In this document: positions 1 through 5,563 of the stretch, one piece after another
Layout of the letters: the number at the start of each line of letters is the position of its first letter
Position numbering within the stretch: the first letter of the stretch is position 1
Virus record (IMG/VR): IMGVR_UViG_2617270980_000005
DNA length: 5,563 bases
Reading direction: 5' to 3' (one strand)
Source of the DNA: a virus
Lineage: Duplodnaviria > Heunggongvirae > Uroviricota > Caudoviricetes
The notes under the pieces: generated by a model
Told to the model about the DNA's origin: nothing
What the model saw: the letters and a program-made list of their open reading frames with translations, nothing else
Database searches by the model: none
Made by a program: the position numbers and the translations under genes

Positions 1-229
1 CCAGCTCTTTCAGACGCTGACGTTCAGCGCTGGTGAGCCCACCATCACCGCCCCCGGTATCCCGCTCATGCTGGCGAACCCAGACACGCAGAGTCTCCGG
101 CGTACAGCCAATCTTTGGGGCAATGGAACAAATTGCCGCCCACTGTGAGTCATATTCATCCTGACTTTCCAGAACCATACGAATCGCCCGCTGACGGACT
201 TCGGGGGAAAAACGAGTATTTTTAGTCAT
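1..229 (-). CDS. IS3-family transposase OrfA, N-terminal 76 codons (partial, runs off window start)
   Basis: ATG at 229-227 on the minus strand, preceded by GAGG (AAAGAGGTAAACAGG ATG); open frame to position 1; HTH-type N-terminus characteristic of IS3-family OrfA. Confidence 0.8.
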
Positions 230-283
230 CCTGTTTACCTCTTTCTCAGGGAGTTTAGTCTCCAGGATTTCCGGGGCGGTTCA
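1..283 (-). mobile_element. IS3-family insertion sequence (IS629/IS1203-like), partial; one terminus at 283, element continues beyond the window start
   Basis: Reverse complement of 231-283 reads TGAACCGCCCCGGAAATCCTGGAGACTAAACTCCCTGAGAAAGAGGTAAACAG, a TGA-initiated terminal inverted repeat typical of IS3-family ends, followed immediately by the orfA start. The encoded protein begins [76 protein letters not shown], which I recognise from memory as IS629/IS1203-type OrfA. Exact IS name not verified. Confidence 0.8.
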
Positions 284-459
284 GAGTTGTATACATCGCC
301 ACTGGCAACCAGCTCTCTGGCAAGAGCGCTCATCAGATATCTTGTCGCACCTGTCTTGGCTTCCAGTTGCCGTAACGTCTCACGACCGCTCTGGCGCACG
401 AGTTCCACCACCTGCCCTTTAATTTTTTCCCGCTCTTCTTGTGTAAAAACTTTTGCCAC
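284..459 (-). pseudogene. 5' portion (58 codons) of a phage gene downstream of the replication initiator, interrupted by the IS; the 74-aa ORF in the track is a fusion whose last ~15 residues are encoded by the IS terminus
   Basis: GTG start at 459-457 preceded by GGGGGA Shine-Dalgarno (AAGGGGGACTT GTG), 40 bp after the initiator stop. Native frame reads MAKVFTQEEREKIKGQVVELVRQSGRETLRQLEAKTGATRYLMSALARELVASGDVYN, then crosses the IS boundary at 283/284 and stops inside the IS inverted repeat. Identity of the native protein not recognised. Confidence 0.5.
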
Positions 460-499
460 AAGTCCCCCTTAAAATTACCTCATGACCTGAAATCAACAC

Positions 500-1465
500 T
501 TATCCCCTGAAACCAGGCGGAATTTCGGTATCCGGTTCAGAAATATGATTCACACAACGCTTTATTGGCGAACGCCCCAGGCGAATAACCAGCTCATCCC
601 ATTTTTCGCGAAGCTTTGACGGACTCATGATGTTTTTGACCCAGAATGGATCTCGCTGTACCCGACCAAACATTTCGCAAATTTGTCTGTGGCTTCTGCC
701 ATCCAGCATCCGCATTGTGCGCACGTCATTGGCCCAGGCAGTCCAGTTAGGCTCTTTTGGTCGCATGATCTCGCCATCATCACTGGCGGCCTGTTCGTAG
801 AGACCCACGATCCGCCCCCAGATCCACTGCGCACACGCCAAATCCTCCCTGCTACCCCACTGCCGTTTTTTCGCACTAAACACAACTGCGTCAGGGTGCC
901 GGATTAAAAAATCCTGTTCAGCCGTCTGCTGGTCCGGTTGCAAAGCTTCCGGACGAAAAGTGTTTTTATTCTCTGTAGTAATCTCTGTTGTATTCTCTGT
1001 AGGATCATCGGGCCATTTTGACCCGATGACATTGGGTCGTTTTGAACCAATGGAGCGTTTCATTTTGACCTCTTCCATCATGTCATTTTGACCTGATGGA
1101 GCGACGCATTTTGAACTGATGGATTCGCTCAATTTGCCACCATCTAAAAGATCGCTCCCATAGTTGATCGTGTAGAAATTGGTCATGTCGCGCTTTGATT
1201 TATTGAGCTTTTCGCAACGCAAAAGCCCCAGCGTTTTCAGACTTGCAAACGCGCGCTTTAACGTTGACTCTGACCAGAACGGGAACTGCGCCAGCCATTG
1301 TTCCGTTGTGTTGTAAATCCAGCGAACACCATCACATTCCATGCCGGAATTGGTATCTCTCAACCAGTAATGCAGTTGCTGCAACACAATGGCTTCGTTT
1401 AAGCCAATCTTCATCGCAAGCTGTGTGTTTATAACCAGTGGGCGTTCAGCAAAAAGAAGGCTCAT
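500..1465 (-). CDS. phage replication initiator / replisome organiser (lambda O-like role), 321 aa from ATG 1465; the track ORF extends to an upstream TTG at 1519
   Basis: Long minus-strand ORF in the position lambda O occupies (after cro-like and cII-position genes). It contains in-frame DNA iterons in the interdomain linker (…SIGSKRPNVIGSKWPDDPTENTTEITTENKNT…), a hallmark of O-type initiators whose origin lies inside the gene. Domain family not assigned from memory. Confidence 0.8.
   Translation of the reverse strand: MSLLFAERPLVINTQLAMKIGLNEAIVLQQLHYWLRDTNSGMECDGVRWIYNTTEQWLAQFPFWSESTLKRAFASLKTLGLLRCEKLNKSKRDMTNFYTINYGSDLLDGGKLSESISSKCVAPSGQNDMMEEVKMKRSIGSKRPNVIGSKWPDDPTENTTEITTENKNTFRPEALQPDQQTAEQDFLIRHPDAVVFSAKKRQWGSREDLACAQWIWGRIVGLYEQAASDDGEIMRPKEPNWTAWANDVRTMRMLDGRSHRQICEMFGRVQRDPFWVKNIMSPSKLREKWDELVIRLGRSPIKRCVNHISEPDTEIPPGFRG
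961..1125. repeat. candidate phage replication origin: five ~23-bp iterons (1009-1123) plus an adjacent AT-rich region with a 3x ~12-bp direct repeat (961-1008)
   Basis: Direct repeats with cores CATTTTGACC (1014), CGTTTTGAACC (1038), CATTTTGACC (1061), CATTTTGACC (1084), CATTTTGAAC (1107), spaced 23-24 bp. Several have inverted-repeat arms (ATCGGG..CCCGAT, CATTGG..CCAATG, CCATCA..TGATGG). Flanking 961-1008 is AT-rich with TCTCTGT(A/T)G three times. Confidence 0.65.
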
Positions 1466-1967
1466 AATTCCATCCAGCTTTTTGTTGGTATTGCTGTCGA
1501 TACGCAAGCTTGAAAGCAATTGCTTTTTCTATAAGTTCGTCAGTTTCACGATCTACAACGGCAGGATCTGCAAAAAGCAGTCCGGACTCCACCACATCGC
1601 CATATTCTTTATTTAACCCAGCGATCATGTACGTAATGCTCTTTCCGTCACTAATTTCACGATACAACCTGAAATCACTAATCCGGATAGCCTCCATAAT
1701 TGCAGGCACTAGCGCTGTGAACTTTTCACGCTTATCCCTGGTGTCGATAGCCTTCCAGCGTTCAAATATCTTCACTCGATTAACGCTAAGCGCTCGCTGA
1801 TCAACCGCGCCACCTTCATATGTGACACGCTGAACATCGATGTTCGGGCGCTCTTTCAAAGCCCAGAATGCTTCAGTGATTAATATCGTCGCCTGCTCCT
1901 GTGTCATTCCTGGTCGACATATCCAGGCATCCAGAGCCTCACGAGCCTGTTCAGGAGTGATTTTCAT
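1446..1967 (-). CDS. hypothetical prophage early protein, 173 aa, in the cII position between the cro-like gene and the replication initiator
   Basis: ATG at 1967-1965; overlaps the dicC 3' end by 17 bp and the initiator start by 20 bp (compact operon). Protein MKITPEQAREALDAWICRPGMTQEQATILITEAFWALKERPNIDVQRV… looks globular and charged-balanced. Likely the intact counterpart of the decayed ydfX/ydfW region of K-12 Qin (from memory, unverified). Confidence 0.7.
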   Translation of the reverse strand: MKITPEQAREALDAWICRPGMTQEQATILITEAFWALKERPNIDVQRVTYEGGAVDQRALSVNRVKIFERWKAIDTRDKREKFTALVPAIMEAIRISDFRLYREISDGKSITYMIAGLNKEYGDVVESGLLFADPAVVDRETDELIEKAIAFKLAYRQQYQQKAGWNYEPSFC

Positions 1968-2181
1968 TGTTCAACCGCCCCGCCCGCTTCGTCTTACGAT
2001 ATTCGTCATAAACTTTGGGATCATACTGAAGCTCCCCGCCAGATGCCTCCTGTAGACGCATCGCGCGACCTTCGGGAACTAAATCCCCTTTCCAGCTATA
2101 AAGCGAAGCCAAACGAATACCTGCTGCTTGTGCAAGTTTTGTTTTTGAACCGAAATACAAAAGAGCGTCAGTTTTAAGCAT
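1951..2181 (-). CDS. dicC: DicC, Cro-like HTH regulator of the Qin-type immunity switch (76 aa)
   Basis: ATG at 2181-2179 with AAGG 7-8 nt upstream on the minus strand; protein MLKTDALLYFGSKTKLAQAAGIRLASLYSWKGDLVPEGRAMRLQEASGG… matches remembered DicC; divergent from dicA. Confidence 0.9.
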   Translation of the reverse strand: MLKTDALLYFGSKTKLAQAAGIRLASLYSWKGDLVPEGRAMRLQEASGGELQYDPKVYDEYRKTKRAGRLNNENHS

Positions 2182-2264
2182 TTAAAACACCTTAGATGTT
2201 AGTCATGGCTAACAAAATAGATGTTAACAAAAACATAGTCAATACGATTTAGCATTAGCTAACT
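2182..2264. promoter_or_regulatory. divergent dicC/dicA promoter-operator region with three dyad-symmetric candidate operator sites
   Basis: Dyads TGTTAGtcatggCTAACA (2197-2214), ATGTTaacaaaAACAT (2221-2236), TTAGCattaGCTAA (2249-2262). Candidate PdicC on the minus strand: -35 TTGACT (complement of 2237-2242), 17-bp spacer, -10 TATTTT (complement of 2214-2219). The second dyad sits in the spacer and the first overlaps the -10/+1 region. Confidence 0.6.
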
Positions 2265-2672
2265 ATGGATACAAAAAATTTAACCATCGGCGAACGCATT
2301 AGGTATCGTCGGAAAAACCTCAAACACACCCAAAGGTCTCTTGCTAAAGCCCTGAAAATCTCCCATGTGTCTGTATCACAATGGGAACGGGATGATAGTG
2401 AACCTACAGGGAAGAACCTTTTTGCCCTCAGCAAAGTATTGCAATGCTCACCAACATGGATTCTATTTGGCGATGAAGACAAGCAACCAACACCACCTGT
2501 TGAGAAGCCGGTTGCCTTAGCCCCCAAAGAACTAGAGCTCCTTGAGCTGTTTAATGCACTGCCAGAATCAGAACAGGATACCCAGCTCGCCGAAATGCGA
2601 GCTCGAGTAAAAAATTTCAATAAACTCTTTGAAGAATTACTAAAAGCCCGTCAGCGGACAAATAAAAGATAA
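2265..2672 (+). CDS. dicA: DicA, XRE/CI-family HTH repressor of the dicB operon (135 aa)
   Basis: Protein MDTKNLTIGERIRYRRKNLKHTQRSLAKALKISHVSVSQWERDDSEPTGKNLFALSKVLQCSPTWILFGDEDKQ…KARQRTNKR matches remembered DicA essentially full length; N-terminal HTH; divergent from dicC. Confidence 0.95.
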   Translation: MDTKNLTIGERIRYRRKNLKHTQRSLAKALKISHVSVSQWERDDSEPTGKNLFALSKVLQCSPTWILFGDEDKQPTPPVEKPVALAPKELELLELFNALPESEQDTQLAEMRARVKNFNKLFEELLKARQRTNKR

Positions 2673-2700
2673 CATCATCAATGAGTTATCTTTTATTATA
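2664..2700 (+). terminator. weak candidate intrinsic terminator overlapping the dicA stop
   Basis: Inverted repeat AAAAGATAAC (2664-2673) / GTTATCTTTT (2685-2694) with an 11-nt loop, followed by ATTATAT. The stem is AT-rich, so termination efficiency is doubtful. Confidence 0.3.
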
Positions 2701-2706
2701 TCAATT

Positions 2707-2762
2707 ATGTTAGCCATAACATACAAAATCACTTGACCAATATGTTAGTTATGACTAATCTT
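2707..2762 (+). promoter_or_regulatory. candidate dicB-operon promoter (PdicB) with two operator-like dyads
   Basis: -35 TTGACC (2734-2739), 16-bp spacer, -10 TAATCT (2756-2761). Dyads ATGTTAgccaTAACAT (2707-2722) and TTAGTtatgACTAA (2745-2758) share half-sites with the dicA/dicC intergenic dyads; the second lies between -35 and -10. Confidence 0.55.
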
Positions 2763-2838
2763 GTTTACATCAACACACCGCACGGTGTTCTCAGCAAACA
2801 GTTCCGCCACCCCGGCGTTAAGGGGAAATGAGGTCAGC

Positions 2839-2994
2839 ATGGATACTATCGATCTTGGCAACAGCGAATCTCTGGTATGTGGCGTGTTCCCCAATCAGGA
2901 CGGCACGTTCACCGCGATGACGTATACCAAAAGCAAAACGTTTAAAACCGAAAATGGTGCCCGTCGCTGGCTGGAAAGAAACTCAGGTGAGTGA
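2839..2994 (+). CDS. ydfA: YdfA-like small protein (51 aa), first gene of the dicB operon
   Basis: ATG 2839 preceded by GAGG (AAATGAGGTCAGC ATG); protein MDTIDLGNSESLVCGVFPNQDGTFTAMTYTKSKTFKTENGARRWLERNSGE matches remembered YdfA length and sequence. The track ORF start at 2761 is an upstream in-frame TTG without RBS. Confidence 0.85.
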   Translation: MDTIDLGNSESLVCGVFPNQDGTFTAMTYTKSKTFKTENGARRWLERNSGE

Positions 2995-2995
2995 T

Positions 2996-3571
2996 ATGGA
3001 TTTCGACACAATCATGGAAAAGGCTTACGAAGAATACTTCGAAGGCCTTGCCGAAGGCGAAGAAGCTCTCAGCTTCAGTGAGTTTAAACAGGCACTCAGA
3101 ATAAGAATGTGCTCTCACAATGACGCGGAGCACAAATATGAGAAGCAAAATCAGACCGCAGAAAATTTTGTTCTGGAACCCGGAGAAACGCTTTTCAAAA
3201 TTCCCGTTACGTGCCCCATTTGCGGTTTTACATCAGAAGAACTTGACGACTCCTGTAACAATCAGGAAACAACCAAGTATGTCGAAGATGATACCGAGTG
3301 CGCACGAAGAACGATTATATCCACGAGTCCAAACTCCAGGACCAATAAATCTCACCTTGAGAGGGTAATTAATCCACTCCCCCAAACCAATAAAAAAGAT
3401 GCCGGAGGACAAAAAACCCAATGGAACAACGGGATATCTGTCAAAAAAAGACGTTCCATTAAAGACAAACAACGCAGCGCCAACAACTGTAAGCGCTTTA
3501 TACCAGTAATCAATTTTCATGTTCTTAAGCGGATTTATTGGTGGTTGCGACATTGCTTAATGAATCCTTAA
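2996..3571 (+). CDS. ydfB: YdfB-like protein, here as an extended 191-codon frame (acidic N-terminal region, CPICG..C motif); 3' extent uncertain
   Basis: ATG 2996 with AGGTGAG Shine-Dalgarno, start coupled to the ydfA stop (TGAtATG). N-terminal ~105 aa look protein-like (MDFDTIMEKAYEEYFEGLAEGEEALSFSEFKQAL…VTCPICGFTSEELDDSC…). The C-terminal half is low-complexity K/N/R/S-rich with rare Arg/Ile codons and is overlapped by an alternative + frame (3138-3368) and a minus-strand ORF (3233-3553), so the true coding end is unresolved. Confidence 0.5.
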   Translation: MDFDTIMEKAYEEYFEGLAEGEEALSFSEFKQALRIRMCSHNDAEHKYEKQNQTAENFVLEPGETLFKIPVTCPICGFTSEELDDSCNNQETTKYVEDDTECARRTIISTSPNSRTNKSHLERVINPLPQTNKKDAGGQKTQWNNGISVKKRRSIKDKQRSANNCKRFIPVINFHVLKRIYWWLRHCLMNP

Positions 3572-3830
3572 AACTGTGGTGATTTTAAGGATACCACCTC
3601 GCCTGACGTGGTTAAAAGCAGGCACACAACACGAAAGCGCACGGCGAAGTTCGTCTCACTGTACGGTGTCGTTAAATTTAATTCGACCGTGCGCTTCCGG
3701 TTGTGGCAACCCGCGAAATGGCGCGGCGGTAAGTATGGCGGGGTTATTCCTTCCCCGTTGAGGACACCGAGTTGTCAGGTTGACCATACGCTTAAGTGAC
3801 AACCCCGCTGCAACGCCCTCTGTTATCAAT

Positions 3831-3883
3831 TTTCTGGTGACGTTTGGCGGTATCAGTTTTACTCCGTGACTGCTCTGCCGCCG
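3831..3883 (+). ncRNA. dicF: DicF small regulatory RNA (about 53 nt)
   Basis: TTTCTGGTGACGTTTGGCGGTATCAGTTTTACTCCGTGACTGCTCTGCCGCCG matches the remembered DicF sequence nearly base for base; located between the ydfB/ydfC region and dicB as in the Qin dicB operon; followed by a T5 run. Confidence 0.9.
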
Positions 3884-3888
3884 TTTTT
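3846..3888 (+). terminator. candidate intrinsic terminator forming the DicF 3' end
   Basis: GGCGG (3846-3850) pairs with CCGCC (3878-3882) enclosing an inner CAGT/ACTG helix, followed by GTTTTT (3883-3888). The stem is imperfect, hence moderate confidence. Confidence 0.45.
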
Positions 3889-4057
3889 AAAGTGAATTTT
3901 GTGATGCGGTGAATGCGGCTAAGCGCACGCGGAACAGTTAAAACCAAATACAGTGTTATGGGTGGATTCTCTGTATCCGGCGTTAATTGTTAACTGGTTA
4001 ACGTCACCTGGAGGCACCAGGCACTGCATCACAAAATTCATTGTTGAGGACGCGATA

Positions 4058-4246
4058 ATGAAAACGTTATTACCAAACGTTAATACGTCTGAAGGTTGTT
4101 TTGAAATTGGTGTCACTATCAGTAACCCTGTATTTACTGAAGATGCCATTAACAAGAGAAAACAAGAACGGGAGCTATTAAATAAAATATGCATTGTTTC
4201 AATGCTGGCTCGTTTACGTCTGATGCCAAAAGGATGTGCACAATGA
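4058..4246 (+). CDS. dicB: DicB, cell-division inhibitor (62 aa)
   Basis: ATG 4058 with GAGGA 9 nt upstream; protein MKTLLPNVNTSEGCFEIGVTISNPVFTEDAINKRKQERELLNKICIVSMLARLRLMPKGCAQ matches remembered DicB. The longer 97-aa track ORF (3953) is an in-frame 5' extension without RBS. Confidence 0.95.
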   Translation: MKTLLPNVNTSEGCFEIGVTISNPVFTEDAINKRKQERELLNKICIVSMLARLRLMPKGCAQ

Positions 4247-4434
4247 ATTCAGCATTTGCGCTTGTTCTGACAGTTTTTCTTGTTTCCGGAGAGCCAGTTG
4301 ATATTGCAGTCAGTGTTCACAGGACAATGCAGGAGTGTATGACTGCAGCAACCGAACAGAAAATTCCCGGTAACTGTTACCCGGTCGATAAAGTTATTCA
4401 CCAGGATAATATCGAAATCCCGGCAGGTCTTTAA
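4243..4434 (+). CDS. ydfD: YdfD, small prophage lysis protein with N-terminal hydrophobic segment (63 aa)
   Basis: ATG 4243 overlaps the dicB stop (ATGA); AAGGA 9 nt upstream; protein MNSAFALVLTVFLVSGEPVDIAVSVHRTMQECMTAATEQKIPGNCYPVDKVIHQDNIEIPAGL. Confidence 0.9.
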   Translation: MNSAFALVLTVFLVSGEPVDIAVSVHRTMQECMTAATEQKIPGNCYPVDKVIHQDNIEIPAGL

Positions 4435-4527
4435 AACAGTTCCGTAATAAATATCCGGTTTCATTCTTATATGCCAGCAATGGCAGGGATTTGTTCATCC
4501 TTAAATCTGTCATGAGGTTAAAACAAA

Positions 4528-5563
4528 ATGAGTAAAGTCTTTATTTGCGCCGCTATTCCTGACGAACTGGCAACAAGGGAAGAAGGCGCTGTGGCTGTAG
4601 CCACAGCCATTGAAGCTGGCGACGAACGCCGTGCTCGAGCAAAATTTCACTGGCAGTTCCTGGAACATTATCCGGCTGCTCAGGACTGCGCTTATAAATT
4701 TATTGTCTGCGAGGATAAACCTGGCATACCCCGCCCTGCCCTCGATTCATGGGATGCTGAATATATGCAGGAAAACCGCTGGGATGAGGAGTCTGCTTCT
4801 TTTGTCCCGGTTGAGACTGAATCCGATCCGATGAACGTCACTTTTGACAAGCTGGCCCCTGAAGTACAGAACGCTGTCATGGTTAAGTTCGACACATGTG
4901 AAAACATCACCGTTGATATGGTTATTAGCGCACAGGAATTGTTGCAGGAAGACATGGCAACATTCGACGGACATATCGTTGAAGCGTTGATGAAAATGCC
5001 AGAAGTTAACGCCATGTATCCGGAGCTTAAGTTGCACGCCATTGGGTGGGTTAAGCATAAATGTATTCCTGGTGCTAAATGGCCCGAAATTCAGGCAGAG
5101 ATGCGCATCTGGAAAAAACGTCGCGAAGGTGAACGCAAGGAAACCGGAAAATACACGTCTGTTGTTGATCTCGCCCGCGCCAAAGCCAATCAACAGTACA
5201 CTGAAAATTCAACAGGAAAAATCAGCCCGGTCATTGCTGCCATTCATCGCGAATACAAGCAGACATGGAAAACACTGGATGACGAACTGGCCTACGCTCT
5301 CTGGCCTGGTGATGTAGATGCCGGAAACATTGACAGCAGCATCCATCGCTGGGCAAAAAATGAAGTTATCGACAACGACCGCGAAGACTGGAAGCGTATC
5401 TCGGCATCAATGCGCAAACAGCCTGATGCCCTTCGCTACGACCGCCAGACTATTTTTGGCCTTGTCCGTGAACGTCCGATCGACATTCACAAAGACCCTG
5501 TGGCACTGAACAAATACATTACTGAATACCTGACTACAAAGGGCGTGTTTGAAGATGAAGGAA
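4528..5563 (+). CDS. ydfE: YdfE-like prophage protein, at least 345 aa, 3' end beyond the window; function unknown
   Basis: ATG 4528 with GAGG upstream (CATGAGGTTAAAACAAA ATG). I translated the frame codon by codon to position 5563 with no stop (MSKVFICAAIPDELATREEGAVAVATAIEAGDERRARAKFHWQFLEHYPAAQDCAYKF…KGVFEDEG). It is missing from the ORF track only because it has no stop in the window. N-terminus matches what I recall of YdfE. Confidence 0.85.
   Translation, partial: MSKVFICAAIPDELATREEGAVAVATAIEAGDERRARAKFHWQFLEHYPAAQDCAYKFIVCEDKPGIPRPALDSWDAEYMQENRWDEESASFVPVETESDPMNVTFDKLAPEVQNAVMVKFDTCENITVDMVISAQELLQEDMATFDGHIVEALMKMPEVNAMYPELKLHAIGWVKHKCIPGAKWPEIQAEMRIWKKRREGERKETGKYTSVVDLARAKANQQYTENSTGKISPVIAAIHREYKQTWKTLDDELAYALWPGDVDAGNIDSSIHRWAKNEVIDNDREDWKRISASMRKQPDALRYDRQTIFGLVRERPIDIHKDPVALNKYITEYLTTKGVFEDEG

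What the first reader, a model, noticed from the sequence alone, without database searches (positions are those of the whole stretch)
1..459. IS3-family insertion truncates the gene immediately downstream of the replication initiator
The IS terminus (…TGAACCGCC on the minus strand) abuts position 284 inside codon 59 of a GTG-initiated gene that starts 40 bp after the initiator stop, the position where lambdoid phages usually carry the helicase-loader partner. Read-through into the IS inverted repeat creates a 74-aa fusion ORF. The replication module is therefore probably non-functional and the prophage defective, while the immunity and dicB operons remain intact.
Basis: partly seen in the sequence, partly recalled or inferred. 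Interest (0 to 1): 0.5.

Follow-up and report, generated by a model that had tools for sequence, protein, structure and literature searches.

The report
IS1203 insertion in prophage ren-like gene

Summary
Window 1-283 (minus strand) is 100% identical to the first 283 nt of IS1203 (IS3 family). It abuts codon 59 of a GTG-started gene 40 bp downstream of an O-like initiator, giving a 74-aa fusion ORF.

The window is a whole draft contig (JNMX01000112.1). I found the other junction on the neighbouring contig of the same assembly: IS1203 right end, CTC, then the rest of the gene. This is a simple 1,310-bp insertion with a 3-bp target duplication and no deletion.

The interrupted gene is not a helicase loader. 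It is a DUF977 (PF06163) protein, usually about 140 aa, in the same PHROG as lambda Ren. It has an N-terminal winged helix and a near-invariant C-terminal core, which the IS removes. Where lambdoid phages carry a P or DnaC-like loader, this gene lies after it. The same loader-less initiator + DUF977 module occurs in isolated phages, and related initiators work in phages with neither gene. The initiator, its iterons, dicA, dicC, DicF and dicB are intact.

"Replication module dead, prophage defective" is therefore not supported by this insertion, though the same prophage has a second IS1203 in rem and a frameshifted defence-candidate gene. Ordinary finding, low interest.

The parts
1..283 (-). 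Left 283 nt of IS1203 (IS3 family, 1,310 bp in full). The imperfect 25-bp left inverted repeat is at about 283-259. The orfA (HTH_Tnp_1) start is at 229-227 and the ORF runs off the contig end.
   Evidence: 100% identity to a reference IS1203 copy. Inverted repeat pair. Called gene with PF01527.
284..286 (-). One copy of the 3-bp target-site duplication (CTC on the minus strand). The second copy is on contig JNMX01000113.1 (L012 835-837).
   Evidence: Window reads ...AACTC|TGAACC. L012 reads ...GGTTCA|CTC|TGGTTACGGG. The intact relative reads AACTCTGGTTACGGG.
235..459 (-). 74-aa fusion ORF: residues 1-59 of a DUF977 / Ren-like protein (helices 1-3 and the first wing strand of a winged helix), then 15 residues read from the IS inverted repeat, then TAA.
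   Evidence: ORF list. PF06163, 39 bits against a cut-off of 22.1, matching profile positions 1-58 of 134. phrog_142, 1.6e-21. Model of a full-length homologue.
460..499 (-). 40-nt spacer between the initiator stop and the DUF977 GTG, containing an AAGGGGG Shine-Dalgarno-like sequence.
   Evidence: Sequence. The same start is used in RefSeq annotation of relatives.
500..1465 (-). Intact 321-aa O-like replication initiator (phrog_391). Its last 20 residues resemble the DnaT C-terminus.
   Evidence: phrog_391, 4.5e-91. Protein identical to that of the uninterrupted relative. 95% identical to the initiators of phages HannyBb, mEp460_ev081 and PhiR42_1. DnaT tail.
967..1136 (.). Putative origin inside the initiator gene: about five 23-bp iterons (core CATTTTGA[A/C]C, 1006-1136) preceded by three 12-bp repeats (967-1002).
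   Evidence: the repeat finder families D1-D3. Analogous to the lambda ori iterons inside O.
1446..1967 (-). YdaT-family / CII-like protein (173 aa).
   Evidence: PF06254. phrog_163 'CII-like'.
1951..2181 (-). dicC (Cro-like, 76 aa).
   Evidence: PF14549. RefSeq name in the relative. Identical protein.
2265..2672 (+). dicA repressor (135 aa), intact.
   Evidence: HTH_3. RefSeq name. Identical protein.
3832..3883 (+). DicF sRNA.
   Evidence: RF00039, 72.5 bits against a gathering score of 48.
4058..4246 (+). dicB (62 aa), intact.
   Evidence: PF05358 on the called gene. Identical to the relative's DicB.

Best explanation
A complete 1,310-bp IS1203 copy (IS629 group, IS3 family) transposed into codon 59 of the DUF977 / Ren-like gene ('LygF' in some phage records) of a Qin-like lambdoid prophage. 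The strain is E. coli 3-475-03_S4_C2, assembly GCA_000700685.1. The insertion duplicated the 3-bp target CTC.

Shown: both junctions, the duplication, the absence of any deletion, and the identity of the IS and of the gene family.

The insertion cuts the protein inside the wing of its N-terminal winged-helix domain. It removes residues 60-142, which form the nearly invariant core of the family. What remains is a 59 + 15 aa fusion product and, on the far side, a promoter-less remnant.

The hit gene occupies the slot that ren occupies in lambda (cro-cII-O-P-ren). It is an accessory gene at the end of the replication operon, not the helicase loader. This prophage type natively has no loader gene.

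Inferred: the initiator and origin are intact, so the insertion by itself probably does not abolish replication. Its likely effects are loss of the Ren-like function, whatever that is in this phage, and possible polarity on the genes between the replication module and the Q antiterminator. Transposition by the usual IS3-family copy-out/paste-in route is assumed from knowledge of the family and was not tested.
For: IS identity: 283/283 at the left end and 834/834 at the right end. rve domains on the right-end ORF. The reference copy has TG...CA ends, a 25-bp inverted repeat and a 3-bp duplication.

Other junction: it was predicted in advance. The exact 110-aa junction-spanning product then turned up in the collection, on JNMX01000113.1 of the same assembly. 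The sequence reads GGTTCA|CTC|TGGTTACGGG. The two contigs abut on the intact relative at L001 7315-7317, with 99.9% identity on both sides. The same junction is present in two metagenomes.

Gene identity: PF06163. phrog_142 at full length, for both this family and lambda Ren. Shared C-terminal motif with Ren. Winged-helix model and structural neighbours. Conserved core at residues 59-131.

Position: lambda order O-P-ren. Phage 75/02 order initiator, DnaC-like, DUF1627, DUF977.

Loader-less module in phages: HannyBb, mEp460_ev081, PhiR42_1. Related initiators with neither gene: mEp460_4F5, SfIV, Kati; mEp460 is confirmed to be lytic- and lysogeny-competent (PMC9836094).

Literature: ren mutants are impaired only in Rex+ lysogens (Thomason et al. 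supplement). Ren is not needed for ori-lambda replicative killing (PMC3640518).
Against: No experiment shows what DUF977 proteins do. Direct sequence similarity to lambda Ren is limited to about 23 C-terminal residues; the full-length link rests on PHROG clustering. Ren itself is suspected of an unidentified replication role, with suppressors in O and P and an association with initiator-loader modules. In every close (at least 95%) copy of this initiator found in phage records, DUF977 follows it, so co-dependence is not excluded. The phages that lack DUF977 have initiators only 46-67% identical. Draft contigs cannot show whether the 3.8-kb segment between the two inverted IS1203 copies has been inverted.
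Confidence: 0.8

Rival explanations
1. The DUF977 protein is the initiator's obligatory partner in helicase recruitment in this loader-less module, so the insertion kills prophage replication.
For: It sits 40 bp after the initiator stop in the same operon. In sister prophages the slot directly after this same initiator holds a DnaC-like ATPase. All phage records with a 95%-identical initiator also carry DUF977. Tritos pairs a different initiator with DUF977 at the same 40-bp spacing and has no loader. The literature suspects a replication role for Ren.
Against: No similarity to P or DnaC/IstB; the fold is a winged helix. It coexists with a DnaC-like loader in phage 75/02, where it lies two genes further on. 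Related initiators function in mEp460, SfIV and Kati with neither a loader nor DUF977. Lambda ren is dispensable outside Rex+ hosts.
Confidence: 0.1
2. It is not a simple insertion. The junction results from an IS-mediated rearrangement (deletion, or inversion between IS copies) or from an assembly chimera at a repeat.
For: The contig ends inside the IS. A second IS1203 in inverted orientation lies 3.8 kb away, so inversion by homologous recombination is possible and would be invisible in a short-read draft.
Against: Matching 3-bp duplication (CTC) on the two junctions, and perfect collinearity with the uninterrupted relative on both sides with no missing base. The junction recurs in independent assemblies.
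Confidence: 0.07
3. The main consequence is polarity rather than loss of the protein. The two IS1203 copies, in DUF977 and in rem, lie between the early rightward (pR-equivalent) promoter and the Q-type antiterminator gene. They block read-through and so cripple late gene expression.
For: In the relative the gene order is DUF977, defence candidate, hokD, rem, ydfU, ydfT (antiterminator). Two IS copies interrupt this stretch.
Against: The terminator-like scan of IS1203 is at chance level, 2 found against 1.4 expected. No expression data exist. The promoter structure of Qin-like prophages downstream of the replication genes was not examined.
Confidence: 0.25

Closest known systems
IS629 / IS1203 insertions in lambdoid prophages of E. 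coli O157 and other STEC/EPEC and of Shigella (IS3 family)
   Same: Identical element (100% over the 283 + 834 nt held), TG...CA ends, 3-bp target duplication, and a prophage early-region target.
   Different: Nothing in kind, only the particular site. No complete E. coli genome among the 5,426 searched has this junction. It is seen in this strain, in 3 samples holding the same contig, and in at least two gut metagenomes.
Bacteriophage lambda ren (Ren, 96 aa)
   Same: Same PHROG (phrog_142), with both proteins covering the whole profile. Same C-terminal motif ECR.S..M.R.LA.Y. N-terminal winged-helix-type region. Same place at the end of the cro-cII-O-(P) operon.
   Different: DUF977 proteins are about 45 residues longer, with a conserved central segment (SGYGLFPSEQARKDWQNARKKLSRAK) that has no counterpart in Ren. 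Ren does not hit Pfam DUF977. No rex genes are evident in the window. A function in Rex exclusion is untested for DUF977.
Lambda P and DnaC/IstB-like phage helicase loaders
   Same: Only the position immediately after an initiator gene.
   Different: No sequence or fold similarity. Real loaders of both kinds were identified in comparison loci and look quite different: PF06992 for lambda P, and PF01695 / phrog_50 for the 248-aa ATPase in L014 and L011.
Qin cryptic prophage of E. coli K-12 (dicA-dicC-dicF-dicB region)
   Same: dicA, dicC, ydfA, DicF, dicB, ydfD, and downstream hokD, rem, ydfU, ydfT, at the ydfJ side of the chromosome in the relative.
   Different: This version keeps the YdaT-like, O-like and DUF977 genes. 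From my own knowledge, not tested here, these are missing or decayed in K-12 Qin.

Membership tests
IS3 family, IS1203/IS629 | Near-identity to the reference element at both ends | tested here: met
   283/283 nt at the left end (window) and 834/834 nt at the right end (L012).
IS3 family, IS1203/IS629 | Imperfect terminal inverted repeats ending 5'-TG...CA-3' | tested here: met
   TGAACCGCCCCGG...CCGGGGCGGTTCA; 25-bp inverted repeat with 22/25 matches.
IS3 family, IS1203/IS629 | 3-bp direct target duplication | tested here: met
   CTC on both sides. CTG at the reference copy.
IS3 family, IS1203/IS629 | orfA/orfB transposase with programmed -1 frameshift and a DDE (rve) domain | tested here: met
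   The reference copy is annotated 'programmed frameshift'. PF01527 on the window's orfA start and PF00665 rve on the L012 orfB part. The middle 193 nt of this strain's copy is not held.
Pfam PF06163 (DUF977) | Score above the gathering threshold | tested here: met
   Fragment: 39 bits against 22.1. Intact relative: 102.9 bits covering profile positions 1-133 of 134.
Ren-like exclusion protein (phrog_142 / lambda Ren) | Full-length match to the family profile, which also contains lambda Ren | tested here: met
   DUF977 1.5e-45 (profile 1-113 of 116). Lambda Ren 1.6e-41 (profile 11-110 of 116).
Ren-like exclusion protein (phrog_142 / lambda Ren) | Direct, full-length homology to lambda Ren | tested here: inconclusive
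   BLASTP and hhalign align only the C-terminal 20-23 residues (E 1e-5; 84% probability).
Ren-like exclusion protein (phrog_142 / lambda Ren) | Last gene of the early rightward replication operon, after the loader where one exists | tested here: met
   Lambda, phage 75/02, HannyBb, Tritos and mEp460_ev081.
Ren-like exclusion protein (phrog_142 / lambda Ren) | Protects the phage from Rex-type exclusion | not testable with these tools
   Needs plating of knockout phage on Rex+ lysogens. The lambda phenotype is cited.
Phage helicase loader (lambda P, PF06992) | Match to the P family profile | tested here: not met
   No hit for the fragment or for intact homologues. Lambda P itself scores 208.6 bits.
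Phage helicase loader (DnaC/IstB-like AAA+) | AAA+ ATPase domain (PF01695 / phrog_50) | tested here: not met
   Absent from DUF977. The model is a winged helix plus a helix. A true DnaC-like gene in sister modules scores 2.6e-18 and 2.1e-84.
Lambda O-type replication initiator (for the neighbouring 321-aa gene) | Family profile match | tested here: met
   phrog_391 'replication initiation O-like', 4.5e-91. However, Pfam Phage_rep_O (PF04492) is not matched.
Lambda O-type replication initiator (for the neighbouring 321-aa gene) | Iterons (origin) inside the initiator gene | tested here: met
   About five 23-bp repeats at 23-24-bp spacing, window 1006-1136. Compare the lambda iterons inside O. 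Binding was not tested.

The most novel reading that the evidence does not exclude
In loader-less lambdoid replication modules (a DnaT-tailed O-like initiator followed directly by DUF977), the Ren-like winged-helix protein is a required origin or helicase-recruitment cofactor. This IS insertion would then be a natural knockout of a new kind of replication accessory factor, and lambda Ren's long-suspected replication role would become testable through this family.
Probability: 0.1. Interest if true: 0.45.

Novelty: already known. Interest (0 to 1): 0.12.

Why it matters
Mostly as a correction. The gene after the initiator in Qin-like prophages should be annotated as Ren-like/DUF977, not as a helicase loader. 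An IS in it should not be taken as proof that the replication module is dead. For strain biology it adds one more example of IS1203/IS629 eroding prophage early regions: two copies plus a frameshift within 4 kb here. The only wider interest is indirect. DUF977/Ren proteins are very common, always ride with replication modules and have no known mechanism, so natural knockouts like this one could be used to probe them.

Tried and rejected
Searches for the exact junction found nothing in 5,426 complete E. coli genomes, in one-genome-per-species contigs, or, for the predicted second junction, in JGI metagenomes. The first large protein search listed only near-identical full-length family members and no remnants.

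A second search with the predicted chimeric product found a different IS1203::DUF977 chimera (P0121), not this one. The right answer came from an exact-sequence look-up of the predicted product.

The PDB sequence search for DUF977 gave no meaningful hit. Literature searches for 'DUF977' and 'LygF' gave nothing relevant. The CRISPRi-ART paper does not mention ren.

I considered that the DnaT-like tail of the initiator might replace a loader. I rejected this because the same tail occurs on initiators that are followed by a DnaC-like gene, and because the literature assigns no function to that tail.

A terminator scan of IS1203, meant to support polarity, was at chance level. NCBIfam has no model for DUF977, and PADLOC does not list it as a defence protein.

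Full report
**What the window is.** The 5,563-bp window is the whole of contig JNMX01000112.1 of assembly GCA_000700685.1. The strain name, E. coli 3-475-03_S4_C2, comes from the title of protein KDU48578.1 on the neighbouring contig. The window is 99.94% identical (3 mismatches in 5,282 nt) to part of a Qin-like lambdoid prophage in E. coli T309.Ta3. Read on the minus strand from dicA, the order is dicC (Cro-like), a YdaT/CII-like gene, a 321-aa O-like initiator, a short GTG-started gene, then the IS. On the plus strand lie dicA, ydfA, a variable region, DicF RNA (RF00039, 72.5 bits), dicB, ydfD and the start of a RecE-like exonuclease gene.

**Checking the observation.** The reverse complement of window 1-283 is identical, 283/283, to the first 283 nt of a reference IS1203 copy. 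That element is present in 3,598 of 5,426 complete E. coli genomes and is annotated 'IS3-like element IS1203 family transposase'. In a complete copy the element is 1,310 bp, begins TGAACC and ends GGTTCA, has a 25-bp imperfect inverted repeat and is flanked by a 3-bp duplication. In the window the first IS base (T, position 283) is the third base of codon 59 of the GTG-started gene. The ORF reads on for 15 IS-encoded codons to a TAA, giving 74 aa at 235-459. The GTG lies 40 nt after the initiator's stop codon.

**The other IS end and the target duplication.** No complete E. coli genome and no species-representative genome carries this junction, and the window cannot be extended because it is a whole contig. 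I therefore predicted the far junction from the reference IS and the uninterrupted relative. With a 3-bp duplication it should read GGTTCA-CTC-TGGTTACGGG and leave a 110-aa open frame spanning the junction. A scan of JGI metagenomes found nothing. An exact-sequence look-up then showed that precisely this 110-aa product exists, on JNMX01000113.1, the next contig of the same assembly. That contig begins with IS1203 nt 477-1310 (834/834) and reads ...CCCGGGGCGGTTCA|CTC|TGGTTACGGG.... On the intact relative the two contigs meet at L001 7315-7317 (CTC), with 99.9% identity on both sides and no base missing. This is a simple insertion with a 3-bp target duplication. The same left junction occurs in a Hadza gut metagenome contig and in another ENA metagenome contig, so it is a real, circulating allele.

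**What gene was hit.** Uninterrupted homologues are annotated 'DUF977 family protein' and are 119-142 aa. The large protein search found 851 relatives, almost all 135-143 aa among those listed and almost all from E. coli. The fragment matches Pfam PF06163 at profile positions 1-58 of 134, and the intact protein matches positions 1-133.
- **Ren family.** PHROGs places it in phrog_142, 'Ren-like exclusion protein' (1.5e-45, whole profile). Lambda Ren itself matches the same profile end to end at 1.6e-41.
- **Limits of the Ren link.** Direct comparison with lambda Ren recovers only a C-terminal motif (NIICSECRKSEVMQRILSFY against NLVFKECRQSAAMKRVLAVY; BLASTP E 1e-5, hhalign 84% probability). I therefore call the protein Ren-like, not a proven Ren orthologue.
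- **Fold.** An AlphaFold2 model of a 92%-identical homologue is confident for residues 1-86. It shows three helices, a beta-hairpin wing (about 56-64) and a long fourth helix. Its structural neighbours are all winged-helix domains of the GntR, IclR, MarR, Z-alpha and SelB types, at weak E-values (6e-3 to 4e-2) but consistently.
- **What the IS removes.** In an alignment of 18 family members, residues 1-58 are the variable part (two allelic classes) and residues 59-131 are almost invariant. The IS cuts inside the wing and removes the whole conserved core.

**Is it the helicase-loader partner?** No.
- **No similarity to loaders.** Lambda P matches PF06992. The 248-aa ATPase that follows this same initiator in some E. 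coli prophages matches IstB/DnaC (PF01695, phrog_50). The DUF977 protein matches neither.
- **Position relative to loaders.** In lambda the order is cII-O-P-ren. In Shigella phage 75/02 it is initiator, DnaC-like loader, DUF1627, DUF977. The family therefore sits at the end of the replication operon, after the loader when there is one.
- **Two module versions.** The initiator found here occurs in two versions. One has a DnaC-like gene 6 bp downstream plus DUF1627 (strains 204446 and MDP9-27). The other has only DUF977, 40 bp downstream (this window, T309.Ta3, the E. coli B-derived strain NEBExpress and many others).
- **The loader-less version occurs in phage records.** It is carried by HannyBb, mEp460_ev081 and PhiR42_1, with initiators 95% identical to this one. 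I take these to be isolated, viable phages, although their viability was not checked directly.
- **Initiators with neither gene.** More distant members of the same initiator family (46-67% identity) are followed by a PerC-like activator, with neither a loader nor DUF977. They occur in mEp460_4F5, SfIV and Kati. mEp460 is documented as competent for both the lytic and lysogenic cycles (PMC9836094).
- **Literature on ren.** Lambda ren mutants grow poorly only in Rex+ lysogens, with suppressors in O and P. Ren interacts with RexA and RexB, and a replication role is suspected but unidentified (Thomason et al., bioRxiv 10.1101/2021.04.19.439022, supplement). Ren is not needed for ori-lambda-dependent replicative killing (PMC3640518).

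**Consequences.** The initiator protein is identical to that of the uninterrupted relative, as are YdaT, DicC, DicA, YdfA and DicB. The initiator gene contains about five 23-bp iterons. The claim that the replication module is 'probably non-functional' therefore rests only on the loss of a Ren-like accessory protein, and it is not supported. It is not excluded either, because nobody has tested DUF977 function and every phage record with a 95%-identical initiator also carries DUF977.

Whether the prophage as a whole is defective cannot be judged from the window. There is further damage nearby. Contig 113 ends in a second IS1203, in inverted orientation, inserted in codon 17/18 of rem. The 798-aa AAA_13 gene between them has a 1-nt deletion; it is a full-length match to the PADLOC defence candidate PDC-S06. 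Even the closest uninterrupted relative has an internal stop in its lysozyme gene and an IS66 element in the tail-fibre region. Polarity of the two IS copies on the downstream antiterminator gene is plausible but untested; a terminator scan of the IS was at chance level.

**Verdict.** It is an IS3-family insertion that truncates the gene after the initiator, and the immunity and dicB regions are intact. But the gene is a Ren-like winged-helix accessory gene, not a helicase loader, and loss of replication is not shown. This is a known element doing a known thing in a known gene family, so interest is low.

Noticed in passing
window 503-562 (minus strand; last 20 codons of the O-like initiator): The initiator ends KRCVNHISEPDTEIPPGFRG, 75% identical to the last 20 residues of host DnaT (E 3e-8). 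The same tail sits on two other initiator families (Tritos and phage 75/02), with or without a DnaC-like gene downstream. mEp460_4F5 ends ...IPAGFRG, and lambda O lacks the tail. The papers I read assign no function to this DnaT tail.
   Followed up: partly
window 967-1136: Probable origin inside the initiator gene: about five 23-bp iterons (CATTTTGA[A/C]C core, 23-24-bp spacing) preceded by three tandem 12-bp repeats (TATTCTCTGTAG).
   Followed up: partly
L012 (JNMX01000113.1) 4662-5495: A second IS1203 copy, inverted relative to the first and 3.8 kb away, interrupts rem at codon 17/18 (...GGCCTCTA|TGAACCGCC). The two copies bracket the DUF977 remnant, the AAA_13 gene and hokD like a composite element. 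Inversion of the segment cannot be excluded from the draft assembly.
   Followed up: partly
L012 1186-3581 (against L001 7666-10062): The 798-aa AAA_13 ATPase just downstream of DUF977 is a full-length match to the PADLOC candidate defence family PDC-S06 (E = 0). In this strain a 1-nt deletion splits it into 171-aa and 656-aa ORFs.
   Followed up: partly
L013 (RVAX02000115.1) 1-424; proteins P0121 and P0195: An independent IS1203 right end is fused to a different (90% identical) DUF977 allele, 24 bp upstream of this window's site (GGTTCA|GGTTGCCAGTGGC). IS1203 has thus hit the same short stretch of this gene family at least twice. Whether this is a hotspot was not tested.
   Followed up: partly
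L004 6030-6291 and L006 2578-2903: The identical IS1203/DUF977 junction occurs in a Hadza gut metagenome (ERZ4561120) and in another ENA metagenome (ERZ27287107), so the interrupted allele circulates outside the sequenced isolate.
   Followed up: partly
L014 3136-5636 and L015 3136-5647: The same O-like initiator (88-92% nt identity) exists in an alternative module with a DnaC/IstB-like ATPase 6 bp downstream, then DUF1627, and no adjacent DUF977. The loader and the Ren-like gene appear to be swapped in and out as cassettes behind one initiator.
   Followed up: partly
alignment A2 (DUF977 family); window 284-459: The N-terminal winged helix of DUF977 proteins comes in two sharply different allelic classes (…QSGRETLRQLEAKTGATRYLMSVLAREL… and …LNGRGTIRQLSDEIGVSHASVGRLCMEL…), while residues 59-131 are almost invariant. 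This pattern suggests a variable specificity domain joined to a constant effector domain.
   Followed up: no
L012 758-1090: On the far side of the IS, a frame left open at the IS right end runs into the DUF977 remnant. It gives a 110-aa ORF: 25 IS-derived residues plus the conserved core (residues 58-142). There is no obvious ribosome-binding site, and expression is unknown.
   Followed up: no
window 2954-3571 (plus strand) and 3233-3553 (minus strand): Between ydfA and DicF there is a 205-aa ORF with no Pfam hit, overlapped by a 106-aa antisense ORF. RefSeq annotates only a truncated ydfB pseudogene here in the relative, and this region differs between Qin-like prophages.
   Followed up: no
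window 5563 (right end): The contig stops inside the RecE-like exonuclease gene (L001 602-3073) without any IS sequence. This is probably an assembly break at a repeat shared with another prophage.
   Followed up: no

Follow-up and report, generated by a model that had tools for sequence, protein, structure and literature searches.

A lambdoid prophage of Qin/mEp460 type very probably has its replication origin at positions 966-1144 of the DNA analysed here, within the part of its own initiator gene that encodes the linker. The whole stretch, 5,563 nucleotides in length, is referred to as the window. The putative origin consists of an array of six iterons followed by three tandem 12-mers. Together these repeats occupy codons 108-167 of the 321-codon gene, between the parts that encode its N-terminal and C-terminal domains. 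Comparison of sequences is the ground on which we infer protein binding, unwinding, helicase loading and origin activity. The features concerned are the following:

500-1465, minus strand: O-like replication initiator gene with the origin inside (321 aa, stop codon at 500-502; ORF list)
503-565, minus strand: C-terminal tail, aa 301-321, IKRCVNHISEPDTEIPPGFRG (NCBIfam DnaT, PDB chains 2ru8 and 9zbt)
584-919, minus strand: C-terminal domain, aa 183-294, homologue of the lambda O C-domain (tblastn, alignment)
966-1001: three tandem 12-mers, on the coding strand TACAGAGAATAC AACAGAGATTAC TACAGAGAATAA (from 1001 to 966), found by TRF; presumed unwinding and loading element
1006-1028: iteron 1, palindromic, CATCGGGTCAAAATGGCCCGATG, nearest to the 12-mers; 11-nt inverted arms 91% complementary
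1030-1052: iteron 2, palindromic, CATTGGTTCAAAACGACCCAATG; inverted arms 89% complementary; pattern match
1053-1075: iteron 3, GAAGAGGTCAAAATGAAACGCTC, arms degenerate
1076-1098: iteron 4, palindromic, CATCAGGTCAAAATGACATGATG; 12-nt inverted arms 92% complementary; pattern match
1099-1121: iteron 5, on the coding strand CATCAGTTCAAAATGCGTCGCTC, right arm degenerate
1122-1144: iteron 6, degenerate, on the coding strand ..GGCAAATTGAGCG..; 23 bp from iteron 5 and in register
1136-1465, minus strand: N-terminal winged-helix domain, aa 1-110, presumed iteron-binding module

Genomic context of the initiator gene

The window comes from a Qin/Kim-type lambdoid prophage of E. coli, of which it covers the immunity and early-right part. 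Its bases 282-5563 match many complete genomes at 98-100% identity, and at least 80% of the window is present in 874 of 5426 complete E. coli genomes, i.e. in about one in six (both by megablast). Many carriers of the cassette among these 874 genomes are cryptic, Qin-like prophages. In an identical copy free of insertion sequences, the order of genes is dicA, dicC, a YdaT/cII-like gene, "phage replication protein O", DUF977 and an AAA ATPase; ydfA, dicB, ydfD and an exonuclease lie on the other side. DicF was located at 3832-3883 with Rfam. The initiator gene is thus chromosomal, part of a lambdoid prophage in which the dicC/dicA immunity genes lie on one side of it and the late genes on the other, and is not in a plasmid replicon.

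Bases 1-283 represent the end of a copy of IS1203 (IS3 family), and the DUF977 gene is cut after 59 codons. IS-free prophages carry the same O gene and origin, with 100% identity to those that have IS1203 alongside. With its DUF977 gene truncated by IS1203, the prophage copy in the window may be replication-incompetent. Phage genomes PhiR42_1 and mEp460 carry the initiator gene at 96-98% identity (96% for PhiR42_1).

No P-, DnaC- or DnaB-type loader gene was found after the initiator in IS-free prophages, PhiR42_1 or mEp460. In intact relatives, the initiator is followed by DUF977/LygF and then by unrelated genes (AAA_13 ATPase or methyltransferase). The downstream AAA ATPase was considered as a replicative helicase and rejected: it is an AAA_13 protein, absent from both PhiR42_1 and mEp460. 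In IS-free prophages, where it stands downstream of the initiator, we take it to be the product of a defence-type gene.

Structure of the iteron array and the 12-mer block

The original prediction described five direct repeats with 23-24 bp phasing, and all five proved to be exact. Pattern CRTTTTGAMC occurs on the plus strand at 1014, 1038, 1061, 1084 and 1107 (spacing of 24, 23, 23 and 23 bp) and nowhere else in the 5563 bases; 0.12 matches are expected by chance and none of 200 shuffled sequences reached five. The natural unit of the array is an abutting 23-mer, delimited as listed above, and units 5+4 and 3+2 form a 46-bp super-repeat. The predicted extent, 961-1125, does include the five cores and the triple repeat. 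The array nevertheless passes this end and continues up to 1144 because of the sixth, degenerate copy, whose core CAATTTG is at 1130. Core of iteron 6 was counted as CAAATTG in the 96%-identical phage PhiR42_1.

Inverted-repeat arms, which had been noticed in several repeats, confer strong dyad symmetry on three units only (iterons 1, 2 and 4, with arms 89-92% complementary). In the other three, including the degenerate sixth, the core is kept and the arms are degenerate. No second iteron cluster was detected in the window, and the search for DnaA boxes gave one weak match only, at 440, outside the origin.

All repeats lie within the O-like ORF on the minus strand and the triple repeat is situated 3' of the iterons in the direction of transcription, just as foreseen. 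TRF reports the 12-bp tandem at 970-1002 with 2.8 copies; 966-1001 is the register that is conserved in relatives. GC content of 960-999 is 32.5%, the lowest in the gene, and AT skew amounts to -0.63, with excess of T on the plus strand. According to nearest-neighbour calculation, no 40-bp duplex in the 966-bp gene is less stable than the one at the 12-mers (dG of -44.6 versus mean of -55.2 kcal/mol, sd 3.4; rank 1 of 926). The block was also predicted to be AT-rich, which is true to a moderate degree: it contains about 68% AT and is less extreme than the lambda unwinding region.

Domains of the initiator

In the identical prophage, the initiator is called "phage replication protein O" by PGAP. 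It belongs to phrog_391 "replication initiation O-like" (E 4.5e-91, PHROGs). Neither a Pfam family at E<=0.01 nor a whole-protein NCBIfam domain was found, so that among these three resources only PHROGs named the gene.

Residues 183-294 share 39% identity with the lambda O C-domain (E 7e-18, tblastn). For residues 1-110, no similarity to the lambda O N-domain was detected: there is no match to PF04492 (Phage_rep_O), tblastn gave none and the N-terminal parts do not align. These residues match phage proteins of Klebsiella, Erwinia, Pseudomonas, Staphylococcus, Bacillus, Listeria and Vibrio at 34-74% identity. The N-domain is a DnaD/RepA_N-like winged helix; its top structural match is pSK41 Rep, and at sequence level the initiator gave no match to Pfam RepA_N. 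The initiator is modular, composed of a lambda-O-like C-domain and a non-lambda N-domain. The C-terminal part is also recognised by PHROG "DnaD-like helicase loader" profiles (aa 188-299, E 6e-25) and by Bacillus phage DnaD-like proteins (aa 237-294, 50%), and Pfam DnaB_2 gave no match in the window protein.

The tail ends in 20 residues, KRCVNHISEPDTEIPPGFRG, which are almost the same as those at the C-terminus of host DnaT (positions 159-179 of NCBIfam DnaT). Initiators of the 720R4 type and others end in a DnaT-like tail as well. DnaT that lacks residues 154-179 is weakened in cooperative binding of ssDNA (PMC4132743); the contacts of the extreme DnaT tail are not stated in the 2026 preprimosome paper. 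In phages without a loader, the DnaT-like tail may be the means of reaching the restart machinery of the host or the opened strand.

Cassettes of iterons and 12-mers in homologues

A homologue scan with one genome per species identified 80 loci encoding the N-domain, to which two phage loci (L006 and L007) were added. Of these loci, 76 are less than 70% identical to the window, and together with the window they make up the set of 77 used below. The first viral-contig scan with the N-domain retrieved relatives at 94-99% identity only; it was used for polymorphism and not for divergence. Hosts of the homologues include Enterobacterales, Pseudomonas, Acinetobacter, Bacillus, Staphylococcus, Lactobacillales and others (Proteobacteria and Firmicutes).

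Directly after the N-domain, homologues contain a cassette of palindromic iterons of 22-24 bp and then two to five copies of ACAGAGAnTAC. At least two iterons together with at least two 12-mers are present in 52 of the 77 loci, and 9 have neither. The periodicity on which the original prediction depended recurs in these homologues: 63% of successive CANNNTG cores after the N-domain are 22-24 bp apart, compared with 2% in flanks, and a further 12% are 45-47 bp apart. Density of ACAGAGA is 4.7 per kb in the cassette region versus 0.03 per kb per strand in flanks. The gap between the last iteron and the 12-mers measures 10-13 bp in most loci and the arrangement has one polarity.

Iterons of the homologues yield the 23-mer consensus GAWNRGGNCAAAWTGNCCYNATC, which iteron 1 of the window fits. 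Complementarity of their arms exceeds the expectation from alignment columns at positions ±4 (0.69 versus 0.30), ±5 (0.64 versus 0.39) and ±8 (0.46 versus 0.25). Variants are changed on both arms together, as in GGTCA..TGACC, GGGCAA.TTGCCC, GGACAA.TTGTCC and GATCA..TGATC. Such co-variation is the pattern that a palindrome-reading dimer would impose.

The cassette is not confined to coding DNA. Several Bacillus and Neobacillus relatives have no cassette within the gene; 150-400 bp upstream of it they carry iteron-like repeats and, after these, 12-mer-like units. Intergenic cassettes outside any credible ORF were found in locus L159 (at 1104-1255) and also in L132 and L135.

Initiators with other N-domains on a lambda-O-like C-domain possess different repeats in the same place, namely ATCCCTCAAAACGAGGGA in lambda and the 15-bp GTCAAAATCTGACCC in 720R4 and KpF5. 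The sequence of the repeat follows the N-domain and its position is constant; this is the pattern expected for initiator-iteron pairs.

The 12-mer in other initiators

Viral contigs were scanned for two tandem 12-mer units, which yielded at least 120 loci. Among those listed, the N-domain of the window type lies just upstream on the same strand in 71, and in 49 it was undetected by HMM. The possibility that the 12-mer is private to this N-domain was dropped because of the latter 49 of the 120 listed loci. In nearly all of them the tandem is in the middle of an ORF, in the same frame, and directly follows a different iteron array (GGGAAACCCnTTTCGGGAAA, AACTTAACAATGGAAAGTTAAG, GTACCACCCTCCTACGTT and GATTCAGGGAAAGTCAGAATCTA). 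Most N-parts of these 49 listed loci are remote homologues of the window N-domain. Among the matches listed, N-parts form three BLAST clusters and C-parts fifteen, and the most frequent number of tandem units is three. The largest second N cluster (..GNVxPxNWW..LLSEIVYWYRP..) is remotely homologous to the window N-domain (hhalign probability 90%, E 1.4e-6). C-domains joined to the cassette are of lambda-O-like, DnaB_2 and Phg_2220_C types.

No 12-mers were found in lambda, 720R4 and KpF5, which share C-domain and host and have other types of N-domain. This suggests, in a small sample, that the 12-mer tracks the winged-helix superfamily and not the C-domain or the host. The sequence of the 12-mer repeats is strictly preserved in phages of hosts ranging from E. 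coli to Staphylococcus. It is found directly downstream of at least dozens of iteron specificities, in Gram-positive and Gram-negative hosts, in both genic and intergenic positions. The triple repeat is a specific, conserved sequence and more than AT-rich DNA.

A broader proposal can be put forward tentatively. ACAGAGAnTAC, mostly found as a tandem of three, may function in the origin through its specific sequence and not merely as an AT-rich spacer, being an element deeply conserved among the winged-helix initiators of phages and prophages, a large superfamily of which most members are unannotated; we rate the chance of this as real but somewhat below even. It may be read by a conserved initiator surface on one opened strand or by a universal replisome component, or it may have no reader at all and serve as a recombination linker. 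In the literature searched, we found no description of the origin, of the 12-mer tandem or of DnaT-tailed phage initiators, though an earlier one may exist.

A recombination linker would mean that the tandem is a patch of homology at the module boundary, which permits swaps between the N-domain with its iterons and the C-domain. It would then be unread at initiation, and generic low stability of the duplex would be enough for opening. The 12-mer does lie exactly at the junction of the N and C modules, and among the matches listed one N cluster is joined to 13 C-domain clusters, of all three types mentioned above. Moreover, lambda, 720R4 and KpF5 initiate without it. However, intergenic cassettes keep 12-mer-like units next to their iterons in places where there is no domain junction. 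That three copies are the mode and that the distance to the last iteron is fixed suggests a role in structure or in binding. The benefit of recombination alone would also hardly maintain nucleotide identity between the elements of Staphylococcus and E. coli. Taken together, these observations make the boundary patch an unlikely explanation of the 12-mers.

Iterons as possible regulatory sites

Iterons of plasmids commonly double as control elements. The array in the window might likewise consist of regulatory sites for the initiator, involved in autorepression, handcuffing copy control or superinfection exclusion, and initiation would in that case take place elsewhere. The cryptic state of many carriers would agree with such a role. 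So would the replication-inhibition phenotype of cloned lambda ori/O segments (PMC3349717). On the contrary, the iterons are always coupled to 12-mers of low stability, at a fixed distance in most loci and in one polarity, an arrangement characteristic of a site where the duplex opens. Phages whose complete genomes have been deposited retain the cassette, and the window offers no second iteron cluster. It is thus quite improbable that the iterons have a regulatory function with initiation located elsewhere.

Selection on the DNA of the cassette

Translation runs through core TCAAAATG in each of the three phases (SKC, QND, VKM, SKR and SKW). A period of 23 bp is incompatible with an in-frame repeat of the protein.

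Polymorphism was evaluated in 50 distinct alleles of the E. coli clade. In the iteron region, 18 of 93 sites are polymorphic at codon positions 1 and 2 versus 4 of 46 at position 3. The N-domain displays the opposite distribution, with 6 of 214 at positions 1 and 2 and 27 of 107 at position 3, as is usual under constraint on the protein. Nowhere in the gene is variation lower than in the 12-mer block, where 3 of 45 sites vary.

Codon usage in the 12-mers of diverged loci was examined with the use of 82 T-E-x-T units defined at protein level. Glutamate is encoded by GAG in 82 of 82 units, compared with 46% elsewhere in the same genes, and threonine by ACA or ACT in 99%, compared with 51%. The third codon is ANT without exception.

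Selection of the repeat at DNA level had been proposed in the original prediction. It is in accord with four independent lines of evidence, i.e. the three codon phases, the reversed polymorphism of codon positions, the fixed synonymous sites and the intergenic cassettes of L159, L132 and L135, and by such comparisons selection on the DNA of the cassette is strongly borne out. Against these lines it is hardly credible that the repeats are a by-product of coding tandem duplication in a repetitive low-complexity linker, with no function as DNA, even though the region does encode a hydrophilic linker between two folded domains and the 12-mer has the frame ACA-GAG in 106 of 108 occurrences, encoding T-E-x-T repeats.

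Comparison with known origins

The layout had been likened to that of ori-lambda. This likeness holds for position, phasing, melting block and C-domain; it does not extend to the DNA-binding domain and the P-type loader. In both cases the origin lies within the initiator gene at the N/C junction, and the iterons start at codon 108 of 321 here and at codon 117 of 299 in lambda. Iterons of both are dyad-symmetric with a central A-tract of CAAAA type, spaced by 23-24 bp here and by 20, 24 and 23 bp in lambda. Directly downstream, both contain an easily melted, strand-asymmetric block that is purine-rich on the coding strand. The C-domains are homologous and the context is shared, with an immunity region, a cro-like gene, a cII-like gene and then the initiator.

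Differences from lambda are equally clear. The N-terminal DNA-binding domain is of another family, and there are six iterons of 23 bp here in contrast to four of 18-19 bp in lambda. The melting block is a specific 12-mer in three copies, whereas lambda has a generic A-rich run. A P-type loader gene is absent, and a DnaT-like tail replaces the C-terminus of lambda O.

Phage replisome organizers are known among DnaD/DnaB-type primosomal relatives, e.g. SPP1 G38P, with oriL in gene 38. Cellular DnaD, in contrast to the putative iteron-binding initiator described here, has no cognate iterons.

The N-terminal domain also invites comparison with Rep proteins of staphylococcal plasmids. According to PMC5703833, the pSK41 Rep NTD binds four Rep boxes located centrally in its own gene, and the linker encoded by the origin is dispensable for the protein. 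The prophage initiator is similar to pSK41/pTZ2162 Rep in its N-terminal DnaD-like winged helix, in the central location of repeats in the gene and in the origin-encoded linker; analogous binding is presumed here. Unlike these RepA_N plasmids, it occurs in phage and prophage context and gives no Pfam RepA_N match. The ACAGAGAnTAC tandem is not reported for pSK41/pTZ2162-type plasmids in the literature covered here. Both comparisons support the view that the origin belongs to a known design, in which the origin is contained within the initiator gene (ori-lambda, pSK41 Rep).

Proposed mechanism of initiation

Dimers of the N-terminal winged-helix domain would bind the 23-bp palindromic iterons, six in number and three of them strong, which have a central A-tract and are phased at about two helical turns. 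The iteron-bound initiator would constitute a wrapped nucleoprotein complex resembling the lambda O-some. Stress imposed by this complex, together with read-through transcription from the dicC-side promoter, would open the block of three 12-mers, the least stable DNA of the gene. Comparative evidence lends strong support to the opening of the block by an O-some-like complex, which appears to be the best reading of the cassette.

Host DnaB helicase might then be loaded at the opened block through the lambda-O-like C-domain and the DnaT-like tail. This route is proposed because the phage is without a loader of its own, and the loading step is conjecture.

Several points count against the reading as an origin: three of the six iterons are good palindromes and the rest are not, the block has about 68% AT, and there is no loader gene.

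Implications

The putative origin would be located, with exact coordinates, for a type of prophage that roughly every sixth complete E. coli genome (874 of 5426) contains. The design with the origin inside the initiator gene, familiar from lambda and from staphylococcal RepA_N plasmids, would be common to one winged-helix superfamily across bacterial phyla.

In these cassettes, a fast-evolving specificity element, the iterons, seems to be separable from a non-evolving opening or loading element, the 12-mer, which would provide a handle on DNA melting. If the broader proposal is true, the 12-mer would be a duplex-opening site with one strand read by the initiator or by a universal part of the replisome, and its role would be comparable to that of the DnaA-trio or 13-mer elements of oriC. 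The finding also bears on how helicase is recruited where the phage apparently brings no loader; here the DnaT-like tail suggests a route via the host restart machinery.

Genes surrounding the initiator

Downstream of the initiator in intact relatives, only DUF977/LygF follows, and then unrelated genes (AAA_13 ATPase or methyltransferase). No P/DnaC/DnaB-type gene was detected 3' of the initiator in the intact relatives examined, including phages PhiR42_1 and mEp460 (comparison loci L001, 3258-6178; L003, 5007-5782; L168, 5007-5408). In the window, DUF977 is interrupted by an insertion sequence, and the whole window occurs in one piece in none of the complete E. coli genomes of the collection. 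Relevant features are:

1-283, end of IS1203 (IS3-family) element, inserted in DUF977 gene
235-459, minus strand, interrupted DUF977 gene; 59 of 142 codons left, then reads into the IS
3233-3553, minus strand, ORF of 106 aa, hydrophobic, membrane-like sequence, opposite ydfB/ydfC region
3832-3883, plus strand, DicF sRNA (Rfam, 72.5 bits)
4058-4246 and 4243-4434, dicB and then ydfD, 3' of DicF

The Qin cell-division inhibitor operon (DicF, dicB, ydfD) is intact in the window. The 106-aa ORF has no match in Pfam, NCBIfam or PHROGs, nor is it among the PGAP-annotated genes of the identical prophage.

The contigs of comparison loci L089, L090, L131, L139, L147 and L151 are probably mis-binned or contaminant. 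Among them, MAGs labelled Veillonella, Bacillota and Collinsella contain E. coli-type initiator genes (96-100% identical), one identical 41,200-bp contig, low in GC and Staphylococcus-phage-like, is found in assemblies labelled Nocardioides and Micromonospora, and a "Micrarchaeota" MAG includes a phage-like contig.

DnaT-like tail of the initiator

The initiator gene ends in 21 codons for a DnaT-like tail:

503-565, minus strand, C-terminal tail IKRCVNHISEPDTEIPPGFRG

Aligned with the C-terminal 20 residues of E. coli DnaT, it is identical at 15 of 20 positions, and because of this resemblance the initiator is named "Primosomal protein I" in some phage records. The tail IPAGFRG also terminates initiators with different N-domains (phage 720R4; locus L256).

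Cassette in other initiators

In initiator genes among the matches listed (viral-contig loci L169-L288; for example L252, L261, L260, L172, L180 and L212), tandem ACAGAGAnTAC, usually in three units, lies 3' of many iteron arrays of unrelated appearance. N-domains of these listed initiators are remote relatives of that in the window, or their relationship is undetectable. In some Bacillus and Neobacillus relatives, iterons and 12-mers form an intergenic cassette upstream of an initiator gene in which the N-domain is joined directly to a Phg_2220_C domain:

L159, 1104-1255, intergenic cassette
L132, about 1250-1335, intergenic cassette
L135, about 1245-1335, intergenic cassette

Within the window, iterons 5+4 and 3+2 constitute a 46-bp super-repeat (1053-1144), ..CGCTCCAT.. 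being common to both pairs. The iteron array has probably grown by duplication of a two-iteron unit.

Follow-up and report, generated by a model that had tools for sequence, protein, structure and literature searches.

The closest described relatives of the gene considered here are the ydaT genes of the prophages CP-933P (O157:H7) and Rac (K-12), and for both proteins it has been found experimentally that binding to a DNA box activates a promoter directed back toward the repressor gene (PMC9986795, PMC11879457, PMC8630535). The CP-933P box bound by YdaT, TTGATT-N6-AATCAA, lies at the ydaS/ydaT junction (PMC9986795), and the Rac box reads ATGATT-CATGAA-AATCAA and holds the ydaT start codon inside its spacer (PMC11879457). 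The crystallographers describe a long loop of 9–23 residues between helices alpha2 and alpha3 as the feature that defines YdaT proteins, and a C-terminal helix of the canonical protein that forms a four-helix bundle and with it a tetramer, oligomerisation being required for DNA binding; a CP-933P protein cut down to residues 1–96 stays monomeric and shows no DNA binding (PMC9986795). Only one recognition-helix residue, Arg60 in CP-933P and R57 in Rac, is fully conserved across the family (PMC9986795, PMC11879457). Lambda CII is the other point of reference: it has 97 aa, assembles as a dimer of dimers and recognizes the direct repeat TTGC-N6-TTGC, whereas YdaT-type proteins recognize inverted repeats (PMC9986795). 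The Qin prophage of K-12 carries ydfX, whose product appears in one study as the 'Qin prophage YdaT homolog' (PMC11879457) and elsewhere in the literature as a protein of unknown function.

Here we compare with these systems a 173-aa gene located in a 5,563-nt stretch of prophage DNA (the window, Table 1). Judged by its sequence, it is real and conserved and belongs to an established family of CII-like DNA-binding regulators of phages, the YdaT family; it is therefore nothing out of the ordinary for a lambdoid prophage switch and not a new kind of protein. The family as such is already named in RefSeq and in PHROGs; the subfamily described below differs in its predicted operator and in its C-terminal module. 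Our preferred reading, to which we give a probability of about 0.68, is that this gene supplies a Qin/mEp460-type lambdoid prophage with its CII-like transcription factor, a protein of YdaT type that would bind a box at its own start codon and activate transcription toward dicA.

Table 1. Features of the window discussed in the text, with positions in the window and the evidence used.
Feature	Position	Strand	Evidence
YdaT-family (CII-like) regulator CDS, stop included, 173 aa	1446..1967	-	ORF list, Pfam, PHROG, PGAP, dN/dS
O-like replication initiator, 321 aa, next operon gene	500..1465	-	PHROG 391 (E 4.5e-91), PGAP boundaries
dicC, Cro-like repressor, 76 aa, first gene of the rightward-type operon	1951..2181	-	NCBIfam DicC (159.5 bits), Pfam P22_Cro, PGAP
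dicA, CI-like repressor, divergent from dicC	2265..2672	+	Pfam HTH_3 and Phage_CI_repr, PGAP
Shine-Dalgarno-like G-rich stretch GGGCGGGGCGG, 7 nt 5' of the ATG, within the dicC 3' end	1975..1985	-	read from sequence
Candidate operator (variant YdaT-box) TTGAAC-AATGAA-AATCAC straddling the start codon, ATG in the spacer	1957..1974	-	motif match, cross-locus conservation
Second near-palindrome CGAACATCGATGTTCA, 1 mismatch to TGAWC-N6-GWTCA, inside the CDS, 127 bp from the box	1831..1846		
Predicted split helix-turn-helix region: alpha2 23–35, 21-residue loop 36–56, recognition helix alpha3 57–71	1755..1901	-	
Two long C-terminal helices, residues 111–130 and 135–164, predicted oligomerisation hairpin	1476..1637	-	

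Coding status, gene order and family

The open reading frame, which runs on the minus strand from an ATG at 1967 to a TGA stop at 1446–1448, is real and not a chance ORF. An E. coli E24377A locus is 100% identical, and its PGAP coding sequences (6001–6522 for the 173-aa gene, 6506–6736 for dicC and 5055–6020 for the O-like gene) match the boundaries of all three genes of the window; the identical protein, WP_000705359.1, bears the RefSeq/PGAP name 'toxin YdaT family protein'. The dN/dS ratio is low against four alleles (0.07 for mEp460, 0.03 for E. ruysiae, 0.10 for E. albertii and 0.23 for PPompW) and, for the same four, low in each half of the gene. Together with the wide occurrence of the gene in E. 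coli genomes (see below), these observations establish the coding status. We take Met1 as the start because I3, A11 and L12, which precede Met21, are invariant or nearly so in homologues of about 40% identity; the same residues rule out Met21, which was considered as an alternative start. The SD-like GGCGG ahead of the ATG (1975–1979) has clearer counterparts at the same offset in relatives, where it reads GAGG, AAGGAG or GGAGG.

An earlier note on this DNA had placed the gene in the cII position, with overlaps of 17 bp with dicC (1951–1967) and 20 bp with the initiator (1446–1465); the ORF and both overlaps are exact and agree with the PGAP boundaries, and the position is that of X in the repressor / cro / X / O order of a lambdoid immunity region. 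For the initiator, whose PHROG 391 match carries the label 'replication initiation O-like' and which contains iterons, the start was taken as the ATG at 1465; the mechanical ORF list gives a longer frame that reaches a TTG at 1519. All relatives share the upstream overlap, which takes the form ATGA in 10 of 11 distinct loci; it measures 17 nt in the window, where dicC differs near its 3' end from the Salmonella P22_Cro-type gene by a 1-nt indel and so reads through the ATGA. The 20-nt overlap at the other end of the gene is peculiar to the E. coli lineage; where a downstream replication gene was called in relatives, about 23–49 nt separate it from the YdaT-like gene. Translational coupling with the overlapping neighbours, which the earlier note had deduced from the overlaps, is plausible.

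The gene context is likewise supported by comparison. Every relative examined has a divergent HTH repressor followed by a Cro-like gene (of P22_Cro or YdaS type), a YdaT-like gene and replication genes (O-like, DnaT-like or DnaC/IstB-like), so that within the lambdoid immunity region the slot is flanked by the cro analogue and the replication initiator. This order is common to the window, to annotated genomes that are 100% identical to it, to phage mEp460 and to 11 divergent loci, and it is kept across E. coli, Salmonella, Raoultella, Citrobacter and Enterobacter. The window itself is a defective Qin-like element, in which an IS3 splits a DUF977 gene.

Several profile searches agree on the family. 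The Pfam model YdaT_toxin (PF06254) matches residues 59–131 only, at 27.6 bits, which is above its gathering cut-off of 21, and it matches all 38 aligned members of the subfamily at E ≤ 0.01. PHROG 163, 'CII-like transcriptional activator', covers residues 1–155 (E 8.8e-41) and also matches Rac YdaT (E 2.2e-37) and a Salmonella homologue. A single-sequence phmmer search of the PDB gave only marginal matches (E about 0.05) mixed with armadillo-repeat noise, so a subfamily profile was needed for this search; with it, the only significant structures were those of YdaT (8bt1, E 1.7e-5; 3c4r, E 6.2e-5). Alignment of the same profile to Rac YdaT with hhalign gave a probability of 97.4%. No NCBIfam model was found for the protein.

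The relationship to lambda CII is different. The earlier note had named the YdaT and CII families as the ones to search in Pfam, and the two parted ways: YdaT_toxin scored above its cut-off, and the Pfam scan returned no match at E ≤ 1 to lambda CII or to any other Pfam family. Neither the single-sequence nor the profile search of PDB sequences returned a CII entry. The likeness to CII lies in the genomic slot and in the proposed job, that of an HTH activator made from the PR operon and acting on a promoter toward the repressor gene; lacking a detectable sequence relationship, the 173-aa protein is at most a functional analogue of lambda CII and not a homologue.

The names of the family invite another explanation, in which the 173-aa protein is the toxin and DicC the antitoxin of a YdaS/YdaT-type pair. 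Pfam calls the family 'Bacterial toxin ydaT' and RefSeq uses the same word, the two genes overlap as in many toxin-antitoxin operons, and overexpression of Rac YdaT leads to filamentation and death (PMC11879457). However, the toxin label originated in a prediction tool, the CP-933P experiments found a YdaT without toxicity and without toxin-antitoxin behaviour (PMC8630535), and the toxicity of Rac YdaT is accounted for by transcriptional activation of rcsA (PMC11879457). The predicted fold, moreover, is a DNA-binding HTH domain, and the gene is one of three in an operon that includes a replication initiator and lies in a phage immunity region, also in phage records such as mEp460. We regard a toxin-antitoxin pair as extremely improbable.

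Predicted fold and the C-terminal module

For an AlphaFold2 model computed from the 38-sequence alignment, the mean pLDDT is 84, and it exceeds 90 at residues 21–100. In the model, the N-terminal part is a POU-like all-alpha HTH domain with a long alpha2–alpha3 loop, whose 21 residues fall in the range described for YdaT proteins, and this supports membership in the YdaT fold as well as in the family. Two statements of the earlier note need revision at this point. It had seen no obvious HTH at the N-terminus, and the model shows the POU-like HTH of YdaT; such a motif is hard to spot by eye because the family-typical long loop splits alpha2 from the recognition helix. Its 'toxin-like' description of YdaT is outdated, since the Rac and CP-933P work treats YdaT as a transcription factor (PMC8630535, PMC9986795, PMC11879457). 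The family, left unassigned in the note, is YdaT (PF06254, PHROG 163).

Four residues, N63, F68, R70 and W71, are invariant, and all lie in recognition helix alpha3. The R70/W71 pair, an Arg followed by a Trp that is invariant in the 38 sequences, aligns with R57/W58 of Rac YdaT and with Arg60 of the CP-933P protein. Rac YdaT needs H56 together with R57 for binding (PMC11879457), and the position of H56 is Glu69 in the 173-aa protein and Gln in most of the subfamily, which counts against the preferred reading.

Compared with CP-933P YdaT (PDB 8bt1; close relative 3c4r), the protein is longer (173 versus 141 aa), its similarity is limited to residues ~1–95 with a profile E of only 1.7e-5, and a second long C-terminal helix is predicted to form a hairpin where the canonical protein has the single helix alpha6. 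E141, E144 and Y156 of the C-terminal helical region are invariant in the subfamily. With the extra helix, the protein may not adopt the geometry of the canonical tetramer, and the hairpin is its putative oligomerisation element.

The Rac protein (P76064) resembles the 173-aa protein in PHROG 163 and Pfam membership, in the Arg-Trp pair, in a box, a candidate one here, whose spacer holds the start codon in the same register and in the layout of repressor, cro-like gene, ydaT and replication genes (PMC11879457). It differs in that BLASTP aligns only one 29-residue stretch at 41% identity, and in that a gap of 22 nt separates Rac ydaT from ydaS, whereas the gene here overlaps dicC. A much closer relative is YdfX, the ortholog, which is 98% identical over residues 1–93 and has the identical 17-nt overlap with dicC. 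YdfX ends at 96 aa and is therefore the DNA-binding domain without the C-terminal helices, of which the window has the intact form; since residues 1–96 of the CP-933P protein are monomeric and do not bind DNA, YdfX is by analogy probably inactive, a dead remnant.

A candidate operator at the start codon

At the dicC/ydaT junction of the window, the sequence matches TTGATT-N6-AATCAA at 9 of 12 positions, in the same register as the Rac box. The pattern derived from the subfamily, TGAWC-N6-GWTCA with 0–1 mismatch, is found at the start codon in 14 of 14 subfamily loci scanned, and in the ~970 nt scanned per locus this match is unique save for a +121 site in three E. coli-lineage loci. Among 11 distinct loci, the half-sites are pairwise 96% and 94% identical, while the spacer is 66%, the upstream flank 37–40% and the downstream coding sequence 45% identical.

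The conservation of the motif is supported from several sides. In L019, L021 and L023 the ATG is shifted by 3 nt, yet the 6-nt spacing is preserved, and the left half-site is preserved in two reading frames of two upstream families, DicC/P22_Cro and YdaS. Nine of the 11 loci also keep the G before ATC, which is a wobble base in codons for Lys, Thr, Met and Val; A stands in its place in the window and in L022. The mEp460 phage record has a box identical to that of the window, together with a protein that is 98% identical. On the other side, the window box is the least symmetrical of the set, its halves GTGATT and TTGAAC agreeing at 3 of 6 positions.

The bare pattern is no rarer than chance in the window: the canonical YdaT-box pattern has 3 matches against 4.9 expected, and the subfamily pattern has 8 against 9.0. 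The case therefore rests on position and on cross-locus conservation, and it is the conservation of the half-sites at the start codon across loci that leads us to read the site as a candidate variant YdaT-box. Seen in this way, the conserved inverted repeat TGAAC-N6-GATCA at the start codon may be a new result, and its conservation could in part reflect a translation-initiation or coupling signal. No box-like site was found in the dicA–dicC intergenic region at ≤2 mismatches. The second near-palindrome, inside the coding sequence, is confined to E. coli-lineage loci and is a possible secondary site; two sites at ≤1 mismatch, where 0.81 would be expected, are equalled or exceeded in 42 of 200 shuffles and carry no significance by themselves. 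A long-range inverted repeat between 1952–1966 and 2353–2367 was rejected as a chance match driven by TGAAAATC.

When promoters were sought by consensus, the rightward dicC promoter (TTGACT-17-TATTTT, 2242–2214) was the sole hit, and none of PRE type pointed leftward. Under relaxed criteria the candidates did not rise above chance level, with 7 of 12 positions matched; the best was TCAACC-18-TACGAT at 1971–2000. A match this poor is compatible with a promoter that depends on an activator but does not show that there is one.

These scans bear on an explanation in which the protein is a YdaT-family DNA binder whose attachment at the start codon serves mainly as negative autoregulation or as a transcriptional roadblock, throttling ydaT and the O-like gene rather than activating transcription toward dicA. 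In favour of this, the conserved box shares sequence with the ATG and the ribosome-binding region, the search for leftward promoters gave no good candidate, and the CP-933P authors term YdaT a 'repressor' (PMC9986795). On the other hand, binding to the Rac box left ydaT expression nearly unchanged and raised the reverse promoter up to 29-fold (PMC11879457), the CP-933P protein switched on PRE933P (PMC8630535), and activator-dependent promoters are expected to score poorly in consensus scans. We consider a predominantly repressive role unlikely.

The preserved spacing also bears on the view that the gene is a functionless, decaying remnant of a cryptic prophage, whose junction is conserved only as an inherited translational-coupling signal. 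This view could draw on the defective state of the window and the IS3 in its DUF977 gene, on the truncation of the K-12 copy YdfX to 96 aa, on a frameshift in one Shigella copy and on the many database entries that are fragments or chimeras. Yet dN/dS is 0.03–0.23 in both halves, the gene is full length in 2119 complete genomes and in the phage records mEp460, HannyBb and PhiR42_1, and the motif keeps its spacing despite the 3-nt shift of the ATG, which a pure initiation signal would not need. Decay is very improbable on these grounds.

Proposed circuit, distribution and significance

A YdaT-type activator, the reading that we prefer, would operate as follows. The gene would be co-transcribed with dicC and the O-like gene from the rightward promoter when DicA repression is lifted or after infection, and the protein, with its N-terminal POU-like HTH split by the long loop, would oligomerise via the C-terminal helices. 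The oligomer would bind TGAAC-N6-(G/A)ATCA over its own start codon, at the dicC/ydaT junction, and would activate an otherwise silent leftward PRE-like promoter whose transcript would run antisense through dicC into dicA. More repressor would then be made, and the switch would be pushed to lysogeny or maintenance. By analogy with the experimentally studied proteins, we infer both the binding to the motif and the activation toward dicA, and the target of the PRE-like transcript is presumably dicA, as it is racR and paaR2 in the other systems (PMC11879457, PMC8630535).

A search of 5426 complete E. coli genomes found DNA matching the ORF in 2706, with at least 80% coverage in 2119. The gene also occurs in the PPompW / Stx2a phage group, and phage records annotate it variously as 'unknown protein' (mEp460), 'CII-like transcriptional activator' (HannyBb) and 'cII' (PhiR42_1). 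An exhaustive HMMER scan of 1.84 billion protein representatives returned 64 proteins, mostly fragments, and by this measure of sequence space the subfamily is narrow; a profile search found full-length relatives of 35–48% identity in Salmonella, Citrobacter, Raoultella and Enterobacter. A scan of genome contigs gave 9 loci, three of which are labelled as Bacillota, Veillonella and Collinsella MAGs and are probably mis-binned contigs, because they are 98% identical to E. coli.

The differences from the canonical proteins suggest, tentatively, that a YdaT specificity class of its own, with a re-tuned operator and a different oligomerisation module, is made up of the Qin/mEp460-type proteins and their relatives in Salmonella, Citrobacter and Enterobacter, a proposal to which we would give somewhat less than even odds. 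As part of the same proposal, at the same odds, the predicted operator TGAAC-N6-GATCA would take the place of TTGATT-N6-AATCAA (half-sites TGAAC/GATCA here versus TTGATT/AATCAA in CP-933P). The modelled helical hairpin could build a Rop-like bundle from a dimer, in contrast to the canonical four-helix tetramer. The partner repressors differ as well, being DicA and DicC here and PaaR2 and YdaS in CP-933P, and the right half-site includes a Dam GATC site in most members.

An ORF of a very common E. coli prophage module, present in about half of the complete genomes, is now placed in a family; its K-12 counterpart is the y-gene ydfX, of which the window has the intact form. For the YdaT family, the database name 'toxin' is misleading. 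The comparative analysis yields a concrete operator prediction for the subfamily. The general picture of lambdoid immunity regions is unchanged; the cell-division inhibitors dicB and dicF are under the control of the DicA/DicC switch, and the finding bears on how that switch is set. If the specificity class is real, co-resident Rac, CP-933P and Qin-type prophages would carry mutually insulated CII-like circuits, and Dam methylation of the right half-site could also gate binding.

Cell-division-inhibitor module and IS3 disruption of the prophage

DicF is followed in the window by dicB and ydfD, and the whole dicA/dicC-controlled cell-division-inhibitor module is therefore covered. The inverted repeats on either side of dicA look like DicA/DicC operators for the two divergent promoters and the dicB-operon promoter, and the hairpin after dicA is probably its terminator. 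At the other end, the short ORF matches only the first 58 of the 134 positions in the DUF977 model, and to the left of it the sequence resembles the beginning of an IS3-family transposase gene. In E. coli E24377A, whose locus is identical to the window, the annotation has this DUF977 gene interrupted by an IS3 element, so the prophage is defective.

Features located in the window, and in one relative (L015)
Feature	Position	Strand	Remarks
Apparent start of IS3-family transposase orfA	1-234	-	left of 74-aa ORF
74-aa ORF	235-459	-	DUF977 match
Iteron-like repeats and adjoining tandem repeat	1006-1136 (and 967-1002)		O-like gene
Near-perfect palindrome CGAACATCGATGTTCA	1831-1846		inside YdaT-like CDS
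TGTTAG/CTAACA-type inverted repeats	2186-2225		between dicC and dicA
Perfect 13-nt hairpin	2661-2697		after dicA
TGTTAG/CTAACA-type inverted repeats	2706-2758		downstream of dicA, before ydfA
DicF small RNA	3832-3883	+	Rfam RF00039, 72.5 bits
dicB	about 4058-4246		after DicF
ydfD	about 4243-4434		after dicB
YdaT-like gene copy, Shigella flexneri SFBU0723	L015 3001-3519

Repeats inside the O-like gene

The O-like initiator gene carries five iteron-like repeats spaced by ~23 nt, each unit a small palindrome centred on CATTTTGA(C/A)C (for example, CATCGGGCCATTTTGACCCGATG). Immediately upstream, a tandem repeat of three 12-nt copies (TATTCTCTGTAG) codes for a TENTTEITTEN repeat within the linker of the initiator. 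By analogy with lambda, whose ori lies within O, the iteron-like repeats presumably form the prophage replication origin, likewise internal to the initiator gene.

YdaT-like gene and its start-codon box among relatives

The palindrome within the YdaT-like CDS is found only in the E. coli lineage. It has the TGAAC half-site in common with the start-codon box, the candidate operator at the start of the gene, and the two are separated by 127 bp, roughly 12 helical turns. Two box-like matches were found against 0.8 expected, and the palindrome may be coincidental, or a looping oligomer may use it as a secondary site.

Three hits (L011, L012 and L013) are on contigs assigned to MAGs of Bacillota, Veillonella parvula and Collinsella; their YdaT-like gene is 98% identical to that of E. 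coli, and the contigs are almost certainly Enterobacteriaceae prophage sequences mis-binned in gut metagenome bins. The Shigella allele is pseudogenised, with both ends still nearly identical and a frameshift affecting residues about 54 to 117, a segment that contains several stop codons.

The right half-site of the start-codon box is AATCA in the window, without GATC. Most non-E. coli members (L004, L007, L009, L017-L021 and L023, start-codon region) have GATCA, which includes the Dam methylation site GATC, and in L020 both half-sites contain it; these sequences make methylation-sensitive operator binding a possibility in those phages.

Follow-up and report, generated by a model that had tools for sequence, protein, structure and literature searches.

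Five dyads in the immunity region of a Qin-type prophage are very probably the operator set of a P22-type switch

Our analysis indicates that five short dyads in a Qin-like prophage very probably form the operator set of a P22-type immunity switch, which would keep dicB silent. Three of them (Oc, Om and Oa) lie between the divergent genes dicC and dicA, and two (called Ob1 and Ob2 here) lie at the dicB promoter. The first-pass annotation of this DNA had taken both clusters as operator-type sites, and the literature and our comparative data agree with it. That reading is correct but already known, since operators were named in 1988 and binding to Oc was shown in 2012. The additions made here are modest: the two predicted dicB-promoter operators are placed precisely and with comparative support, all five sites are brought into one 18-bp register, and a candidate amino acid/base specificity pair (Arg24/base 2) is put forward. 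DicB and DicF block cell division and alter phage susceptibility, and whether a cryptic prophage expresses them is decided by these sites, which are therefore physiologically relevant.

The window, meaning the whole 5,563-nucleotide stretch of DNA that was analysed, is the immunity region of a Qin-type lambdoid E. coli prophage. Positions 1900-2900 share 100% identity with the chromosome of E. coli strain 600029 and 96.7% with K-12 derivatives, in which the matching region is annotated dicC, dicA and ydfA. It is this identity and annotation, together with the open reading frames (ORFs) and the Pfam matches, that place the dyads in a Qin-type immunity region. The genes and elements surrounding them are as follows.

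1449-1967, minus strand: YdaT-like ORF (ORF and Pfam).
1951..2181, minus strand: dicC, Cro-like regulator of 76 aa (Pfam P22_Cro, E = 1.7e-11; annotated dicC).
2265..2672, plus strand: dicA, CI/C2-like repressor of 135 aa (Pfam HTH_3 and Phage_CI_repr; annotated dicA).
2661..2697, plus strand: perfect inverted repeat of 13 bp, AATAAAAGATAAC / GTTATCTTTTATT, lying across the dicA stop codon (repeat search).
2839..2994, plus strand: ydfA (DUF1391), first gene of the dicB operon, downstream of Ob1 and Ob2 (ORF, Pfam and annotation).
3832-3883: DicF RNA (Rfam match).

In the ORF list, dicB and then ydfD follow the DicF RNA, and the Rfam search of the window returned no RNA family besides DicF. The divergent gap between dicC and dicA measures 83 bp, flanked by the P22_Cro gene and by the CI/C2-like HTH repressor gene. 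The nearest solved structure to DicA is the N-terminal domain of P22 C2 (E = 8e-20; 1ADR, 2R1J); over the 135 residues of DicA, Pfam gave HTH families only, and the S24 peptidase autocleavage domain was absent. The 13-bp inverted repeat is probably the dicA terminator, a role that would separate dicA from the dicB promoter.

Two promoters are relevant to the dyads.

2214..2242, minus strand: PdicC, -35 TTGACT (2242-2237), 17-bp spacer, -10 TATTTT (2219-2214); promoter scan 9/12.
2733..2761, plus strand: putative PdicB (dicBp), -35 TTGACC (2733-2738), 17-bp spacer, -10 TAATCT (2756-2761).

The scanned PdicC agrees with the dicC promoter of PMC3441716, which is supported by 5'RACE and whose -10 is overlapped by Oc. 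PdicB was not called by the promoter scan of the window because its -10 matches at only 3/6 positions. Its candidate hexamers were placed by conservation and by analogy with P22 PL: the -35 showed no variation in the close population (112 loci, taken from IMG/VR and genomes, whose repressor is of the K-12 type), and a TTGxCx hexamer occupies the same place in all divergent classes. Transcription from PdicB is expected to start near 2767-2769. The conserved leader of the dicB operon folded no better than shuffled sequence (z = -0.31). Upstream of the dicA ATG, no Shine-Dalgarno sequence was found; the K-12 dicA mRNA belongs to a group of just five in E. coli whose leader is less than 10 nt (PMC4681348), and the sequence from Oa to the dicA ATG is identical in the window and in K-12. 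Since the dicA mRNA is leaderless, Oa spans the dicA core promoter, from the -10 to +1.

All five palindromes listed by the first-pass annotation were present as described: TGTTAG-TCATGG-CTAACA at 2197-2214, ATGTT-AACAAA-AACAT at 2221-2236, TTAGC-ATTA-GCTAA at 2249-2262, ATGTTA-GCCA-TAACAT at 2707-2722 and TTAGT-TATG-ACTAA at 2745-2758. The spacer lengths of 4 to 6 bp that had been read from them did not hold up, as a single 18-bp frame, TGTTAG-N6-CTAACA, accommodates all five dyads. The spacers appeared to differ because the longest local palindrome had been drawn at each place; the 18-mer units 2222-2239, 2247-2264, 2708-2725 and 2743-2760 are shifted relative to three of those intervals, and a repeat search paired 2196-2218, 2707-2729 and 2742-2764 as direct copies in the same register. 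Placed in this common frame, the sites read as follows, with matches to the 12 arm bases.

2197..2214: Oc, TGTTAG-TCATGG-CTAACA, 12/12; strong operator, overlapping the start region of PdicC and the edge of its -10.
2222..2239: Om, TGTTAA-CAAAAA-CATAGT, 7/12; proposed weak middle operator, filling the PdicC spacer.
2247..2264: Oa, ATTTAG-CATTAG-CTAACT, 9/12, with the inner TTAG/CTAA core 8/8; adjoins the dicA ATG.
2708..2725: Ob1, TGTTAG-CCATAA-CATACA, 10/12; candidate operator, ending 7 bp upstream of the PdicB -35.
2743..2760: Ob2, TGTTAG-TTATGA-CTAATC, 10/12; candidate operator, inside the PdicB spacer and -10.

The right arm of Om overlaps the PdicC -35 (AGTCAA). Spacing is 25 bp from Oc to Om, 25 bp from Om to Oa and 35 bp from Ob1 to Ob2.

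Short AT-rich dyads are common, and the half-site TGTTAG alone was not enriched in the window (4 vs 2.1 expected), as would be the case if the palindromes were chance products of an AT-rich intergenic region. The complete frame, however, behaved differently. With up to 2 mismatches, TGTTAG-N6-CTAACA was found three times in the window (2197, 2708 and 2743), all within the two regulatory gaps; shuffled windows gave a mean of 0.15, and three sites were reached in 0/200 shuffles. Allowing 3 mismatches added Oa at 2247 and two matches in coding sequence, which is chance level. Moreover, the flanks vary and the arms do not, the sequence of the sites changes together with the repressor (both described below), and binding to Oc is published (PMC3441716). 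The dyads are real and far above chance; these data already refute a chance origin, to which we attach virtually no credence.

The first-pass annotation had also proposed that DicA and DicC might read different subsets of the dyads according to spacer length, N6 serving one protein and N4 the other. Palindromes with a literal 4-bp spacer do exist at 2249-2262, 2707-2722 and 2745-2758, and such a division would accord with the finding that DicA bound Oc and not Om or Oa (PMC3441716). Nevertheless, the N6 frame fits all five sites, whereas the N4 pattern ATGTTA-N4-TAACAT was not enriched (5 matches vs 2.5 expected, with at least 5 in 18/200 shuffles). Two of the N4 dyads, TTAGC-N4-GCTAA and TTAGT-N4-ACTAA, are simply the inner portion of TTAG-N6-CTAA. 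The remaining one, at 2707-2722, was perfect in the type of the window alone: it was degraded in K-12 (5/6) and in strain 07_3986 (3/6) (ATGTTAGCTATAGCAT; ATGTTAGTCATGGCAA) and fell to 2-4/6 in other lineages, while the N6 frame of Ob1 was intact in K-12 and 07_3986 (TGTTAG-N6-CATACA or CAAACA) and its left arm was kept in 19/19 lineages. A variant with two real spacing classes that share a half-site (TGTTAG-N6 and ATGTTA-N4) was likewise rejected on the K-12/07_3986 alignment and the lineage table. As the premise of differing spacer lengths fails, the spacer-based assignment to DicA and DicC is left unsupported, and we consider it very unlikely.

Conservation among close relatives pointed to the same frame. 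Across the 112 close loci, the operator arms and the central AT were invariant, and spacer positions 7, 8, 11 and 12 varied by transitions only, giving a YYATRR centre; the DNA immediately outside Oc and Ob1 was hypervariable. The sites are under purifying selection. The suggestion that the dyads would be conserved in orthologous regions was borne out for the arms of the 18-bp frame, but not for two of the palindromes as originally drawn: ATGTT-N6-AACAT at 2221-2236 was retained in only 4/19 lineages, and the N4 dyad at 2707-2722 decayed as described above. In two lineages Ob1 is a perfect TGTTAG-N6-CTAACA. PMC10448788 speaks of 'three operator sequences', which could point to a third operator at dicBp; neither the variability profile of the close loci nor the divergent classes showed a third conserved operator at PdicB.

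Published work supports operator function most directly for Oc. The names Oc, Om and Oa go back to Bejar, Bouche and Bouche 1988, as that paper is cited in PMC3441716 and PMC10448788. The K-12 Oc (TTGTTAGTCATAACTAACAA) was cloned by Yun et al. 2012, who found it bound by DicA in vivo. Repression through Oc and activation of dicA both depended on DicA in their work, and a single A-to-C substitution in the right arm of Oc abolished DicA binding and repression (PMC3441716). In our full-text literature search, the Oc sequence was found in that paper only. By its account of the 1988 paper, Om and Oa had been 'identified solely by nucleotide sequence', and when each was tested alone, neither was bound by DicA, the data not being shown there (PMC3441716). 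Ragunathan et al. 2023 drew on the analogy with lambda PR and PL in describing operators at dicCp and dicBp, and reported that dicBp is derepressed 22-fold without dicA, that the system shows DicC-dependent bistability, and that DicA, which is without an Ala-Gly cleavage site, is under the control of the antirepressor Rem (PMC10448788). Overall, the literature has DicA repressing dicC and dicB, and DicC lowering dicA expression. Reg-Seq recovered a DicA site at dicC; for dicB, its authors gave the binding location as unknown and the case as low-evidence.

We sought to relate operator sequence to repressor type in more distant relatives. A scan of genome contigs with DicA gave 6 loci, and the diversity was supplied by four scans of viral contigs. 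The wider sample comprised 298 loci with placeable sites, which fell into 24 lineages by the recognition region of the repressor. Sites were placed by their position relative to the cro -35 and by the inner TTAG/CTAA core only, leaving the outer bases unused. These outer bases differed consistently between lineages whose repressor has Arg at residue 24 and those with Ala or Ser there. In Oc they were TG..CA in all 19 Arg24 lineages and CC..G(G/A) in all 5 Ala/Ser lineages. Position 2 of Om was G in 18/19 and C in 4/5, respectively, and its left arm started with TG in 17/19 and with TC in 4/5. Ob1 had TG at positions 1-2 in all 19 Arg24 lineages vs 0/5 of the others, position 2 of Ob2 was G in 16/19 and C in 5/5, and position 17 of Oa was C in 19/19 and T in 5/5. 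The G-to-C switch at position 2 is common to Oc, Om, Ob1 and Ob2 and is thus concerted across four sites. Spacing was conserved throughout: at the switch both intervals measured 25 bp, the first being 26 bp in the Ala/Ser class, and the interval at PdicB was 33-36 bp. Repressors with an F-K recognition helix had different dyads at the same positions. Operator sequence therefore co-varies with repressor specificity among these heteroimmune relatives, although the Ala/Ser class is probably one clade, so that independent co-variation events are few; the Arg24/base-2 co-variation may amount to one evolutionary event, to which the separate F-K classes are added. From this pattern we infer that Arg24 of DicA contacts base pair 2 of the operator.

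The co-variation also bears on a host-factor explanation, in which some sites, and especially Om with its TGTTAA half-site, bind a protein such as ArcA. ArcA half-sites are TGTTAA-like, and ArcA sites are direct repeats about 11 bp apart. A 2025 Reg-Seq preprint described an unassigned repressor site at dicCp, with ArcA and YgbI pulled down (PMC12132413), which would suit this explanation. Yet the TGTT-type half-sites stand 25 bp apart and are inverted, unlike ArcA sites, and across heteroimmune relatives they change with residues of the phage repressor. Half-sites of a host factor would not follow the phage repressor in this way, and we find this explanation highly improbable.

A more serious competitor limits the true operators to Oc, Ob1 and Ob2 and treats Om and Oa as promoter elements that look like dyads only incidentally. 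Om would then be the spacer and -35 of PdicC, and Oa the -10 to +1 of the leaderless dicA promoter. Part of the conservation of Om can indeed be explained by the PdicC -35 and spacer, and part of that of Oa by the dicA core promoter and start codon. Om matches at 7/12 positions only, and its right arm is constrained by AGTCAA; the TTAG..CTAA of Oa, with its TAGNAT-like hexamer, is kept across the Arg24 and Ala/Ser classes, as a promoter would be, and the way Oa tracks the adjacent repressor gene could be mere linkage. The failure of DicA to bind either site alone in vivo (PMC3441716) agrees with this view. On the other side, cooperative binding is invisible to single-site assays, and position 2 of Om and position 17 of Oa change with the repressor class in the proportions given above. 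In the Ala/Ser class, moreover, Om (TCGTAG-N6-CTAAGT) lies much closer to that class's own consensus, CCTTAG-N6-CTAAGG. The exact 25-bp spacing and a one-to-one match with P22 OR2 and OR3, which are established operators, also argue against incidental dyads. Taking both sides together, we regard the restriction to three operators as unlikely, and favour a set of five.

The part played by DicC was approached through the Cro types of the same lineages. A single operator class was accompanied by many different Cro helices, and an identical Cro HTH (..AAGVRLASVAAWG..) was found with both the TGTTAG and the CCTTAG operator sets. The possibility that Oa tracks the Cro type was rejected, as Oa follows the lineage of the adjacent repressor. 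A tentative joint reading, which we put forward with low confidence, is that heteroimmune DicA classes arose through a specificity switch in which residue 24 reads base pairs 2/17, the operators being re-tuned together while DicC reads the inner core. Residue 24, at the start of helix 2, may pair Arg with G:C and Ala/Ser with C:G. Reading by the Cro-like DicC would be confined to the inner TTAG/CTAA core, because the identical Cro HTH occurs with both operator sets; Oa, with its perfect core and mismatched left outer arm, would therefore be a site that DicC can fill and DicA alone cannot. If true, this would explain the negative result of Yun et al. and make the switch asymmetric. DicA might also mediate looping between the Oc and Ob clusters, which are about 511-546 bp apart.

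For the five-operator switch itself, we propose with good confidence that PdicC and PdicB are occluded when DicA dimers bind Oc, Ob1 and Ob2, and that Om and Oa are weak equivalents of OR2 and OR3 that tune the leaderless dicA promoter via cooperativity and/or DicC. A DicA dimer would recognise the 18-bp TGTTAG-N6-CTAACA, preferring a YYATRR centre. Bound at Oc, it would cover the start of PdicC and the edge of its -10, switching dicC off, and, per the literature, would stimulate the leaderless dicA promoter. Predicted occupancy by DicA of Ob2, in the PdicB spacer and -10, and of Ob1, upstream of the -35, would keep the ydfA-dicF-dicB operon off. Om and Oa, at 25 and 50 bp from Oc, would most likely act like OR2 and OR3, roles suggested by their positions; they would be filled cooperatively, or at high DicA, and/or by DicC, and dicA would then be turned down.

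The closest known system is the dic region of the K-12 Qin prophage, which is the same locus at 96.7% identity over 1 kb, with the gene order dicC, dicA, ydfA, DicF, dicB, ydfD in common. In the two, Om and Oa agree at every base and the operator arms are the same throughout; only non-arm bases differ, namely the spacers of Oc (TCATGG in the window vs TCATAA in K-12), Ob1 (CCATAA vs CTATAG) and Ob2 (TTATGA vs TCATGG) and the 5' flanking base of Oc (A vs T). Upstream, the window has an intact YdaT-like gene and replication genes where K-12 has the ydfX/ydfW remnants, and the two also differ downstream of ydfA.

The likeness to lambdoid OR1-3 suggested by the first-pass annotation proved closest for P22, whose immC region has the same layout site for site: OR1-OR2-OR3 between cro and c2, and OL2-OL1 at PL. 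The sites of the window are positionally homologous to the P22 operators, and both systems use 18-bp dyads. P22 OR1 is ATTAAAGAACACTTAAAT. OR2 (ACTAAAGGAATCTTTAGT) ends in the AGT of the PR -35 AGTCAA and has Om as its positional equivalent, and OR3 (ATTTAAGATGACTTAACT) adjoins the c2 ATG (..CTTAACT ATG) as Oa adjoins that of dicA (..GCTAACT ATG). At PL, the P22 -35 TTGACC is identical to that of PdicB and in the same position; OL1 lies in the PL spacer with OL2 35 bp upstream, the distance that also separates Ob1 from Ob2, so that Ob1 is the positional equivalent of OL2, and the transcript starts CATCAGC in P22 PL and would start CATCAAC in the window. The dic dyads share a half-site consensus and length, are regularly spaced and overlap both divergent promoters; a second cluster lies at a PL-like promoter downstream of dicA, with two conserved sites, not three; and the repressor transcript is leaderless, its core promoter being overlapped by the repressor-proximal operator, Oa. 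P22 has a third PL operator, OL3, whereas only two conserved sites were found at PdicB. DicC belongs to the same Cro family as its P22 counterpart (P22_Cro), and the N-terminal domain of DicA is about 59% identical to P22 C2, with DicA Arg24 aligned with C2 Ala22. The half-sites nevertheless differ, TGTTAG in the window vs ATTTAAG in P22, with the G one position further out, as do the OR1-OR2 spacings (23 bp in P22 vs 25 bp in the window), and DicA, at 135 aa, is without the S24 autocleavage domain. The P22 operator consensus ATTTAAG-N4-CTTAAAT is not matched by the dic sites; the architecture is the same and the specificity different.

Lambda is a more distant parallel. Its operators are of unrelated sequence and 17 bp long vs 18 bp in dic, its Cro belongs to a different fold family, and its CI is cleaved with RecA, whereas DicA is not. 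Shared with lambda are the divergently arranged repressor and cro genes, the three operators that overlap both promoters at intervals of about 24 bp, the leaderless repressor mRNA with a repressor-proximal operator over its promoter, the second operator cluster at the leftward early promoter, and bistable behaviour (PMC10448788).

Among otherwise near-identical prophages, the centres of Oc, the operator between dicC and dicA, and of Ob1 and Ob2, the operators at the inferred PdicB promoter (2203-2208, 2714-2719 and 2749-2754, respectively), were found to be polymorphic hot spots at the non-arm positions 7, 8, 11 and 12 of the 18-bp frame. Only transitions occurred at these positions in the three sites, so that a YYATRR centre is retained. 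The pattern of these sequences suggests that operator affinity is tuned via bases that would not be directly contacted.

We compared the DicC-like proteins, referred to as Cro, with the operators that they adjoin. An identical Cro helix-turn-helix, containing AAGVRLASVAAWG, lies next to a TGTTAG-type Oc in one lineage (L314-type loci) and next to a CCTTAG-type Oc in another (L009-type loci), and one operator class is common to many different Cro helices. This mixing points to mosaic recombination within the intergenic region or to a Cro that would ignore the outer operator bases. Repressors with the F-K recognition helix, those of L011 and its relatives (phiES15 type) and those of the SQQ..FKW class, were found with differently arranged dyads at equivalent positions: in the phiES15 type the dyad is CTAAC-N4-GTTAG, with the same pentamers everted, and at other F-K helix loci it is ACTTAA-N6-TTAAGT. 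One related locus, L003 (JAIIUG010000151.1), is a 2.5-kb contig labelled as a Collinsella sp. MAG, which encodes a DicA sharing 99% identity with its E. coli counterpart; it is most likely an E. coli prophage fragment mis-binned as Collinsella.

The immunity genes are accompanied by the following features:
Within 1-230, minus strand: tail of an ORF at the left end of the window, putatively a transposase or other insertion-sequence gene.
235-1519: a 74-aa ORF, then one of 339 aa that resembles a replication protein.
2661-2697: perfect, AT-rich 13-bp inverted repeat spanning the dicA stop codon, with a T-rich tract after it.
2996-3571, plus strand: long ORF downstream of ydfA, starting MDFDTIMEKAYEEYF.
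3233-3553, minus strand: hydrophobic 106-aa ORF, lying within the dicB operon and read in the opposite direction.

The inverted repeat probably serves as the terminator of dicA and so insulates PdicB; it was not called by the scan, because G-C pairs are scarce in its stem. Beyond ydfA, the window departs from the ydfB/ydfC sequence of K-12, and this region may be a moron or an insertion. While the window carries the 74-aa and 339-aa ORFs, K-12 has only ydfW/ydfX remnants there, indicating that the prophage copy in the window has decayed less.

The start of the dicB-operon transcript (2768-2838) is kept even across heteroimmune classes, at the equivalent position in L005, L006, L009, L010 and L011, and the L010 leader contains a boxB-like GCCCGGAAAGACGGGC. 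The leader consists of CATCAA(C/G), a hairpin and GTTCCGC..CCCGGCGTTAAGGGG, in that order. The hairpin stem is ACACCG..CGGTGT in the window, whereas Citrobacter and phiES15 have AATCAC..GTGATT, so that the two arms appear to have changed in a compensatory way. The single-sequence fold of the leader was not significant (z = -0.31), and an Rfam search returned no match for the element. The conserved segment might act as a leader element, nutL-like or of another kind. In P22, CATCAGC opens the transcript from PL, the leftward early promoter, at the position matching CATCAA(C/G) of the dicB-operon leader.

Follow-up and report, generated by a model that had tools for sequence, protein, structure and literature searches.

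Does a reading frame on the minus strand of an early-left operon encode a protein of its own, or is it left open only by the coding frame opposite it? The question is raised by the window, a stretch of 5,563 nucleotides from a virus of the Caudoviricetes (IMG/VR record IMGVR_UViG_2617270980_000005). A small membrane protein with three helices had been proposed here, encoded antisense in the dicB (early-left) operon, and this main reading is supported by purifying selection, by homologues and by the promoter region. Position and size of the frame were reproduced from the ORF list: it starts with the ATG at 3553 and encodes 106 residues, or 95 if an in-frame Met at codon 12 is used. The frame was thought to lie opposite ydfB and ydfC. 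It is antisense to a ydfB-type ORF (2954/2996-3571), but the window has no ydfC. We refer to the two frames as X and Y.

3233..3553, minus strand: gene X (name used here), 106-aa coding sequence, based on the ORF list, codon-position substitutions, homologues and helices
3518..3520, minus strand: Met-12 of X, in frame (ATG 3520-3518), possible alternative product of 95 aa
2996..3571, plus strand: ORF Y, 191 aa from the ydfB-type ATG (phrog_35040, RefSeq WP_000344958.1)

Coding status of gene X and of the opposite frame

Eight ORFs of at least 100 aa are present in the window, and three of the eight are shadows of known genes:

2255-2620: shadow ORF antisense to dicA (ORF list)
4692-5042: shadow ORF antisense to the exonuclease gene (ORF list)
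4747-5193: shadow ORF antisense to the exonuclease gene (ORF list)

Because of these three, the length of X alone is no better than chance, and its significance therefore rests on conservation and not on the ORF itself. The same three shadows speak for the view that X is no gene at all, merely an open shadow of Y that is hydrophobic by virtue of the K/E/N codons of Y. Furthermore, the codons of X and Y are in exact register, and this arrangement yields the longest shadow ORFs, X has no conserved Shine-Dalgarno sequence, and gene callers and RefSeq mostly choose Y (the Y cluster has 1798 members, the two largest X clusters 141 and 137). The substitution pattern argues against this view. Substitutions per X codon position 1/2/3 were 12/7/34 between the window and L011, 9/10/23 between the window and L012 and 26/18/51 between L003 and L006, and are thus concentrated at X position 3, equivalent to position 1 in Y. 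Near-identical pairs differ by synonymous changes at X position 3 only. In a pair comparison 18 residues were changed in X versus 42 in the opposite frame, about twice as many, and X indels are whole codons located in loops. On the other strand, the Y tail that overlaps X has no amino-acid constraint at 4-fold sites and no predicted fold; AlphaFold gave pLDDT <50 for residues 41-176 and was confident for the YdfB-like N-terminus only, a model that is weak evidence because its alignment was shallow. Finally, hundreds of X homologues face an antisense frame with 3-17 stops.

A comparison of minus- and plus-frame conservation, suggested with the original prediction, came out in favor of X. In 7 of 171 loci (5 alleles) the sense frame is interrupted while X is intact, the set having been selected for an intact 106-aa X; broken X alleles occur elsewhere (L029; P0025). 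Stops in X with a preserved sense frame were not the pattern among these 171 loci. Judged from these comparisons, X is a genuine protein-coding gene under purifying selection in the minus frame. The shadow explanation, which the original prediction had kept as an equal alternative, is effectively refuted on comparative grounds by the position-3 substitutions and by the homologues with a closed antisense frame, and we consider it extremely improbable.

In alignments, codon 12 of X is Met throughout the enterobacterial prophage clade, whereas most of the distant homologues have Leu. We saw no Shine-Dalgarno sequence in front of Met-12, and it is kept in the prophage clade only. By analogy with sieB/esc (P22 esc annotation) it is a possible second start.

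The sense ORF carries signals of its own. The ATG of Y is coupled to the ydfA stop, and the longest version starts at 2954 and comprises 205 aa. Over its last ~112 codons, Y is exactly complementary and antiparallel to X. Directly 5' of the overlap lies a conserved motif:

3182..3232, plus strand: Y motif G-E-x-(L/I)-(F/C)-x-I-P-x-x-C-P-(I/V)-C-G-F-x, outside X

In this motif the residues are kept, and variation at third positions is synonymous in the plus frame (Pro codons CCC/CCG/CCA/CCT, Gly codons GGT/GGA, Cys codons TGC/TGT), with differences per position of, for example, 5/4/11 and 6/6/13. The IPxxCPxCGF region thus shows what looks like a plus-frame coding signature, by which Y would be no mere shadow. 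Across X the Y frame is open in every enterobacterial lineage. Stop-complement codons are avoided in X: TTA/CTA/TCA were found in 0/73 cases versus 76/246 for other A-ending codons (p = 1e-10). By this measure, the Y frame across X is kept stop-free by selection that acts as specific avoidance of stop-complement codons. A two-frame selection test gave a clear result for X, and for Y a signature only in the non-overlapping motif and in stop-complement avoidance, the tail being unconstrained. Homologues of Y, in the form of a CPxCGF protein without X, were not found outside the clade. Selection on the Y frame was unexpected and had not been foreseen in the original prediction.

A widespread family of predicted membrane proteins

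A profile search recovered 347 cluster representatives (50% identity) at E <=1e-3, nearly all of 100-115 aa, from many bacterial orders in the Proteobacteria and beyond. Homologues of 106 aa and 87, 83, 57 and 50% identity come from Escherichia, metagenomic prophages and Yersinia. Others, of 102-113 aa and 32-45% identity, are found in Pseudomonas, Shewanella, Marinobacter, Herminiimonas, Desulfobacteraceae, Polyangia and others. The antisense frames of these distant homologues are the ones closed by stops (the G+C-rich exceptions L015 and truncated L027 have none), and the X family is therefore independent of the sense ORF. Family motifs are NPL, (I/L)DYWYK, G(L/I)GEWxNHP(L)Q, R81, G87, D91 and G94. 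X is a full-length member of the family by its length, which lies within ~100-115 aa, by these motifs, including R/G/D in helix 3, and by its three hydrophobic helices. It shares length, motifs and helix pattern with Burkholderia phage Bcep176 gp33, an unannotated gene of phage mEp390 and WP_247162388.1. Searches of Pfam, NCBIfam, PHROGs and PADLOC with X and 24 family members gave no informative match; the family is widespread and covered by no curated library.

The enterobacterial prophage clade differs from the rest of the family by fewer Leu and more Phe residues, by Met at position 12, by the absence of TTA/CTA/TCA codons and by the presence of the sieB-type promoter described below. The window itself carries an unusual allele within the GEWxNHP motif:

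3365..3367, minus strand: codon 63 of X, TAC (Tyr) in the window, near-invariant His in the family (GEWINHP)

Tyr-63 occurs only in the window and in the identical L002, and the His-63 allele in 126 loci. The H63Y change in a near-invariant motif may impair the function of the window's X.

The three hydrophobic segments that had been read from the sequence were borne out by Kyte-Doolittle analysis (residues 20-38, 43-62 and 85-103) and by AlphaFold2, which placed helices at 17-33, 42-62 and 85-105 with moderate confidence (mean pLDDT 68). Three K/R residues lie in the N-terminus and four in the loop 63-84, and the positive-inside rule therefore predicts an N-in/C-out orientation. The topology prediction called for at the outset thus describes X as an inner-membrane protein with three transmembrane helices, oriented N-in/C-out, and the invariant DYWYK, GEWxNHP and R81 are predicted to lie at the cytoplasmic face. 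Foldseek searches of X against BFVD and PDB returned only generic three-helix matches (E >0.3), and a sequence profile search of PDB with the X family gave no match.

Distant members are located in assorted accessory regions that are not recognizable as prophages, with DUF5677, DUF4926, DUF1198 and Fic genes among their neighbors, and the neighbor scan revealed no conserved partner gene. Since these members lie outside prophages, the function of the family is not necessarily phage exclusion.

The sieB-type promoter region and the mosaic cassette

Comparison with the Qin prophage of K-12 by blastn confined homology to 1688-3096 and 3614-5050. The intervening stretch forms a cassette, and X is preceded by a conserved promoter region:

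3097..3613, no strand assigned: mosaic cassette comprising X, the Y motif and the greater part of the X promoter region (blastn vs K-12 Qin)
3554..3630, minus strand: sieB-type promoter region, kept in all X lineages; the same element lies upstream of lambda sieB
3623-3619 to 3597-3593, minus strand: conserved element GCCTG...CCAC...CAGGC...GTGGT, in all X lineages
3592-3583 and 3573-3564, minus strand: inverted repeat ATCCTTAAAA / TTTTAAGGAT in the promoter region of X
3566-3561, minus strand: -10-like hexamer GATTCA, ending 7 nt before the A of the X ATG

In place of the cassette, K-12 Qin has ydfC and the 3' end of ydfB (K-12 annotation), with no X remnants. The cassette was found in 805 of 5426 complete E. 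coli genomes (~15%); carriers include E. coli E24377A, T309.Ta3 and phage HannyBb. In the RefSeq records inspected this conserved gene was missed: the locus is left blank, called a truncated 'ydfB pseudogene' or annotated on the opposite strand. No family library has it. In every diverged prophage X lies between a cI-like repressor gene and the early-left genes, in opposite orientation to both, and in the enterobacterial lineages examined it is always within the prophage immunity region. As a separate observation, ydfC of L113 is located downstream of the cassette.

The ~75 nt 5' of X are conserved in all lineages, even where the flanks are unrelated, and match the sequence directly upstream of sieB in lambda (TTGTGCCTGTCTTTTAACCACATCAGGCTCGGTGGT) and P22. 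The promoter-element pattern matches every X locus and also lambda. In the curated P22 record a 'sieB promoter' (-35/-10) and a mapped 'sieB RNA start site' are annotated just downstream of the conserved element. The distance from GTGGT to the -10-like hexamer is 31-35 nt at X loci and 33 nt in P22 and lambda. These alignments show that the promoter region of X is homologous to that of sieB in lambda and P22, and that X is a mosaic cassette in the sieB slot of a Qin-like lambdoid prophage. The slot follows the repressor gene, which is dicA in the window and cI in other cases, is antisense to the early-left operon and lies behind this promoter region.

This homology changes how the start of X is read. 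AAGGA, which had been taken as a weak ribosome binding site, is ACGGA, TCGGA or AAAGA in other lineages and was not kept as a Shine-Dalgarno sequence; instead it aligns with the sieB -10 box. At X loci the ATG follows the -10-like hexamer by 7-10 nt. We therefore predict a leaderless or nearly leaderless X mRNA, with a start that is placed by alignment to the mapped P22 sieB start, and this would explain the missing Shine-Dalgarno sequence. A leaderless prophage maintenance transcript is known from lambda cI expressed from P_RM, which X would resemble in being expressed in the lysogen with its ATG at or near the predicted start and no Shine-Dalgarno sequence. The sieB ATG differs, lying 25-30 nt farther downstream (the leader in P22 has 31 nt), whereas that of X abuts the -10 region. 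In the window's own clade the hexamer is GATTCA and not GATAAA, and a simple sigma-70 and terminator scan returned no promoter and nothing convincing adjoining X; promoter strength and start site are uncertain for these reasons.

In a first reading the upstream stretch was interpreted as a structured 5' UTR, with an H-type pseudoknot (GCCUG/CCAC/CAGGC/GUGG) and a hairpin of covarying pairs that sequesters the Shine-Dalgarno sequence. RNAalifold gave support for the invariant first stem only, and Rfam had no match for the stretch. We dropped the riboswitch or sequestration model because in the P22 alignment the hairpin falls into the -35/-10 interval, which precedes the X transcript. The covarying inverted repeat may serve as an operator or belong to an antisense RNA of the sas type; no sas promoter was identified at the X locus.

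The same promoter region is also found 5' of other small ORFs in SfV and Salmonella phage 118970_sal3. The sieB promoter region of lambda and P22 may thus represent a shared expression slot with interchangeable cargo, and further exclusion candidates could be found by looking behind sieB-type promoters.

Possible roles of X and of the overlap with Y

The best overall explanation, which we hold to be probable, is that X is a real three-helix membrane gene in the sieB slot and under its promoter, with exclusion or abortive infection as the most likely function of the product. The prophage-expressed sieB aborts superinfecting phages (PMC10883804); its regulators are an antisense RNA, sas, and Esc, a product of the same frame (PMC12197685, PMC7067206). 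Like sieB of lambda, P22 and Rac, X lies near the repressor gene on the strand opposite to the early-left operon, has the homologous promoter region upstream and contains a possible in-frame internal Met. The proteins themselves are different: X has 106 aa versus 184-192 aa in SieB, hhalign of the X family against lambda SieB gave a probability of 0.4% with no sequence or profile similarity, and neither X nor the 24 family members matched Pfam, including the SieB family PF14163. Given the homology of the 75 nt upstream of X to the promoter region of sieB, X would be a non-homologous replacement of SieB. By analogy with sieB, it would be transcribed in the lysogen from the sieB-type promoter. 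As an accessory ('moron') protein of the prophage it would act at the membrane, excluding superinfecting phages or aborting their infection in the stead of SieB. As a guess from position, exclusion is the most likely function, and the slot offers in X a specific candidate for a novel effector of exclusion or abortive infection encoded by a prophage.

The slot might instead be nothing more than a lysogen-active promoter, and X a real accessory gene for host physiology, for example a modulator of envelope stress or of a membrane transporter. This would fit the distant homologues outside prophages, the absent PADLOC match and the unrelated, soluble-looking cargo that the same promoter region drives in SfV and 118970_sal3. 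However, an exclusion gene is the best-studied occupant of the slot, X is never outside the immunity region in the enterobacterial lineages examined, and neighbors of the distant homologues, such as Fic and the immunity-like DUF4926 protein, are typical of conflict islands. We regard a host-physiology role as unlikely, while giving it some weight.

Still less probable is that X is a membrane-damaging toxin or lysis-type protein, type I toxin- or holin-like, that is held in check by antisense transcription. Antisense transcription over X is likely, X is small and hydrophobic and would be fully covered by the antisense transcript, and SieB-type systems employ antisense RNA (PMC12197685). With three helices in ~105 aa X is similar to class I holins. 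Its Met codons 1 and 12 are in frame, and a holin was among the best fold matches, without significance. Type I toxins, however, are usually shorter than 60 aa, have a single transmembrane helix and are repressed by a cis-antisense RNA, and X exceeds them with 106 aa and three helices. Class I holins have three helices in an N-out/C-in orientation and are encoded in a late lysis cassette beside the endolysin; X lies in the immunity/early-left region, outside any lysis cassette, and its predicted N-in/C-out orientation is the reverse of that of lambda S105. Polar motifs at the predicted cytoplasmic face are strongly conserved, which points to a specific interaction and not to a generic pore, and family members are widely distributed as single genes that lack an evident partner.

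The overlap itself suggests a dual-use locus, a reading that we put forward tentatively and rate just short of probable: the Y frame is kept open for translation itself or, alternatively, Y is a second protein overprinted on an older gene. In the first case ribosomes would have to cross ~330 nt complementary to the lysogen-expressed X, and their passage would guard the early transcript from Rho-dependent termination or would prevent pairing with the X mRNA and RNase III cleavage. In the second, the Y protein would have CPxCGF at its head, followed by a disordered, basic tail. Gene calls of the inspected loci contained no N-like gene between the repressor gene and X, whereas N or gp24 is present in lambda and P22. 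The frames antisense to lambda sieB are closed, with 9, 4 and 15 stops, and the border marks the end of N, while X is wholly crossed by an open ORF.

Antisense overlapping pairs have been described in E. coli, such as nog1, ano, pop and other candidates (PMC9927249, PMC5960689, bioRxiv 10.1101/2020.11.18.388249), and the X/Y locus is absent from a preprint on such genes in this species. The X/Y pair resembles them: the overlap is long and antiparallel, and both strands have coding potential. It differs in that the embedded gene X is ancient and the covering frame Y derived, in that Y is open without amino-acid constraint, and in that the evidence is comparative (stop-complement avoidance, saturated lineages) and not from Ribo-seq. 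X/Y would thus be a rare comparative case, with an internal control included, of selection keeping a frame antisense to a real gene open. If the dual-use reading is true, ~15% of complete E. coli genomes carry a naturally conserved, fully embedded antiparallel locus of this kind.

Gene map of the window and the mosaic cassette

The window comes from a Qin-like lambdoid prophage of E. coli and spans its immunity and early-left region. Its sequence matches strain T309.Ta3 at 100% identity and E24377A at 99.9%. The gene map was obtained by converting the RefSeq annotation of these two genomes to window coordinates.

Annotated features of the window (RefSeq, unless stated otherwise)
500-1519, minus: O-like gene
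1446-1967, minus: ydaT-like gene
1951-2181, minus: dicC
2265-2672, plus: dicA
2839-2994, plus: ydfA
2996-3097, plus: "ydfB" fragment, flagged as an incomplete pseudogene
3098-4057: no annotation
3832-3883, plus: DicF (Rfam)
4058-4246, plus: dicB
4243-4434, plus: ydfD
from 4528, plus: exonuclease

Since this map is blank at 3098-4057, the minus-strand ORF studied here (ORF X) sits in a stretch of about 960 bp that RefSeq leaves empty. According to RefSeq, the "ydfB" pseudogene lacks its C-terminus; the frame is actually uninterrupted for 191 codons, and the full 191-aa protein (WP_000344958.1) is annotated in other RefSeq genomes. In the RefSeq E. coli records inspected, the region of ORF X was either blank or carried this plus-strand protein. 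Directly after DicF, a match to STnc100 (3881-4090, plus) extends into the start of dicB; it lies below threshold (34.7 bits against a Rfam gathering score of 47, E = 6.6e-5).

ORF X belongs to a mosaic cassette at 3097-3613, where K-12 Qin has the ydfB 3' end and ydfC instead, and K-12 matches the flanks (1688-3096 and 3614-5050) at 97-98% identity. At one compared locus (L113, 2692-3531) a 280-codon plus-frame ORF runs across the cassette and continues in frame into ydfC (MQKREPVIIAPDY...). Since this locus holds both, ydfC and the cassette are separate mosaic modules. In the prophage lineage with 57% identity in X, an 82-nt tRNA-Asn (GTT) gene directly adjoins the cassette on the early-left strand, downstream of the stop of the plus-strand ORF (L112, 2794-2875; L007, 3952-4033).

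ORF X as a coding sequence and its protein family

The ORF listing returned ORF X as originally predicted, at 3233-3553 on the minus strand with an ATG start and 106 aa. Its length proves nothing on its own, because three other ORFs in the window that reach 100 aa or more merely shadow known genes. We therefore relied on substitution patterns. Against homologues 83-87% identical in protein, nucleotide differences at X codon positions 1/2/3 were 12/7/34 and 9/10/23, and between two deep lineages 26/18/51. ORF X and the plus-strand frame covering it (ORF Y) are exactly codon-aligned, position 1 of Y being position 3 of X. In near-identical pairs the differences were confined to X position 3, changing no residue of X and two of Y; overall, 18 residue changes in X compare with 42 in Y. 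In distant homologues the codon-aligned antisense frame contains 3-17 stops (only L015 and the truncated L027, both G+C-rich, have none), and the X family therefore exists independently of any sense ORF. Judged from these comparisons, ORF X certainly codes for a protein. The alternative considered in the original prediction, a mere shadow of the sense frame, is rejected, as X position 3 takes most substitutions and the antisense frames of distant homologues carry stops.

The preferred reading, a real small three-helix membrane protein, is in turn supported by the codon-position pattern, the homologues and the predicted helices. Hydropathy recovered the three proposed hydrophobic segments (residues 20-38, 43-62 and 85-103), and AlphaFold2 modeled helices at 17-33, 42-62 and 85-105 (mean pLDDT 68). 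Basic residues cluster in the N-terminus and in the loop 63-84, a distribution that predicts an N-in/C-out topology.

Ungapped 106-aa homologues were found in metagenomic prophages (57% identity) and in Yersinia (50%), and homologues of 102-113 aa with 32-45% identity in Pseudomonas, Shewanella, Marinobacter, Herminiimonas, Reinekea, Salinimonas, Desulfobacteraceae, Polyangia and others. When 1.8 billion representative proteins were searched with a profile, 347 clusters came up at E <= 1e-3, nearly all of 100-115 aa. Of 5426 complete E. coli genomes, 805 carry the gene. Public sources name it only "hypothetical protein", and Pfam, NCBIfam, PHROGs and PADLOC hold no curated family for it. We conclude that ORF X is a member of a sizeable, never-curated family. 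Residues D15, W17, Y18, K19, G56, G58, E59, W60, P64, G87 and G94 are invariant and N7, L9, Y16, N62, H63 and R81 nearly so. At codon 63 (3365-3367, minus), where the family has His within a GEWINHP motif, the window encodes Tyr, which among the loci examined is limited to the window and the identical locus of T309.Ta3. This allele may be functionally impaired. Met-12 is kept as Met in the prophage clade only. Broken copies occur in Shigella flexneri CP182557 (L029, 4001-4282; early stop after 11 codons) and as frameshifts in a few E. coli, such as P0025, so that the gene decays in some cryptic prophages. Burkholderia phage Bcep176 gp33 (L190, 2384-2848) is a family member with an N-terminal extension of about 40 aa, and the only one in the phage collection that its deposited record annotates on the correct strand.

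An open sense frame across ORF X

The most unusual feature of the locus, and a directly testable one, is the conserved open sense frame. ORF Y covers ORF X completely on the plus strand (2954-3571, 205 aa; counted from the ydfB ATG, 2996-3571 and 191 aa). No stop interrupts the frame opposite X, at 40-45% G+C, in the window or at loci L014, L113, L011, L112 and L003/L005. Chance alone, calculated from the codon usage of neighbours or of the genome, would leave the frame open in 1-7% of cases per lineage, with a joint probability of 5e-4 to 8e-6 for the three deep lineages. At four-fold sites of conserved residues, identity between the lineages is 11-30%, just as for family members of similar divergence that lack the overlap; by this measure the lineages are effectively independent. 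Leu in X is encoded only by TTG, CTT, CTC and CTG and Ser never by TCA, yet synonymous flips occur between lineages. As an internal control, the codons whose complements are stops (TTA, CTA, TCA) were compared with other A-ending codons by Fisher test.

Use of stop-complement codons and other A-ending codons in X
Enterobacterial, five lineages: 0/73 stop-complement, 76/246 other A-ending, p = 1e-10
Enterobacterial, three deep lineages: 0/41 stop-complement, 46/147 other A-ending, p = 1.8e-6
Distant homologues: 78/182 stop-complement, 157/423 other A-ending, p = 0.92

The enterobacterial X proteins also contain fewer Leu (8-11 against 11-22) and more Phe. Furthermore, the 16-17 Y codons directly upstream of the overlap, outside X, encode a conserved motif, G-E-x-(L/I)-(F/C)-x-I-P-x-x-C-P-(I/V)-C-G-F, whose third positions vary synonymously in the plus frame, and we count this as evidence for Y translation. 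In most lineages the Y ATG precedes the overlap by 34-42 codons (a canonical start is absent from L003), and Y stops 5-12 codons beyond the ATG of X. L011 and L113 (GAGG) and L112 (AAGAG) have a good Shine-Dalgarno sequence before the Y ATG, and L005 has GAGGA at a greater distance. The window differs in that its Y frame is joined to a YdfB-like N-terminus and coupled to the ydfA stop.

Several observations speak against a functional Y tail. We did not find amino-acid constraint on it beyond that imposed by X. The tail is basic (pI 9.7) and is predicted without a fold, from a shallow alignment, Y is broken in 7 of 171 loci (5 alleles) with intact X, and L003, as noted, is without a canonical start. 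We conclude that Y is more than a shadow of X, and that the conserved thing is the openness of the frame and not the protein sequence. The odds are about even, in our view, that this openness results from selection, either for translating through this stretch or for a tail whose sequence can vary. Comparison with other phages lends support. Lambda, which has N, carries 9, 4 and 15 stops in the antisense frames of its sieB; no N-like gene was found among the called genes between repressor and X in the X-bearing prophage loci inspected. Phage mEp390 (L188) carries an X-family gene (38% identity) antisense in its early-right operon, and an open ORF crosses it. The record annotates this ORF, mEp390_039 (2956-3411, 151 aa), in place of the intact X-family ORF (...DAWYKV...GIGEWINHPLK...GIVKLF); it is either a strand misannotation or a second independent sense ORF kept open across an X-family gene.

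The sieB-type promoter region and the likely role of ORF X

In every diverged context, ORF X is flanked by a cI-like repressor gene on one side and the early-left genes on the other, and it points opposite to both. Lambda sieB has the same geometry, on the strand opposite P_L between N and ral. About 75 nt upstream of the X ATG are kept in all lineages, even amid unrelated surrounding DNA, and consist of TGCCTG..TTTA(A/T)CCAC.TCAGGC..GTGGTATCCT and then an inverted repeat. When this element was turned into a search pattern, all X loci matched, and so, unexpectedly, did lambda, at 60-85 nt before the sieB ATG; the element also precedes sieB in P22 and many relatives. The curated P22 record marks the stretch after it as "sieB promoter" with a mapped "sieB RNA start site".

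Just upstream of the promoter lies an invariant block, GCCTG..TTTA(A/T)CCAC.TCAGGC..GTGGT (window 3593-3623, minus; lambda 1398-1432; P22 1212-1246), which occurs in lambda and P22, in all X cassettes and in phages that carry other cargo. As RNA, its four pairing segments would adopt an H-type pseudoknot topology; every pair is invariant, so there is no covariation evidence for the pseudoknot. The block could be an UP element, an operator or the 3' part of an antisense RNA like sas of sieB. The inverted repeat (3564-3592, both strands) is perfect (10+10 bp, ATCCTTAAAA N9 TTTTAAGGAT) and covers the stretch from the predicted -35 to the -10 of the X promoter. Between lineages, compensatory changes occur in its upper pairs (AAAAU/GUUUU, AAAGC/GCUUU, AAAGG/CCUUU), and lambda and P22 have TTCTCG..CGAGAA at this position. 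A -10-like hexamer, GAT(A/T)(A/C)A, follows the invariant GTGGT by 31-35 nt in X loci and, in both P22 and lambda, by 33 nt. From the hexamer it is 7-10 nt to the A of the ATG in X loci, and the mapped P22 start is the ninth base after the hexamer. By this alignment the X mRNA is predicted to be leaderless or nearly so, and the AAGGA originally read as a weak Shine-Dalgarno sequence is part of the -10 region; as a Shine-Dalgarno sequence it is not conserved, other lineages having ACGGA, TCGGA or AAAGA there. Two caveats apply to this prediction: GATTCA, the hexamer of the window, is inferior to GATAAA, and a simple promoter scan saw no promoter at X.

ORF X shows no similarity to SieB (hhalign probability 0.4%) and fills the known sieB slot as a new, non-homologous gene. 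In the literature, the P22 prophage expresses sieB, which halts macromolecular synthesis midway through an infection by related phages (PMC10883804); sieB is controlled by the cis-antisense RNA sas, through which translation shifts to Esc, an in-frame truncated product (PMC12197685, PMC7067206). As slot and promoter region are common to both genes, our best guess is that ORF X may plausibly be a lysogen-expressed membrane effector of exclusion or abortive infection, drawn from position and promoter homology only. By analogy, an Esc-like internal start at Met-12 is conceivable. The guess is weakened by the uninformative fold searches, by the Tyr-63 of the window and by the setting of distant family members, which sit in assorted accessory regions beside Fic, DUF4926, DUF5677 and DUF1198 genes.

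Behind the same promoter region, SfV and Salmonella phage 118970_sal3 carry unrelated small ORFs, and the region behaves as a shared slot with interchangeable cargo. Both ORFs look soluble and are candidates for further cargo genes: the one in SfV (1577-1822) is unannotated, and the one in 118970_sal3 (about 1575-1799) is annotated with a CDS start that lies far upstream, within the promoter element.

Follow-up and report, generated by a model that had tools for sequence, protein, structure and literature searches.

A conserved four-way-junction RNA domain and a competing RNase III helix in the leader of the small RNA DicF

Why is the small RNA DicF preceded by so long a leader, and what does the interval 3566-3830 hold? 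The original prediction, made on the window (the whole stretch of 5,563 nt that was analysed), described this interval as a GC-rich, structured, untranslated region that may be a processing platform for DicF and might contain an additional RNA element. The window comes from a Qin-like lambdoid prophage of E. coli, of which it spans the immunity and early-left region. The gene order in the window is as follows.

1951-2181, minus strand: dicC
2265-2672: dicA
2839-2994: ydfA
between ydfA and DicF: ydfB, truncated
3832-3883 (feature to 3888), plus strand: DicF sRNA (Rfam RF00039, 72.5 bits, E = 4e-15)
4058-4246: dicB
4243-4434: ydfD

Strain T309.Ta3 has an identical stretch, whose RefSeq annotation is empty between the ydfB pseudogene and dicB. 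The interval had been placed between ydfB/ydfC and dicF, which is wrong for this window; ydfB is truncated, and alignment with K-12 and strain TUM2826 revealed that ydfC is missing. The segment before ydfC is fused directly to the post-ydfC leader, which begins at 3625. This ydfC-less arrangement is common and was seen again in many loci, and the ydfC cassette is bordered by AAAAGCAGGCA / AAAAGTCAGGGCA repeats. The sequence from ~3100 to 3587 is a strain-specific insertion encoding a 106-aa ORF on the minus strand (3233-3553), for which no Pfam or PHROG match was found. The sequence shared with other Qin-like prophages begins at 3588.

3564-3573/3583-3592, no strand assigned: perfect palindrome of 10 bp, ATCCTTAAAA-N9-TTTTAAGGAT
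3588-3624, plus strand: pre-ydfC segment, which adjoins the 5′ side of ydfC in other prophages (K-12 and TUM2826 alignment)

Three dyads had been predicted, and all of them were found at about the expected positions. The first, ATCCTTAAAA/TTTTAAGGAT, exists (3564-3592) but lies outside the conserved region: because it is at the right edge of the strain-specific insertion and homology begins at 3588, it does not belong to the conserved DicF leader. It lies 11 nt upstream of the minus-strand ORF 3233-3553 and sits in the 5′ UTR of this ORF, with AAGGA in one arm as a candidate SD. The second dyad, GCGCACGG/CCGTGCGC (3637-3644/3687-3694), is part of a longer imperfect helix (3625-3646/3684-3705), and the third, CCGCG/CGCGG (3711-3715/3722-3726), is helix H1 of a conserved junction. 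The GC-rich and structured character of the region was borne out by a G+C content of 54.5% in 3601-3800 versus 40-45% in the flanks, by a folding energy of 3560-3890 below that of shuffled sequences (z = -3.6), and by covariation. Thus, the predicted structure is real, but its main parts, helices P1, P3, H2, and H3 and the probable pseudoknot, had been missed.

Is there a further RNA element, as had been suspected? It was found that 3700-3814 is a four-way junction with a probable pseudoknot, supported by covariation and without an Rfam match.

3700-3814, plus strand: four-way-junction domain, ~115 nt (RNAalifold on a MAFFT alignment; covariance model)
3700-3705/3809-3814, plus strand: helix P1, closing the junction
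3711-3715/3722-3726, plus strand: H1, CCGCG/CGCGG
3728-3730/3766-3768, plus strand: P3, a junction helix
3739-3743/3753-3757, plus strand: H2, whose stem sequence is free while the pairing is kept
3769-3777/3797-3805, plus strand: H3, with an extension at 3778-3780/3790-3792
3733-3738 with 3784-3789, plus strand: probable loop-loop pseudoknot, GUAUGG with CCAUAC, 6 contiguous Watson-Crick pairs

In the MAFFT alignment of 35 representatives, RNAalifold gave a consensus four-way junction in which 13 of 29 pairs have been changed on both sides. With the covariance model R1, the window scores 136 bits at 3697-3819, and each locus yields exactly one copy. Over 37 pairs (including the pseudoknot) and 45 distinct sequences, 96.5% of the cells are paired versus 36-56% with slid partners, compensatory changes occur in 17 of the 37 pairs, and 0 of 500 shuffles reached any of five covariation measures; many of the sequences are close relatives, and the alignment behind the pair counts (A4) is fitted to the covariance model. 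The result from the fitted alignment agrees with the independent MAFFT result, and H2, H3, and helix P1 each have several stem versions in separate lineages. H3, for instance, is GUUGUCA/UGACAAC, GUUGCCA/UGGCAAC, GUAACCA/UGGUUAC, GCUACCA/UGGUAGC, or AUCACCA/UGGUGAU. The original prediction had staked itself on covariation and conserved structure among relatives, and the covariation found there is strong. Since G.U pairs are present, the RNA is on the plus strand.

The two strands of the pseudoknot are otherwise invariant loops. A U-A to C-G double change (GCAUGG/CCAUGC) was found in the phage P1 lineage, a U.G pair in others, and several changes are wobble-compatible. Thus, judged from sequence comparison, the loop-loop pseudoknot is probable rather than proven. 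H1 and the loop and junction residues are nearly invariant across phage P1, lambdoids, and several genera, and much of the invariance of the H3 loop is due to the pseudoknot.

Might the interval be only a G+C-rich spacer, a relic with chance dyads? The folding energy of the core 3695-3819 is not below that of shuffles (z = -0.34), as such a relic would show, and the single-sequence MFE of the excised 3695-3819 is the same junction. The structure is thus not established by thermodynamics alone; it is covariation that establishes the fold. Compensatory changes in five helices in independent lineages, together with a domain that is kept while its spacer is hypervariable, make the spacer reading very improbable. 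That the interval codes for protein is hardly credible either. Three ORFs do exist (3576-3761, 3608-3799, and 3656-3829 on the minus strand), and CDSs are annotated over the element in other phages (2H10 gp36, cdtI orf40, pPE4 gp07, and F1055_0036). However, the ORFs have alternative start codons and no Pfam or PHROG match, homologues carry indels of 1, 2, and 4 nt in H2 which are not multiples of three and break the frames, the substitutions track base pairing and not codon position, and the annotated ORFs vary in strand and frame between phages. The doubt expressed earlier about ORFs 3576-3761 and 3608-3799 was therefore well placed, given their alternative starts, lack of a Pfam match, and frames broken in homologues.

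Is the domain a member of a known RNA family? In the Rfam scan, which had been suggested as a check, only DicF itself was matched, with nothing in 3566-3830 even at E<=10. Scans of the window at E<=1 and of the phage P1, P7, and cdtI loci gave no family for the domain; the matches were DicF, a sub-threshold STnc100, tRNAs, and C4/isrK elsewhere. No riboswitch, ribozyme, or protein-binding RNA family in Rfam matches the domain. C4 (RF01695) and IsrK (RF01394) have no match in the window, and the same search detects the true C4 and isrK elsewhere in the cdtI locus. Three other candidates were rejected. A tRNA- or tmRNA-like cloverleaf was sought with ARAGORN, which was negative in the window and six related loci save for the true phage P1 tRNAs. 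The CACAACA-like 3′ strand brought to mind the anti-sRNAs AgvB and AsxR, which are encoded at the PR′ moron site instead. A likeness to 5S rRNA segments was noticed by eye, but the Rfam 5S model gave no match.

How widely is the domain distributed? Of 5,426 complete E. coli genomes, 4,308 (79%) carry it, at a total of 8,924 places and with a maximum of 8 per genome; these places bear no annotated feature. When phage genomes were searched by BLAST with the leader, 3700-3822 was found without DicF in cdtI, Stx2c phages, 2H10, Salmonella F1055, and one phage deposited under Actinobacillus, each time downstream of a cI/DicA-like repressor. Pattern scans added copies in E. albertii, E. ruysiae, Shigella, Citrobacter, Trabulsiella, Erwinia tracheiphila, and Izhakiella, and on ~240 viral contigs. 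The domain is thus kept from phage P1 to the prophages of Erwinia and Izhakiella, while the flanking spacer is hypervariable.

In phages P1 and P7, the domain lies directly after the C1 operators of the ban promoter and begins ~37 nt after the predicted P1ban start. In phage P1 (NC_005856), the BLAST match is 68739-68833, the covariance-model match is ~68728-68844, and a terminator follows ~150 nt later. The P1 record has a misc_feature, 'dicF-like region' (68791-68892), which overlaps the right half of the domain and its terminator. The P1 annotators had therefore noticed the similarity of the ban leader to the dicF region, and it was annotated as a similarity only. There is no Rfam DicF match in phage P1; what phage P1 and the dicF region share is the upstream domain, not DicF itself. 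The domain is older and more widespread than DicF itself.

The second predicted dyad belongs to the following structure.

3625-3646/3684-3705, plus strand: long irregular helix, ~20 bp, with a variable apical insert at 3647-3683

In the window, this helix has 20 pairs, two mismatches, and one bulge, giving the roughly two turns (~20 bp) of mostly continuous dsRNA that characterize an RNase III substrate. Among 23 Qin-type variants, 21 of its pairs are conserved. A helix of 19-22 bp occupies the corresponding position in every other lambdoid type, with arms that differ in sequence; these are ACGAAAGCGCACGG/CCGUGCGCUUCCGG in the Qin type, GAUGAGGGCAUUUA/UAAGUGCUCUCAGC in the cdtI type, GAUGAGAGCAUUG/CAGUGCUCUCUUC in the Erwinia type, and AGGUAAGAGCAUUCC/GGAGUGCUCUUUCC in the Trabulsiella type. 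Across the lambdoid types, the apical insert is 25-132 nt long and the duplex z-scores are -1.5 to -6.5. The register is offset by 1 nt between types, and the support for the long helix consists of the comparisons among Qin variants and type by type, not of a single pair count. The phage P1 and P7 copies have no long helix. The sequence GUGCUCUUU just 5′ of helix P1 resembles boxA of a nut site, but it is the 3′ arm of the long helix and has a co-varying 5′ partner.

The DicF of K-12 is excised from the transcript of dicBp: the 5′ end of a 190-nt species is made by RNase III, and the 53-nt form by RNase E (Ragunathan et al. 2023, PMC10448788). The 190-nt species is absent in rnc, as seen also with primer extension, while the inactivation of RNase E (rne-ts) lets the 190-nt form accumulate and the 53-nt form disappear (PMC10448788). 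For the processing by RNase III and by RNase E, the part of PMC10448788 that deals with it cites Faubladier 1990. Counting 190 nt back from the 3′ end of DicF (~3884) leads to ~3695, within the 3′ arm of the long helix. The size of the 190-nt species would thus place the RNase III cut in this strain near 3694/3695. The helix 3625-3705 corresponds to the documented RNase III site of K-12 and is the putative RNase III substrate here. The boundary at ~3695 is 5 nt before helix P1, and helix P1 ends 17 nt before the 5′ end of DicF. The idea of a processing platform is therefore right, RNase III making the 5′ end of the 190-nt form and RNase E the 53-nt form in K-12, but it is not new because the dependence on these nucleases is already experimental knowledge in K-12.

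The 190-nt species (PMC10448788) is the same RNA from the same locus, with 3625-3705 as its RNase III site and 3700-3831 as its 5′ 137 nt. In reviews, the upstream part is named a long untranslated region or the ydfC 3′ UTR. Likewise, the literature on the 190-nt species, as covered here without Faubladier 1990, treats it as a 'long untranslated region' or precursor and describes no junction, pseudoknot, competing helices, or distribution beyond Qin.

How are the long helix and the junction related? One strand is common to both.

3700-3705, plus strand: shared strand GUUGUG, pairing with CACAAC (3625-3630, base of the long helix) or with UGCAAC (3809-3814, helix P1)

The two pairings are mutually exclusive, and the same arrangement exists in all lambdoid types. 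In the most divergent copies, both partners co-vary with the strand that they share: L218 has UCGUUGCGUGCUGU as the shared strand, CGGCACACAACGA as the upstream partner, and ACAGCGCAACG as the downstream partner; in L197, they are CCUGUUGUG, CACAACAG, and ACAACAGG, respectively. Before cleavage, RNA 3620-3890 is predicted to form the base of the long helix with a probability of 1.0 and helix P1 with one of 0, and forcing helix P1 costs 5.2 kcal/mol. The nascent RNA up to 3806 is predicted to fold as the long helix plus H1, P3/H2, and H3. In the full post-cleavage RNA 3695-3890, the probability of helix P1 is ~0.1 in the nearest-neighbour model, which leaves out the pseudoknot, and GGCGGUA (3725-3731) is predicted to be able to pair with the 3′ arm of the DicF terminator. 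The conserved bistable pair itself, the long helix versus helix P1, does not involve the terminator. Both the conserved fold and the two-state helix arrangement appear to be undescribed, as they are absent from Rfam and from the dicF literature covered here.

Tentatively, the reading that I prefer, and one that is quite possibly true, is that the interval comprises the non-coding 5′ portion of the ~190-nt DicF RNA and the RNase III 'gate' by which this RNA is released. The folded domain would be a conserved module that acts as a carrier and in maturation. The long helix would form first during transcription and sequester GUUGUG in the polycistronic dicB-operon transcript, so that the junction stays open. 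The RNase III cut near 3695 would take away the competing 5′ arm. Helix P1 would then close, bringing a new 5′-monophosphate tail (3695-3699) beside the linker 3815-3831, and the RNase E cut at 3831/3832 would release the 53-nt DicF. Both the order of refolding and the promotion of RNase E cleavage by the closure of helix P1 are steps that I infer. In phage P1, the ban-operon transcript has the domain at its very 5′ end and would need no RNase III step.

Four points weigh against this maturation scheme. The near-invariant H1, junction residues, and loops are more than a passive scaffold needs. The phage P1 and P7 copies, having the domain without the long helix, would carry a 5′-triphosphate. 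The cdtI-type copies leave a linker of only ~12 nt. In addition, the predicted probability of helix P1 in the full post-cleavage RNA is low, at only ~0.1, with GGCGGUA able to pair with the DicF terminator arm instead.

The region between the domain and the terminator is as follows.

3815-3831, plus strand: single-stranded linker GCCCUCUGUUAUCAAUU, which stops where the 53-nt DicF begins, at an RNase E-dependent 5′ end (PMC10448788)
3846-3852/3876-3882, plus strand: DicF terminator stem, followed by a U-run at 3884-3888

In relatives, the stretch from helix P1 to the terminator stem is hypervariable and mostly much shorter than in the window. Here it includes the DicF 5′ seed, and elsewhere it takes the form of E. 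albertii variants, the cdtI type (with a linker of only ~12 nt), and others. A UUUG, a GC-rich hairpin, and a U-tail follow 237 of 241 copies within 60-160 nt, in all types including phage P1. In the window, the U-rich stretch, GC-rich terminator hairpin, and U-tail typical of an Hfq-type 3′ module are at 3843-3888, downstream of the interval. DicF is the 3′ module of the same ~190-nt RNA as the 3700-3814 domain; the RF00039 model matches 3832-3883 only and leaves the interval 3566-3830 outside the family. [quoted passage not shown] The combination of a constant domain, a hypervariable stretch, and an Hfq module suggests an sRNA gene family with a constant 5′ domain and changeable seeds. In terms of the maturation scheme, phage Hfq-type sRNAs that differ in their seeds would form a family reusing the folded domain.

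Is the 53-nt DicF only one output of this locus? The ~175-190-nt RNA may itself be functional, its 5′ domain binding a host protein or ligand as a decoy, adaptor site, or sensor. The compact, probably pseudoknotted fold with near-invariant H1 and junction residues across phage P1, lambdoids, and genera would suit such an RNA, as would the phage P1 unit, a discrete RNA from promoter to terminator. The 190-nt form is stable in the stationary phase (PMC10448788), Hfq enrichment was seen upstream of dicF (PMC4152368), and 79% of the complete E. coli genomes have kept the domain, each in at most 8 copies. High retention could, however, be hitch-hiking with dicF and dicB. No partner is known, no riboswitch, ribozyme, or protein-binding RNA family in Rfam is matched, and the published DicF phenotypes all map to the 53-nt part. 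An independent function of the longer RNA is thus doubtful.

Another question is raised by the position of the domain. In every context, the domain follows an early promoter under repressor control and comes before an intrinsic terminator, beyond which lie all or most of the operon's genes. In cdtI and 2H10, the domain is at ~+283 from PL with no ORF ahead of the terminator, and the context is the same in Tritos, pPE4, and F1055. In Tritos, dicB, exo, xis, and int are all beyond the DicF terminator. In phage P1, the domain is at ~+37 from P1ban, and the tRNAs, tciABC, and ban are beyond a strong terminator. An N-like gene is neither annotated nor found nearby, and a bistable helix pair is typical of attenuators. 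It is thus conceivable, if rather unlikely, that the domain, or a switch between the long helix and helix P1, sets the readthrough of the following intrinsic terminator in cis as an antiterminator or attenuator. If so, it would control entry into the early-left operon (dicB, ydfD, exo, xis, int) of N-less lambdoids and into the tRNA-tci-ban operon of phage P1.

Such a role would make the domain a functional analogue of HK022 put or the Bacillus EAR element. Like the domain, put is a structured cis RNA of a similar order of size, just past an early promoter and ahead of terminators in an N-less lambdoid. HK022 put is ~70 nt, with two stem-loops plus a triplex, and is present in two copies per phage (PMC9378689). 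The domain, in contrast, is a ~115-nt four-way junction with a probable pseudoknot and is not downstream of both PL and PR: each phage record or locus has a single copy, and none is in a PR operon. At E<=1, model R1 matches nothing in the stretch 22000-32000 of HK022, where PL-putL lies. Homology to put was therefore rejected; when HK022 PL-putL was located with a published primer, there were only two short shared words and no model match, and the architecture is unlike the two stem-loops of put. As for activity, put acts without phage proteins via the RNAP beta′ zinc-binding domain, and what agrees for the present domain is only the context (early promoter, element, terminator, no N).

Other observations also speak against control of readthrough. 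No conserved pairing with the terminator was found; the candidates differ among the Qin, cdtI, and phage P1 types. There are no more strong terminators downstream, so there is no need for processive antitermination. The long helix of lambdoids would hold helix P1 open as the polymerase reaches the terminator. Finally, K-12 has terminated and read-through transcripts, with none longer than ydfD (PMC10448788). A wider proposal joins several of these ideas. The long helix and the junction with its pseudoknot would make up a hitherto undescribed class of regulatory RNA in phages, acting as a bistable switch gated by RNase III or as a protein-independent antiterminator, which decides between stopping at the sRNA terminator and readthrough (in N-less early-left operons and phage P1 ban). 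The folded domain would contact a conserved host machine such as RNA polymerase or RNase E. I regard this proposal as speculative and improbable.

Does the maturation scheme resemble known systems? Updegrove et al., cited in PMC9438474, are said to have found in 2019 that the RNase E maturation of MicL, a 3′UTR-derived sRNA, is guided by structure, and GlmZ is cleaved under the guidance of the adaptor RapZ. The likeness would be that an upstream structure sets the RNase E cut releasing an Hfq-type sRNA, the link with RNase E being a supposition in the present case. MicL and GlmZ use simple stem-loops or a protein adaptor, whereas here there is a large, probably pseudoknotted domain with a competitor helix removable by RNase III. 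The lambda N leader has an RNase III-sensitive helix in the PL operon leader, the cleavage of which remodels the downstream RNA structure. However, that site has no sequence relationship to the present helix and controls the translation of N, not the release of an sRNA.

In summary, the processing role of this region is already known; what is new is a widespread fold supported by covariation together with a two-state helix arrangement. The functions considered for the domain are, on present sequence evidence, candidates only. The covariance model lets annotators remove the spurious ORFs called over the RNA domain. DicF is among the oldest known bacterial sRNAs, with effects on cell division, on metabolism, and on the virulence of EHEC. 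Within the 190-nt species, its upstream partner of 137 nt has till now been treated as a spacer; this partner is a covariation-supported and probably pseudoknotted domain, coupled to a conserved competing RNase III helix. The question of why the leader is so long thus becomes testable in terms of RNase III-triggered refolding, RNase E guidance, and terminator readthrough. It also raises the question of how N-less lambdoids and the phage P1 ban operon pass the terminator that heads their early operons.

Two non-coding modules appear to be common to the dicB operon of Qin and the ban operon of P1. Beyond the four-way junction domain, it was found that STnc100-like sequences, all scoring below the Rfam gathering score of 47 bits, lie at these places:

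Window 3881-4090: dicF-dicB spacer, 34.7 bits
L124 (P7) 3910-4025: upstream of tciA, 43 bits
L125 (P1) 4039-4159: upstream of tciA, 33.9 bits

Thus, on these sub-threshold matches, the two operons share a second non-coding module. Genes for inhibitors of host cell division also recur directly downstream of the domain and terminator:

Window 4058-4246: DicB, Qin-type
L272 (pPE4) 2935-3156: Kil
L124 (P7) 4497-4661: TciB, P1/P7

In deposited phage records, 'hypothetical protein' CDSs are annotated on the strand opposite the conserved domain, and these are probably spurious calls:

L270 4034-4228, minus strand
L126 (phage cdtI) 2545-3000, minus strand
L272 (pPE4) 2498-2704, minus strand
L273 2276-2848, minus strand

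Phage cdtI also has clear Rfam matches to C4 (68 bits) and isrK (60 bits) at 40-228 of L126 (minus strand), which adjoin an antirepressor gene and have no relation to the domain.

Upstream of the leader, window 3100-3587 is a strain-specific insertion in place of the ydfB C-terminus and ydfC; among phage records, HannyBb is the only other carrier of this module. Two features were located here:

3233-3553, minus strand: ORF of 106 aa, within the insertion
3564-3592: perfect 10-bp palindrome, 11 nt upstream of the ATG of this ORF

The ORF product is hydrophobic as judged by eye, and no family was assigned to it in Pfam or PHROG. The palindrome contains AAGGA, a possible SD sequence. The ydfC gene itself behaves as a presence/absence cassette (window 3588-3630; L003 2001-2300); it is flanked by the near-repeats AAAAGCAGGCA and AAAAGTCAGGGCA, and prophages with and without it are both common.

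In the variants L147 (Erwinia tracheiphila, 4666-4740), L148, L132, L145, and L159, the terminator hairpin is 60-68 nt long and encloses an SD-like AGGAG, with which its CU-rich 5′ arm pairs in cis, and the AUG or GUG start of a short ORF:

L147 4713-4823: ORF of 36 aa, beginning inside the terminator hairpin

In the window, the heptamer GGCGGUA occurs twice, at the H1/P3 junction of the domain (3725-3731) and again in the DicF terminator, whose 5′ arm it forms (3846-3852). Thus, for the full-length RNA, the nearest-neighbour model predicts that 3724-3737 pairs over a long range with the 3′ arm of the terminator. This is absent from P1-type copies.

I found that the seed region, between domain and terminator, is hypervariable (L128 6884-6950; L126 2616-2680; L133, L181, L211, and L216). 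The cdtI/Stx2c-phage type has AGCCACUGCUUUGG and the hairpin GGCGGUACC, and DicF variants with other 5′ seeds or loops occur in E. albertii and several viral contigs. These RNAs may represent sRNAs of the DicF family that have so far gone undescribed and that act on different targets.

Follow-up and report, generated by a model that had tools for sequence, protein, structure and literature searches.

The DNA analysed here, a stretch of 5,563 nt that we refer to as the window, covers the early-left region (dicC-dicA-ydfA-dicF-dicB-ydfD) of a lambdoid prophage of the Qin type and ends inside an open reading frame. The question raised by this locus is which protein the frame begins and what role this protein may play in the phage. 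The frame and its surrounding features are as follows, with amino acid positions referring to the product of the frame.

4058..4246, + strand: dicB (cell-division inhibitor), upstream gene in the same operon (annotation of an identical genome)
4243..4434, + strand: ydfD (lysis protein), directly upstream of the exonuclease ORF (annotation of the identical genome)
4514..4517, + strand: Shine-Dalgarno-like GAGG, 10 nt 5′ of ATG 4528 (direct reading of the sequence)
4528..5563, + strand: opening 345 codons, with one further base, of intact ydfE, the exonuclease gene of 823 codons, running off the window end
4528..4827, + strand: aa 1–100, small subdomain of ferredoxin-like alpha/beta type, probably corresponding to Pfam YdfE_N
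4828..5193, + strand: aa 101–222, helical subdomain, probably Pfam YdfE_C (AlphaFold2 model)
5194..5235, + strand: aa 223–236, disordered linker from head A to module B (pLDDT <50)
5236..5562, + strand: aa 237–345, helical module B, common to RecE (~278–370) and all family architectures (module map)

Coding capacity of the open frame

Translation of the plus strand from 4528 to 5562 gave 345 codons with no stop, in line with the original prediction of a clean frame; the probability of this many consecutive open codons, calculated from the base composition of the window, was approximately 1.5e-8. An in-frame TAA at 4519 precedes the frame, for which ATG 4528 is the earliest start codon, and the ribosome-binding site that had been described as good is the GAGG at 4514–4517. 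The 345-aa product is acidic and Trp-rich, as had been noted, with 61 D+E versus 45 K+R residues, a net charge of −16, a pI of approximately 5.1 and 10 Trp (2.9%). The absence of the frame from the program-made ORF list is due solely to the list program, which discards ORFs that leave the source, and the explanation first offered for this omission was correct. The windowed part of the gene codes for protein and is subject to purifying selection: dN/dS was 0.15 in the comparison with phage HannyBb and 0.13 in that with PPompW. The alternative that the ORF represents part of a known gene using another reading frame was also considered and rejected, as its frame, its start and its identity to annotated CDSs were all concordant.

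The full-length gene and its distribution

The continuation of the frame was found in NZ_CM128582.1, which is 100% identical over window positions 501–5563 and carries a CDS of 2472 nt encoding 823 aa (WP_053296083.1, labelled ‘exonuclease’). No interruption just past the window was detected in this best match, and the windowed ORF is the 5′ 42% of intact ydfE, the gene for an 823-aa protein. Judging from this identical genome, the source genome presumably carries intact ydfE past base 5563.

In K-12, ydfE (b1577) carries a pseudogene annotation; its residues 1–256 share 99.6% identity with the window protein, after which its frame reads into IS2E. The K-12 gene occupies the same chromosomal site, beside rspB, and has the same upstream neighbours, dicB and ydfD, but the cut by IS2E after codon 256 has cost it the exonuclease domain described below, along with the linker and module B. 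What K-12 retains as the ‘ydfE’ pseudogene is a truncated piece of the 823-residue prophage protein, and is to be read as the head of a DEDDh exonuclease protein. The YdfE-like assignment was thus borne out, as were the statement that the K-12 gene is truncated and the suggestion that the window copy is more intact.

The description of the frame as uncharacterised stands only in part, as the gene is catalogued already: the full product is known in RefSeq as ‘exonuclease’ or ‘3′-5′ exonuclease’, and is covered by PHROG 2082 and Pfam. The hmmscan search of the 345-aa product against a Pfam release predating YdfE_N and YdfE_C returned 0 families, and the match of the window protein to PF27430 (YdfE_N) and PF27432 (YdfE_C) is indirect, via database proteins whose first 261 aa are 100% identical and which carry both families as precomputed matches. 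The gene is an ordinary one, carried by about two in three complete E. coli genomes: among 5426 complete genomes, 3533 had a full-length copy. All 80 copies examined in IMG/VR (80/80) encoded the ydfE-type exonuclease without interruption. It is also present in the isolated viable phages HannyBb, Tritos and mEp460, the Tritos gene being 97.6% identical at the DNA level.

Organization of the windowed region

Head A (aa 1–222) appears to be remotely homologous to RecE residues 7–221. Comparison by HHalign of a head profile with a RecE N-terminal profile, both self-built from few sequences, gave 97.1% and E 5.6e-11 over 186 columns, pairing aa 9–204 with RecE 7–221. The head was modelled confidently by AlphaFold, yet no structural relative was returned by the fold searches. 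The linker at aa 223–236 varies in length and is gap-rich in the family alignment, while module B was modelled by AlphaFold2 with pLDDT values of 89–97, and the NCBIfam RecE model NF007259, the only NCBIfam hit of the 345-aa product and one below threshold, matches aa 246–340 to model positions 271–366.

In a head alignment of 22 sequences with 20–44% identity, the invariant or near-invariant positions were A30, A36, P49, P70, L250 and E253, together with A255, A276, L302, R306 and L335. No conserved catalytic residues were found in the head within this alignment. Head A and module B are predicted to have no enzymatic role, because conservation is confined to hydrophobic or structural positions, the region is acidic and its fold has no catalytic relative. 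The nuclease test suggested with the original prediction would apply to the C-terminal domain, beyond the window end, and the windowed part looks non-catalytic.

According to the module map, built on representatives of a 1.84-billion library, the head is fused in relatives to the RecE nuclease, to a DEDDh nuclease or to a Rad52-fold annealase, and P0126 carries the head with a DUF3799 nuclease.

Comparison with RecE

To residue 625, the non-catalytic length of the protein is a relative of RecE. By BLASTP of the full protein, aa 262–625 aligned with K-12 RecE 278–591 at 38% identity (E 6e-60). The likeness extends to a motif starting SRGEF(V/E), a CxxC...CxxC ribbon, an acidic linker and the same operon position. 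In the window protein, module B is followed by a very acidic, low-complexity linker of approximately 300 residues with a CxxC...CxxC zinc-ribbon-like motif, and the net charge of the whole 823-aa protein is −61. The protein falls short of the curated equivalog cut-off for RecE: the NF007259 model aligned only over positions 271–602 of 877, and its 269.2 bits compare with a required 1269.

The difference lies at the C-terminus. No Pfam match to the PD-(D/E)XK nuclease (PF12684) was found in the protein, and phmmer with RecE 600–866 detected nothing in the window-gene protein, although the same query matches relatives. The C-terminal PD-(D/E)XK 5′-3′ nuclease of RecE is absent here, and a predicted DEDDh 3′-5′ exonuclease stands in its place. 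The arrangement downstream also differs: Rac carries a recT gene overlapping the end of recE, whereas the window gene is followed directly by xis, with no recT. Many records nonetheless label the protein ‘exodeoxyribonuclease VIII’, a misleading name for a protein that lacks the RecE nuclease and has the opposite predicted polarity.

The N-terminal region of RecE is described as having no assigned function while enhancing linear-linear recombination, and the RecE catalytic domain suffices genetically (PMC11611040). Full-length RecE underlies linear-linear ‘direct cloning’ recombineering. A homologue of this region that is under purifying selection and joined to three effector partners offers a handle for finding its role.

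The C-terminal exonuclease domain

Outside the window, aa 642–813 matched Pfam PF16473 with 225.6 bits (cut-off 27), over model positions 2–177 of 177. The motifs IDLET (D646, E648), NFD (D746) and HNALDDA (H796, D801) provide all five catalytic residues; D646 and E648 were aligned to DexA D7 and E9, while D746, H796 and D801 were assigned by motif. From its sequence, this segment is a DEDDh 3′-5′ exonuclease domain of the DnaQ / Rv2179c / T4 DexA type. Its activity, polarity and substrate would be those expected from family membership.

The sequence search of PDB with the full protein returned only T4 DexA (8KEL, E 2.9e-7), via the C-terminal domain. DexA and its E. coli homologue EcD share the PF16473 family and the DEDDh catalytic residues with this domain, but they are standalone proteins of approximately 190–227 aa without the 640-residue RecE-type region, and the similarity is distant (E ~3e-7). 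Standalone versions of the PF16473-type domain with 180–190 aa also exist.

RecE-2 relatives with a different C-terminus

RecE-2 proteins, such as gp07 of Pectobacterium phage ZF40 and PHROG 2489, share head A and module B with the window protein, and their genes lie in the same operon slot, between repressor and int. At the C-terminus they have no nuclease but, in the model, what appears to be a Rad52/Sak-type annealase fold. A further difference is that the RecE-2 gene is followed by a Sipho_Gp157 gene, while the Qin-type gene is not. At the sequence level, a PDB search with the type-3 C-terminal domain profile gave no relative, Rad52 being seen only by fold search, and the Rad52-fold domain was absent from the window-gene protein and its 80 loci and found only in the ‘type-3’ relatives. 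PMC12315714 reports RecE-2 proteins as nuclease-less and without known role, and ZF40 is scored there as annealase-negative.

Operon context

The original prediction placed the frame in the slot for recombination or anti-host functions, and the gene does lie in the early-left operon, 3′ of dicB and ydfD and 5′ of xis and int. The gene order is dicB-ydfD-exo-xis-int, with xis and then int directly 3′ of the exonuclease gene, and among the phage loci, all of them close relatives, dicB and ydfD were found upstream of the exonuclease gene in 78 of 80. The gap between ydfD and the exonuclease gene is 93 nt in the window and 95–99 nt in the IMG/VR loci, as measured from tblastn coordinates. In the interval from ydfD to the ORF, scans for promoters and terminators gave no signal beyond chance. 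The dicB promoter drives dicB, ydfD and ydfE, and is repressed by DicA (bioRxiv 10.1101/2024.09.21.614188). An IS insertion was observed at the window prophage's left end.

Queries for RecT, the Rad52-like domain and Gp157, limited to these three and to 6 kb or less from the gene, gave hits in 0 of the 80 IMG/VR loci; Red-beta, Erf and Sak4 were excluded on the strength of the annotations of three loci and of a table in PMC12315714. No Chi sites were found in the window, and there were few in the flanks examined.

PMC12315714 lists Tritos as nuclease-only, lacking both an annealase and an anti-RecBCD gene and having 7–21 top-strand Chi sites. The same paper reports that DnaQ-like nucleases occur, often close to int, in the early-left operons of lambdoid phages, and states that such nucleases ‘usually inhibit homologous recombination’. 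The window gene shares the features of the Tritos nuclease class, including the position near int; the main text of the paper is silent on the RecE-type N-terminal region of the nuclease and on its relation to YdfE. This Chi-rich lambdoid class, which has neither an annealase nor an anti-RecBCD gene, appears to rely on host RecBCD, and no candidate for a DNA-transaction function other than this gene is present in it.

Proposed function and alternatives

On balance, we favour as the best explanation, with a little more confidence than doubt, that the gene is intact ydfE and that its product combines a RecE-type, non-catalytic docking head with a tethered 3′-5′ end-trimming exonuclease. Because the same head is joined to three unrelated effectors, we propose, by a guilt-by-fusion argument, that head A and module B may form a protein–protein docking or assembly module, which would bring the tethered DNA-end-processing domain to a common partner or site. 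After induction, the exonuclease might trim 3′ single-stranded tails on phage ends or recombination intermediates. The trimmed ends could then stay usable by the host RecBCD-Chi-RecA pathway, instead of being fed to a phage annealase. 3′-5′ ssDNA exonucleases can blunt ends for RecBCD. Both steps of this RecBCD-related role are suggested more weakly than the docking module itself, and the reported inhibition of homologous recombination by DnaQ-like nucleases and the scarcity of Chi sites in the window and its flanks weigh against them.

A broader form of the docking proposal is that head A and module B constitute an effector-independent docking module throughout a ‘RecE superfamily’, which in different lambdoid phages would carry a 5′-3′ nuclease, a 3′-5′ nuclease or a Rad52-fold annealase to one common partner, and that RecE-2 proteins are, as a corollary, unrecognized annealases. 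We regard this as a real possibility, although we would not yet call it probable. If true, phages such as ZF40 would encode an annealase after all, and the partner of the head, once identified, would explain approximately 600 N-terminal residues of RecE.

Of the other explanations, the one that survives best is an anti-phage defence nuclease (HREX-like) that degrades the 5hmC DNA of superinfecting T-even phages, with the head sensing or localizing and the protein providing immunity alongside DicB. DexA is the nearest solved relative of the exonuclease domain, and the gene shares an operon with dicB. DicB also excludes some phages. The precedent is EcD, the standalone DexA homologue of E. coli, whose cleavage is confined to 5hmC-DNA and which gives protection from T4 even when expression is leaky (PMC12153337). 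EcD itself proved only distantly related, given that its MIDTET start occurred in 0 of the 120 best homologues of the domain (at least 57% identity), and the search based on its primer sequence gave a single chance match on a viral contig, without the forward primer site. The alignment to DexA stops at residue 162, so that D169, which together with a Trp serves in 5hmC recognition, lies beyond the alignable region. In the HMMER alignment, the DexA tetramer residue D90 pairs with the Asp in ‘PLDDALL’, not with the Ala that defines EcD-like dimers, which follows one position on, and this pairing carries a one-residue uncertainty. Repression of the operon by DicA in lysogens also argues against a role in immunity, and the fusion of the head to the RecE nuclease or an annealase in relatives would be left unexplained. 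We consider the defence nuclease unlikely.

Less probable again is a recombination exonuclease like RecE or lambda Exo, acting with an annealase supplied in trans, for example by Rac RecT of another prophage or by the host. The RecE-type architecture of aa 1–625 in the canonical Rec-module position is consistent with this, as is the widespread ‘exodeoxyribonuclease VIII’ annotation, and several lambdoid prophages are common per E. coli genome, with up to 10 places matching the gene in one genome. The predicted 3′-5′ polarity would, however, leave 5′ tails, the wrong substrate for 3′-tail annealing by RecT or Beta. Moreover, the genetically sufficient catalytic domain of RecE is missing, the RecT, Rad52-like and Gp157 queries found no annealase in the 80 loci, and the Tritos class is scored as annealase-negative.

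Nucleotide scavenging, in which host DNA fragments are converted after induction to mononucleotides in the manner of DexA, seems to us very improbable. The homology to DexA, for which host DNA scavenging is among the established roles (PMC12153337), and expression from an early lytic operon agree with it. Nevertheless, a 640-residue RecE-type scaffold is needless for this purpose, given the standalone domains of 180–190 aa, and the head is under strong purifying selection. Degradation of the host chromosome is not known in temperate lambdoid phages, which also argues against scavenging.

Little credence is given to an autonomous anti-host or anti-restriction activity of the windowed N-terminal region, independent of the nuclease and exerted for example as a DNA mimic, to which the acidity of this region and of the whole protein, the early-operon position and a fold without known relative would point. 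Finally, a decaying, non-functional prophage remnant comparable to that of K-12, as might be suspected from the IS2-truncated K-12 gene, the frameshifted PPompW copies, a 392-aa internal-deletion variant of the protein on record and the insertion in the window's own prophage, is scarcely credible and for the gene family as a whole largely refuted, considering the low dN/dS, the uninterrupted IMG/VR copies, the full-length copies in complete genomes and the presence of the gene in viable phages.

Confirmation of the open frame

The window belongs to a Qin-type lambdoid E. coli prophage and represents its immunity and early-left region.

Features of the window
2-229, minus strand: IS3-family transposase OrfA, first 76 codons (HTH_Tnp_1; IS1203/IS629-like according to match annotations)
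238-459, minus strand: DUF977 gene truncated after profile position ~58 of 134, adjoining OrfA
Minus strand: O-type replication gene, YdaT-family gene and dicC
2265-2672, plus strand: dicA
Plus strand: ydfA, then a YdfB-like ORF
3832-3883, plus strand: DicF small RNA (Rfam RF00039, 72.5 bits, full length), 5' of dicB as in K-12
4058-4246, plus strand: dicB
4243-4434, plus strand: ydfD, followed by the ORF in question

As originally predicted, a frame of 345 codons runs uninterrupted from ATG 4528, its first start, to the last base of the window, and its product is acidic and Trp-rich (net charge -16, pI 5.1, 10 Trp). TAA at 4519 precedes the frame, GAGG lies 10 nt 5' of the ATG, and the probability of 345 open codons by chance is about 1.5e-8. 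The ORF is indeed absent from the ORF track, because the tool leaves out frames extending past the end of the source. The dN/dS of the window-encoded region was 0.15 and 0.13 with two homologues. From 501 to 5563, the window agrees at 100% of its bases with E. coli strain 600029 (NZ_CM128582.1). This genome is the closest available stand-in for the source, and in it the frame is not broken just past the window: the CDS of 2472 nt encodes an 823-aa protein (WP_053296083.1) annotated 'exonuclease', with xis 72 nt 3' of it and int after xis, and the prophage end adjoins rspB, the Qin site in K-12. The frame was uninterrupted in all 80 fetched IMG/VR copies, and 3533 of 5426 complete E. coli genomes carry the gene (at least 80% of it covered). 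The open frame, the dN/dS, the 823-aa CDS in the identical genome and these two counts confirm the observation, supporting the ORF as real and the interpretation originally given to it.

K-12 ydfE (b1577), an annotated pseudogene, shares 99.6% identity through residues 1-256, beyond which it enters IS2E; the original description of K-12 ydfE as a truncated gene was therefore correct, and the window has the intact allele. Database proteins with an identical N-terminus carry PF27430 (YdfE_N) and PF27432 (YdfE_C), both recent Pfam families. The gene decays by several independent routes. Copies in PPompW prophages are frameshifted (fetched locus L007:4558-7025), and the 392-aa database protein P0001 (L089:4001-5179, L090:4001-5179) has an in-frame internal deletion that joins YdfE_N/YdfE_C straight to the Rv2179c-like exonuclease domain. 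The latter allele sits in a decayed Qin remnant without xis and int, and consequently adjoins rspA/rspB.

A RecE-type scaffold with an exchanged catalytic domain

In the full protein, aa 642-813 matched Pfam PF16473 (Rv2179c-like 3'-5' exoribonuclease domain; 225.6 bits, cut-off 27), with the DEDDh motifs IDLET (D646, E648), NFD (D746) and HNALDDA (H796, D801). The closest solved relative of this domain is 8KEL/8KEN, which is T4 DexA (PMC12153337); the substitutions S87A/D90A are readable in the 8KEN sequence. Upstream, aa 262-625 aligned with K-12 RecE 278-591 (38% identity, E 6e-60), and the head (aa 1-222) is a remote homologue of RecE, aa 9-204 matching RecE 7-221 (HHalign 97.1%, E 5.6e-11, 186 columns), so that practically the whole of aa 1-625 is the counterpart of the RecE N-terminal region. 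This region was described as 'of unknown function' in a 2023 review, and full-length RecE enhances linear-linear recombination (PMC11611040). The NCBIfam RecE equivalog was matched only at model positions 271-602 (269 bits, cut-off 1269), and neither Pfam scan nor module mapping found a RecE-type PD-(D/E)XK domain in the full protein. The RecE match without PD-(D/E)XK, and with PF16473 instead, indicates a RecE-type scaffold whose catalytic domain was exchanged; the replacement is a nuclease of unrelated fold, for which the family predicts the opposite polarity. Several phage records bear the label 'exodeoxyribonuclease VIII', which was rejected, since no membership test justifies it.

The stretch of aa 346-640 is of low complexity and very acidic (net -32), with CxxC...CxxC at 551-566. 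This linker (L001:10164-11050, beyond the window) shares short conserved islands with RecE and further members of the family, including GPFYF, GRANKL and a CxxC-x7-CxxC ribbon; these islands are reminiscent of short linear interaction motifs or of a small zinc-binding element.

Standalone DEDDh domains of 180-190 aa and 57-90% identity (database proteins P0284, P0294, P0311-P0313, P0318 and P0342-P0379; typical start MN(H/N)LMIDLETMG) occur widely across Escherichia, Salmonella, Klebsiella, Enterobacter and Citrobacter, indicating that the nuclease occurs both as a free gene and as a fusion to the RecE-type scaffold.

The window-encoded part and the effectors fused to it

When 1.84 billion representatives were searched exhaustively with HMMER, only 166 clusters matched the window-encoded part (E <= 1e-3), and the conserved columns of a 22-sequence alignment (20-44% identity) were almost only hydrophobic or structural. 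The AlphaFold2 model of this part was confident (mean pLDDT 89.1), and Foldseek gave no match to it in BFVD at E <= 1e-3.

Parts of the AlphaFold2 model
aa 1-100: small alpha/beta subdomain
aa ~105-206: helical subdomain
aa 223-236: disordered stretch
aa ~245-340: helical module B

Module mapping of long representatives revealed two head forms (YdfE type and RecE type), module B in all, and four forms of C-terminal effector.

C-terminal effectors of the family
Effector 1: DEDDh exonuclease
Effector 2: RecE-type PD-(D/E)XK nuclease, confirmed as DUF3799 in P0126
Effector 3: domain with the invariant motif KKSLTDA..K.LS.LGF
Effector 4: PHROG 26058 (P0124, P0210, P0218, P0258, P0259)

The proteins with effector 4 have the same head attached, and this effector, with the motifs ALDDLLSGRTDVM... 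and LTYQQQLTIAAL.G.CANPA, matched no Pfam family. Carriers of the third effector type are gp07 of Pectobacterium phage ZF40 and a protein from a Stenotrophomonas phage, whose genes occupy the same operon slot. Proteins of the ZF40 gp07 type appear to be the 'RecE-2' of PMC12315714, described there as a distant RecE relative without the nuclease and of unknown role; ZF40 was scored as without annealase in the same study. In the structure model, the C-terminal domain of these proteins has a Rad52 fold. In both distant phages with this gene, a Sipho_Gp157 (PF05565) gene lies directly 3' of it (L005:7112-7627, L006:7106-7672), and the stop and start codons overlap or abut, suggesting a conserved two-gene unit. 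In contrast, no Sipho_Gp157 gene follows the Qin-type exonuclease gene.

Operon context and possible role

The gene order in three annotated contexts was dicA ... dicB-ydfD-exonuclease-xis-int, without an annealase. Among the 80 IMG/VR loci, dicB and ydfD were directly upstream in 78, and a search of the flanks detected RecT, a Rad52-like domain or Gp157 in none. The dicB promoter reportedly drives dicB, ydfD and ydfE under repression by DicA (bioRxiv 10.1101/2024.09.21.614188), and expression of the exonuclease is thus expected upon derepression or induction. The gene of phage Tritos showed 97.6% identity. Tritos serves as prototype for phages that have only a nuclease, without annealase or anti-RecBCD gene, and a class range of 7-21 top-strand Chi sites; DnaQ-like nucleases occur in early-left operons of lambdoid phages, often near int, and phages without Rec modules have been proposed to exploit RecBCD and Chi (PMC12315714).

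Given that the head is conserved, acidic, apparently non-catalytic, without a fold relative and joined to three unrelated DNA-end-processing effectors, a protein-protein docking or assembly module is its most economical reading. A long, acidic and flexible tether would tie such a module to an effector that can be exchanged, and which, judged from its family, should be a 3'-5' exonuclease in the Qin/Tritos type. Speculatively, and as the preferred role, this exonuclease may trim 3' single-stranded tails so that phage DNA ends or intermediates stay substrates of host RecBCD, a proposal that leans on what is generally known about ssDNA exonucleases in E. coli. Defence against T-even phages in the manner of HREX is unlikely: EcD, a standalone E. 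coli DexA homologue, has HREX defence activity (PMC12153337), but is missing from the 120 homologues closest to the exonuclease domain. A RecE-like exonuclease served by an annealase in trans is less likely still, nucleotide scavenging is improbable, and autonomous action of the head against the host is very improbable. Gene decay, despite the decayed copies in K-12 and PPompW and the 392-aa deletion variant, is contradicted by the dN/dS and intactness data and is scarcely credible. Being extremely common and already catalogued, the gene is ordinary as a discovery; the remaining interest lies in the function of the RecE/YdfE-type N-terminal region, effector swapping, and the Rad52-fold domain in 'RecE-2' proteins.

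Other observations in the window

A 191-aa ORF at 2996-3571 (plus strand) matched PHROG 35040 over its full length (E 2e-140), is YdfB-like in its first 34 aa and contains a CPICG motif; RefSeq has just a 'ydfB, incomplete' fragment here, and ~960 bp (window ~3097-4058) are without a protein gene. An overlapping 106-aa hydrophobic ORF (3236-3553, minus strand) gave no family match. The first ~500 bases of the window, unlike NZ_CM128582.1, hold the OrfA start and the truncated DUF977 gene, a junction present in one piece in none of the collection's complete E. coli genomes. The abutment of the two indicates insertion of an IS into the prophage replication region.
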